A DNA stretch of 64,000 nt. Origin: Octopus vulgaris (Eukaryota). The notes beneath the pieces were generated by a model. It had not been told where the DNA came from. It saw only the letters and a program-made list of their open reading frames with translations, and searched no databases. Positions 1 through 64,000 of the stretch are shown here, piece after piece. How positions within the stretch are numbered: the first letter of the stretch is position 1; each line of letters starts with the position of its first letter. Made by a program: the position numbers and the translations under genes. The DNA is taken from assembly GCA_951406725.2 (NCBI GenBank), contig OX597822.1:88536001-88600000 (forward strand). Reading direction: 5' to 3'.

Positions 1-126
1 ATTTGTGACCTTGTGCCAAAATTTGAAACCAATTTTATCATCTTGTGATGAAATTATGAGGTGATGAAGTTACTGGCGACATACTTACCATTATATAATT
101 TACCAGCGAAAAGCTTACAATGAACA

Positions 127-258
127 ATACATAATACATACATACATACATACATACATACGTATACATACATACATACATACATACATACATACATACA
201 TACATACATACATACATACATACATACATACATACATACATACATACATACATACATA
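127..258. repeat. (TACA)n microsatellite
   Basis: Direct tandem TACA repeats; these explain the MYVC ORFs. Confidence 0.97.
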
Positions 259-785
259 CGTACGTACGTACGTACTAGGTTTCTCTAAGAAAGAGCAAAA
301 GAAAATGACGCGCATCCTCGAAATCCAATCTATTAGCAGCACGGTGAAAATTTGTGTGACATTCCATTGGAGACTCTATGATACACAATTGTGTATCTAC
401 AAGGACACTTATGTAAAAAGTGATGCGCACGCAAACAACAAACAAAAATAGCAAATATAGCCAGAAACTACAAACACTGCAAGTCCCGATGAAAGTATCC
501 TTCGCATATAATACGCAGAGAGTATTGCATATAATACATTGAGAGTATCGCTTTTAAAACAGGGAGGGTATTGCTTACAATAACATTAAGCATTATAACA
601 CATCGAAGGAATTTTGTGGAGGTTACTAAGTTTAGTTGAAGCCAAAATTTGATTTTCAAAGTCCTCCCTCTGAAGATGGTCAAGTAATGACTGGTAGGAG
701 TGAAGAGGTTAAATAGTAGGGAGCAGGAAGGAATAGCTTGCTGCATTGCAAAATAAGTACCAACATGGGTGAACACACTGTTTTG

Positions 786-958
786 CAGCTAAGAAGTTCG
801 TTTGAAGCCACGTGGTTTCGAGTTCAATCCACAGCGTAGTACTTTAGGCAAGTGCCACCTGCTATAATCCCAGATTGGTCAATATCTTCTGACTGGAATT
901 TTGGAGACGAAAAACAAAGATAGTTGCAAAGCGACCTCTGTGCGCGCGCCGTGTATGT

Positions 959-1023
<65 letters not shown>

Positions 1024-1169
1024 GATGTTGTATATGCAGTATAACATAGCGGTTCGACAAAGATCGATAAGCACCAGACTGAAATAAGATGGTCTTTTAA
1101 AAAAGGCTTTGAAGATTATAGTGCCCCATCATGGCCACAATACAATGACTGAAACCAGTAAAAAAAAGA
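786..1169 (+). mobile_element. tRNA-derived SINE family 2 (internal (GT)n), decayed
   Basis: Head aagaagttcg...gagttcaatccac...ggcaagtg, then tagcggttcg, and tail catggccacaa...tgactgaaac. Homologous to 27524-27934. Confidence 0.8.
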
Positions 1170-1482
1170 ATCAGTATAATATGATACATCTTTTAAAATC
1201 TGAAATTAAGCACACTAAACTATTACGTTAATGAAATTTACCGCTATCGGGCTAAAAACCATTAACGGTTTCCTCTTATTATTAACTTATTGTTATAAAC
1301 CTCAAAAAGAACGAGTATATTATCGTATAAAACACTTCCTTATCCTTTATTGTAAATATTTTCTTTGTAGTACTAAGAGGATAAGCAACTAAAAATGTTG
1401 GCAATAACTTCTATCGTAATTTCGAGAGTTTAACGGATCAAGATTTTTGACGAAATCCTCAGCACAGGCTAGTTGAAATATT

Positions 1483-2065
1483 CTTTTCTACTCTAGGCAC
1501 AAGACCCGAAATTTTTAGGGAGGGGGCAGTCGATTAGATTGACTCTAGTACGCAACTGGTACTTATTTAATCGACCCCGAAAGGATGAAAGGCAAAGTCG
1601 ACCTCGATGGAATTAGAACTCAAAACGCAAAGACAGACCAAATACTTATTTCTTTACTACCCACAGGGGGCTAAACAAAGAGAGGACAAACAAGGACAGA
1701 CAAACGAATTAAGTCGATTATATCGACCCCAGTGCGTAAATGGTACTTAATTTATCGACCCCGAAAGGATGAAAGGCAAAGTCGACCTTGGCGGAATTTG
1801 AACTCAGAATGTAAAGACAGACGAAATACCTATTTCTTTATTACCCACAAGGGGCTAAACACAGAGAGGACAAACAAGGACAGACAAACGGATTAAGTCG
1901 ATTATATCGACCCCAGTGCGTAACTGGTACTTATTTAATCGACCCCTAAAGGATGAAAGGCAAAGTCGACCTTGGCGGAATTTGAACTCAGAGTGTAACG
2001 GCAGACGAAATACCGCTAAGCATTTCGCCCGGCGTGCTAGCGTTTCTGCCAGCTCGCCGCCTTAA
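1483..2065 (-). mobile_element. SINE family 1 trimer: head-body-tailA-body-tailA-body-tailB
   Basis: tRNA-like head ggcggcgagctggcaga and B box gagttcaaattcc. Three copies of the body. TSD gctagttgaaatatt (1468-1482) / gctagtgaaaatatt (2066-2080). Confidence 0.93.
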
Positions 2066-2129
2066 GCTAGTGAAAATATTGACTTTAATATTGTTACTGA
2101 GATTAACTGCAAACATCTCTATATAATTA

Positions 2130-2338
2130 TTCTTTCTACGATAGGCACAGGGCCTGGAATTTTCGGGATACAGGAGGTAGTCAGCTGCATCGACCCCAGT
2201 ACTTGACTGGAAATTACTACGAAAGGATGAAAGGCAAAGTGAGCCTCGGCGACATTTAAACTGAGAACGTTAAGTGTCAGAAGAAATGCCGCTAAGCATT
2301 TTGTCCGACGCGCCAGCGATTCTGCCAGCCAACCACCT
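2130..2338 (-). mobile_element. SINE family 1 monomer, tail B, older
   Basis: Diverged head, body and ggccctgtgcctatcgtagaaaga tail. Confidence 0.85.
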
Positions 2339-2743
2339 AAATATCTATATAAAAGTAGCCGATATAAATGTTGGTTGGTTGGTTGGTTTCTTCAGTGTCT
2401 AAACATAGAGGAAGAGAGAGTAAAAATGACGTAGAGGTAACAAACATAAGAGGTGTAGGATAAGTGTACACAGGAGGTTTGATAGCTGTCAATGACAACT
2501 TCACGAAAAATACACATTTTAAAGATATATTTATTGCAAATATGCAAATGAGAATATTGTTTTATTTAATTTTAATATAAGGCAATAAATATTTTTTGTT
2601 TTGAAAATTTGTATTCATTTCATCATTTTTGTATAAGTACCAAGAAATTTGGTCAAAGTAAAATTCTAATTATTGTATTGTTGTATTTCGGGATGTCATT
2701 TTTTTGTTGTTGTTGCCAAATAAACACATGCACTATATATTTG

Positions 2744-3156
2744 GGATCTTTTCGGTTTGAACGGCAGTTTTTAACATAATTTCTAGGTAATTAAAAAATT
2801 TCAAACTTCGTATACTGGTAGAATGTGTTTATAAAACATCTTTTTCTCTTGCCTTTATTGAGAAAATTCTATAGTTTGTAAGATATTTGTTGTTGTTTTT
2901 TTCTTCAATTTCTGCAATTTCAACCAATCACTGACGTCTATTGAGTTAAAAAGCAATCTGTGCCGTATGAATATGTCCCTCGTTTAAGAAACAGATTGGG
3001 TTTATTTACATTTGTGAAGAAAAAAAAGATACCCTTCCCCCACCCCTAACCCTAAAAGAGATTGAAATACAATAGATCGATTCTAGGGTCATAATTATGG
3101 GTGACAATTTCATATGACACCGCTAGAAAAAACTGCCGTTCAAACCGAAAAGATCC
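2744..3156. mobile_element. MITE with ~29-bp TIRs and 8-bp TSD (Merlin-like)
   Basis: TIRs ggatcttttcggtttgaacggcagttttt / aaaaactgccgttcaaaccgaaaagatcc. TSD tatatttg on both sides. Second copy at 56339-56779. Confidence 0.92.
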
Positions 3157-3208
3157 TATATTTGTTTTTCACTCGTTTATTACTGTTCTTATTTTAACTC
3201 GTGTCCAT

Positions 3209-3253
3209 TGTCCGAAAATCTTTCGTCACTCATCTGTGACCTCTTCAGCGACA
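3209..3253 (-). ncRNA. Minimal hammerhead-ribozyme-like motif in a Penelope-type pLTR remnant
   Basis: Minus strand reads tgtcg CTGAAGA g gtcac agatga gtgac GAAA gattttc ggaca: both core boxes and a 5-bp stem II. Confidence 0.6.
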
Positions 3254-3333
3254 CTTTTCGTTTGCGTGTGTGCTCTTGCTCCACTTACTCCATTCTGCTT
3301 TTCTATGACGTGTATCCTTGTGTGCGCATGCGC

Positions 3334-3366
<33 letters not shown>

Positions 3367-4299
3367 CGCGCGTGCTTGTGTGTGTCATTGTTCATAGCAG
3401 CAGTATGGCCTTCCTCTCAGCCCCATCCTTTCACCCCGTTGTGCTGCTGTCCTAGGACCCGAAAATTAGGTACAGTTCCTGTATCTCTCTGTGTTTAGTG
3501 TGTGTTCGTCCACCGTGTTGCCATCGTGGTAGTTGTTGTTGTTATTGCCATTGTTGTCAGCGCCGCTGCTGCTGCCGTTGTTAGTCATGTTGTTGATATT
3601 GTTGCGGCCGTCTTTGAAGTTATTGTGTGTGTGTGTGTGTGTGTGCTTCTTGTGTTGTTTGTATCCATGCCCTTTATATAGATTTATTTATATTTTTTAT
3701 CTAGCTCTATTTCTTATATTTATCACAGGCGTGTGACAAATATATTTATTTATTTTATATTTATCTATCTCTATTTCTTATATGTATCACAGGTATATGC
3801 ATATATGTCTATTGTGTGTGTATTACCCTGTTTGTATGTATTTTATTTGCTTTTTTCTTTCTTCTCTTCCCTTCTGTCTTTAGTGGTGTGGTGATGGGTG
3901 TTATTGTTCCATTCGTATTTTCTATTGAGGTTCGGTCTGTCTATTGCTATGTGTGTTACCTCTGTAATCTGTCTAAGTGTCGTGTCAGTTCTATGGGTCC
4001 ATAATACTTTAACCTCTATGCTGTCAATCGAGCCTCACCATATTTCCTGATATAGTGGCAAAAGTATACTTCCAAGTAACGCTCTAATATTCTGAAAATC
4101 TAATAAACTTGTTATACCATAATCATGATAACTTTCTATGTAACGAGAGAGAGGGTGGGGAGAGACAGAGAGAGAGAGAACAGAGTTAGCTAAATTTAGG
4201 ATGATAGCTTACTGACGGTTGATAGTTCATACCTTAGCATTGACTCTGTCATGCTATTGGTTTGGCCATCTGTATATCAAAGTGAAAGTAATTATATTA

Positions 4300-5030
4300 A
4301 TAAGGTACTGCGATATACCACTGACTCGTAACCAACATATGATATCAAGAAATCCTCTTGCGAGCGTGACCTAGGCATCACTGTCAGCAGTGATTTGCGT
4401 TGGACAAAGCATATCTCTAAAATTGTCAAGAAGGCCGAGGGTGTCTTGGCATCACTCAGCAAGACTTTTGTTAGCCGCTCTCCAGCCATCTATTTAAAAC
4501 TGTATACAGCTATGGTACGACCACACTTGGAATTCGCATCATCAGTTTGGAATCCCTATCTTGCTCAGAACATTGACCTCCTGGAATCTGTCCAGAGACG
4601 TGCAACCAAACGCATACCCTCCATCAGACACCTACCATATTCTGAGCGCCTTGTTTCCCTGGGCATGGATTCACTGAAGCTCCGGCGTCTGGCGACGGAC
4701 TTGGTAAACACCCACAAGGTTATCAACCACCTCACCAACAACAACACTGAACACCTTTTTGATCTCCATGTGTCTAACACACGTGGACATGCCTACAAAG
4801 TCAGAAAACAGCACAGCTCCCATGACTTTCGGAAACATTTTTTCACGCTCAGGGTTGCTGAAGCGTGGAATAAACTGCCTGCATCAGTTGTTGACTGCCA
4901 TGACATTGCATCCTTTAAGGCCCTCATGCTTCCCGAAATCCGTCGAAACTACACCTGATTATATATACACTTTAGATGAGTTGTAGTGCACATGAGCACT
5001 GTACACAATTATTATTATTATTATTATTAT
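4300..5030 (+). mobile_element. 5'-truncated CR1-type LINE (ORF2 C-terminus, 3' UTR, (ATT)n tail)
   Basis: ORF 4395-4958 with LYTAMVRPHLEFASSVWNP, LESVQRRATK, TRGH and FFTLRVAEAWNKLP; ERDLGITVS just upstream; ends in (att)n. Confidence 0.93.
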
Positions 5031-5994
5031 GACATACTGTAAAGTATCTGCAAAATTGTTAAGAAAGATATCGCAGAGAACGTTTTCCAACTCTGAAACC
5101 TATCCTTTGCGTTCAAGATCACTATTTATAGTTATATAACCACATTCCGAAATGACTATAGATACAATTGAGAAATCATAATCTTAGTACAGACGTTGGG
5201 CTTCGATCAAATGCCAGGGTAGACATGGCGAGCTCTAAACTAGGATTCTGCAGAGATCTCTATTTGGTGATTGATAACAGAGGCTTTTACTCCAACAGCA
5301 AACGTCACTGTGGTAGCAATATATAAGACTAAGAGACAGTAGCTAAAGCATGTTATATTTAATATTCTATCTATGTTTATATAAGAACGTACATCACTAT
5401 GTAGGTAAGAGTTATATATTTTTTTATATGAGCGTATAGTTTAGGTTTGTATATGCTTATATATGAATGTTTGTATATAGATAAGGTGTTTTGTAATTTA
5501 ATAGTGTTCCTACATCCGATCGAAGGATTTTAAATAAATTTTCAGAGAACTGATTAATGTTGAGGTTATAATAAGTCCACTAGAATTGTCCTTAAACTTC
5601 TACTCGCGATAAAGGCATCAATTTTTTGGTTATGTAGACGTTTGGTAAAATTTTAAGAAAATGGCGATTTACAAGACAAGGTGGGTTGCATTAAAAACAT
5701 TTTCTTGGTGAAAACAAATTAACTGACCTCTATGTAAAACATGATTTGCATGTTGAATGTATAGCAGACGATCTTCAGATATTAGATGAACATCTTACCC
5801 GACCACCAGGGATGCAATTCATACTTTTTGTTTTTATTGAGACTTGAAAAGACTGTCAGAAAAACTGTCTCAGCATAAATGTTTTAATCTTATTTTTATA
5901 GAATTCATACTTTATTATAATGTTCATGCAGAAATTAGTTTTCGCATTTATTATATTAGCCCAACATATCATACCATTTTGGAATCAGGCTGAC

Positions 5995-6262
5995 TCCGTG
6001 AGTAAATTAAAAACATTCCGGGCCGAATCCGGACCCACAATCCTGAAATTTTGGAATCCCAAGTTTTCATTACTGTGATTGTTTTCGGCAATTTTTTATG
6101 TGACTTTTTGCGATAACAATTTTTATAATCTAAAGGCCAATTCTGTCAGTAAATTAAAAACATTCCGGGCCGAATCCGGACCTGCAATCTTGAAATTTTG
6201 GATTCCTATGTTTTCATTACTGCGATTGTTTTCGGCGGTTTTTTGGGGGTTTTTTTGCGACG
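5995..6262. repeat. Two-copy tandem repeat, period ~147 bp
   Basis: agtaaattaaaaacattccgggccgaatccggacc...ttttcattactg...ttgcga occurs at 6001 and 6148. Confidence 0.88.
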
Positions 6263-6374
6263 AATATGATCATCATTGGGATATGAGTCTGGAGGAAGCA
6301 ATTGCAACAAATTCTCCAAAATAAGTCAGAGATCTGTTTGGAGATCTTCCCATTCCGGGTCAGTTGCTTAAAAG

Positions 6375-6427
<53 letters not shown>

Positions 6428-6440
6428 CGGTTATTGTAAT

Positions 6441-7052
6441 TGTAACGGCATGTTGAAAGATGTGAAAGATGAACGAAGAACAGTGATCAAAGTTGATGTT
6501 GACTCCAATTTTTTATTTACCGTTACTTAATATAATGCCATGCCTCGACGGGCAGTTGCGTGTAAAAGTATAAGTGGAAAAGCATGAGAGGTAAAAAGTT
6601 AATTTCGGCCAGTATGTATGTACACGTTCTTATTGGAGTAGTAAACCAGAGATAATGGTAGAATGATGTTGTAAGAGAAAAGAAATTGAGCTAGCGAAAG
6701 TTATAGAGTCGAGGGAAGTTGTGTTTCATAGTTGGCTGGTTGTAACCTTCTTTCTCCCTCTGGCCGTTTGTCTTTAGTGGCTGCTTGCTTGTGGTCATGA
6801 CTCTAGTTGGTCTCTGTTCCCTAACTGATAGTCGCTCACATTAACTGATTTTGCCTTATCAATTTCTAGTATTTATAACTATCCAAAACCAGCTAGAAGG
6901 ATAGACATATTGTTGAGGACAATTGATTCTGTTGGAGGTCTGTTATCTCTATTCTAGCTTTTGGTGGCCAAGAAGAGGTTAGAAGGGTCAAGTGGCAAAG
7001 ACATTATTCTACTTAGCGAAGGCTTCTGGCAAATGTAACTACTGTCACTCAC
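6441..7052 (-). mobile_element. Possible LTR (solo or remnant)
   Basis: TG...CA ends; on the minus strand TATAAA (~6872-6878) precedes AATAAA (~6511-6516). No TSD, PBS or PPT confirmed. Confidence 0.3.
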
Positions 7053-8349
7053 AGAAAAACTATTGATTTACCGTGAGAAAAGTGCTGTTGAAATGTAAAG
7101 TGAAATTTGGCTATCGAGGATCGAATCCACGCTATGCTTGCATGAAGCCACTACATCACTCCTCTTCCAGAGAGATTCCAAGAAAAGGAAACGGACGATC
7201 GAGTAAGAGAGAGAAATGCATGGCTGAGGAAAACTTTTGCATATTAGGAGAGAGGATTCCTGAAGTGTATACGGGACAGATATCTATTCAAGTGAGTCTA
7301 AATAGCGGTATCGCTTTGCATGTCAGAATGTGCAGTCAGTGACTGGGCAGTACGGAAAAGGAGTTAGTGCGTGCGTGCGCATGAGGGCGTATACATGAGT
7401 GCAGGTGCATGTATGAAAATTCACTGTAAAATAACCTCAGGTGAGCGAGTGAGTGTATTCTCAAGCCATGATATGGTAGATCTTCCTGTAGGATTGCAAT
7501 GTGTGAAATGCCCTGAAGGTTTTTCAAAAGCAGTAGGCACAATAAAGGTGCATGTGTGTGTGTGCAAAAGGGCTCATGGTTGAGATAGTATGCTAGTGCA
7601 GTGATTTATTAAATGCCTTGAACGTACAGGAACAAAAGTGTGGCATGCTGCCTCGTTGTAAAGGACAAGTAGCTTTCTATATGTATACGTGACCGACCTT
7701 GGGTCTTACAGAGTTGTGCCTACAAGGCGCAGGGAACATGAAAAACAAGCCAGAAAGGCATGGGGTTGTGTATGAATGTGACAGTGTCAGCATGCAGGTA
7801 CATGTATTAACGTTGTGTGGTGCAGCAAAAGAAATGAACGGTACAGAAATGAGTAAACAAAAGGTATCAAACTTAGTTGAGAATAGTGTCCTTTCTTAAA
7901 AGACCAATGCTGAAAGTGAAAAAAGATGTGCATGCAAAGAAAAAGAGTTGCTGAGAGTCTATTTGAGAGTCTTATATACGTGCAAAAGTTCGTAGACAAT
8001 GCAGGGTCTGTATGTCGGGACGAGACGAAAAGGGGGTGTGTGCCGAAAAGGTTGTATGTGCGGGTTTCCATATTTTCTTCCAGTTAGTTTCTAGGGATGT
8101 AGCTGTCGAAATGATGCATTTATTGGCTTCCATGGCGAGCGAATCCTTTGTGTGTCTGCAGTGTTGCATTGTTGTGAAGTTCATCGTAGATTGCATCGCA
8201 GTATAGTGCTTTATGTTACGCGTACCGTAACAAGTGGAACGAAGGTGCATCTTGGTGGTGACAGAGGTTGTCATTCTTTTCCTCTGGTTCAGCGACTGTT
8301 GATATGAAGACTGCAGCGGCATGTAGCATTAGAAAGTAGCAATTGTTTT

Positions 8350-8630
8350 TGAACACTGGGGTCGATGGAATTGACTAAGCCCTGCCACTAAACACTGATG
8401 ACCTTGCCAAAAGTTTGAAACAATTTGACAGAATTGTTAGCGCGTCAAACAAAAAGCTTAATAACATTTCTTCCGGCTCTTTATGTTCTGAGTTCAAATC
8501 TCGCCGAGATCAGCTTTGCTTTCATCCTTTCGAGGTTGATTAAATAAAGTACCAGTCACAGACTGGAGTCGTTGTAAACGACTTCCTCCTCCCCTCAAAA
8601 TACTTGACCTTGTAACAAAATTGAAAAGAA
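8350..8630 (+). mobile_element. Two decayed SINE family 1 pieces (tail B)
   Basis: ctggggtcgat...ccttgccaaaagtttgaaac followed by a second head, body and tail. Confidence 0.75.
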
Positions 8631-8667
8631 TCATCATCATCATTATTATTATTATTATTATTATTAT

Positions 8668-9140
8668 TGAGTGAGAGAGCAGAGCATGCCATCAAAGTGA
8701 CACTAGACTACAAATGCACGAAGCCCAATATACTGATCATGATTACCCGTCTGATAAGGGTACACAGGGTACATGCATCACAACTATATGTACGCGGCGT
8801 GGTGATCTCATATCAAGATAAACAGCGCATGACATTGCAAGGGTTAGAATTTTCTTCAAGTTATGTAGCCCATCCCGCTCAAAAGGTCCCTGAATAGGGT
8901 TGTTTAAAGATGATGAACAAAACACCTGTGTTCCAGAGGTGTATTATTCAAACCCCAAAGAATTCCTCTCAACACATGGCTATGATGCTCCCTACTACTT
9001 CTACTGATGATCAGAAAGGCACATATTGTCAGCCACTAAGAGACATGCTCAACTGGTTAAGATCAAGCAACTGACAAATAAATCTATGGTATTGAGCAGA
9101 ATATTTGCTGTAGCCCATCTTTTATACTAAGACAAAAGCC
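8668..9140 (-). mobile_element. Interspersed repeat family 3 (SINE-like, (AAT)n tail)
   Basis: Ends in ctctctcactc(aat)n on the minus strand; second partial copy at 57637-57800. Confidence 0.75.
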
Positions 9141-9141
9141 A

Positions 9142-9204
<63 letters not shown>

Positions 9205-9205
9205 T

Positions 9206-9603
9206 AAGGCGGCGAGCTGGCAGAATCGTTAGCACACCGGGCAATTTGCTTAGCGGTATTTCGCCTGCCGCTACGTTCTGGGTTCAAATTCCGCCGAGGT
9301 CGACTTTGCCTTTCCTCCTTTCGGGATCTATTAAATAAGTACCAGTTACGCACTGGGGTCGATGTAATCGACTTAATCCGTTTGTCTGTCCTTGTTTGTC
9401 CTGTCTGTGTTTAACCCCTTGTGGGTAGTAAAGAAATAAGTATTTCGCCTGTTGTTACGTTCATAGTTCAAATTCCGCCGAGGTCGGTTTTGCCTTTCGT
9501 CCTTTCGGGATCGATGAATTGATTACCAGTTGCATACTAGGGTCGATCTAATCGACTGGCCACCTTCCCAAAAATTTTGGCCCTTGTGCCTAGAGTAGAA
9601 AAG
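9206..9603 (+). mobile_element. SINE family 1 dimer (tail A + tail B) within (ATT)n
   Basis: Head, body, tail A ending aaagaaata, body restarting at agtatttc, tail B gtgcctagagtagaaaaga. Confidence 0.92.
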
Positions 9604-9636
<33 letters not shown>

Positions 9637-9997
9637 GTAATGATCGGGGGTCGATGAAATAAGTAGCAGTCAAATACTGCGATCGATATAATCGACCAGC
9701 CCGTCTTCCACCCCCAAATTTCAGGCCTTGTGCCTATTGTAGAAATGGTTATTAGGGTAATTAATGAACGGCAAAATCGATAGTGTGCCAGACGAAATGC
9801 CTTTTTGTACGTAAACATTTTTGTTATGTCCATTCCTGCAACAAGTTTAAATCCCGCCGATGTCTATTTTGACATTCGCCTTGTTTATGTATCAGTATAA
9901 TATGTTTAGGGATCAATATTATAAACGCTGGTCATATTACTGAAGTAGATTCAGTCGATTAAATCCGCCAATCCTCACCTTTAAACTCTCTTGATTG

Positions 9998-10450
9998 TGG
10001 TGGGCTGGTAGCAACGTTAGCGCATCGGACAAAATGCCTTGCGGTATTATGTTACGACCCGAGAGAAGGCGGAGAGCTGGTAGAATCGTTAGCACGTCGG
10101 GCGAAATGCTTAGCGGTATTTCGTCTGCCGTTACGTTGTGAGTTCAAATTCCGCCGAGGTCGACTTTACTTTTCATCCTTTCGGGGTCGATAAATTAAGT
10201 ACCAGTTACGCACTGGGGTCGATGTAATCGACTTAATACCTATGTCTGTCCTTGTTTGTCCCTTCTATGTTTAGCCCCTTGTGGGTAATAAAGAAATAGG
10301 TATTATGTTACGATCCGTTAAGTTTCATGTTAAAATCCCACCATAGTCAATTTTGCCTTTCATCCTTTCATGATCGATCAAATAAAAAATCAGTGAAATG
10401 CCGGAGCAGATATACTATACCTGTCACAAAAATTTGAGGAATTCTATAAT
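9998..10450 (+). mobile_element. Old SINE family 1 copy hosting a young tail-A copy (10065-10298)
   Basis: TSD ggtattatgttacgacccg (10043-10061) / ggtattatgttacgatccg (10299-10317). Confidence 0.9.
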
Positions 10451-10464
10451 TATTATCATTGGTC

Positions 10465-10625
10465 CAAGCTGGTAGAACCGTTAGCATGCTTAGCGGCATT
10501 CCATCCGCCTTTACATTCTAAGTTCAAATTCTGTCGAGGTCCCTTCAGGGTCGATAAAATAAGTACAGGTGGAGCACTAGGGTTCATGTAATCGACTTAT
10601 CCTCTCCGCCGAAATTGCTGGTTTT
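10465..10625 (+). mobile_element. Decayed SINE family 1 monomer
   Basis: agctggtagaaccgttagc...gttcaaatt...ggggtcgataaaataagtac. Confidence 0.75.
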
Positions 10626-10810
10626 GGATCGAACTCACGCCCTTACGACCGTGAACCAAATACCCTAACATCACGATATGCAGAACATACATTTGATCAC
10701 TATAAACAAATCATTGATGCAGATCGTTCAGTAAAAACTGAACACTCATACGTTGTCTTCGACGGGAGATTCCATCATATTATTATTATTATTACTATTA
10801 CTATTATGAA

Positions 10811-11628
10811 GAGGCGGCGAGCTGGCAGAATCGTTAGCACACCGGGCAATTTGCTTAGCGGTATTTCGCCTGCCGCTACGTTCTGGGTTCAAATTCCGCC
10901 GAGATCGACTTTGCCTTTCCTCCTTTCGGTATCGATTAAATAAGTACCAGTTCTTTACTACCCACAATGGACTAAACATAGAGGGGACAAACAAAGACAG
11001 ACAAAGGGATTAAGTCGATTACATCGACCCCAGTGCGAAACTGGTACTTAATTTATCGACCCCGAAAGGATGAAAGGCAAAGTCGACCTCGGCAGAATTT
11101 GAACTCACAACGTAACGGCAGACGAAATACGGCTACGCGTTTCGCCCGGCGTGCTAACGTTTCTGCCAGCTCGCTGCCTTAAATAACTACCAGTTATACA
11201 CTGGGGTCGATATAATCAACTTAATCCGTTTGTCTGTACTTGTTTGTCCCCTCTGTGGGTGTTTACCCCCTTGTGGGTAGTAAAGAAATAGGTATTTCGT
11301 CTGCCTTTACGTTCTGAGTTCAAATTCCGCCGAGGTCGACTTTGCCTTTCATCCTTTTGGGGTCGATTAAATAAGTACCAGTTACGCAATGGGGTCGATA
11401 TAATCGACTTAATCCGTTTGTCTGTCCTCTCTGTATTTAGCCCCTTGTGGGTAGTAAAGAAATAGGTATTTCGTCCAGCTTTATGTTCTGGGTTCAAATT
11501 CCTCCGAAGTAGACTTTGCCTTTCATCCTGTCAAAATTGATAAAATAAGTACCAGTTGAGCACTTGGGTCGATGTAATCGACTTAGCCCCTTGCCCGAAA
11601 TTGTTGGCCTTGTGCCAAAATTTGGAAC

Positions 11629-11630
<2 letters not shown>
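10811..11630 (+). mobile_element. SINE family 1 trimer (A, A, B) interrupted by an antisense tail-A copy
   Basis: Junctions aaagaaata|ggtatttc at 11291 and 11465. Confidence 0.9.
10953..11180 (-). mobile_element. SINE family 1 tail-A monomer inserted antisense into a SINE
   Basis: TSD ttaaataagtaccagtt (10936-10952) / ttaaataactaccagtt (11179-11195). Confidence 0.92.
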
Positions 11631-11707
<77 letters not shown>

Positions 11708-11711
11708 TGTA

Positions 11712-11935
11712 AGGGGATAGCTGACAGAATTGTTAGCACGTCGAACAAAATATTTAGGCGGTATTTCTTTAGGCTCTTTATGTTATGAGTTCAAATACCG
11801 CCGAGGTCAATTTTGCCTTTCATTTTCTTTCGTCGTCGATAAAATAAAATATATCAGTTTAGTACTGGCGTCGATGTAAATGACTGGCCTGCTCCCCTAA
11901 AATGACTTGCCTTCCGCCAAAATATGAAACAATTA
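11712..11935 (+). mobile_element. Decayed SINE family 1 monomer
   Basis: agctgacagaattgttagcac...gagttcaaataccgccgaggtc...aaatatgaaac. Confidence 0.78.
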
Positions 11936-13154
11936 TTCAAGATGTTACAGTAAGGTTTGAAGAGAGAAATTTGTCTTGCTAGGTTGGCAAGTTGAGAGAC
12001 TATGTCATGGTTCCCTTGATGACTACAAGTACTAAGGTTAAGAAAATAAAGAAAACCGTGATTGGCAAATAGTTGGTGACCTGAGAAACTGAGATTTTTA
12101 TGGCTGTAATTTTTAACTGAAGTAGAAGGGCGAATATAGTAGCACTAGGTCAACGTTTTTATTTGATTGATTTTTTTTTTATATGTTACGAAGGGGTCAT
12201 AATTAAAACAGAAATCTCTGTTAACCACTACTGAAGAGTTACGTTTTCTAGCTTGACCAAATCTATTTGCCGATATTGGAAATATTTTTGTCCACTGATC
12301 GTTTCAATGAAATCGTTCAGTCTATTTTGTCACATGATACTTCTTAGTTCAGTTTTAATTCTTCCAGTTTTGAAAATAAGCGTTCTTGGCTACAGTTGGT
12401 AATCAAGAGTAACAAAAAGAGGAGCAAAGCATTTCCTACATTTATAAAATAAAACTTTGAAAAATTGTCAATAATCAAATGAGAAAACTGTAAATGTTCA
12501 AGGTCTTTTCTGGCGCCAGCATGAATAGCAAGATCATTTTAAAGTTATCTGCACAAATTTTTCACCAAATTGTTCTTCCAGAAACTTGTGGATATGATTC
12601 AACTAGAGTTGATGACCTCTTTACAATTTCTGCCGGTCTAAATGGTTGTTACTACTGTTGAAGGAATCTAAATATACCATTTATCCTTTGATATGCTTGC
12701 TGGCATTTCGCCGAGAGAGAAAAGAAGCTGTCAATAATGAGAATAACAGCTCAGTTTTTAAACTTCTAAGAAAGTGTTGAAGATTCAATAAATGGATTAC
12801 GATACTGCAACCAGTGGAATTATCCCATTTGCGATTTTGCTTCGCGTTAATGGTTGATAATTTTCCGACTCAGTTAAACTCTTGTCATTTTGTTCAATGT
12901 CAAAAAACTTAAATATATGCATGCAATGATTCACACTAGATACAAGCGGTATTTAAGTCCTTAGTAGAAAATTACGAGGGAACTGTAGTTATTTGATCCT
13001 CCTAAATACACATTATTTCTGTTTCCGGTTTTATCAAGGCTGAATGGAAAATTACGTGAATTTATATTTTATCGTGTTTCCTTTGGAATAGTTTCTAGTT
13101 ATTGATCTTCACATTGGACAACTCTAATAGCCTGGCGCACCCAGCTTCTGTTCG

Positions 13155-13302
<148 letters not shown>

Positions 13303-13476
13303 TGCGTATGTATTAATGCAGCAAAACTTAATATATTAATCTTTGCTTATCCCTACATTTATTTCTAAACCTGCTCAAGTTTAATTCTCTTCAGCACTTG
13401 TAAGTGTATTCTATACGGAGAATATCTGATTCTCATCTATGAACTATATACATTTATACTCGTGTGAATCTATACA

Positions 13477-13835
13477 AAATGGGACAAGAATGTAAAATAT
13501 CTGGGCAGTTAGGTGATACAAAAACGGGACGACAAAACATCCAGATAGACGATACAAAGAAAACAAGGACGGGTCATTCGAAGTTTTCTTTCCTTAGTCA
13601 AGTACCAGATTATCTTCGAAATTTTGGCTGAATGCTCTTCGCTTAGTTTTTCCTTGGGGCTGACCAGCTTGGAGCAATCTCAAGTATAATCAGCCGACAT
13701 TGCGAAGATAATCTGGTACTTGACTGAGGAACGAAAACCTTTAATGACCCGTCCTTGTTTCCTTTGTATCGTCTATCTGGATGTTTTATTGTCCCATTTT
13801 TGTATCACCTAACTGTTTTGCGTTCTTGTCCCATT
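13477..13835. mobile_element. Long inverted repeat (foldback), probably an inverted Penelope pLTR pair
   Basis: Arms ~13477-13632 and ~13690-13835 are reverse complements, for example catccagatagacgatacaaag / ctttgtatcgtctatctggatg. They contain a CTGAGGA...GAA motif. Confidence 0.75.
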
Positions 13836-13850
13836 TCTTGTCCGATGTGA

Positions 13851-13852
<2 letters not shown>

Positions 13853-13919
<67 letters not shown>

Positions 13920-14028
13920 TATAAAATATATATAAATATATATAAATATATATATAAATATATATAAATATATATATATAAATATATATAAATATATATA
14001 TAAATATATATATAATATATATAAATAT

Positions 14029-14100
<72 letters not shown>
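13853..14100. repeat. (AT)n-rich microsatellite
   Basis: Direct repeats. Confidence 0.97.
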
Positions 14101-14104
<4 letters not shown>

Positions 14105-14105
<1 letters not shown>

Positions 14106-14305
14106 AGGTTAATCCAAACGGGAAAACAGAAAAACAACAACACGTGGAACAATTACAGTATTATTATTATTAGGCGCTCAGAAAATGGAAGAAGGAGGGT
14201 ATGACGTTTCGAGCGGAGCTCTTCGTCGGAAACATAGGAGAAAAAAGATCCCGAGACGGAGGACAGAGGAAAAAAATTGCAGGTAGTCTTCACGAGGTCA
14301 CATAC
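14105..14305 (-). mobile_element. Penelope-type pLTR remnant with hammerhead-like core
   Basis: Minus strand reads CCGACGA a gagc tcc gctc GAAAC GTC; architecture shared with 28190-28345. Confidence 0.55.
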
Positions 14306-14436
14306 TAAAACGGAAGTGGTAAAAAAGGAGGAAAATGTTTTTTAAAAACAGGATATATATATACACACACACATTATATGTATATACATGTGTGTGTGCG
14401 CGTGCACATACACAATCATGATTTCATGCAGGAGGT

Positions 14437-15010
14437 ATTCTTTTCTACTCTAGGCACAAGGCCCGAATTTTTGGGGGAAGGGGGTTCAGTTGATTAGATC
14501 GACCCCAGTACGCAACAGGCACTTAATTTATCGTCCCCGAAAGGATGAAAGGCAAAGTTGACCTCGATGGAATTTGAACTCAGTACATAACGACAGATGA
14601 AATACCTATTTCTTTACTACCCACAAGGGGCTAAACACAGAAGGGACAAACAAGGACAGACAAACGGATTAAGTCGATTACATCGACCCCCATCGACTTC
14701 TTTAATCGACCCCGAAAGGATGAAAGGCAAAGTGACCTCGGTGGAATTTGAACTCAGAACGTAGCGGCAGACGAATACCTATTTCTTTACTACTCACAAG
14801 GGGCTAAACACAGAGAGGACGAACAAGGACAGACAAACGGATTAAGGCGACTATATCGACCCCAGTGCGTAAATGGTACTTATTTAATCGACCCCGAAAG
14901 GACAGAAGGCAAAGTCGACCTCGGCGGAATTTGAACTCAGAATGTAGCGACAGACGAATACCGCTAAGCATTTCGCCGGCGTGCTAACGTTTCTGCCAGC
15001 TCGCCGCCTT
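14437..15010 (-). mobile_element. SINE family 1 trimer (A, A, B)
   Basis: Three bodies; TSD-like tttcatgcagga (14422) / tttcatgcaaga (15010). Confidence 0.92.
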
Positions 15011-15089
15011 TTCATGCAAGAAAAATTGGCTTGTTCGTGTACTCTGATTCCACCCACGCACGTCTTTTTTGCCACTGAATCTGCATAAT

Positions 15090-15310
15090 TTGCCCTTCGC
15101 GCTAGCAGAACCGTTAATATGTCGGACAAAATGCTTAGCAACTTTTCTTTCGGTTTTATACGTTCTGTGTAGAAATCCAGTCTAGCTAAACTTTGCCTTT
15201 CATCCATTTGAGGTCGATGAAACAAAGTACCAGTCAAATGCTGGGGTCAATAAAATTGACTAGCCTCTCCCTCTGAAACTACTGTCCTTGCGCCAAAATT
15301 TGAAAAATTA
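15090..15310 (+). mobile_element. Decayed SINE family 1 monomer
   Basis: gctagcagaaccgtt...ctttgcctttcatcc...ccttgcgccaaaatttgaaa. Confidence 0.75.
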
Positions 15311-15319
15311 TTTCCAGCT

Positions 15320-16150
15320 TACAAAGCTGTACGGTGGACACAGCGGGGGCCTCAGAAAAGTTTGTGTGTTTTTCTCACACCATGACCTTCTTAGAATCAT
15401 TTTCTCAGGCTACCAGAAATTGTACCTATACATTCTGTCTGATCTCCTAACCAATAACTGCGTTCTGAGATAGGTAACTACCCAGATATTGGACGTACTC
15501 GCAATTCTCAACAAACTGCCCGTGTGCGCAAATGATTATTATGGCAGAGTTGAAAACACCTGGTGAGATCAAAGGATAAGCATTTCTACAGTTTGTCAGG
15601 AGCCCTTAGCTTTCACAGTAAGGAAACACCAGGGTTGATTTGCTCAAAACAACGCCCAAATCCAAGATACTGGTCAACAAAAAGGAGGCGGCTTTTCAGA
15701 TCTTCCAAAATACCAAGAAAAATAAGTGCAAAAGGAAAGCTTGCCAGCAAAATGAAAAAGAGAAGGGCTGCGGTCCAGAATAAACAATTACAATGAATTA
15801 CAATAGGTGACCAGCCAAAGCACTTGAAATCCAGAGGGTGGGTGCATGACATACAAGTTTCTTCATGAAAGCTACTACAATCTATGGTCCGAGTAAATCC
15901 AGCCCTATTCCGATCTAATGATGGTGCAAAGCATATAAAAGAACCGGCAATAACAGATTGAAAGACCATTTTGAAAACTTGCTGAATCATGACTGTCGAA
16001 GCAACTAAAGGTTTCTGGACAACATTGCATAAAAGTCAACGGTAAACAATTTGGTGGCAGCATCGCCAGCCATTGCAGAAACTAAAATGGCAATTTGTTT
16101 CTTAAAAAGACCATAAGTTACTCAGATCTGATTGATACTTTGCTTCAATT
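15320..16150 (+). pseudogene. Degraded RTE-clade LINE ORF fragment (EN-RT linker)
   Basis: Frameshifted motifs RKHQG*F, TIYGP and RSNDG...WKDHFENLLN are typical of the RTE/BovB linker. Confidence 0.65.
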
Positions 16151-16519
16151 CACCAAACACAGACGCACGCGTGCATGTGTTATATGGATTATATATAACA
16201 CATCAGTATAACACACATAGACACGTGTGTGTATGTGCATATGTGATACGTGTTACATAACACATCAATATAACACACACACAAACACATATTTGTATTG
16301 TGTGAAAGATAGAGAGACAGAGAGAAAGAGATGTTATATAACATAGCAACATAGCATACACACACAATGACACATACATATTTATATATGTATGTTATAT
16401 AACATATACATATATATATATATATATATATAAAACACATGCACACAGATAGACAATGTGTATTTGTTATATAACAAATAACTTACACGCACATATACCT
16501 ATATATATATATATATATA

Positions 16520-16751
16520 TTTCTTTACTACCCACAAGGGGCTAAACACGGAGGGGACAAACAAGGACAGACAAAGGGATTAAGTCGATTACATCGACCC
16601 CAGTGCGTAACTGGTACTTAATTTATCGACCCCGAAAGGATGCAAGGCAAAGTCGACCTCGGCGGAATTTGAACACAGAACGTAACGACAGACGAAATAC
16701 GGCTACGCATTTCGCCCGGCGTGCTAACGCTTCTGCCAGCTCGCCGCCTTC
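16520..16751 (-). mobile_element. SINE family 1 tail-A monomer
   Basis: Full head, body and tail A; atatacct on both flanks (AGGTATAT on the element strand). Confidence 0.93.
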
Positions 16752-16772
16752 GGTATATACCTACATATATAA

Positions 16773-16823
<51 letters not shown>

Positions 16824-19304
16824 CATATATACGTGTGTTGTGCAATGTTATATAATACATGTCACTGTAACACCTACATACACCTTTTGTGTGTGTGTGT
16901 GTGTGTGTGTGAGGGGGGAGGGGAGGGAGAGAGGGGGAGAGGGAAAGAGCTGGAGGGGAAAGAGGGGGGGGAGAGTATTTCTTCACATAAACAGGCTCGA
17001 TTTAAAAAAGCAGACGGCTGTCAACATCATGATCGTCGTCGTCATCATCATCGTCATCGTCATCATCTTGTGAGATACTCATACAGATAGTTTATACTCG
17101 TCATTATGCTTTAATGTCGAGCTATATCTTCCAAATATATCTCATACAATTGGTGTTTAGCTCCAGGTCAGTCCCGATCGAGCAGATCAAAGTCATTCTA
17201 GTCATGACCATCCCGTATTATTTTCATAGGATCTATTCAGTTTCCTTTTTATATCAGAATCTTCTGTGTCCAATGTGTTATTCCATTTTAGGACGGTAAG
17301 CGTGTGATTTGAGGAAAATTTTGACTGCTATTTCAGCAGGTCAGCACTTTACAGTCGCATACACTTCTGAGTAAAAAAGTTGATATTCACATTTATATAC
17401 GTGTCTTGTACCGTTGACCTTTAGAGTTTAACCCGAGGTCATCTTGATCGAGTAGGATTGTGTTCAAAATAATTCCGGTTGTGTCTTCCGTCTTAGCTAC
17501 AGAAAACTTGGTGTTATATTTTCAAACATGTCCTAAAATGTGAGTGGATAAAGATTCGGTTACTATTTTTTAGCATATCGAACGACCACGTGCAGGTTCC
17601 TTCTTTGAAGCTAATGTGGACTGTCATGTTCAGAATGTCTGGAACTTGATATTACAAGTTAATTAAAGTCATATGGACTTATTAATAATGTGGACCAAAT
17701 TGAACACCGACCACCGTTAGGTGATTGGGTGACCTTAGCGGAGTCGACTTTGTATTGCAAACAGGCAGCTAATTGGACTGACTGGACCAGTGAAAATTAT
17801 GAGTAAGTAGTAAAACTGCAGTGCCAGTCAGTAACAGATACGAATCTCGGTTTCTAATATTACAACTTATCGCCTCAGTCACTGACGATTTAAATAAAAA
17901 TGAATTTGATATTTCTGTGGAAATTTACCGCCAGAAATCTCGGGATTGAGCAAGGTTTGCGAAGGTCATGGAATGAAACTATGCTTCATCCATGACCTTT
18001 TTTCAGGGCCTCCGCAACCTGTGGCAGTAAAGAGGCAAGTTATTCTCACACCAGAAAATAAGGCCAAATTATTAGAACAGGGTGTACTCCTCAAAAGTTC
18101 AGATGGCGTTAAACCGGGCGACCAATTAAGTCTACTCCCTCACCTACCCTCCCATCCCAAAAAGACAAGAAAGGCTCTGCTGACGGTCTTTTACAGTTTC
18201 CGTCTACCAAATTCTCCTGACGTATAAATATACCAACTAACTTGGGGTTGATTGATTCTGCTACTCCAAAATATTCTGAATGAAACAGTCCACAATACCT
18301 TCAAAGAAGGAGCTTTCACGCAGTAACTCGACTTGCTAAAAATACCAACCAAATGTCCATTAAATCATACCCTACTGCCTAAGAAAAGAACATATTTGAT
18401 AATATATTACTGATTTTCTATAGAAAAGACGGATGGCCGCGACTGGAATAGTTGTGGTATTTATACATTGCACTTGGTCACGAGCCTACAGACTCACTTG
18501 GCCGGAGTTTACTCCGGTCTGAGAAGTGTATAAGCTACTTAAGAGCACAAAAGTCCCCTCACCTCACTGAATAGAACTTATCTGTTACAAGGTTAACTCC
18601 CAACTGATGGGATTCATTTTCAGCAACGTGTAATGAAGAGCTTTGCTCAAAGGCACAACGTGCCGCCTGGTCCAGAAGTCTCACGATCGTGGATCCAGTA
18701 CCTTAATCAGTAAGCTATTCACCTCCATAACAATCGGTAAGTGAAAATGAGACTCTGATTTGGTGAACTGGAAATTTCTTTACATTTTCCTGTGTAGATC
18801 TCCTAATTGGTCGATAGAGTCCAATGCATGGGAATATTTATTTTGCCAAAACAAAAGGTCTTTTCTCAAAATACAAAAGTAACACTAATATATCAGAAGC
18901 TGGGCTAGAAGCGGGAGGTCGGCGCCTGTGACTCTTTCCTAAAACTGATGGAAGGAATGGAGAATGTTACCATAAGACTGGAGCCTTGCGCCAAAGTCTT
19001 AGAACAGAAATCACTCCGCGAAAGTCATCCAAGATTTAAGTAATAGTATTAAATTGGGTGACGGATTGATTTTGCTACCTTAAAACAAGAACATTCCATC
19101 TGAGGAACTTCCACAAATTCTGCCAAATTTTACTGATAAGGCACTGGTTAACCCGAGGTTCAAGGTACCTTGAAATAGGATCGAAATTGAATCCATGTAG
19201 CCACACAGCCACGTCTATAAAGCATTCAGTACAACGTTCCACTGCATTTGCAATCTCTGCAACCACCTTCTAAATACTCGAAATTTATTTATTTATTTAT
19301 TTTG

Positions 19305-19680
19305 CACATAGGTTGTGTGGTTAAGAAGTTCACTTTGCTACCTCGTTGTTTCGGATTCAGTCTCACTGCACGGCACCTTGGGTAAGCGTTTTCTGCTATA
19401 GCCTTCGCCGACAAATGCCTTGTGAGTGCATTTATCAGACAGAAACAGTCCAGAAACACATTGTATATATGTATATGTCTTTGTGTTTGTTACGACCCCC
19501 TTCATAACTGGTGTTGGTTGGCTTACATCCTGTAACTTAATGGTTCAGTAAAAGATACCAACAGAATAAATCGCAGACTTTAAAACATGTACTCGGACCG
19601 ATTTGTTCGACTAAACCCCTTAAGGCGTGCCCTAGCAGGCTGCAATCCAGTGACTGAAACAAGTAAAAGGCGAAAGATAC
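19305..19680 (+). mobile_element. SINE family 2, decayed
   Basis: gttgtgtggttaagaagttc...ggcaccttggg...tgactgaaacaagtaaaag. Confidence 0.82.
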
Positions 19681-21074
19681 TCAAATTATGACAGAATCAA
19701 CTCCAGAATATCAATGACCATCGCCAACTCGGTTTTACTTTTTGGTTGTGACTATTTCACTTTATTTTCGTAGTCAACGTCCTAGAGAAACGCATAAACG
19801 CCACGAGTTTCCTTTCTTATTCTTTTAAAATCATTCGGCATCTTTTTTAAAAAATCTACATATTTGTCAGGGAATAGGGAAACGGGTTCTTTGCTGATAG
19901 GACCTCTGAATTTAGTGCCAATGATGTGAGTGGAGACCGGTTTAAAAGTCGAGAATGACGACATTATGAAGAAACCAGGAAGTGAAGCAGATACGTTCGA
20001 AGATAGTACAATTGTCTTGTAATATTTAATCTCGATTTTGTGTTTGACTTCGAATTTCACTGGGGATGGAGGGTTCGATAAGATAATTTACTGACGGGTA
20101 AAGTTAATCAACTACTCCACCCAACTTCTCTTTCAATAACTGTATGGTCATGTGCCAAATTGGTGGAATGTTAGTTTTATAATGAACTGGCATATAATCA
20201 ACAGAATCGATAAAACCAATATATTACTAATATTGGTTTTATCGTTTCTGCCCAAAGTAAGGAAATGGGACGGACATTCGGAATAGCTGTCACTACCACA
20301 CGAGAAAAGTAAATGCGCAGAACTGGGGAGCAAATGCATAACAATTTTAATTTTTTGAGAAGATTCATTGAGAATCGTAATCGCCGTTGCATGAAATACA
20401 GGAATACTAAAAAAGCAAAATGAAGGAAAATATGTAATTCCTTGCTCTTTTCTTTACCCACGAGGTAGTGATAGCTATTCCGAGAGTCCCCGTAAGGGGA
20501 ACGCAAATTTGATCTGGATGATACCAGAAACACATATAAAGCATAAATCTGTCTCCTTCCGTAGGGTTTAAACCAACTCCTCAAAAATACAGTTGTGAAA
20601 TTTTGGAGGAAGATAAATAACTCAATATGAAAACTGAAAAAACCAAAAAAAGTTTTTTTAACGTGTAGTTTTATGACCATGCTGGAATCGAAACCATCAA
20701 ATATAAATACAAACACATACATTCTTTGTATATCTGCGCGAGTGTACTGCCAGACATGCTCGGTGTGTGTGTGTGTGTGTGTGTGTGTGGTTTGTAAATT
20801 AAAATAGCGAATGAATCCGAAATATTTTCATTCAGATTTCCAAGAGAAAGATGGAAAGGAAAGAAAAACATCTGCAAGAGATAAAGGAAACTGGCAACGA
20901 AGGAACCCCCAAAGGGTGAGAGAAAGAGATATTGACTGAGATGCCAGCAGACAGAAACTACAGTTGTAATGAGAGTGTATAAAATAAAAAGCTGTAAGAA
21001 ACGGGAGGATGCAACATATAACAAAAAGGAAGCAAGGGGTCGCTAAAATACACACTTGTAGATAGTATACAAAC

Positions 21075-21741
21075 CTGTCCTTTTCTGCAGCATTCCGTCA
21101 ACGGGTGGTGGCGGGTGCAGTGGTCGCGCCCACGTGACTACAGGTCCACATTTAGGGATATCCAATATAACTAACAGTAAGGCCCAGAACAAGAAATCTG
21201 TTAACGGCCGAAGTCCATCCCTTCTAGCAATAGCCGCCGACTTTGCGAAGAAGAAGCCATAACGAAAATACGTTGTAGTTGCAGTTACGGGACTGTAAGT
21301 CTGAGAATCAGTGTAAGACAGCAAGCCGGCTTTCTGGTCGCCAGTGCCATCTCCCTCAAGATTATCATCGTCTTTGTCAGGTTTTCTTGGAGAAACCCTA
21401 TCCGGGAAAAGTGTGACGTTTATAGAGACACCTCTGCCGCCTGTTGTGGTTGTCGTAGCTGTTATTGGCACGACACAGTGGGTAGAGCTAGTGGGTGCTA
21501 TAGATGTTAGGATGGCAGTGGTAGCAGTAGAAGGAATGGTCATGCTTACTCTTGCTGCTACCGTCGTTGATGCTGCTGCTGCTGCTGCTGTTGCTGCTGC
21601 TACTACTACTACTACAGATAGAGATAATGCTGTTGTTGTTGTTGTTGTTGTTATTGTTGTTGTTGTAGTCGTTCCCGTTGCTAGTAGACTTGAGCACTTC
21701 CACTGTGGCAAGCGATTCCTTGTCGTCTCTCGCTCAGACAT
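21075..21741 (-). CDS. Candidate first coding exon of a host gene (Thr/Ala-rich N-terminus followed by a signal-peptide-like or TM segment)
   Basis: Open for 222 codons from ATG, higher GC than its surroundings, non-TE. Hydrophobic FLFWALLLVIL...VTWA-RP, then donor CAG|GTTTGT at 21075/21074 (phase 1). Product not recognised. Confidence 0.55.
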
Positions 21742-22035
21742 ACGATCTCTTTAGGAGGTCGAGTTTTTTGCCTTTCTTATAATTTCCCTTTCCAGCCATC
21801 CAACCATCTCTCTATCTCTCTGTCTCTAACACTATTCAAACCGACTGCCTTTCTATTCTTACTTTCTGTCTGACTCTCTCACTATTTCTGTCCCTCTTTC
21901 AGTCTCCCCAGAGTCTCCTCACTCTGCCCTTCCCCCAATGTCTGCTACAATACACTGCCAAGAAATAACTTTTAGAATTGTTTTAGGGTTTTCAACTTTT
22001 CAGTGTAGAACTTGTTGCTGTAGCCAACTGTTCTA

Positions 22036-22210
<175 letters not shown>

Positions 22211-22509
22211 TTATTTAATACTACAACAATAATCATTATAATTATATTTATAATTGTGTCTAATAAAAGGTACAAGAGACCTGAAATTTTAGTGGCGGTC
22301 GGTAGGTGGGAGTGTCATCGATTAAATATCGACTCAGTTCTCAACTATTATTGTTCTTTTTCATATTTTATTTTATTTCATTTTATCTAGTTTCAGCTCA
22401 CGAGCGGTGGCCATGCTGGGGCACCGCCATTTATTGTCATTTTTTAAAAATAAATTATATTAAATATTAGAAATCATAATTATTATCGTTAACGTTCGTG
22501 ATACTTGTA

Positions 22510-22683
22510 TTATTGATGATGATGATAATGATGGTGATGGTGATGGTGGTGGTGGTGGTGGTGGTGGTAGTGGTGGTGATGACGACGGCGACGGAGGTGA
22601 TGATGATGATGATGATGATGATGATGACGACGGTGATGACAATGACGATGGTGATGATGATAAAGGTGGTGGTGGTGGTGGTG
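22510..22683. repeat. (GAT)n/(GGT)n trinucleotide tract
   Basis: Direct repeats. Confidence 0.95.
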
Positions 22684-23014
22684 TTTGGTTTGTTATGATT
22701 GTGTGTATATAATATATAGATATATATATCGTGTTTCTTCGAGTTGCCTTGTCCTGCTTCTATGTTCTCTTTTCTACTCAACACCAACCCCCTCTCTCTC
22801 TCTCTTTCTCTTTTTCTCCCCCCACCCTCGCTGTGTTTCTCTCTCTCTCTCTCTCTCTTTTTCTCTCTCTCTTTCTACCTCTTCCATCCTATCCCCTATT
22901 CTCAGACAGACTGCTAACCAGCAAGTATCTCCCCCCCACCCCTATACACACGTACACACATTTCTGCCTCAGAAAAGGAAAAAAAAAGTAACAAAAAGTA
23001 AAAGAGACCATCTC

Positions 23015-23019
23015 ACCTA

Positions 23020-23082
<63 letters not shown>

Positions 23083-23652
23083 TCACACATAAGCATACGC
23101 ACGCGCACACACACACATTCACACAGTCACACATGCATGTCTCCATTCACGCAAGCATACTCGTCCACCTCTTAACTCCAGTGCACTCATTCACACATAT
23201 GAACTCGTGTATACACACACACACAAGCTCATATACACATATACACTCACACATTCAAAAAGAAGTTGAGCAGACATACAATGAAACACACAAAACATAC
23301 ATACATACAATACATACATACATACATACATACATACATACATACATACATACATACATACATACATACACACACACACACGAGTACACGAGTGCATATG
23401 TAAAGAACACACAAGAAGCAAACGCATAGAAGAAAAAGAGCACTTTATATATAGTAAGGAAGAGGGGGAAATAACGCGGGAGGCCATCTCACAAACGGAA
23501 ACATATAGGACGGACACACATACACACATACACATACGTACGCACAAACTTAAATAGGGCAGCCATTCACACACACTCACACACACTAATAGGGGTAGGC
23601 ATTCCCGCGCTCACATACACAAACGAGTGTGCGTGTGTATATATATATATAT

Positions 23653-23725
<73 letters not shown>

Positions 23726-23732
23726 CACAGAC

Positions 23733-23787
<55 letters not shown>

Positions 23788-23792
23788 CAGAC

Positions 23793-23857
<65 letters not shown>

Positions 23858-23882
23858 TAGATAGACAGACAGATAGACAGAT

Positions 23883-23948
<66 letters not shown>

Positions 23949-24064
23949 GATAGATATGTAAGTATATATATATATACATACATATGTGTATGTATGTATG
24001 TATGCATATATATATTTTATACATGAAGAAACAGATATATATATATATATATACATACATATAT

Positions 24065-24106
<42 letters not shown>

Positions 24107-24191
24107 ATACATACATACATACATACATGCATGCATGCATACATACATACATACATACATACATACATACATACATACATACATACATACA

Positions 24192-24220
<29 letters not shown>
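23015..24220. repeat. Compound microsatellite field (CA)n, (TACA)n, (GATA)n, (AT)n
   Basis: Direct repeats; source of many spurious ORFs. Confidence 0.95.
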
Positions 24221-24222
<2 letters not shown>

Positions 24223-24574
24223 TTGTATGTATCCTACACGATACAAAGGATCATGGATGGAAGCAAATCTAAGCAAGCACAAAAACACATGTGACATAAT
24301 AATATTAATTACGAAAAATGTATCAGTACAAGTGCGCTAACTTTGCGTTTTTCTTTATTGAAAACATTGTGTTGGTCGGTTGGGTTCACAACTCGCACTT
24401 ACAATATTTTCATATTTAGGAAATAAATAGAGCTTTTTTGTTATATTTCGTTTTGATTTTTATCATTATGAAGTTTAAAAGCATTTAAAAGAAACTGGTA
24501 CATAACATCAAGCAAATCCAAAAACATAGACTTTGAGAACGCAAACATTTTGATCGTTATATGGAGTAGATAGT

Positions 24575-25178
24575 AAGGCGGCAAGCTGGCAGAATCGTTA
24601 GCACGCCAGACAAAATCCCTAACAGCATTTCATCAGTTTTCACGTTCTGGGTTCAAATTCCGCCAATGTCGACTTTGCCTTTCATTTCCTCGGTTCGGTA
24701 AAATAAGTACCGGTGAGCTGGCAGAAACGTTAGCACGCCGGGCGAAATGCGTAGCCGTATTTCGTCTGCCGTTACGTTCTGAGTTCAAATTCCGCCGAGG
24801 TCGACTTTGCCTTTCATCCTTTCGGGGTCGATTAAATAAGTACCAGTTACGCACTGGGGTCGATGTAATCGACTTAATCCGTGTATCTGTCCTTGTTTGT
24901 CCCTTCTGTGTTTAGCCCCTTGTGGGTAGGTAGTAAAGAAATAGGTATTTCGTCTGTCTTTACGTTCTGAGTTCATATTCCACCGAGGTCGACTTTGCCT
25001 TTTATCCTTTCGGGGTTGATAAATTAAGTACCAGTTGCGTACTAGGGTCGATCTAATCGACTGGCCCCCACTCCACAAAATTTTGGGCTTTGTGCCTAGA
25101 GTAGAAAAGAATACTGGTGTTGATGTAACCGACTTACACTTCCCTAAAATCACTGGCCCTGTGCCAAAATTTGAAACT
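24575..25178 (+). mobile_element. Host SINE family 1 copy interrupted by an A+B dimer (24712-25110)
   Basis: Host stops at aaataagtacc; a new head ggtgagctggcag follows; junction aaagaaata|ggtatttc at 24944; host resumes atactggtgttgatgtaaccgac. Confidence 0.88.
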
Positions 25179-25844
25179 AATGTGATGCAGATATCTATCA
25201 GCAGAAGTTATCACTACCAAACAGCGAGGTCTTCGACTGAAAGAATTATGTGGCTGAACAGACAGTGATTTACTGAATTGACAGACAGACAGACAGACAG
25301 ACTAACTGACTGACTGATCGTCTGACAGACTGGCTGACTGATTTACACAGTCAGGCAACAGACAGACAGACAGATAGACAGAAAGACAGACACACAGACA
25401 GACACACAGACAGACACACAGACAGACAGACAGTGAGCCACCGACAGACTGACTGTTTTACTGACAGAATGATTTGTCTGACTCTTGGTGTGGATATAGG
25501 TTGTTTTGTAATCGTTACCGTATCTCCACCGGTAAAGTTCTTACCCTCTTGGAGTCAACTTTGCACCCTTCGTGATCGGTATATAAAATACCCATCTTGA
25601 ACTGCCGTCGATTCTCCTCTTACTCTCTCTTTCTATCTGTCGTTTTCTATCCTAGAAGAAATTGATTGTGGTCAGACCTAGTAAGAGACTGGCTCGCTCA
25701 GAAGAAAAAATGCCCGAGACATGCCGTATATCACGTAGGTGCCCTTATGACTTCAGCAAAGAATTGAATACCCAAGGCCAATCACATATGTGAGTGGATG
25801 TGCCGCGCGCGCGCGTGTGTGCGTAAGTATATGTGACAGTAAAT

Positions 25845-26233
25845 CCTTTTCTAATCTAGGCACAAAGCCCGAAATTTTGGAGAGGGGCCAGTCGATTAGA
25901 TCGACCCCAATACACAACGGGTTCTTAATTTATCGACCCCGAAAGGATAAAAGGCAAAGTCGACCTCGGCGGAATTTGAACTCAGAGCGTAGCGGCAGAC
26001 AAAATACCTATTTCTTTACTACCCACAAGGGGCTAAACACAGAGAGGACAAACAAGGACAGACACACGGATTAAGTCGATTATATCGACCCCAGAGCGTA
26101 ACTGGTTCTTATTTAATCGACCCCGAAAGGATGAAAGGCAAAGTCGACCTCGGCAGAATTTGAACTCAGAACGTAGCGGCAGACAAAATACTGCTAAGCA
26201 TTTCACTCGGCGTGCTAACTTTTCTGCCAGCTC
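25845..26233 (-). mobile_element. SINE family 1 dimer (A+B)
   Basis: Junction aatacc|tatttcttt at ~26003-26018. Confidence 0.9.
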
Positions 26234-26529
26234 TGTCGAGCACTGGAGGCGATGAAATCGATAAGCATCCTCCCCCAAAATTTCAGACCTTGTGCCCATA
26301 GCCTTCCCATAGTAGAAAGAATCATATCACGCTTCTTCCTGACAATATAATGAGTGGAAGTGTACAGCTACGTACGTATACTTATTTCATGTCTATATCT
26401 TACATTTCTATTGCAGATTATTGACGTCATAAGCATTTATAAACTTTCGGGAGGACTTGAACTAATTCTTTTTTAGGAATATCTCGAAGCTCACACATAA
26501 AGCTATAAATAGTCCTTTCTCCTGAATGT

Positions 26530-26728
26530 ACAAGGGTTCGTATTTGGGGGAAGGGATTAAGTCGTGTACATCGACCTCAGTGCGTAACTGGTACTTATTT
26601 AATCGATCCCGAAAGGATAAAAGGCAAAGTCGACCTCGGCGGAATTTGAACTCACAACTAGAAGACGGTCGAAATGCTGCGAAGCATTTTGCTCGACGTC
26701 GTAACGATTCCGCCAGCTCGCCACCTTC
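26530..26728 (-). mobile_element. SINE family 1 monomer
   Basis: Head gaaggtggcgagctggcgga, body, and a variant tail. Confidence 0.87.
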
Positions 26729-27523
26729 CATAAAAGTATAAATAATAGCATGTGAATATTGGTTTTTAGCCAGGAAAAGTCGAAGGCTGCCCGTGGGACT
26801 GTAATGTCAAAAGGAGGCGCGGATTCTATTACAGATGTCTATCAGTCATGGGTACACTTGGCAATTTCCGGATTCATCGTGGGTCTAGGGGCCTAATTTT
26901 GAACCATGTTCGTTGTTGGATTGCTGGCAATAAATATAGAGCCTGGTGCATTGATTTGTACGGGAACCTTTTATGACTGCAGAGTCGGCCCTGGTGTTAA
27001 CCGTAGAGATATAAACAAGACTACATTTCGTAACAAAAGTTAATAAAAGAGTTTCTCTCATGGTAACTATTGCAATAGAGTTTGTCCTAATAGAATATCC
27101 ACGTTTAAGTGGGGATAGATATTACTTCTCGATATTGATATTGCCTGTCCCAAATAAACATTTTTATAATAAACTCACTGGTTAATCGCAACATCGGCGC
27201 CCATTCTGGCACTGTTATTCTATATATCACTGACAGTGAGATGAATCGCTACTATTTCTAGCGGTTGGGAGTCCATCATTGACAATACCAAAGAAGGTCG
27301 AAATCGCGTGATCTGGTAGTCTCGGCGCTGAACGTGGTGGGGATTTATCTCAACACTAAACAAGAGTGTATTTTGCACCAAAGTCAATGTACAAATTTCT
27401 CTCGTGGTATCTACGACAGTATAGTTTGTTCTAACAGAATATCCAAGTTTAAGCGGAGATTAATAAATAGAGAATGCAAAAATGGTTCAAATAGGTCGTT
27501 TCTCTTGCGGCAGATTAACAATA

Positions 27524-27740
27524 TTTACTCTTTTACTTGTTTCAGTCATCTGACTGCGGCCATGCTGGAGCACCACCTTTAGTCGAGCAAATCGACCCCA
27601 GGACTTATTCTTTTGAAGCCTAGTACTTATTCTATCGAACTCTTTTGCCGAACCGCTAAGTTACGGGGACGTAAACACACCACCATCGGTTGTCAAACGA
27701 TGTTGGGGGGGGGGGTACAAACACAGACATACAAACATGT

Positions 27741-27773
<33 letters not shown>

Positions 27774-27934
27774 CGACGGCTTCTTTCAGTTTCCGCCAAC
27801 CAAATCCACTCAAAAGGCTTTGGTCGGCCCGAGGCTATAGTAGAAGACACTTGCCCAAGGTGTCATGCAGTGGGACTGAACCCAGAACCGTGTGATTGGG
27901 AAGCAAGCTTCTTACCACACAGCCAGTGCAGCGC
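27524..27934 (-). mobile_element. SINE family 2, full length
   Basis: tRNA-like head tggctgtgtggtaagaagcttgcttcc...gggttcagtcccactgc, internal (TA)/(TG)n, tail ccagcatggccgcagtcagatgactgaaacaagtaaaaga. Confidence 0.9.
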
Positions 27935-28189
27935 TTGATTAATATTTTTTAATTACTCAATTTTATAAAAATAATGATTCTACAGCAATCATTGACAACT
28001 TTGCAGCGTGCGGGACTTTCTGATTTGCACCCCTAAACGAAAAATTTCCATAATTTTTTTTAGTAGTGCTGCCTGCATGATGATGAACCATGTCCCATGC
28101 ACCCAGCTTCTCAAAAAAGGTTGCCCATGCTTGTTCTACATCTATTTACCAACTTGGACAATATCAGAAAATATGGGGATAGATCGTTA

Positions 28190-28345
28190 GCCACTACACA
28201 CATTTTTTTTCTCTCCTTGTGTTTTTCTGTATCCCTTTCTGTAGAAGAGCGTAGGCTCGAAACGTAAAAGACTTTTTCTATTCCTAAGCGTTATACTAAT
28301 ACATTTGTTTGTTTTGTACACCACCTGTCTTCGTCTTTTGTTTTT
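28190..28345 (+). mobile_element. Penelope-type pLTR remnant with hammerhead-like core
   Basis: cttt CTGTAGA a gagc gtag gctc GAAAC GTA aaag: stems I and II are paired, with one core substitution. Confidence 0.55.
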
Positions 28346-28361
28346 TTTTCGTAAACTCTCC

Positions 28362-28496
28362 CTACATACATACATATATACATAGTACATACATACATAC
28401 ACAGTACATACATACATACATACATACATACATACATACATACATACATACATACATACATACATACATACATACATACATACATACATACATACA

Positions 28497-28525
<29 letters not shown>
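28362..28525. repeat. (TACA)n microsatellite
   Basis: Direct repeats. Confidence 0.97.
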
Positions 28526-28527
<2 letters not shown>

Positions 28528-28814
28528 GAAAATTATAATATAACTTTTATTGAATTTCTTGGGTCTTATACATAATGATGAAAGGATACTAACTTTCAAA
28601 AGAAATATATTTATTACTTCTAAATAAAATTAAATAAAACGTAAGGCGGCGCTCCAGCATGGCCACAGTCAAAATGACTGAAACAAGTGAAAGAATAAAA
28701 GAATATACAAAGAGCAAAAAAAAATGAAAGCAAAATTATACTCCCTGTAATTATTTTAAATTAAGGAAGATGTTATATGCACTCATCCACTCTCTCGCTC
28801 ATTTTCTCGCTCTT

Positions 28815-29070
28815 TTTCTCTTTCTATCTCTGTCTCTTTATTAAATACGTGTGTATGTGTATGTATACACGGCTTCCCTTCTTCTTCTTCTTCTGCTTCC
28901 TCCTTCTTTGTCTCTATGATTCTTTCTCTTTCACTGTGTGGTGTTCATTTACACATTGCCTGCCACGAAGACTAGTAAATGCACTCATCCCGCAGCTCTT
29001 ACGTTAACTCTCTCTCTGTCTTTATTTTACCCTCTCTCTCTTTTTCTCTCTCTCTTTTTCTCCCTCTCTT
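28815..29070 (+). repeat. Pyrimidine-rich dispersed repeat, copy 1 (copy 2 at 30345-30700)
   Basis: Shared ttattaaatac...acacattgcctg.cacgaagactagt.aatgcactca...gttaactctctct. Confidence 0.8.
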
Positions 29071-29123
<53 letters not shown>

Positions 29124-29369
29124 CACGCACGCATATCTTTTGCTTGTTTCAGTCAGCAACCATGTTGGGTTTTAGGGCATTAGTCAAACAAATCAATCCT
29201 ATTGCACACTTTTTAAACCTCTTTTGCCGAAGCGCTAAGTTAGGGGAACATAAATAAACCAACACCAGTGGTAAAGCGGTGGGGAACAATCACAGACACA
29301 AAGACATGCGCTCACACACATACACATGCACATCCTAAAACTGCGGAAAGACATGAATGCAATATACAG

Positions 29370-30345
29370 ACAGTTCAATACTGAGAAGTTTCAAGCCTTC
29401 CACTATCTTCCCACAAACAGACTACATTCGAAATATCTAGGACCGGTGGGTAGTGCACTCCTAGGGTCAGATTAATGATGCAACATTCCATGAGCATATT
29501 TCCAAGATGGCAACAACACTGTGCAGGCGAGTAGCTGGTTAGATTCTGCGGTCATTCAAAATCAGGAAAAAGGATATTATGTTACTAGCACTATGACCCG
29601 GCAACACCGGGTCATAGTACTAGTGCATGCATATACAGCTGCGTGCGTGCGTGCGCACATACACGCGAGTACAGATCAAATCTCCGACCAATCACATACA
29701 GCTAGCTGGCATTCAATCGGCGTATCAAGTTTCGGGCATTTTGATTGGGTTTTGGATAGAAAATTCACAAAAAAGTCACTTCTATTGATTTTTAATGGCT
29801 TTGCGGGGCGACTGGGGAAATGTAAAGATGTGCACGACCACCCTTGGACGGTTTTGAATGACCATAGAAAGTGCGAGCCCTCTAACTGAAAAATTGTGGA
29901 TTTGTATAAAGGATACACACACACACGCACACACACAGACATTTTGCCGTTTATATAGAGAGAGATTCCTAAGGAGAACATTCGTTCTCAGTCATCTGGA
30001 TTACTGCTCTCAACTGTGGTCACCGCAGAGCATTAAAGTGGTGGTAGAATTTGAGGCAACCCAGCGCTGCTACACTAAGAAGATTGAGCGGGTGCTACAG
30101 ATGAGCTACTGGGAGAGGATAAGGGAACTGAAGCACTACTCCCTAGAAAGAAGACGTAAAAGATGTGCAATTATATACTTATGGAAGATTCTGGAAGGTC
30201 TAACACCCAGCTTTGAAATTGCAAGATACACCAATCACTGAATTGGACAACACAGAATAATACCAAAGATTATGTCATCTCCATGTAGAATTAGGACTCA
30301 GTACTGTAACAGCTTAGGTTTCACGGGTCCACAACTATTCAACAT
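29370..30345 (+). pseudogene. Degraded CR1/L2-group LINE ORF2 C-terminus, interrupted at ~29580-29945
   Basis: TFVLSHLDYCSQLWSP, ATQRCYTKKI, SLERRRKR, YLWKILEG; GPQLFNI near the end. Confidence 0.8.
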
Positions 30346-31074
30346 CTCGCTCTTTCTGTCTTTGTCTCGTTATTAAATACATGTGCATGTGTGTGAATAC
30401 ACAGCCTCTCCTCTTCTTCTTCTTCCTCCTCTTCTTCTTCCTCCTCTTCTTCTTCCTCCTCTTCTTCTTCCTCCTCTTCTTCTTCCTCCTCCTCCTCCTT
30501 TGTCTATGATTATTTTCCTTTCACTTACACATTGCCTGTCATGAAGACTAGTTAATGCACTCACCCTTATGTTAACTCTCTCTTTGTCTTTGTTTTACTC
30601 TCTCTCTCCCTTTCTCTCTCTCTTCCTCTCTCTCTCTTTCTTTCTTTCTCTCTTCCTCTCTCTTTCTCCCTTTCTCTGTCTTTCTTTCTCCTCCCCTCCT
30701 TTTACGATGTAACGCATGACTGGAGAAATCAACCAACGTTGGCTGTTATTATACAGAGTTTATTTGAATTATTCATACTAGCAGATAGACTACACCCTTC
30801 GGGAGGTTTTCTACTAGCCCCTTGATATAATTTTCATATTTGATTCCCATTTCTAATAATTTCTCATATTTTACGTCTAATTGTTTCTTTGTATAATAGT
30901 GCTCACTTGCTTAGCAAATATTGCTTTCATTATTATTTTATCACAATCATAATCTAGTCCAACAACAGGGGGACAAACAGTTTGTCAAGTTTTACTTTCC
31001 TCTCAAAGCAACAAAGAGATTTCATTTCAGCAGCCCACCTGTAAGCTTTGCAGTGTGTGTGTGTGTGCGTGTGT

Positions 31075-31121
<47 letters not shown>

Positions 31122-31884
31122 CATTGCAAACAATGAATGAAATAAACATGAAATGAAAAAATCGTATAAATAAAAGGGCATTACTACAGATGTATATGCC
31201 TCCAACTTTGTTGCCTCATAACATCCAGAAAAATGGATACTTTTTAACAAAATTTTCTACAAATACCGCTTAGATTTTGTGGCTTCAGAGTATACGGGGA
31301 TTTAAAGGGAAGATTTTTTGCGAGGGGGTGGAGAGAGGAGTTTCAGAAAATTCACGCCATCTGAATTTTTTTCCCTCATAACTTTCAGGAAGATGGGTAT
31401 CTTTTAATGAAAATTTATACAAATCCCTTTCAAACGGCATAGAATACGATTATAAAGAAATTTGTGGGAAAATTTTTTCGGGGATTTTCCCCATTTTTTT
31501 TTTTTTTTTTTTTTAACCACAGCCTTCGAAATTATGGAATTGGGGGAGTATCTTTGTTTGAAAAAATTCTGAAAATTCTCTTTTTTACATCCCCCTCCCA
31601 CATCACCCCATCCAGACCTATTTTAGTCAATTTTTTTGCACTTCAAAACCATGTGAAGAGCATTTTCCATCCAACGACAACCCTCCTCGTTTCTTTATCA
31701 CTCTCGCATGTATTAATGTTTTTCACTATTTTCCCCCATAAATACATTTATATACTATAGAAAAGAAAATTTCAGAAATTATGAACTTTTTGCAACTCTA
31801 CTCCCTGCCGCCGATTGTTTCTGTTTAGAAATTAAAATACTGGAGAGCATGAGAAGGTCATTTATCCAGTGATTTTTTTTTTAA

Positions 31885-32120
31885 TTACGGAGCTGTACTT
31901 GCATAGCAAGTGACTTGATCTGAAATCGTGTGCTGAAACAAAAACAATTGCAGCGTGGAAGATGTTTGTAAACCATTCAAGAACACACAAATACCGTTAG
32001 TTTCACTTCAACATTAAAACTTCATTTGAGTCAGAATATATTCGTCGCTTTGAAACCGCGACCTGTTCACTGACAAAACTTCACAAAAGAGATACAGCAC
32101 GAAGTTTTGTTAGTGAACAG
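31885..32120 (-). mobile_element. Probable Penelope pLTR remnant with short inverted repeat
   Basis: ctgttcactgacaaaacttc / gaagttttgttagtgaacag inverted arms; stem gtcgc...gcgac followed by GAA on the minus strand. Confidence 0.4.
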
Positions 32121-32645
32121 CACACACACGCTTAATTACCCAACTTTCTAGGTTCTTCTCACAGCTATCCCGCATTCAAAAAATATACGGTTATTTTTTT
32201 TAAATTTCATTCAAAAAATTATGTTTTTTACATTACATTTACATTAATAGCGAATTAAATTTAAAAGAGAAAGTGAGAGACTTTGCAAATGAAATGGAAT
32301 ACTCTGCAGCGAATGCAGTGAATATTTAAATTTGTGATGAATTGGACGCAGTGAATATTTAAATTTGCAAGAAATTGGAGTTTAAAAAATTCAAGAAACT
32401 TGAAAAAACGAAACTATAGAAAATTTCGACGAACATTCGTTTGGTTGGTGCTGTTTGGTTGTTATTGGTCGTGCTATTGAAGGTGAGGAATTGTTGCTGT
32501 TGTTAAACTTGTTGATATTTATTTGAAAAAAAAACTGTTAATTGCTTTTTTGTAAAGCAAATTGTTAATTCTCCCGCGTGAGGGGGAATTGCTGTTGTTC
32601 AAAAAATGTGTTGCTGTGTGAATTTTATGTGGTGCCATTTTTGAA

Positions 32646-34019
32646 ATGGAACCAGAAATGTTGTCTTCGGAGAATGAATCTCCAAACAAAGAATCACCAA
32701 GAAAATGCCAAACTAAAGAATCCCCAAAGCCTAGTACAAGTAAAGACTCACCTAGAAAGGAGGAAAAAACAAAGTTGAACGCGAGGAGGAACGTGGCGGT
32801 GTCCAGTCTTGCAACTGGCGAAGCACAAAGTGGTACAAAGGAGATGAGCTTCGCGGCAGCCGCCGGGAGCAGGACTAGGAAAATTAATACCGAAAATTTA
32901 AGAGGACACAGTGAGTTATTGTCAAGAGAGGAGACCGAAATTAAAGTAGCCCCTCCACAAAGCATTATAACAGACGCTCTGGAAAGAACAACCATTTTCA
33001 AAACATACAATGTGGAGAAAAAAAGAATTGAATATGTAAATGAAAAAATATTGAAAAATGTTTAAAGCCCATATCGGGCGATATAAAATATGTGACAAGG
33101 GGAAAAAGGTACACGACCATAGAAGTAAGAATGGAGTCGGCCGAGAAGGCAAATCATCACTCGGTCGAACTATTAAGAACGGAGGAGGTGGTATTCCTGC
33201 CTATATATATGGGGAGGAGAGCCTCGCGGATCAAGATTAGTACGCCCTGCCGGAGGTGAATGGCTGGTGGCAGCAGTTATGCTGGATTTATAAGATGAAA
33301 TAACGCTGTTATCTGCAGAAGTAATGGAAGAGAAAAAAACTGGTCGGGTCAGACAGTAAAATTATTGATCCAAGCGGAGCCACTGACTCTGGAGAAAATT
33401 CCAGAGGTTATTGATGCGATGGATATCAAATTGGTCGTGATGGTGGAGGGGAGGAAGCCCCGTTGTTTTAAGTGTGGAATGAAAGGCCACGTTAGGTCTG
33501 ATTGTAAGACCGGACAGGAAGAAATAGAAGAAAAGGAAGAAAACAATGAAGAAAACAAAGAAGAGCAAAAAGAAAAAGACAGAGTTGAAGAATAACAAAG
33601 AAGGGGAGGGTTGGGAGATTGTTAAAAACAAAAGGAAAATAAAACCAACCTCCCCAGAAAAGACACAAAGAACTATAAAAAGGCAAAAAAAGCCAGTAAG
33701 AAAAGAAGAAAAAAGGAAGAACTATACATGGCGGTGGGGGTTTACAATTCGAGGCTACTACAACGCCTAAAATGTATTAAAAAAACATAAAGAAAATAGA
33801 AAGTGAAGACGTAAGAGAAGGATACGAGATTTATAATGTAGATAAAACAACGTATAATATTTTTGCGAACGATTATAGAGACGACGTAGGCCCATTAAGA
33901 TGAGATATATCGGCCCAAATTTACGATGGATTGCACACTCGGACTTAACGAGCCCGAGAAAAAGAAAAAGAGGTGGATTCCTCTCCGCGTCAAAGTGAGG
34001 ATCTAACGAACTAAGGTAA
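32646..34019 (+). pseudogene. Tx1 ORF1 (gag-like, CCHC zinc knuckle), frameshifted
   Basis: SFAAAA motif, VEGRKPRCFKCGMKGHVRSDC, GWEIVKNKRK. Confidence 0.88.
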
Positions 34020-34024
34020 GACTT

Positions 34025-37000
34025 ATGGCTGTTCACGTAGGATGTTTGAATGTGCGTGGCCTGACGGCGAGCTGGAAGCAAGGGCGTTTCCTAAACGACG
34101 TCAGGTCACGTAAGTTAGATGTTATTGTTGCTACTGAAACCTGGGTAAAAGGGCCAAGTGGTCTGCTCCCGCTCCTGGACGGTTACGAGAAATTCATTTC
34201 TCCAGGCCGACCTGCGGGCAGGAGTGGGGTGTTGGTCCTACTCAAAAGAATCCGGATTTTAGAGAAAGAGTTAATTTTCTCTGACCCAGAAAGTAGTCTG
34301 GTCGTCTTAAATTTAACTTTCAGTTGTGGTAACAAAATCAGACTGGTGGCAATTAACTCCCCCAATTCCGGTCAGACTGAGTATTTTCGAAACCTAGAGA
34401 AGTTTCTTGGTACGTCGCATCCGTTAGTTTTGTTAGGAGATTTTAACACTATTCACGATGCACGCGTGGATTATGTTGGCTCGAATACGAATAGGAGACC
34501 GAATCCTGGCTTCCGGGATCTACTAAGTCGATTTCAGTTAGTAGATCCATACAGACTAGAATTCCCGAACGCCCCATTATGGACGTGATTAAGTGGCGAC
34601 GGGCCTTCAAGGTCGTATATAGATAGGATCCTAATTAGAAAAATAGATAAAGACATAGCTAAGTGTCCACAGTTTTACTTGGTCAGCTACAGTAATCATA
34701 AGTTTATCACCTGTAAGCTGAACCTAGATAAGTTACATAGTAGAAGCTCCGGCTACTGGAAACTCAATAAGTCTCTTTTGGCGATTGAAGAGTACAGGAA
34801 CCGGATTAAGTTGTTGATACAGAGGGCATCGACAGGTAGCATCATTAACAATAAATGGTGGTACGCTCTAAAAAGATCCATTAAATTTGGGTCTATTAGA
34901 TATTGCATAGTTTAGTGGCTAGAGAACGTAGGAGGGAAGCAGAACTAGCTAAGGTCCTAGAGGAAGCCATGGTGACTGGCAATGTATCTCAGGTGAAGGC
35001 AGAGACTGGAATTAAACCAGCACATCGAAGCCAAACACGTGGGGTATATTGTCAGGGCTAGACTTCGTGCAATGGGTTGTGAGGGGATCAGAGCCGCTGA
35101 ATGGGCTCGAGTGGTGGAAGCCCAACGTGGAAATGATTCCACAATTCGATCTTTGGAGAACCTACAAGGTGAGTTGGTAAACGAACCCGAGGAGATGTGT
35201 AAGACTCTTCAGGAGCACTTCGCCCAGCTTTTCGGGGGGAGCGATGGACCGGATAGTAGGTTGGACCTTACGGACTTCCTCACCGGGCTGCCGCGTCTCT
35301 CGGGGCGGAATGCGGAGTGCTGTGAAGGGTCGATCACACCTGAGGAGGTGATAGAGGTTATAGCAGACTGCGGCGTTGGTAAGGCGCCAAGTCTTGATGG
35401 TCTGCCGTGCGAATTGTATAAAAGTATGCCAGACTTGTTCGGGCACATGCTGACCGGGGTTTACGCGAACTGGCAGCAGAACAGGATGAGTCCTAGATCT
35501 GTGCGCCGAGGAGTGGTGACTCTGGTCATGAAGGACTCAGACAAGAGGGATAGAATAGATCATTTTAGGCCCATCACTCTGTTAAATACAGAGTTGAAGA
35601 TTTTGGCCAAGGTGTTAGCAAAATGATTGGCGCGTGTCGCGGATGGTCTGATCGGTTGAAGCATCCAGGATAATCTCCAGAAAGGTTTGGTAACGATTCT
35701 GGCAAGGATGGAGCTTTTGTCCATTTAGACCAATCGAAAGCATTCGATAGGGTTGACTATCGCTACCTGGTGTCCGTTCTCGTGCAATTCGGGCTGGGTC
35801 TTGGCTTCCTCGTATGGATCATACAGTTATATGACAACATCGACTCGATCGTTCGGGTGAACGGCTTTCTTTCTAAGCCGTTCTGTATCAAACGTTCGGT
35901 TCGCCCAGGATGTCTGCTCTCCCCAATTTTGTATGTGATGACTCTGGAGCCGTTACTGCGAAGGTTGAGTGGCATCCTAAGGGAACCAGTTGATGGGGGA
36001 TCGGTTTCAGCATATGCGGACGACATTACCATCATCGTGACCAAGATGGAACACCTACAGGGAGTAGGCGAAACCATTAAGATTTACGAGACGGTGGCAG
36101 GAGTAAAGATTAACTGGGGAAAATCAGTCGGCTTGCAACTCGGCACATGTAAGGGCAAGTCGATGCCTTCGAATAGCGTTGTGGGCCCGGTTAAATTGCT
36201 AGGAGTCTGGTTTGGACCAGACCTCCAGGTAGAAAAGAATTGGGCAAAGGTATCGAGCAAGGTGACCCAGATAGTCAAGACCTGGTCTTGGCGGTGGCTA
36301 TCCTTGAAAGGGAGGACGGAGGTGGTCAATGTGTTTATCGCATCGGTCATTATTTACCGCCTAACTGTCGTTCTCTGCCCTGATTCGTGGTTGAGCAAGT
36401 TGGAGAGACAAAACTTCTGCTATTTGTGGAAGGCCTTGACTCCACTTGTGAGGCGTTCTACCTGCTGTCAGAACCCGTTAAAGGGAGGACTAGGGATGCC
36501 TTGGCTGTTGATGCGCAAGTACGCGCTGAGGTTCATGTACCTCTGGCTTCTCCTGGATGGTGAACGGATGTGGTCTCTGCTTGTGAAACGGATGTTTCTT
36601 AGGTTCACTAGTTTCGGTAGACGAGAAAGCTGGTTTCGTCGAAGATCGAGGTTGGGTACATGGTTTACGGAGTGCCGTAAGGCCTTCCTACTGTTCTGTT
36701 GCTCGGGTAGTGCCAGTGGTTTTGGTACCACTGCATCTTTCTATAGCAGGTTGGTAAAGATTAGAAACGATGACGCCCTAGGGGAGACCCTGGGTCTCGA
36801 GGATAACCAGTCAGACAGTCTGTTCCAAAGGACATTCGGGCCAAGGACTTTGGATAACTTCCAAAAATCTCTGGCCTGGCAATGTTACCGAGGAGCCTTA
36901 CCCGTTCGGGATAAGCTCACCAGACACGGCCAGCCCGGTCCTTCGGCCTGTCCAGGATGCGAGCAGGATAGGGAAACCGTCCTGCACGCTATTGTTCAGT

Positions 37001-37348
37001 GTCTGGAAGTGTCAGAAGTGTGGATTTATGTGGAACACTTGTTGTCGGATTCAAGAAGAGTACAGCTGTCATCTGAGTCAATTTTAGAAATTGACCCGCC
37101 GGGTTTCCTCACGAAAGAAGGTAAGGATTGCTTTCTCGTACTAATAGCAATTGCGAAAGGGGTGAGTGGAAGTCGAGAATGAAAGGATTGGCAACAGGCA
37201 ACTTCACCTCTGGTCTCAGGTTGGTGAGATTCTTCACCTTTCACTTGAAAAGAACAGTGAGGCTAGAGAGATGATGCCTGTCGGAGAGGATGTTAAAGAC
37301 AGATGGATGCGTGTAGCGAGGATGCTGGGTGTGACAGACTCCTCATGA
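34025..37348 (+). pseudogene. Tx1 ORF2: APE endonuclease, RT and zf-RVT, with stops and frameshifts
   Basis: LNVRGL, ATET, GDFN, SYIDRI, GYWKLN, FRPITLLN, KAFDRV, SVRPGCLLSP, AYADD, GGLG, CPGC...ETVLHAIVQC. Confidence 0.95.
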
Positions 37349-37944
37349 ACGTGCTATAATGTTGAATAAAAAGGTACCAGTAGCAGAACAGGGTTCGTGG
37401 AGTCGGAGCTTAACCTGTTTTTTTACTACCTCATTGTTTGTTTGTAATTTTGTCTTTTATGTTGTATTTCATTCGATTTCATTATAACCGCACGTGAATT
37501 TTTAATTATACTCATCTGTATGTCTGACTCCGATTAGGCTGTGCTATCCCCTCTTTGTCAGCCCCTCGTGGGCAATAAAGAAAGAAATTTCTTAGAACAT
37601 GAATTTATAAAAATATTTCCAGATAGTCAACCCTTTAATAATTGCTTTCTTTTTGTTACATACATAATAAGCAGCTTTCTCCATCATAGTATAGATAAGG
37701 AGACTACGGTCTTTAACAAAAGAACAAAATTCCTTCAGAATAATTTACATAATAAAAACAGTCATAGTTACCCGTTGAACTTTAAGGAAGTTTCTCATAC
37801 CTGAATTCTTCTACCGACAGGTGGCTTTTGTAAGATGCATCTTAACTGGTCATTTTCTTTGCCTGAAAGCCCTAGCTTATGAAGATTACCATTTAAACAT
37901 TCATTGACATCACCAAGTGTGTCAATAATTATTGATGGGTTTCA

Positions 37945-38104
37945 GTGCCCGTAATCTAGCGGTTCGGAAAAAGGACCCGATAGAATAAGTACCAGGCTTT
38001 AAAAAATAAGTACTGGGGTTGATTCGTTCGACTAAAATCCAAGGCGGTGCCCCAGCATTGCTGCAGTCTAATGACTGAAACAAGTAAAAGATAAAAGATA
38101 AAGA
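37945..38104 (+). mobile_element. SINE family 2, 3' part
   Basis: tagcggttcgg...aaggcggtgccccagcat...tgactgaaacaagtaaaagataaaaga. Confidence 0.82.
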
Positions 38105-38764
38105 CCTGCAGGACGGCTGACCTCTGCGACTCTACATGAGTTTTCTTTTCTGTTCCAAATGATTATATCAGATTTGTTGCGTTTGCACTTGGTAGAAATT
38201 TTGATGGGAATGTTCCACTAATATTCCTTGTGTTAATATACATGTATGTATTCAATAACTAGGGCATTGTCTATATTTATCCTGGAACATCTTTCCTACA
38301 TATGGTATTGTATATTGTTTTAGCAACAGCTTCAAGTTGCTAAGGGAATTAGTAACACGACATGGGGACAGCTGCTGATCACATGTGTAATGTCTTTCAT
38401 AGAAATCTGACATAATCGACACTTTCAGTCGTATCTTGGTAGTTTAAGGACGCCACTATCTATTGTTTTTATTGGGTGTTTTGTGGCAGTATCCTGCCGT
38501 TGAATTGCAAATGCATAACATTTGAAGTAATGTAACGGTGACGAGTTTAAGAGAAGTCACACTTCATCTTAAAGTGAGCTTCAACTTCAAGTTTCCGTAA
38601 GATATAACCATGCGTAACCTATATTTATCTATTCATATATTTATTTATTGGATACAAAATGTTTCTAGATTGTTGTTATCAGTTCCCGTTTACTTTATTT
38701 TTGAGACGAATTTCGCTTTATTTTTATTCATATTATATTCACACAGAGAATACCCAGTATGCTA

Positions 38765-40025
38765 ATGAAAATTCACCGGTCTGGAACTCAGAAAAGTAAA
38801 ATTTTTAAGGAAAGAAGTGAAAAAAATGCTGTAGTATTAGCAAAAACACAACGCCTTTCAGAATTTCTTTTTTTTTTTTTTTTTTTTGCTTCGAAAAAGG
38901 AAAAAGGAAAACTCAGAAACAAATGATAAAGAATCAATACCAAATGCCCCTTTTGAAGAACTGGCTGCACTTCCAAATGCATATGCAGAAAATAGTAGTC
39001 ATGTATCAACCCAATATATTGAAGATGAAGAATCACCGCATCCTACTGACATAGATAGTAAAGTGCTGTCACGGGATGTAGACCTAGCTATGTGATTTTC
39101 TACCCGAGGAAAGTATGTGTCCATGTTCTTTCATTCAAAATCGGCTACATATAAAATGAAAAATGCCTCTTAATCCCATTCTGAATCTCGATGCATTATC
39201 AACCAGGTGGAGGCAAACCAGATGAGCAGTGTCGTTATTTTAAAAATTCTGTATTTAATACTATCCATGACAATAATAAGCAGTATTTGAGAAAGCGGCT
39301 CCAGTTACAGCCTGTCAAAGGATGCCTTACAAAAACAAAATTAGCCAGTAAATTAGTGCGTTACGAGTTCAAAGTTATGGTGTTTACCTAATGCAGTGAG
39401 GAGATCTGAAACTGAGAAATTCATCACCGCTTTCCCCTACGATTTTAGTAATGTATTCATAGAAGATATCGTACAATTTGCAGCCTTTTCTAAGTCAAAT
39501 TACATCTCAACATCACAACAGACACTTTTAATCCCTGATGAAAGGCTTGCTGATGCCTTTCCTAGTGTTGATGTAGCTCTTCGAATATATACGAGTTTGG
39601 TGGCACTCGTTGTTCAGGAGAGAGGTCATTCAGCAAACTGAGACTGATAAAGAGTTGTTTGAGAACCACGATGGCCAATGAAAGACTATGTGTTCTGTGA
39701 TTTTGGGATATAAGGAACAATGTTCTAAAGACGATGCAGTTTGAGAAATACATTAAAGATTTTTTCAAATGCCAAGTGTGGAAAGAAAGACTTTTTACAG
39801 TTATTGTTGTAGTATATAGCGGTAAAGTGGTAAAAATTGCTGTAATTAATTTAGATGATAAAATTTTGCTTCCACATCTACACTTGAACATTCTATGTGG
39901 TAACTTGTCAATTTCAATAACATGCAGTTGACGACTTTTGAGAAGTGAATTTGGTGATTTGTCAGGGAATTTAATTTTTAAACTTGAAGTGTCCCAAACC
40001 CCTTCAACGTTTAAATCCAGTCTTG
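38765..40025 (+). mobile_element. Internally deleted hAT transposon remnant
   Basis: Dimerisation domain FPSVDVALRIY...ERSFSKLRLIKSCLRTTMANERL; N-terminus SGTQKSK; hAT-like end ttaaatccagtcttg. Confidence 0.78.
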
Positions 40026-40541
40026 TGTGTGCATGCATATATGTATATATGTATACATACAATCATCTATGCATGTATGCATGTACGAATGTATGTACAT
40101 ACACACACACATATACAGTAATAACGCTGGTCAACAAGTATTTTTCATCAAGCATATATCAAGTGTACTTAATGTAGTTTTTAATGCTGCTTTCAAATAT
40201 AAATTACTTTTTTGACATCACGTACAGTTTTCAAGATGAAAAAGTTTTGGGGTTTTAGCTCATGCATTATATAGAAACTCCAATTAATGACGTGTGCATG
40301 TATTTCATTTACATCATGGAAACATACCTTTACAATTGATTACATTATTCATTGTTGCATAGTTCAGATGCAATCTTTCATCATCTTAGATTAACCAATC
40401 AAGTTTTGCCTGATGAAATAGGTATTTCAACATCTCAACTTGTCCAGTCACAATTGGTCTGATGAAATATTTCATCATCTCAAATTCAATATAAGTATAA
40501 TCGTTTGTATCTATTTCCTTACTTGTTTTACACTGTTAACA

Positions 40542-41820
40542 ATGTCGAGACAGTGTAGAAATCGTCCTGATGTATTTGTTATGTCTATGGACAATTTATT
40601 GTGAAAGCTCAAAAACGTACAATAACACCAGAGATCAAGAAGATCTATAAGCTATACTATCAGGATAAGTTATGGGCACCACATTTTATCTGCTCAGCTT
40701 GCTCAAATGGCTTACGTGAATGGTTCAATAATAATAAGTCCATTCCTTTTGACATTCCAATGATATGGAGGGAGCCGAAAGATCATTTTAATGACTGTTA
40801 TTTTTGTAAAGTAAATGTCACAGGATTTTCTATAAAGAATAAACACAAAATTGTGTATCCCAACTTGGATTCTGCAATGAGACCTGTGCCTCACAATGGA
40901 AGCCTGCCAATTCCAGTCCCACCAGATGATGGTAAGGCGGTGAGCTGGCAGAATCGTTAGCACGCCGGACGAAATGCGTAGCCGTATTTCGTCTGCCGTT
41001 ACGTTCTGAGTTCAAATTCCGCCAAGGTCGACTTTACCTTTCATCCTTTCGGGGTCGATAAATTAAGTACCAGTTACGCACTGGGGTCGATGTAATCGAC
41101 TTAATCCCTTTGTCTGTCCTTGTTTCTTGTCTCTGTGTTTAGCCCTTGTTGGTAGTAAAAAAATAGGTATTGAAACTTCAGACGATGATGCTGACTGTCA
41201 CGATAGTACTGTTGAGAAAAATTACGTGGCTGATGACGATAGCTTTGAACCTCAGAAATTTTCCCAAGCTGAACTGAATGACCTTTTCCGAGCCCTATCC
41301 CTCTCAAAAGATGAAGCAGAGCTGTTGGCATCAAGACTGAAGGAGAAGTATCTGCTAGAGAACGGTGTTCATCTAACTTATTTTCGGCAGAGAAATGTGG
41401 TTCTACAAACGTGTTTTTCTGTTGAAGGCCTGCTTTGCTTTTGCAGTAACATCGATGGACTTTTCGAATGCCATGATCCTGCAGAGTGGCGTTTATTTAT
41501 TAATTCTTCAAAACGAAGTTTAAAAGTTGTACTTTTCCATAATGGTAATTTGAAGCCCTCCATTCCTATTGCAAACTCCGTTCATCTTCATGAATCTTAC
41601 GAGAATATGGAATTTTTACTTCATGCCATTGCCTATGAAAGATACTCATAGAAAACATGTGGAGATTTAAAAGTCATTGGAATGTTAATGGGAATGCAGT
41701 CAGGTTTCACAAAATACTGCTGTTTCTTGTGTCTATGCGATAGTTGGACAACTGACAGACATTATTCAGAATCAAACTGGCAGACAACCAGGACTATCTA
41801 GCGTCAAGAATACACCTATA
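40542..41820 (+). pseudogene. Chapaev3-type (CMC) transposase pseudogene, split by a SINE
   Basis: MSRQCRNRPDVF, WREPKDHFNDCYFC, YPNLDSAMRPVPH, FSQAELNDL, ELLASRLKE, WRLFINSSKRSLK, CGDLKV, GFTKYCCFLC. Confidence 0.8.
40935..41165 (+). mobile_element. SINE family 1 tail-A monomer inserted in the transposase
   Basis: Flanks ...gatgat GGTA [SINE] GGTAttgaaact; the host frame PPDDG-IETSDDD is restored when the SINE is removed. Confidence 0.93.
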
Positions 41821-42037
41821 GTGGGAGAGGTGAAGCTAAAGATGTTGAGGTAGCAGATGAAAGAGGCATGAGGACGACATCAAAGTAAAAGAATGGGAAA
41901 GTATCGGATTGTGGTTTAAATGTTTTATTTAAACGACACTTGCATTTACTTCTTCACTACATGACGTTACCAAATTACTTCGACTTGGCTAAGAAGAAAA
42001 TAACAGGGTAGATACTGGGATCTTGCCTTGTAAATTG

Positions 42038-42461
<424 letters not shown>

Positions 42462-42709
42462 TTAGAAATAATTATGTAGTGAGAAAATACTAATCAATGA
42501 TTAATGTTATTTTAGTAATTTCTATATGTAAGGGGAACAAACGCGAATATGTTTTGACCTCATTATTCCTCCTCTACAAAGACTCCATTGTAATTACAAA
42601 AGTAATAATAATACTGAGGAACTCATTGATTAGGCGTAGATATAGAACAAAGGAACGGAATTAATGCTGAAATTAGAATGTTTGGGAGCATAAATTATTG
42701 TTAGAAATC

Positions 42710-42842
42710 ATACAAATTCCGCCGAGATTGAGTTTATCTTTCATCTATTCGGGGTCGATAAACTAAGTACCAGTTAAACATTGGAGTCGATGTAATCGAC
42801 TTACCTCCTCCCTTGAGATTGCTGGTCTTGTGCTAAAATTGT
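42710..42842 (+). mobile_element. 5'-truncated SINE family 1 (tail B)
   Basis: caaattccgccgag...ggggtcgataaactaagtaccag...cttgtgctaaaatt. Confidence 0.78.
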
Positions 42843-42853
42843 TATTATTATTA

Positions 42854-43442
42854 ATAGTAGTGGGATCCGTGGAAATTCCACGGAATAGAAAAAATTAAGA
42901 GGACCACTTTAAGAAAGAAACTATGATTTGCATTTTTATAGCATTCGTAGTTTATCATTCTTTAAATATTGTTGACGTTCGTCTATATTCATTCCTTGAC
43001 GTCTCTGTCGGTGTTGTCTTTTTCCTCTTTTCATTATATTTTCTCGCTGTTCCTCTCTGATCCGTGCTGTATATCTGCTCATCCTTTCTCGGGCAGCTTG
43101 CAACCATGATTCTTGTGAATCCAGAGTTTAGGCTAAATTAAGCCTTATAAACAAATATAAATATTTTAAATGAGCAGACGACAAATAATTGCACTTAAGC
43201 GCATGAGACGGTTGCTATGAAAAAAAAATACTTCAATAAAATTAAAAAATACTTTTCACTATCAGCCCTCTTTGTCTCTTATTGTCTTTTTCTCTCGTTC
43301 TTCGCCTCTACCGTAAGCTGACCACGTGACGCTCTACTCTTCCCCTGTTTTTTCTGCACTCCTCCCCCCCTCTCTCTCTCACTCTCTAACACTAACTAAC
43401 TAATGTATAACGGGCAAACGAACAAGCAGATTATTATATAGA
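42854..43442 (-). mobile_element. Non-autonomous Helitron
   Basis: Minus strand starts A|TCtatataataat and ends with hairpin ccgtggaa-t-ttccacgg shortly before a CTAG-like end (CTAT). Confidence 0.7.
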
Positions 43443-43445
43443 TCA

Positions 43446-45640
43446 CTAGCTGACGTACCCGGTAATTCCCGGAGAAGCTTCTCCCTTGGCTCTGTTCTCA
43501 TAATTGTTTCGCTAATCCAATAACAACAATACAAAGTATGTAGCCCTTAAAACAGTTTTTGTGCATTTACAGAGAATAGCGAATTGTCTTACATAGGATC
43601 TTGTTTTTAGGAAATCCCAATAGGTTACGAATATCCGAATCGTGAAGTCAGTTACGTAATAACATGAAATTAGTTACACGATAATAAGAATTCAAATAAA
43701 GTAGCCCCGAAAAGGGCTTTAATACGTTCCCAGAGTATAAAGAAATTAGGAGGAAATACCAATAAGGTATGTATACCAAAATCGTGAAGTATGCTACGTA
43801 ATAACAGGCTAATCGGATATAAGATAATAACACTTCAAAGAAAATAACTCTGAAAAGGGCTTTTGTGCGTTCCCAGAGAATATGACCCTTAGGGGCGCTA
43901 GTATTGAAATAGATACATAATGAATGTAGAAACAGACTGACATTTAGTTTTACAGTAGACATATAAATAAATCTACATATAGATTTTAAAATAAAACGAG
44001 AATATTAAAAATGAACCCGACCACTCTCAAAAATTAAGTTTTAAAAAAAAAAAAACAGGAAAAATAATCCAGAATCCTTGTCCGGTGCCAGATCGATCCC
44101 AAAATCTAATCAGTTTGTACCAGTCATGAGGCCAAACATCCCTGAAAGTTTCATCTGAATCCATCCAGCGGTTCTTGAGATATCTTGTCCACGAACAAAC
44201 AAACACGACTGAAGATAATACCTCCGCCTTCGCTAAGGCGGAGGTAATAGCATGTAGATTATCAATACATTTACAACACTTACAAATATTACAGTTAAAT
44301 AATAAATACCTGATGATTTGGTGAATCTTACTAAGTTTGCAGAGCTTCTTGATAAACAGCATTTTGGTCTTTCCTTGTGGGGCATAAATAAATAAATGAT
44401 TAGGATTGCCGACTCTTGAGCATCCTACATAAAGTTGGCCATGGGAGAAAACTGGTTCCACAAGGTTCAAACCTACCACATCTAAGGACTTTACCTGGGC
44501 CTTGTTAATGTTCATTGCAAAGCTCAGTTTCAACGGGAATTGCAGGCGCTTTTTATCCGAGGGAAGAAGTGGAATTCTAAGAATCTGATGGCTCACCGCT
44601 TGCTTTACCAGTCAAAATTGTTGTCTCCAAGACTGTCAGCATCATCTTTATTATAAGTCGTGTGCCATTGCAAAGCTTTGGTGGATCGAGGTTTCGAAGC
44701 AGCACAACTGGTGCTCCAACCTTGAGGTGCAAGTTGCGAGGTGGTAGGCAGGATAGTGTTAGACTATTCAAGAGTTCAACTGGATAATTCACGGCTTCGA
44801 TGTTGAGTACAGCATCAATAGAAGGTTGATGCTCAAATCATCAACTTTCACATTCTTTGGAGCTAAAATGACACAGGTTTTCAGCCAGTTGTGGTCTGTA
44901 AACTGATTCTTCGGGTTAGGAAACACCTTGTTCATTAGTTCCTTTAAATCAGGTACCATATGTCCAAAAGACAAACTTATTCGGCCATCCTTCTCGCTAA
45001 CCGAAGTGTCATTACCGACGTCCAACAGTTGCTTTGAAAAGGTTCTGTCTGCATAATCACCATTGAGCTGCAAGTCTTATGTTGGTTCTGAGTCTCAGCT
45101 TTTGCACTTTATGCTGGCATTTACCTCATCAGCTCTTGTCCCCTTTGAAACGAAGGGGAGGGTTTGTCTAAAATCTCCTGCAAGCAAGACTGGCACCTTT
45201 CTTGAGCCTGGTATTGTGTCTCAGATCCTGAAGGGCCATGTCAAGAACTTCAAAGGAAACCTTATGTCTCATTGTCACCTCATCCCAGATAATCAACCTG
45301 CATTCACCCAGAAGTTTGCCTTTCATAGAACCACGACTGATGTTGCAGTTTGCCTTCTCTTTCTTGGACAGGTCCAAAGGGAGTTTGAAACAGGAATGAG
45401 CTGTGCAGCCACCACTTAGCAGAGTTGCAGCTATTCCTTTTGACGCTACTGCTATGGTAATGTGTTTAATTTGGCGCAGTTTAGCCAGAAGAAGGATGAT
45501 GACAAATGTCTTGCCAGTTCCACCTGGAGAATCCAAAAAGAAAAGACCTCCTCTTTCACTTTCAATGCTCGAAATAATGGTATTATAAACACCCAGTTGG
45601 TCCGCCATCAGATTGTGTTCGTTATCAGCTATATACGCTG
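43446..45640 (-). mobile_element. Helitron 3' part with PIF1 helicase pseudogene (44360-45620)
   Basis: FFLDSPGGTGKT, AATLLSGG.TAHS, IIWDE, LLRNLDPPKLCNGTR, QFPLKLSFAMNINKAQ, VFSHGQLYVGCSR. 3' hairpin ccgg-gaatta-ccgg then CTAG|T at 43446. Confidence 0.93.
43994..44247 (-). mobile_element. DINE-1/HINE-like element, 3'-truncated
   Basis: ttacctccgccttagcgaaggcggagg 5' hairpin and (GTTT)n; homologous to 63631-63994. Confidence 0.8.
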
Positions 45641-45649
45641 TCCTTTCCT

Positions 45650-46190
45650 CGATGGTGCAAAAATTAACCAGGAAAAATCAGTTGGTTTGCAGCTCGGCAC
45701 CTGGAGAGGCAAGCCAACTCCTCCCAACAGTGTCGTGGGTCGCTGGACGGAAGGTCCTGTTAAATTGCTCGGGGTCTGGTTCGGTCCAGACCTCCAGATA
45801 GAGAAAAATTGGAGTGAGGTCACAGGCAAGGTGACTACCCAAACCCAGACCTAGTCTGGAAGGACGTTATCCTTGCTAGGGAGGGTGGAGGTTGCACATG
45901 TGTTTATTGCATCTGTGATAACCTACCACCTGACCGTCGTGCTTTGCCCCAATTTATGGCTGAACAAGTTGGAACGGCTTCTATTCCACTTTATGTGGAG
46001 TGGGAGACCACCACTTGCGAGGCGCTCTATCTGCTGCCAAAATCCGTTAAAGGGTGGGTTAGGGATGCCTTGGCTGATGATGCGCAAATTTGCGTTGAGG
46101 TTGAGACATCTCTGGTTTTACTTGGATGATGAACGGGTGTGGTCTCCGCACGTCAAGTTCTTCTTTCCGCAATTGGAGTCCCTGAGTGGT
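45650..46190 (+). pseudogene. Internal Tx1 ORF2 fragment (post-YADD region)
   Basis: GAKINQEKSVGLQLGTW...VKLLGVWFGPDLQ...CCQNPLKGGLGMPWL; paralogous to ~36090-36600. Confidence 0.9.
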
Positions 46191-46194
46191 CAGC

Positions 46195-47173
46195 TCGAAA
46201 ATGATTAAAACGATTTCGCAGTGGAAACCTGAGCCTTGATGATCGTGAGCGTAGTGGACGCCCATCTGTCATCGATGACGGTCAATTAAAGACCGTCATT
46301 GAGAAAGATACACGTAAAAACCACTCGAGAACTGGCAAAAGAACTTCAAGTTAACTATAAAACTGCCTATAACCATTTGCATGCGATCGGAAAATAAAAA
46401 GAAAACATCGACAAATTGGTACCACACGATTTGAATGAAAATCAGAAAATGCGCAGATATGAAATTTGCTCGTCGCTTCTTCTCCGTAACCAGACCGATC
46501 CATTTCTCGACCGTATTGTAACTTGCGATGAAAAGTGGATTCTGTACAATAATATAAAACGTTCTGCGCAGTGGTTGGACAAAAATGAAGCACCGAAAAC
46601 CTTCCCTAAACCTGAGCTCTTCAAAAAGAAAGTTATGGTGATTGTTTGATGGTGTACTGCTAGACTCATCCACTATAACTTCTCAAAACCCGGAAAAACC
46701 ATTACTACAGAAACATATTGCCATAAATTGCCAAAATGAAAAAAAAAACTGCTACTCCTCCGTTCCAGACTGGTCAACAGAAAAGGACCAATCATTCTTT
46801 ATGTCAATGCTCGACCACACGTTTCACTAATGACGCTCCAGAAGTTGAGGGAACTTGGCTACGAAGTTCTTCCCTATCCAGCTTATTCTCCAGGCCTTTC
46901 TCCTATCGGCTGTCAATTTTTCAAGAACCTTGATGGTTTCCCGCGAGAGAAGGGGTTCAAAAATCAAACCGATGCTGAAAGTGCGTTCGAAGTGTTCATC
47001 AGCTCCAGAACTCCAGATGTTTATGCTACCGGAATAAACAAACTTTCAACTCGTTGGCATAAATGTGTTGATTGTAATGGTACTTACTTTGAGGAATAAA
47101 ATTTTCGCTTTGTTGAAATATATTGTGATGAATTTCATGTGCCAAAACGTTGCTTACTTTTTACTCAGCCTGA
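46195..47173 (+). mobile_element. Mariner (DD34D) transposon, 5'-truncated pseudogene
   Basis: RSGRP, VPHDL, IVTCDEKWILY, PAYSPGLSP, RWHKCVDCNGTYF; 3' TIR ...ttactttttactcagcctga|TA. Confidence 0.93.
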
Positions 47174-50100
47174 TAACGAAATACCGTGTACCTACAAGTC
47201 ATTAGTTAGTCCTAAGTTCTCTTATAAGACGAGATGGTTACCACTGGAACACTTCATTAGAAATTTTATAGTCGTTCTACTCAGTCAGGGCTAATCTAGG
47301 GCTAAACAACATAATCCTTTGATATCCATAGCTTTGTATACCAAAAATTATATTTTTTCTTCTTTGTATACACAACAGAAATCTCAACTTTTTTTACGTT
47401 TTTTTTTTTTACAACTACATAAAAGTTTTAACCATTTTTATCACTAAAGAGGTATTCTTTCTGAATTATTTATTTACGTATTTATTTATTCAAAAGGAGG
47501 TTATTTTCTTCCACCAAAAGACTTCAGTATTTGAGTTTCTCAAAGTAATCTCATAAGTGGATACCACACACTGGGAGTTTCTCTGGTGTACGTTAAAACA
47601 ATATGCAATATTATATTGAAATAATTAATTATCAAAACAAATGCTTTTACGATGCTTTGATTTTTTTTCAACCATTAACAGTTTGAATATTCTTACTCTA
47701 GGATAACACCGAAACAAAGGGTTAACTTAACAAATCAAAGAAAGAAACCTCAGTTGTTCTTCAACTATAAGAGTTGATTTGTGATTTGAGGCAAGGCACT
47801 TTGTTCTACTTAACCTCATTCTATATACACAGCTGAAAATATGCATACCCTGCAATCTGGGTGACCCAGTACACTAAGATGGGTCAAATATTTTGTTTTG
47901 AGAATCGGTATTTTGATAGGAATGTTATGGATTCATTGCATCAATTACAAGACTTTGCCTTCTGATTTCATATTTTTCTCCCAAGAATATACATTAGTTT
48001 TGCTTCACGTTCAACTTTCTGTATATTTTTACATTCTGAACCTAACAGATTTTGTTTTCAATTTTGTCATTGTTATTTATTTTTTGCTTTTTCATTTTTA
48101 TTAGCGACATAATCTTGTGTTAATGTTCGACAGCTTTCCACTAGCATCTGCAATAGTCATAATTCAACGTAGTAAAACATATATAAACAAATAGGAAGGC
48201 CTGTAAATGTTTTTATTGTTTAAAATATTTTTGTTTGGGTTTATCGAGCAAATATTTATGTTGTTTATATATCGTTTGGTACGGAGATGACAAAAGTATA
48301 AAATGTTAACCTTATCATGAAATCTGACTTCAGTTTAAATATTTACTCTCCGATATAAAATAAATCAGAAACTAAGTCAATTATTTCTGTTTACCAAACC
48401 TTTAGCTGTTGATTGGAGACCGATAAGAAAATAGGAAAGGATGTGAAAATATTGGGAGGGTTGCAGGGAGGAGGTGTTTTGTTTGTTTTTCTTCTATTTT
48501 ATCTTATTTCTCATACATTTATGCTTTTGCACCGTTAGGACATCATTGCGAGAAAAAGGATCGTTAGATTTTAAATTATAATTGACGAATCCTATTTCTT
48601 TCTACATCTTTGTATTCTAGCGAGAGAAGTAACAAACAGTCGAATGACTAAGTTGATAAACCCATCATCAAGAGAGTTACGTGACCTAGTCCTTGTCTTG
48701 TCCCTAGTTCATTGTTAGATATTCTAGCAAGGCACTGAGCTTTCACTGGCCTCACCAGACAGCAGGATAAATTAGAAAACAAAAAATAAATCAATTCTGG
48801 AAATGTACAGCAAACGAACCAGTAATTACTTGATGGCTGACGGGTTGCAATGCAAAGAATGGGATCTCTCAATCATGAAACTTTATTTCGTGTACTTAAA
48901 TAGACCGAAATTTGAATAAGAATCCATTTAAATCCAACTGATTAATAAAAGCTGTGAATGGTCGATGGGATAGAAAAACCGACCAGCTAACCAAGATGTT
49001 TCCAGTTCATATCGTTTCTTTAACGGTATGATGTGCTCCTTGCAATACATTATATCTTACAAACAAGTCTTAACTTAGAGATAGCCGCTACGTAATAAAT
49101 CTACTGCTGTGCTCTGCGTCATTGTTGTCAAAGCCTGTTTTGTTAATTTGAAGTTCTCAGTTAAATTCCTTGTAGATAGAAAGCTACACTATCCAGATTT
49201 ATTTCAAAGATACTTAATGCTACAAAACTTATTTTATTGAAGCCTGGTCATTAATTCATCATTGGTAATACACAATATTAGTTAGGTTGCGAGTGAAGAT
49301 GAGATTGACCAGACTAGTATCTATGCAAGTTTCCATATTTTTTCATTACCCGGAACATTTTCATTTACGTGTATACAACAATTATATGAATAAAGTAGTA
49401 TACATGAGATTGTGAATGTGATGGTTAAAATCATTAATTGCATAAAATATTTTAGTTATTTATAATAAAATTGTTCATGGTTATTGAAGGGCAAAATAAG
49501 CATAAAGTGTGAGAATACCTTATCACAAAATTGATCGACAGAGTTCTGCGTAAAACCTAGGCTTATTCTATCAAGGAGTTCAAGATCTCAGCTTTTATGC
49601 CTTTCAGTCAAGATTTTGGAATCTTGGGCAAGACTATTTGGCAGGAAAATTCTCCAAACTTACTTCAAGTCTACTACTTCTTTGGTTACATTCCAGTAGA
49701 TTTAATTGGTCAAACTAGGTTTATGTAGACATAGGTGCATTTTATAGCAACAAAGTTAACTTTTCATAGTTGTTTTATTTTTATGACCTGGTGGTTCAAA
49801 ACACGGCAGAAGCCTCGCTGCACCATAGTTGAACATAAATTCAGAAAGGATTACTGTGTATCACAGAATGAAATTACTAAGTCAACAATTTGCATTACTG
49901 AAATAAAATACATGTTTCAATTTTTTTCCTCTATTCATATATTCATATAATTTCTTCCACATTGTACGGTATGTAATGAATAATCATCGGTTATTGTACA
50001 CACGATGGATTACATTCCACTGAATTTATAGGCTACACAGGCTACCGTACGAAGCAAACATTAACAGCTTACCGTTCCTTTGTTCGTTGTGCTCTCAGCT

Positions 50101-50199
50101 CTTAACGGAATCACTGGGGCGCCGATGTGACATACGGCATGTCTAAACTTAGCGGAGCACATTTCTCTCCATGCGTGAACTAGGTCGATTTCTTCCAGA

Positions 50200-50397
50200 G
50201 AAGAAGAAGAAGAAGAAGAAGAAGAAGAAGAAGAAGAAGAAGAAGAAGAAGAAGAAGAAGAAGAAGAAGAAGAAGAAGAAGAAGAAGAAGAAGAAGAAGA
50301 AGAAGAAGAAGAAGAAGAAGAAGAAGAAGAAGAAGAAGAAGAAGAAGAAGAAGAAGAAGAAGAAGAAGAAGAAGAAGAAGAAGAAGAAGAAGAAGAA
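50200..50397. repeat. Pure (GAA)~66 tract
   Basis: Uninterrupted GAA repeats. Confidence 0.98.
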
Positions 50398-52119
50398 TTA
50401 ATAACCTTGCAATGAATAAGGAGTGGGGATTCAAAAGGGAAAACAACCTGACCAGTGGCGAGTACACAGCATCTGTTACGTTGTGGACTGCTTCTTATGG
50501 AAATAGGAGATGGGTTCGAAAAAATGAGGCCCACTTCGCTATAACTTTTACAAACTATGGACAACATGAGCAGCATCATAAAATATATTTTACGGGGGAG
50601 GTATCGTATTTACTTGTGTATAATGCGAAAAAGAATAATACATCAAAATCAAAACTGGAGGTGAAAAGGTAGTATAAAACTTAAGAAAAGAAAATATTTT
50701 AGTGGTTTTGATGTACAAAAAACGGAGCTATAGTATATTTTTTATTGCATTGTACAGTGTTATTGACTCCCTTTGCAACCATTTCCTCTAAACTAGTTCG
50801 TACATTAACATCAATACACAAACATTTACATCAGATTATCCAATACTATATTTAAACGTCAGTGCTTCTGTATTATATACCACACTAAATATTTATATTA
50901 AACCTCAGGGTCTAAAATGATGTGTGGTGTGTATAAGAGAGATAAAGAGTATCTGTGTGATTATATGTACGTAGAGGAGCGTGTATGTTTGCACGAGTAT
51001 GAATGTGTGAGTTTTTCTCTGTGCGCTTGCATACGTGCGTATTTGTGTGTGCACACAAATACACACTTACGCGTACGAGTTTGTGTGAATTTAGGCTTGT
51101 GTGAAAATGTTGTGTATGCGTGCGTGTGTGTGTGTGTGAGTGCTTGTTTGTATGTTACTGTGTGTGTGTGAGTGCTTGTATGTATGTTACTGTGTACGTG
51201 TTCCACATAAGACATTGATATATATCTCAAACGATTCGTGTCAACAAACTCAACATATGCGGTCATTATGTCTCACGCTAGAAAACTAGAACTGACAAAA
51301 TTAACGTCCCCAGAGATGGAGCTATAATTGCACGGAGACGAAACAAAATTTCAAAAGAAACAGTGAGTGAGAAAGAGAAAAAAGATGGCAGAAGTAACAA
51401 AGAGCACAAGAAAAAAACATGATGTAAACAACCTCGTTTTGAAAAGAGACACTGTAGCTAAAATAATATGGCGACCTTTAAATATAAAGAAAGGATATTA
51501 GGAAAAGAGTATTGTGAAGAAAAAGTAATCACTAATCAAAGACATTCTATTCGTGGCCATCCTGTCTTTTTATTTTCGATCATATTTATTTAGAACTACA
51601 ATGAGTCATTCTCTTTTTAAGACGGTAGGGTAAGATTAGAGGAAGATTTCCCATCTATTTTTAACATGCCGAGTGTTTGTCTATATAGAGGCTTGTTCGT
51701 TTCTTGCTATGAGTGGTGTACTTTTTATTCAAAAGAGAAACTCCTTGCCCATTGCTTACTCGACGTAGAACCACATCGGAAATAGTGAACAAATGCACAC
51801 ACTGACATAGATTTCGCTATCTCTCTACCAATAGATTTTAGGAAATTTTTCCCGCATTGCAAATTTTTAATGAATTTTTTTTATAGCTACACCAAGAGTG
51901 GAAGAAAAGCACTCATGGCTCTTTTTTTTTCTTTTTTACGTCTCGGAAATTGATGAAACATAAGAGGAATAAACCACAACTTATAAGTAATCCTCAAGCC
52001 ACAGATAAGTTCCAAATGAATGCAACAGAGTGAAAACTACTTTTAAGGTATCTTAAGACCAATAGTTAAACCACGTGTTAGATCAGGTGATGTATAACAC
52101 CTAAGGACAAATACAATTC

Positions 52120-52280
52120 ATCCAACAGGCTTCCACGCAGTTTCCTTTAACCCAGTTTCACTCGCACGACTTGTGTCGACCCAAGGCTCTGGCTGAGGAT
52201 ACTTACCCAAGGTGCCGCGAAGTAGGAGCGAACCTGGAAAACGTAACTGTAAAGCAAATGTTTTTAACCATACAGTCATA
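52120..52280 (-). mobile_element. SINE family 2 head fragment
   Basis: ttccacgcagtttcc...acttacccaaggtgccgc...gaacctgga...ttaaccatacagtca. Confidence 0.7.
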
Positions 52281-52354
52281 AAATTATTAGTATCGGAAAT
52301 GAGATTGAGGGACGTTCAGATACTAAGGGATTGATGATAACGTCATGGATGGCT

Positions 52355-52550
52355 TCAAACTCTGGCACAAGACCAGAAATTTTAAGAGAGATGTGAGTCG
52401 ATTATACCGACTCCAGTATTCGACTGGTAATTATTTTATCGACCCTGAAAGGATAAAAGGCATTGTCGACCTCGAGAGAAGTTTAACCCAATGCCGGAAG
52501 AAATGCCGCTAAACATTTTATCCGACACGCTTATGATTCTACCAGCTCTC
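52355..52550 (-). mobile_element. Decayed SINE family 1 monomer (tail B)
   Basis: tggcacaagaccagaaatt...tcgaccctgaaaggataaaaggc...ctaccagctc. Confidence 0.8.
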
Positions 52551-53349
52551 TACTTTCTACAATGTTATGAATGAAGTAATACAGCACTAAATCGATACCG
52601 AATCGCGAACACACTCGGCTTTGAACTAAATTCTACTCTGCACTACTAAACAGTTTGTGTAAAAATATTGCAACCATATCATATTTGGATATTTATTTAG
52701 GTTTATTGAAAAGATTTAGGATTCAAAACTAAATTAATTACAATATGAAGTCAGCATCTAACAAACTGAATGTCAGTTTTCTGAAAAGCATTAACAACGC
52801 GCAGCGAAGTGGATTTATTTTGAACAACAATTGAAACCAGGTTGTGGACTCGTCCGACTAGGAACATTACTATACATCATTCGCTTACCTTGTCACTGAA
52901 AATAAGTGAACATGGAATTAAATGGTTCTCACGAAAAGCAAACGTTTCATTCATGTGAAAAATTTCATTGCTGCTGTATCAAGACCAATATAACTGCTCT
53001 TTGCCGGAAAATCTGCTGTCACTAAAGGAAAGAATAATTATGACATCTGAAAAAAAATTCCATTCTAAATGTGCAAAACAATCACTCAGTTTGGTTTTTT
53101 GGTATAACACGAAATTCTAGCTATATAAGCTTAAATAAACATATATTAACCGTTTTTAAGTAGAGTTCACTGTCAACAGATTCAAATACTAAAATGACAA
53201 GCAATACATCCTGAGTTGGCTAAGTACTGTTGTTTCACAGCTTCATTTCATGTTGTTTTCTCTTTCTCTCAACTCCCGATCCATACATCTCACGGTACTA
53301 CTGTTTATCTATTTGGTTCGGTTCGGACTAATATAATAGTACGAATACC

Positions 53350-53638
53350 TATTTCTTTATTACCCATAGAGGGGACAAACAAGGACAGACATATGTATTA
53401 AGTCGATAACATCGACCCCAGTGAGTAACTGGTACTTAATTTATCGATCCCGAAAGGATGAAAGGCAAAGTCGACCTCGGCGGAATTTGAACTCACAATG
53501 TAAAGACAGACGTTACTACCCACAAGGGGCTAAACACAGAGGGGACAAACAAGGACAGACAAACGGATTAAGTCGATTACATCGACCCCAGTGCGTAACT
53601 GGTACTTATTTAATCGACCCCGAAAGGATGAAAGGCAA
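53350..53638 (-). mobile_element. SINE family 1 A+A dimer, 5'-truncated
   Basis: Two tail-A units; the 3' flank on the element strand starts GGTATTcgtac. Confidence 0.88.
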
Positions 53639-53849
53639 AACCAAAAGTTAACATTAAAATTTTCAAAAAATTTCATGGAAGTGTATTTTTTTCTAAAGGT
53701 GAATGATTATTTAATTTTTTTTTTTTCGCAAATCAGTATATTATCATTCATATCATTTCAATATATTTGAAAATTAATATAGTTACCAGTCTAATGCCAG
53801 CCTCAATCGATCAAACATTCTCAGTAGCCATAAAACTGATTGATTCCAT

Positions 53850-55950
53850 TTAGATTTTGTGGTATGGGGAGTAAAAGCGTAGTTCACCTCGATCCTTTCC
53901 AGCCGGGATATAACCGTAGTAGCTCTACCCGCATAACCTCTGGCCAGAACCTAACGTCAAATTCTCTGAACTCACGTGGCCACCGTATCTGTCCCAAGCA
54001 ACCATCCCAAAGCAAAAGTAATCCACGCTAGTCTCCCTCGGCTCACATGACTTCTATCGGTCCTCTCCTTCCGACAAGACACCTCGGCCGTTCGCATGAC
54101 GTCCCTGACCCTATACTTCCGGTCCTCCCCAGCCCCACATGCACCTCTTATCTCAAAGATCCCCCCTCATCACCTCAATCTATGTCAAAATGCGCGATCA
54201 ACTTGGGCAGACATCTCACTCGCTGTTACACACACAGTGATGGAGCGCTGCTCGCATCCTCTCTTCCTCCTTCTTCATTCGACGAATCGATAATCCTACA
54301 GTCGTTACTATTCCTTTTTCCCCATTGAGACTTACAGCGCGCATTTGAGAGCTTTACCCACACTTCATCCCCTACCTGCACGAAGGCAGGTTCTCTCTCC
54401 TACAGGTCGCTTTGATACCGTACATAGGTGTCTCCATTCGTATCTGAATATCGTTCTGTGTGGCACCGACTCCTCAGCCTGTCCTGACCGAGGCGACACA
54501 CTATACAAAAATACTGACTCAATTGTTGAAATATGTCCTCTTTTCTGCCATGATTTTGATTGTACGTTGGTGTCTCTTTACGATCCTAATTTTACTCAGC
54601 CTTTACGCCGCTCTGAAGAAATGGTTCACCTTCCACTTACCAAATATTTCCTTCGGTGCTTCCGAGAAAAATACACTATGTTTGTCCATTAGCAACTCAT
54701 CCACAAGACCCGCTCCAGGAATATCTCGTTCAGGATCGTGCAACTTCATCTCCAGTCCCCGTCTTGATTTCCCACTATATCGCCATCTGCCCCGATCCGC
54801 AGTTGGCTATCAAGAAATACATCCCCTGCCAGCAGTGTATCACATCCACTGCTAATCGTTTCCAGCTGTGTTCCACTGAGATGTTTCCCATCACGTGCAC
54901 ACCCAGAGCGGAGTCGATGGATTGCCACAACACCCGATCATTTTCAGAATGCTCTGTCTTGTAACGTCGAAGCCAACTATTCTTGGCTAGGTACAGGGTC
55001 TTATCTACTTATCTACCTATGATGCATGGTATGCAGTCTTCTCAGCGCTTAGCCGATACACTGTAGGTGTCTCCTATTCCGAATCCGCTGGCTCTGCCAA
55101 CCAGGCTTTCCTCACCCTGGTTAGGACGCCCACCTTATTTCTTTCGAGGGCACAAAGACCGCACTCGATTTCAGATCAGATTCGGCAGTTAGCTCTCCCA
55201 GAATACCCAGGTGACACTTCATTAACATTTTTGCCTCTCACTTCGTTCATACACTCCTGTCATCGGTTATCACAGATCCTACCCTTCCAAGCACAATGGC
55301 CGAATTGGTCCGAATCTCGATAGTACGCAGCCCCCATTTCGGGGCCAGATTAACTTCCTTCAGCACTGTGTCCAACTCAGCCACGTTGATGTGGTTGCAA
55401 TCATCAGTTTTCCTGAGCCAGGTTGTGTCTTCTACCTCGTCAGCCCCTATTTTTAGAATGACTACTACAGTTAGCGGCTAGTATCGCATCGTATGGCCCC
55501 ATTCTCCAATTTAGGCACATACCAGCTTCCTCCTACTGGTTCTTCCGCATTAATCCTCTCTAGCATCTCCCGCATTACAGCCATTTTGTTCCCCCACTTC
55601 CCGGATTGCCTCATCCGTTCGTCTCTTGGTGTAACTACAGGCTATTCAGAGACACTCTACAATTGGATAGTGACCAACCAGTCTCCCATACATGGAGAAC
55701 AGTTCTTGTCTGTTCACACAGGTGCTCATTTCCGGAACCGTGTTTCCTCTCCGAAATACCAATATTTCTGCAGCTCCTCCTACCATCGCCCCTTGCAGTT
55801 TCACAGTTAGTCCGAACTTCTTTAAGTGACCTATGATCTCTGTTGCCAACACCACGATCTCGTCTACTAAGATGTCAATATAGGAATTGGTGAACTTTCT
55901 CACCCTATACTTCCGGATCCCCTCAGCCTCACAGATTTTACTGATACTTA
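53850..55950 (-). pseudogene. Heavily degraded Tx1/L1-clade ORF2 with internal deletions
   Basis: EN-like start (VRK...IDILVDEIVVLATE), YE..RGKNVN.KS-like post-RT motif and a Cys-rich end; many stops. Confidence 0.55.
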
Positions 55951-56338
55951 CAGGTAAAATAATTTGGATGCCGAAAACAAAATCAAACGTGAGAAGGCAG
56001 AATTCAAATAACCTAAAAGACAGAATATGGGAATATTTTAAGGGCAAAATAAAATGTGGGAAATTATCTTAAAAGACATTTATTTACAGCTTTAAAAGTG
56101 ATTTTGTTGAAATATTTTATTTTGGTTCCGTTAGAATAGCAAAGGAAAGCGAGATATGGTACGCATATTTACATACAAAAAGTGAATAATAGAAATGTAA
56201 CGCAGGAATCCGATATTAAAGACAAAAGCGACAACTGAAATAGTTTACTGAATACAACACTTCTTTAAATTCTTCGCTATTGAACAATTTTCTTCTTTTT
56301 TTTTCTTTTTTTTTATAAACATAAATAGTTCAAACTGT

Positions 56339-56779
56339 GGATCTTTTCCGTTTGAACGGCAGTTTTTTCTAGCGGTGTCATATGAAATTGTCACCCATAA
56401 TTATGACCCTAGTATCGATCTATTACATGTCAATCTGTTTTAGGGTTAGGGTTAGTTAGGGTTAGTTAGGGTTAGGGTTTAGGGTTAGGGGTGGGGGAAA
56501 GGGTATCTTTTTTTCTTCACAAATGTAAATAAACCCAATCTGTTTCTTAAACGAGGGACATATTCATACGGCACAGAATGTTTTTTTACCTCAATAGACG
56601 TAATTGATTGGTTGAAATTGCAGAAATTGAAGAAAAAACAACAAATATCTTACAAACTATAGAATTTTCTCAATAAAGCCAAGAGAAAAAGATGTTTTAT
56701 AACCACATTCTACCAGTATACGAATTTTTTAGTTTCCTAGAAATTATGTTAAAAACTGCCGTTCAAACCGAAAACATCC
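56339..56779. mobile_element. MITE (Merlin-like), second copy, inverted, with an internal TTAGGG array
   Basis: Same TIRs; 8-bp TSD caaactgt (56331-56338 / 56780-56787). Confidence 0.93.
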
Positions 56780-57032
56780 CAAACTGTTGGAAAGCAGCAT
56801 TTTATATGTTGGTTTTATGAAGCGAAAGAGTGACGGCAAAGGGAAATAAGCAAGTGCACGAGTCGCAAAATTTAATATAATAATCGTTTGGTTTGTTTAC
56901 GTTTTTTTGAAAGAAAAATGGAATATATTCGATAAGAGAATTTAAAAAACGAAGTATTCAATAAGTTATTTAAATTTTCGTTTGTGTCTTCGATGTCATA
57001 TCCCTATGATACACGTAAAAGTAGTAATGTTA

Positions 57033-57236
57033 AAGGTGGGGAGCTGGCAGAATCGTTAGTACGCCGGACAGAAAGTTCAAGCCATTTCTTCCGGTTTTAT
57101 GCTCTGAGTTCAAATACTGCAGAGGTTGACTTTGCTTTGGGGTCGATAAAATAGATAGCAGTTGAACACCAGGGTCGATGTAATCGACTTAGCCTCGCGC
57201 CCGAAATTGCTGGCCTTGTGCCAAGATTTGAAAACC
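57033..57236 (+). mobile_element. SINE family 1 monomer (tail B)
   Basis: aaggtggggagctggcagaatcgttag...ggccttgtgccaagatttgaaa. Confidence 0.85.
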
Positions 57237-57364
57237 TATCATTATCATTAATCTCAGAACTCTCGATTTTACTTACTCTGCTTAATTCTGTAAGAGCGGA
57301 TAGCAAACTGTTGTCAAAATTCTCACAGGGTCTCTTTCCACTATACTTAACACCCAAGCGTAAC

Positions 57365-57604
57365 TAAATATACAGACCAATCTCTAAACAAGCGCCTGTG
57401 GACGATGTGGAGAGAGCACTTGCCGTAGTGGTCAGGGCCTCCGTGATTTTGTGGGGTTTCCACACCTTTCCATCTCCTGGGAATCACTCGTTGTTAAAAT
57501 TTATATTTTTGTAATTTTTTACTTTTTTACACGCTTTTTATGTAAGCCCACATTGTATTGTCCCTAACGTCTTTTGTGAACTCTTAGCGGTTAATGAAGA
57601 AAAT
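57365..57604 (+). mobile_element. Probable 3' UTR of a Tx1-type LINE (short 5'-truncated insertion)
   Basis: T-rich tract, then tgtccct...aact-cttagc-ggtt aatgaagaaaa; same layout as 37540-37590. Confidence 0.5.
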
Positions 57605-57636
57605 GTTGTTGTTGTTGTTGTTGTTGTTATTATTAT

Positions 57637-57800
57637 TGAGTGAGAGAGCAGTACATGCCATCAAAGTGACACTGGGGTAAAATATATGAAGCCCAGTATA
57701 TCCATCATAACTACCCGTCTGATAGAGGTGCACCAGGCACATGCATCACAACCGTATGTGCGCGACATAGTGATCTCATCTCAAGATAAACAGTGCATTG
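57637..57800 (-). mobile_element. Repeat family 3, 3' part
   Basis: Homologous to 8668-8830. Confidence 0.8.
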
Positions 57801-58180
57801 TTGTTGTTGTTGTTGTTGGTGGTGGTGTTGTTATGACCGCCAAACGGGAAAGATACGAGAACTTGGAGCTCTGTAAGTCGTAAGAACATTCTTAATCTTT
57901 TCGGCCGGTTAATATCCTATTTTTTCATTTTAATTGGTACAGCTTTGTTTTTAACTTTGCCTGGACTGCACTGGTAGTATTTCTGTTTAGAGACACCCCC
58001 TGTTTTGCAGGGGGTGCACATCAATATTGTTGAACTCTCTTGAACTATCTGGAAAAAGTAAATGTTTTGTTATTTTCCAAATAATTTGAAACATGGCGGA
58101 GAAAGAACTAATTGAAATGTTCGATGAAGGGACGTGTTCCTTATCCGAAAAGCAAGAGAATGCTGACGTAGCGTTGACCA

Positions 58181-58862
58181 CGAGGGGTTCTGGAAAGTTC
58201 CTGGCTTTAAGGGTATCGTGAAAAGGTAGAGCTGTTATCTTTACAGGAAATGTAGAACAACTATTTAGAAGATATGCAAAAACTCATGATGGTATACAAT
58301 AGTCATGAAGGTATACAAGTCAGCTGGAAAGATTCTGGCTTCAGTGTTCTGGAACAAAGACAGAATACTCCTCATAAAATACCTGCCAAAGTGTAGCACC
58401 ATTAACGCAGAATACTACATTCTCTGTTGGACGAACTGCGGAAAATCTTGAACCAGTGACGCCACGGAAAGCTGAGCCGTGGTGTCTCGTTTTTGCATGA
58501 CAATGCACCAGCACACATAGCATGTGAAACTCTACGGAAAATACGCGACTTTGGCTTCGAATTGGTAGACTGCCCACCTTACTCTCCTGACTTGGCCCCC
58601 TTCCGACTATCGCCTCTTTCTACAACCGAGGAAATATCTCAAGGGAACAAAATTTCACTCCGATTCGGAAGTGATCGCTGCTACAGAGGCCTGGGTGGAG
58701 GCCCAACCTTCCGAGTTGTTTTTGCGGGGCTTAGACAAATTGAACGACCGATGCAATAAGTGCGTGAATCTGAGATGGGAATATGTTGAATAAAATCATA
58801 ATTAACTGATCCTCATATATTTTCTTTTACATAGAGCCAGGAAATTTTCATCACCCTTTCAT
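58181..58862 (+). mobile_element. Internally deleted mariner with both TIRs
   Basis: TIRs cgaggggttctggaaagttcctggc / gccaggaaattttcatcaccctttc; HDNAPAH and PYSPDLAP motifs. Confidence 0.88.
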
Positions 58863-58879
58863 AAGTAAATGTTGTCACC

Positions 58880-60260
58880 GCCACGCCAGTGAAAGCAAAC
58901 ACTGAACGTAATACATTTTTGTCTACTAGCAACTTCAAAACATTTGACAGTTCAGCAAAACAACAATTCAACGTATTCGACAATGCCAGTAACAACAACA
59001 ACGACGACAATAATAACAATAACAACATCAACAACAATATCAACAATAAATCTAAAGAAAAACAAAAAAAAATTGAAAGAAATGCGAAGACCACTACCAC
59101 CACCACTACCGCCACCGCCACCGCCGCCTCCGTTGCCGCAACCACTGCCACTGCTGCAGTCACAAGAAATGATGGAAAGGGAATCTCTTTTGCGAGCGCT
59201 GCCAAAATCTGGAAGAGTTCCTCATAAATAAAAATTTTAAACTGGCCAGACAAACTATTAAAAAATTGGGAGAACAGTAGCCCTTAACCCTCCACCCGAG
59301 GCAATAGAAAATATTTTGAGATGCACGGTTATATACCGCTGCATCGGAGCAAAATAGTGCCGGATGGAAAATGCTATTGAGACCCAAATTCAAAAATGCC
59401 TTAAGCACGTGTACAAATATAAGATCGATATCACTCGGGGAAAAAAGTTTGATGCGATTGAAATGCGGTTTCGGACTGAAGAAGATACCAGGTTTCATTT
59501 CGCGACGATATTGAGGAATGAAGAACTCTTCCTAATCCCGAGTTATTGCGGCCAACGCATTGTTGAAGTTAAGGTGATAACTGTGCCACCAGAAATATCC
59601 ATCATATAGTTGGTGGCGGCTGTCTTTGCAAGTATAGAGGAAGAGGTGGTTATCTTGAAGGTAAAGCAAATACCGCAACACAACTGATCAAGTATGAGTG
59701 TCAAACTTACCAAACAAGCTAACCAAACATATATTAACGAAGTACCTGACCTGATAGACCTCCCAGATGGCACCTGCCTAACGGTGATTGTGGGGAGTAG
59801 ACAGCCAAGATTCCACATATGTGGATCTGTGATTCCTTTAAAGGCTTTCTGCCCTCAAAGAAAACAAACCATCCATAGCTACCAACACCACAAACACAAA
59901 AAACAAGTGGAACTGCTAAAGCCTGCAACACCCATACCCAAACCAAGACAACAAAGGAGTTTACTCCCAGCTCCCACGGAAAAGCAAGCTTTTCCTGAAA
60001 GGCCCTGCTCCCCAGACCACCAACAACAGCAATGAGATGAAGAAAGAAGAGCAGGCCGAAACATGGATCACTGTAACAAAAGGGAGCAGGCAAAAGCGGA
60101 GGAGGGTACATATCCCTACTCCAAGAACACAGCAAAAACAAACACAAAATCCACAACTGTAGCCCAATTCACAACTACTTCAACAACAAGAAAAATAACA
60201 ATATCATAAACAATAATAAAAAAACACAGAAACAACCAATAAGGAAACTGCAAAAACAGT
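58880..60260 (+). pseudogene. Tx1-type ORF1 remnant with no ORF2 following
   Basis: SFASAAK, VKVITVPPEI, VIVGSRQPRFHICGS...KAFCP (degenerate knuckle), TWITVTK; parallels ORF1 at 32646. Confidence 0.72.
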
Positions 60261-61049
60261 AAAATAAAAGTGTTCTGGACATCGCTTCATCTACGTGTGT
60301 GAGACGAGGTGGTACGTTTTTCTATGATCGATTTACGTAGTGGATAGATTTGTTTCTCTCTCTCTCTAAAATTCCTTATCTTGTCATTTGCTAATTGGCC
60401 TTTCGTTCCTCTGCTCTTTTATTGACAACCTTTCTGCTCATAAGGCATAAGGTGTTTCTCATATAAGTGTTAGTAAACCTTTTCCGCAATTACTCCTGTA
60501 AGAAGTTTCCACATACTTGGTAGATATTTAAGTCAACGTTTCCTTTCAATTTTACTTCCAGTATTAGATATTAGGCAGGTTCTTCCTTTTTGTGGCACTC
60601 ACTCTTTCACGTGTACACATTTAGTTGTATCACTATGGTTTCATGAAGGCTTGCGCGTCCTTATCTTCTTTTAATTGCTTTCGAATATTTACTTCCATAA
60701 TGTTTGTGTGTGCATGTGTGTTTGAGTGAATGAATTATTGATTTTGTGTGACTTCATTAACACTGTTTGAACAAAAATGGTGATGTTACTTAGGTACTTC
60801 TGTGAAACAAAAGTCCCATTGTTCAGCAGCTTCATTAATTTCAATGAGTGATGACCATTGGAATGAAAAGTATATTACTCGGAAAATAAGTAAGACTTCG
60901 CAATGGGAAGAGCATTCAGCCATAGAAAATCAGCTTCAATAAGACTCATCTGATCCATGCAAGCATAGAAAAATGGGCATAAAAACAATGATGCCTTTTC
61001 CTGTGCCTCGAAATTTTCAGTTTAATTTTTCATTGGTATAATTATTGTT

Positions 61050-61980
61050 TGACATTTCTTCCCCCAGATTTCTGTCTCAAAAAGCTTACTTTCTTCATTA
61101 TTCGATCTTATGTTATATTTTTCTCTTTTCCATTGAGAATATCAGTAGACGTTTCTAGTTTCACTGGAAAATGCGATTTTGCTAACATTAGTCGTTAGCT
61201 TCATCGTATTTTCTGATTTTGACATCTTTTGCTTTTACTCTCTACTTTAGTACCTCGATAGCTATCCTAATTCCTTATTTCCCTTAATCTATCTTTTTAT
61301 TCATTCTTCAATTTACTCTGCTTCCTTGAGACCAGTTTACTCACATATTTCCAAAGGCCACTAATTTTTGTTGGTGTCCATCTTTTCCACCAGGAAACCG
61401 GCTGGTCCTACTTTTGTCCTTTCTTTTACCTCAGCAATTCTGCAGCTAGATTGACATCCGCTAATGCTAATGTGCTGGTACCTTAAATATTTCCACAAAT
61501 AATCTTATCATTTACATTCTTTATTTTTGCTGTTGCTCTTTAATCTTGATTCGATCCATTGTTCTCAGATTAACTAACTCTAAGCCTCTGCTTCCTACAG
61601 TTTGTGATTTAGTGTTTCAGAGATCTCTAGTTGGTCGTCATCAAGGGTATTCCCATGAAATTTTTCTTCTACTGCGCTGCTTCGTGCCCTTGTTTCAACT
61701 ACAAGCATTCCATTCTCCTGGGTGGCTACGATGATTGCATTCTCTCGACTCTCAGATTCTGGTTCCATTATGTTAATTCTTGCAGTTCTCAGTTGATTTC
61801 CGTATCTCTTCAACTTCTAAATCTGAAAGATATTTCCCATTCTTGATACACCATTCCATCATGCGAGCTGTTGTTCACCGACTTTAAACATTCCTATATC
61901 ATTCCAAATGTCCAGTTTTCTTTTTCGGAATTCTTGTTTCTTTGGTTCACTTCCGTTGTTATTCCGTTTATTTATTTACT
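61050..61980 (-). pseudogene. R4/Dong-clade LINE N-terminal ORF fragment
   Basis: RKRKLDIWNDIGMFKVGEQQLA...YLSDLEVEEIR, SWWKR and AIEVLK.RVKAK..KIRKY motifs across stops. Confidence 0.65.
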
Positions 61981-62015
61981 TCTTCTTCTTCTTCTCCTCC
62001 TCCTCCTCCTCCCCC

Positions 62016-62072
<57 letters not shown>

Positions 62073-62288
62073 AAGGCGGCGAGCTGGCAGAATCGTTAGC
62101 ACGCCAGACAAAATGCTTAGCGGCATTTCGTCCGTCCTTACATTCTGAGTTCAAATTCCGCTGAGGTCGACTTTGCCTTTCTTTCTTTCGGATTCGATGA
62201 AATAGGTACCCGTTGCGCAATGGGGTCGATGTAATCGACTGGCCCCCTCCCCCAAAATTTCATGCCTTGTGCCTATAGTAGGGAGGAT
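62073..62288 (+). mobile_element. SINE family 1 monomer (tail B) after (ATT)n
   Basis: Full head, body and ccttgtgcctatagtag tail. Confidence 0.9.
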
Positions 62289-62292
62289 TTAT

Positions 62293-63612
62293 TATAATTT
62301 ACTTTTAATCTACATGTTTGTTAAAATCACTTGCCGAGACACACCCAGCGTCCTCGGGCGAATGAAGGATAAGAGATGTTACAGTATGACTGAAACCTTG
62401 AAGAGGGGAAGTGGCGGGCGCAGTAGCAAAATGTCTTCATTTAATACAACACAGACATTTAAATTGATAGGGTTTTTCTAGGGATGTGGACAGTACTTGT
62501 CAGCACAATTTTTTGGATTTCTCTGAGACATGGTTCTCCTGGGATGTTATCTAGATGTTTCTGACATCCCTTTTTTATCATACATAGGGCACCTACAATT
62601 GCAAGAACAGTTCTTGCTTTAAGATGCCACATCTTTTGTATTTCAATTTCCATGTCCTTATATTTACTTAATTTGTCAAATTCCTTTACAGATATATTTT
62701 TATCAGTGGGAACATTTACATCTATTAGTTTACAGGTATTTTCTTCCCTGCCTTTAATAATAATGTTTGGTCGATTATTCTGTATCGTTTTGTCAGTGTT
62801 GATTGGAAAATCCCAGAGGATAGTGACATTTTTACCTTCAACGACTGGTTCAGGATGATGTTCATTCTAGTAAGCAGGAGTGCCGATTTTGTAGTGTTCA
62901 CATATTTTCCAATGTAAATAATGTCCTACTCTATCGTGGCGACTTTTTCATTCGTTTGGTGTCAGCACAAGACATCCCGAAACGAGACGGTCTATTGTTT
63001 CGTCAAATGTGTCGCAAAATTTGCATTTAGGGTCAGAACCGTTTTGAAGAACGTTAGCCTGGTAGTTTCTGGTAAGCAAGCTTTGACCTTGTGCCGCCAG
63101 TATGAAACCTCCAGTCTCTGCTTTCAGTCCTGAACTTCTCAATCACTGATGGGTTGTTGCTTGGTCTACATCAGCATTTCGACTTCAAAGAATATACTGC
63201 CTGGCCCCACCGTTCCTTAGTTTGTTTCTGCTTGTTTGGTAGCAGTGGTTTCGGGTTCTTCATCTAATTCAGGGTTAATGCCAAGTTCCCTTACGAATTT
63301 GCAAGCTTCTTTGACAATAGAATGTAACTTTTTGTTGCTTTCGTGTTTGCACGCAAGCCGCAGCATCCAGTCCGCTGTACTAGATAAGTACCTGTTCATT
63401 GGTATTATGGAGGTCCTATAGCACAGTTCTAGCTGCATCAGTCCTCTTCTCCCATTACTTCTAGGTAGGTACAGACGATCAACATCTGCTTTTGGGTGGT
63501 GCATGTTCCTAGATGTTAGTAATTTTCTTATCTTCCTGTCCAGGCGTTGGAGCTCTGTGGGATCCCAGTTAATGATGTTAAAACCGTATTGGACCACTGG
63601 AAGTGCCAGGGT
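62293..63612 (-). mobile_element. R4/Dong-clade LINE 3' part (RT end, CCHC, restriction-like endonuclease, 3' UTR)
   Basis: LDRKIRKLL, HPKADVDRLYLPRSNGRRGL, LKAETGGFILAAQGQSL, CKFC...ETIDRLVSGC, ILWDFPI.TD, IVGALCMI; (TAA)n context. Confidence 0.9.
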
Positions 63613-63630
63613 ATCTTATTATTATTATTA

Positions 63631-63994
63631 TTACCTCCGCCTTAGCGAAGGTGGGGGTATTGTTTTCAGTTGCGTTTGTTTGTTTGTCCGTGGACAAGAT
63701 ATCTCAAGAACCGCTGGATGGATCCGGATGAAACTTTCAGGAATGTTTGGCCTCGTGAATGGCACGAACTGATTAGATTTTGGAATCGATCTGGTACCGG
63801 ACAAGGATTCTGGATTATTTTTCCGGTTTCTTGTTTTTTTTTACTTAATTTTTAAGAGGAGTCAGGTTCATTTTTAGTATTCCCGTTTGTGAGAGCAGTC
63901 GAGCTTATTTCAGATATTCTCATTTTAAAAATCATCTCTGGCTAGTCGTTGGTGCTGCCTTGGCGGAGGTTTGCGCTCTCTGAGTGCTCTTGTT
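63631..63994 (+). mobile_element. DINE-1/HINE-like (Helentron-associated) element, complete
   Basis: 5' subTIR acctccgcc with a nearby inverted copy, (GTTT)n, 3' subTIR ggcggaggt, terminal hairpin gcgctc-tct-gagtgc; inserted in a TT-rich (ATT)n tract. Confidence 0.85.
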
Positions 63995-64000
63995 ATTATT

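Follow-up and report, generated by a model that had tools for sequence, protein, structure and literature searches.

In the SINEU / Tx1-Mar system of crocodilians (Kojima 2015, PMC4494074), a Tx1-type LINE has been proposed to mobilise a SINE, with sites in another transposon or in microsatellites and with SINE copies that are often tandem. There, the link is drawn from shared target, age and 5' heads, and the available part of that paper reports no LINE resembling the 3' half of SINEU-1. Tails shared with L1-clade LINEs are described from maize (ZmSINE2/3 with LINE1-1_ZM) and Chlamydomonas (SINEX-3 with L1-1_CR), where a 3' end of ~45-80 nt is held in common, with a hairpin and compensatory changes (Ohshima 2012, PMC3472496; Ohshima 2013, PMC3747384). 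According to the accessible portions of these two articles, only three SINEs carry L1-clade tails, all of them plant or algal, and stringent 3' recognition is proposed to be ancestral in the L1 group and to have been relaxed later; Table 1 of PMC3747384 holds no animal L1 or Tx1 pair. In the literature searched, as far as its accessible text extends, we found no report of a SINE-LINE tail partnership for animal L1-group elements, and none of an L1-type or Tx1-type tail on any octopus SINE (including PMC4758252, PMC5753468, PMC7245038, PMC9004415 and PMC8967140), while Repbase or Dfam annotation may exist. SINEs are reported to constitute 11.6% of the octopus genome (PMC13282606, available part).

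Here, we analysed 64,000 nucleotides of the Octopus vulgaris genome (the window) together with related copies elsewhere in the genome, and propose that a SINE tail (tail A) and a clan of L1-group, likely Tx1-type, LINEs probably constitute a functional SINE-LINE tail pair. As in crocodilians, a Tx1-type LINE would mobilise the SINE, sites lie in another transposon or in microsatellites and SINE copies are often tandem; unlike there, it is a common 3' end that links the octopus elements, and the SINE has a tRNA-like head. Unlike the maize and Chlamydomonas pairs, to the extent that these are described in the accessible text, the octopus elements lack a terminal poly(A) or poly(T) run, and the LINEs show target-site preference.

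The LINE in the window is a decayed full-length copy of 5.15 kb (32437-37584, plus strand), placed in the L1 group, and likely of Tx1 type, by its domains and delimited by a target-site duplication and by empty sites. An ORF1 remnant in several frames (32646-33986, plus strand), traced by tblastn with intact ORF1s, contains a CCHC zinc knuckle from ~33464 (Pfam zf-CCHC, E 1.3e-4). The ORF2 remnant (34025-37348, plus strand) comprises an apurinic endonuclease, a reverse transcriptase (RT) and a C-terminal zf-RVT region in a frame interrupted by stops and frameshifts. It is 59-73% identical, over three frames, to an intact relative of 1128 aa (L097), Exo_endo_phos, RVT_1 and zf-RVT being present in both, and intact relatives exist with an ORF2 of 1,125-1,148 aa. 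The stop codon (37346-37348) is followed by a 3' UTR of 235 nt (37349-37583, plus strand) whose end is shared by other copies; the conserved terminal ~42 nt (37541-37583, plus strand) are common to SINE tail A and all clan families. The 16-bp target duplication (5' copy 32421-32436, 3' copy 37585-37600, both plus strand) has three mismatches between its copies.

The insertion interrupts a host repeat, denoted X, whose 5' part (31002-32420, plus strand; matching L226 and L227) and 3' end (37601-37696, plus strand) are joined in empty copies. Repeat X is ~1.5 kb long and ends in TATAGTATAGAT, a possibly Helitron-like end. A 30-mer at the insertion site has 93 exact matches in the genome, with no LINE tail in 28 of the first 30. 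Five of the top 11 DNA-search matches occupy one repeat X site, which is also found empty, and four copies on other contigs (L002, L004, L006, L011) use the site of the window LINE with differing 3' UTR variants and 5' ends. Since the site is reused by copies with differing ends and is mostly empty, insertion was independent and site-preferring, like that of Tx1L and Tx1-Mar as given in the accessible text of PMC4494074. Elsewhere, near-identical intact LINEs (L091-L095; G000:C30:10435000-10452500 and others) form head-to-tail arrays of ~5.27 kb, each at the 5' end of the next. A different and very common short repeat, ~75-80% alike across many loci, is present in the window at 37933-38104 and 27524-27682.

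The shared end is an integral part of the LINE. All 29 other copies from a DNA search carry it, a count biased by the tail contained in the query. A protein search agrees: of its top 30 matches, the 29 other than the window LINE all have the end, two of them behind an insertion. The first-pass annotation had asked whether other copies might lack the end, which would make it a separate SINE tail inserted here; with copies from both searches sharing it, this was excluded. Among 60 lower-ranked protein matches, the tail was detected by profile in 42 and in variant or degenerate form by eye in seven, one had a SINE inserted in the UTR, and ten had unrelated sequence. A LINE-type tail pattern gave 332 exact matches, the first 30 of which have clan ORF2 upstream (12), ORF1 only (17) or neither (1). 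Tail matches in a non-Tx1 clade, the second objection foreseen, did not emerge: every assignable non-SINE carrier had an ORF1 or ORF2 of the same clan upstream, the non-clan LINE control being four RT fragments, only two of them with long downstream sequence.

The end is shared by several autonomous L1-group subfamilies, by ORF1-only derivatives and by a family that targets (ATCT)n. The latter family (2,386 exact matches of a 26-mer; 24 of 30 examined in (ATCT)n; ORF2 within 1.5 kb in 13 of 30) keeps the end at 38-59% ORF2 identity. ORF1-only elements occur in head-to-tail arrays with a 1.78-kb unit, one element lying between the two copies, 2.0 kb apart, of a 19-bp duplication, and a second family of this kind was found via L114. 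Like the SINE, such elements depend on ORF2 in trans and have retained this end.

Several further observations concern these families. At least two ORF1-only non-autonomous families carry the clan tail, often beside full-length LINEs (L111, L120-L146, L197-L200, L212-L218, L220, L221), and members of the (ATCT)n family lie at L166:8010-8620, L173, L180 and L235-L264. Additional tail variants with ACC/GGT and GCCT/AGGT stems were read by eye (L350, L372, L373, L386, L223; L339, L371; L136), the divergent clan end of L136 being followed by (ATT)n. A clan LINE lies within a SINE-A copy, at the end of the SINE body (L219:3750-7552), and the opposite nesting, SINE-A inside a LINE 3' UTR, occurs at L334. 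A LINE-SINE chimera formed by template switching was considered for L202/L219 and excluded, as the LINE inside the SINE has its own 16-bp duplication.

The clan belongs to the L1 group by its domain order, with a separate ORF1 and an ORF2 that has an apurinic endonuclease at the N-terminus, then RT and a zinc-binding region at the C-terminus, and the best relative of solved structure is human L1 ORF2p (E 4e-66; R2, 4e-26). Within this group, the clan is likely Tx1-type, based on site preference, a CCHC ORF1 and RT similarity; the RT tree contains neither Tx1L, Keno or Kibi nor a vertebrate L1 as reference, and its deep nodes do not resolve. Its families favour a multicopy site in repeat X or the (ATCT)n microsatellite. 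A zf-CCHC domain is present in six of six clan ORF1s (E 4e-5 to 0.07; two above the curated cut-off) and Transposase_22 is absent, the knuckle standing in place of that domain in Tx1-clade ORF1s according to the available part of PMC5203782. The RT scores 209.5 bits against a coral protein whose name, 'TX1', is an automatic annotation, and 112 bits against human L1; identity to the coral protein and to fish and amphibian relatives is 36-42%, closer than to human L1. The closest named homologue is from Argonauta hians (60%), and it falls inside the single tree group formed by the eleven tail-bearing RT rows (100/97). Deeper in the tree nothing can be read, since the outgroup fragments are long branches, and neither ESM Atlas nor cluster look-ups returned a clade name for the family. 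The partner could instead represent an L1-group lineage of its own, outside the Repbase Tx1 clade, which would leave the mechanism unchanged. The composition of the tree, its deep branches and the automatic origin of the sole 'TX1' name are compatible with such a lineage, but the RT scores, the knuckle-bearing ORF1 and the site preferences render it unlikely.

Tail A had been equated in the first-pass annotation with the 3' end of this particular LINE. The LINE string quoted there corresponds to 37547-37583, and the SINE string to the majority of 107 SINE tails. A blastn comparison of window positions 37300-37700 with the whole window gave alignments of 32-41 nt, 79-84% identical, with eight SINE tails (best E 4e-5). 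We also trained a profile HMM exclusively on 27 LINE ends (L007, L008 and L016 left out). Within the window it detected 15 SINE tails besides the LINE end, the top match being a SINE tail A at 10256-10296 (plus strand; 44.3 bits), and nothing in the reversed window. In 400 kb (40 arbitrary 10-kb stretches), it gave 35 matches, 33 of them at 15 bits or more, with none in the reversed control; by row reading, these are 29 SINE-A, four LINEs flanked by (ATCT)n and two weak matches. In a set of 268 tails, 107 of them SINE, the last 42 nt of SINE tails and LINE clusters are 0.72-0.87 identical (five degenerate singletons, 0.55-0.70), the preceding 42 nt are at background (0.42-0.54), and SINE copies are 0.894 alike among themselves over the last 42 nt. 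The homology is present in both elements and confined to the 3' end. The cluster of the window LINE (n=7) reaches 0.755 to the SINE tails, and the best single match, 0.87, comes from an ORF1-only copy. Hence, the shared ~42 nt are borne out, but the end is clan-wide and the window subfamily is not the best match (76% vs up to 87%). Searches for a LINE bearing the exact tail of the SINE gave 1, 4, 1 and 3 matches but no such LINE; these matches were ORF1-only elements, altered SINEs and two members of a LINE subfamily ending in CAGGTAT. The tail of L224, SINE-like in appearance, was set aside as a short fragment with no upstream ORF; this locus also contains an inverted duplication of ~570 bp with a short spacer (L224:770-1560).

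The reference SINE-A monomer (10066-10296, plus strand) consists of a tRNA-like head, a conserved body and tail A, and is flanked by a 19-bp duplication beginning GGTATT. By visual inspection, the head presumably contains A and B boxes; ARAGORN and Rfam gave no match to it. From the density of tail A in the 40 arbitrary stretches, roughly 200,000 copies are estimated for the 2.8-Gb, 227-contig genome, in which a single exact SINE 22-mer occurs 65,244 times. Tail A runs into another SINE body in 48 of 103 copies, and in 12 of 25 in a random sample, giving 184-bp repeats. In the window, a head-less array of such 184-bp repeats, in the order head-body-tail A-body-tail A-body-tail B, lies at 1490-2065 (minus strand; tail A at 1833-1873 and 1649-1689), and one in the order head-body-tail A-body-tail B at 25875-26233 (minus strand; tail A at 26011-26051). 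Most arrays have no second head, and could result from 5' annealing at a homologous site or from copying of composite masters; a direct full-length self-insertion with a 15-bp duplication was found at L115. Bodies preceding tail B inside arrays are of intermediate age (0.85 identity). Tail B itself, found on the same body and ending in GAAT or (ATT)n, is present in the window at 9206-9572, 24707-25101 and 62073-62311, and no partner LINE for it was found in 1.64 Mb of sequence examined. A SINE-A subfamily that ends in GGGCAATAAAGAAA-TAAGA (L043, L060, L085, L112, L163) is nearer to the last bases of the window LINE; three of the copies seen are inserted at AGAAACG in the SINE head. Two short motifs, sought in two supplementary files of PMC4824008 for the named octopus SINEs (OK, OR1, OR2) or Deu/Meta/CORE, were absent from those files.

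SINE and LINE copies have similar target duplications of about 10-21 bp and almost never a poly(A) tail. Duplications flank 25 of 41 solo SINEs (median 15 bp; three of the 25 lie in (TA)n), compared to 9 of 2077 in a mismatched-pair control, and ten full-length LINEs have duplications of 13-25 bp, with boundaries judged by distance. As had been noticed before, the window LINE is not followed by GGTAY, its own target duplication coming next. SINE tails continue with TAGGTA in 59 of 107 cases, whereas only 2 of 161 non-SINE tails continue with GGYA. In the 5' copy of the duplication, which is pure target, GGYA occurs in 10 of 25 (background 3.9%), yet in 4 of 13 cases it is found on the 3' side only, which points to both a target preference and a 3' extension belonging to the SINE. 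The reading of GGTAY as a simple endonuclease site fails on these four, where the 5' copy lacks it. In the (ATCT)n family, CTTATC begins the continuation in 26 of 30 copies, off-target ones included, and another LINE subfamily mostly retains TTGGAT in varied flanks. We note that seven copies of this TTGGATG subfamily (L013, L014, L020, L022, L023, L026, L029) have one downstream flank in common, and that at L230 a non-clan RT fragment lies just downstream, so that the target may be another retrotransposon.

A sister subfamily flanked by GGTAY had been guessed to be the true partner. A genome search for LINE ends before GGYAT indeed recovered a subfamily ending (C)AGGTA(T), in 6 of its 10 best loci, or ~4 of 8 independent ones; in L297, AGGTA lies outside a 17-bp duplication. 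Its within-group identity (0.91; window subfamily 0.875), within a range of 0.875-0.957 for LINE subfamilies that gives rough ages from 4-11 copies each, resembles that of SINE-A bodies (0.89-0.91), and SINE-A and LINE subfamily identities overlap. Copies of the SINE body that carry other tails are 0.78-0.80 alike. No CAGGTAT copy was found in a SINE head, and by eye its tail is no closer to that of the SINE; we regard this subfamily as the best candidate partner.

The hairpin GCCC-CTYGT-GGGY, described in the first-pass annotation ahead of the A-rich end, is present in the window LINE as GCCC-CTCGT-GGGC (37561-37573, plus strand). In the centroid fold, it is predicted as a 4-bp hairpin atop a lower stem to which the AATAAAGA end contributes. 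The arms vary by family (GCCC/GGGY, GGCC/GGCT, ATCC/GGAT, AGCC/GGCT), and full pairing is possible in 12 of 12 GGCC/GGCT copies, 8 of 9 and 2 of 2 ATCC/GGAT copies and 3 of 3 AGCC/GGCT copies; the main ATCT family has only three of the four pairs, in all 28 copies. An arm-swap control discriminates little, as 70 of 134 swaps are still fully paired. In a 26-row alignment, which misregisters families with a 4-nt loop, 90.7% of cells are paired, as high a value being reached in 2 of 500 shuffles, but only one pair is changed on both sides, and 53 of 500 shuffles attain the observed covariation score. Folding z-scores for all eight tails tried lie between -1.6 and +1.3, none significant. The stem-loop is, in our view, plausible rather than proven.

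Tail A could alternatively be a LINE-derived relic, the SINE having moved through relaxed recognition of an A-rich end or as a passenger in tail-B composites that use another LINE. In favour of such a relic, composite arrays closed by tail B are frequent and have duplications flanking the whole array, and the hairpin statistics are weak. Nevertheless, 29 head-body-tail A monomers stop at tail A with duplications that resemble those of the clan, a single long A-run (L304) was seen among the inspected LINE and tail flanks, and independent ORF1-only families retain the same end, all of which makes a relic improbable. We consider it very improbable that conservation of the motif reflects polyadenylation or RNA processing (AATAAA), or ORF1 binding, instead of recognition by the RT. 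AATAAA is found in most LINE ends, and retention of the end by ORF1-only families would suit either role, but 78 of 101 SINE tails have AGTAAA, a change that loses the canonical signal while the predicted pair is kept as U-G, and copies stop 0-5 nt past the motif with no poly(A). That the clan acquired its end from the SINE is barely credible, even though the SINE is far commoner and SINE and LINE copies insert into one another (L219, L334), as the end is present in families whose ORF2 differ by 40-60%, while tail-A SINEs are ~90% alike and older SINE copies carry other tails. The direction from LINE to SINE is likely, since copies of this body bearing other tails are older than those with tail A.

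Based on these comparisons, we favour tail A and the clan as working partners, according to the following mechanism. The clan ORF2 protein would recognise the predicted stem-loop and the A-rich end, with the stringency suggested in the first-pass annotation, and thereby copy the SINE. An older SINE body probably acquired the terminal ~42 nt of some clan member before expanding to the tail copy number estimated above. On this model, reverse transcription would begin a few bases beyond AAAGAAA, within a short family-specific 3' extension, i.e. TAGGTAT in the SINE, CTTATCT in the ATCT family, and TTGGATG and CAGGTAT in two others. Pairing of this extension with the nicked target would then bias insertion towards GGTAT sites, including that in the SINE's own head. 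The decayed copy in the window would be a clan member that bears witness to the tail, the working partner being presumably a sister subfamily, with CAGGTAT as best candidate. Of this scheme, the common sequence, the element boundaries, the duplications and the site preferences are observed directly; the structure, its recognition, mobilisation and priming are inferred. More tentatively, and with doubt prevailing, one stringent 3' stem-loop may serve LINEs, ORF1-only passengers and the SINE alike, with a swappable extension of 5-7 nt steering each family to its target; the extension of the SINE would copy the site in its own head, yielding self-built arrays. The clan would then be a naturally RNA-tunable retrotransposon targeting system. 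If the short extension does steer insertion, RNA recognition would be separate from target choice, which is of relevance to site-directed retrotransposon tools. The proposed pairing is testable, as copies with an intact ORF2 of 1,130 aa exist, and it identifies a likely driver for a SINE family that is among the largest in octopus.

Compared to other known systems, within what the available text of each source covers, the clan resembles Xenopus Tx1L in Tx1D and fish Kibi and Koshi (via PMC4494074) in its insertion into a fixed repeat site or a microsatellite, the targets in octopus being repeat X, (ATCT)n and 5' regions of the elements themselves. The ORF1-only families are akin to HAL1, HeT-A and Ag-Sponge (Kojima 2018, PMC5786205), which bear ORF1 and depend on an autonomous partner, but, unlike these, several octopus families have one 3' end in common with both LINEs and a SINE. 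UnaL2/UnaSINE and the bivalve SINEs that pair with CR1, CR1-Zenon, L2 and Nimb (Martelossi 2024, PMC11481361; Nishihara 2016, PMC4824008) likewise display a tail-swapping body and head-less tandem arrays. There, arrays amount to at most about 3% of copies, against the 12 of 25 octopus tail-A copies that continue into another body in the random sample, and the four named partner lineages include no L1 or Tx1. If our interpretation is correct, these L1-group elements, with a conserved stem-loop borrowed by a SINE, would supply the animal case missing from the plant and algal L1 pairs.
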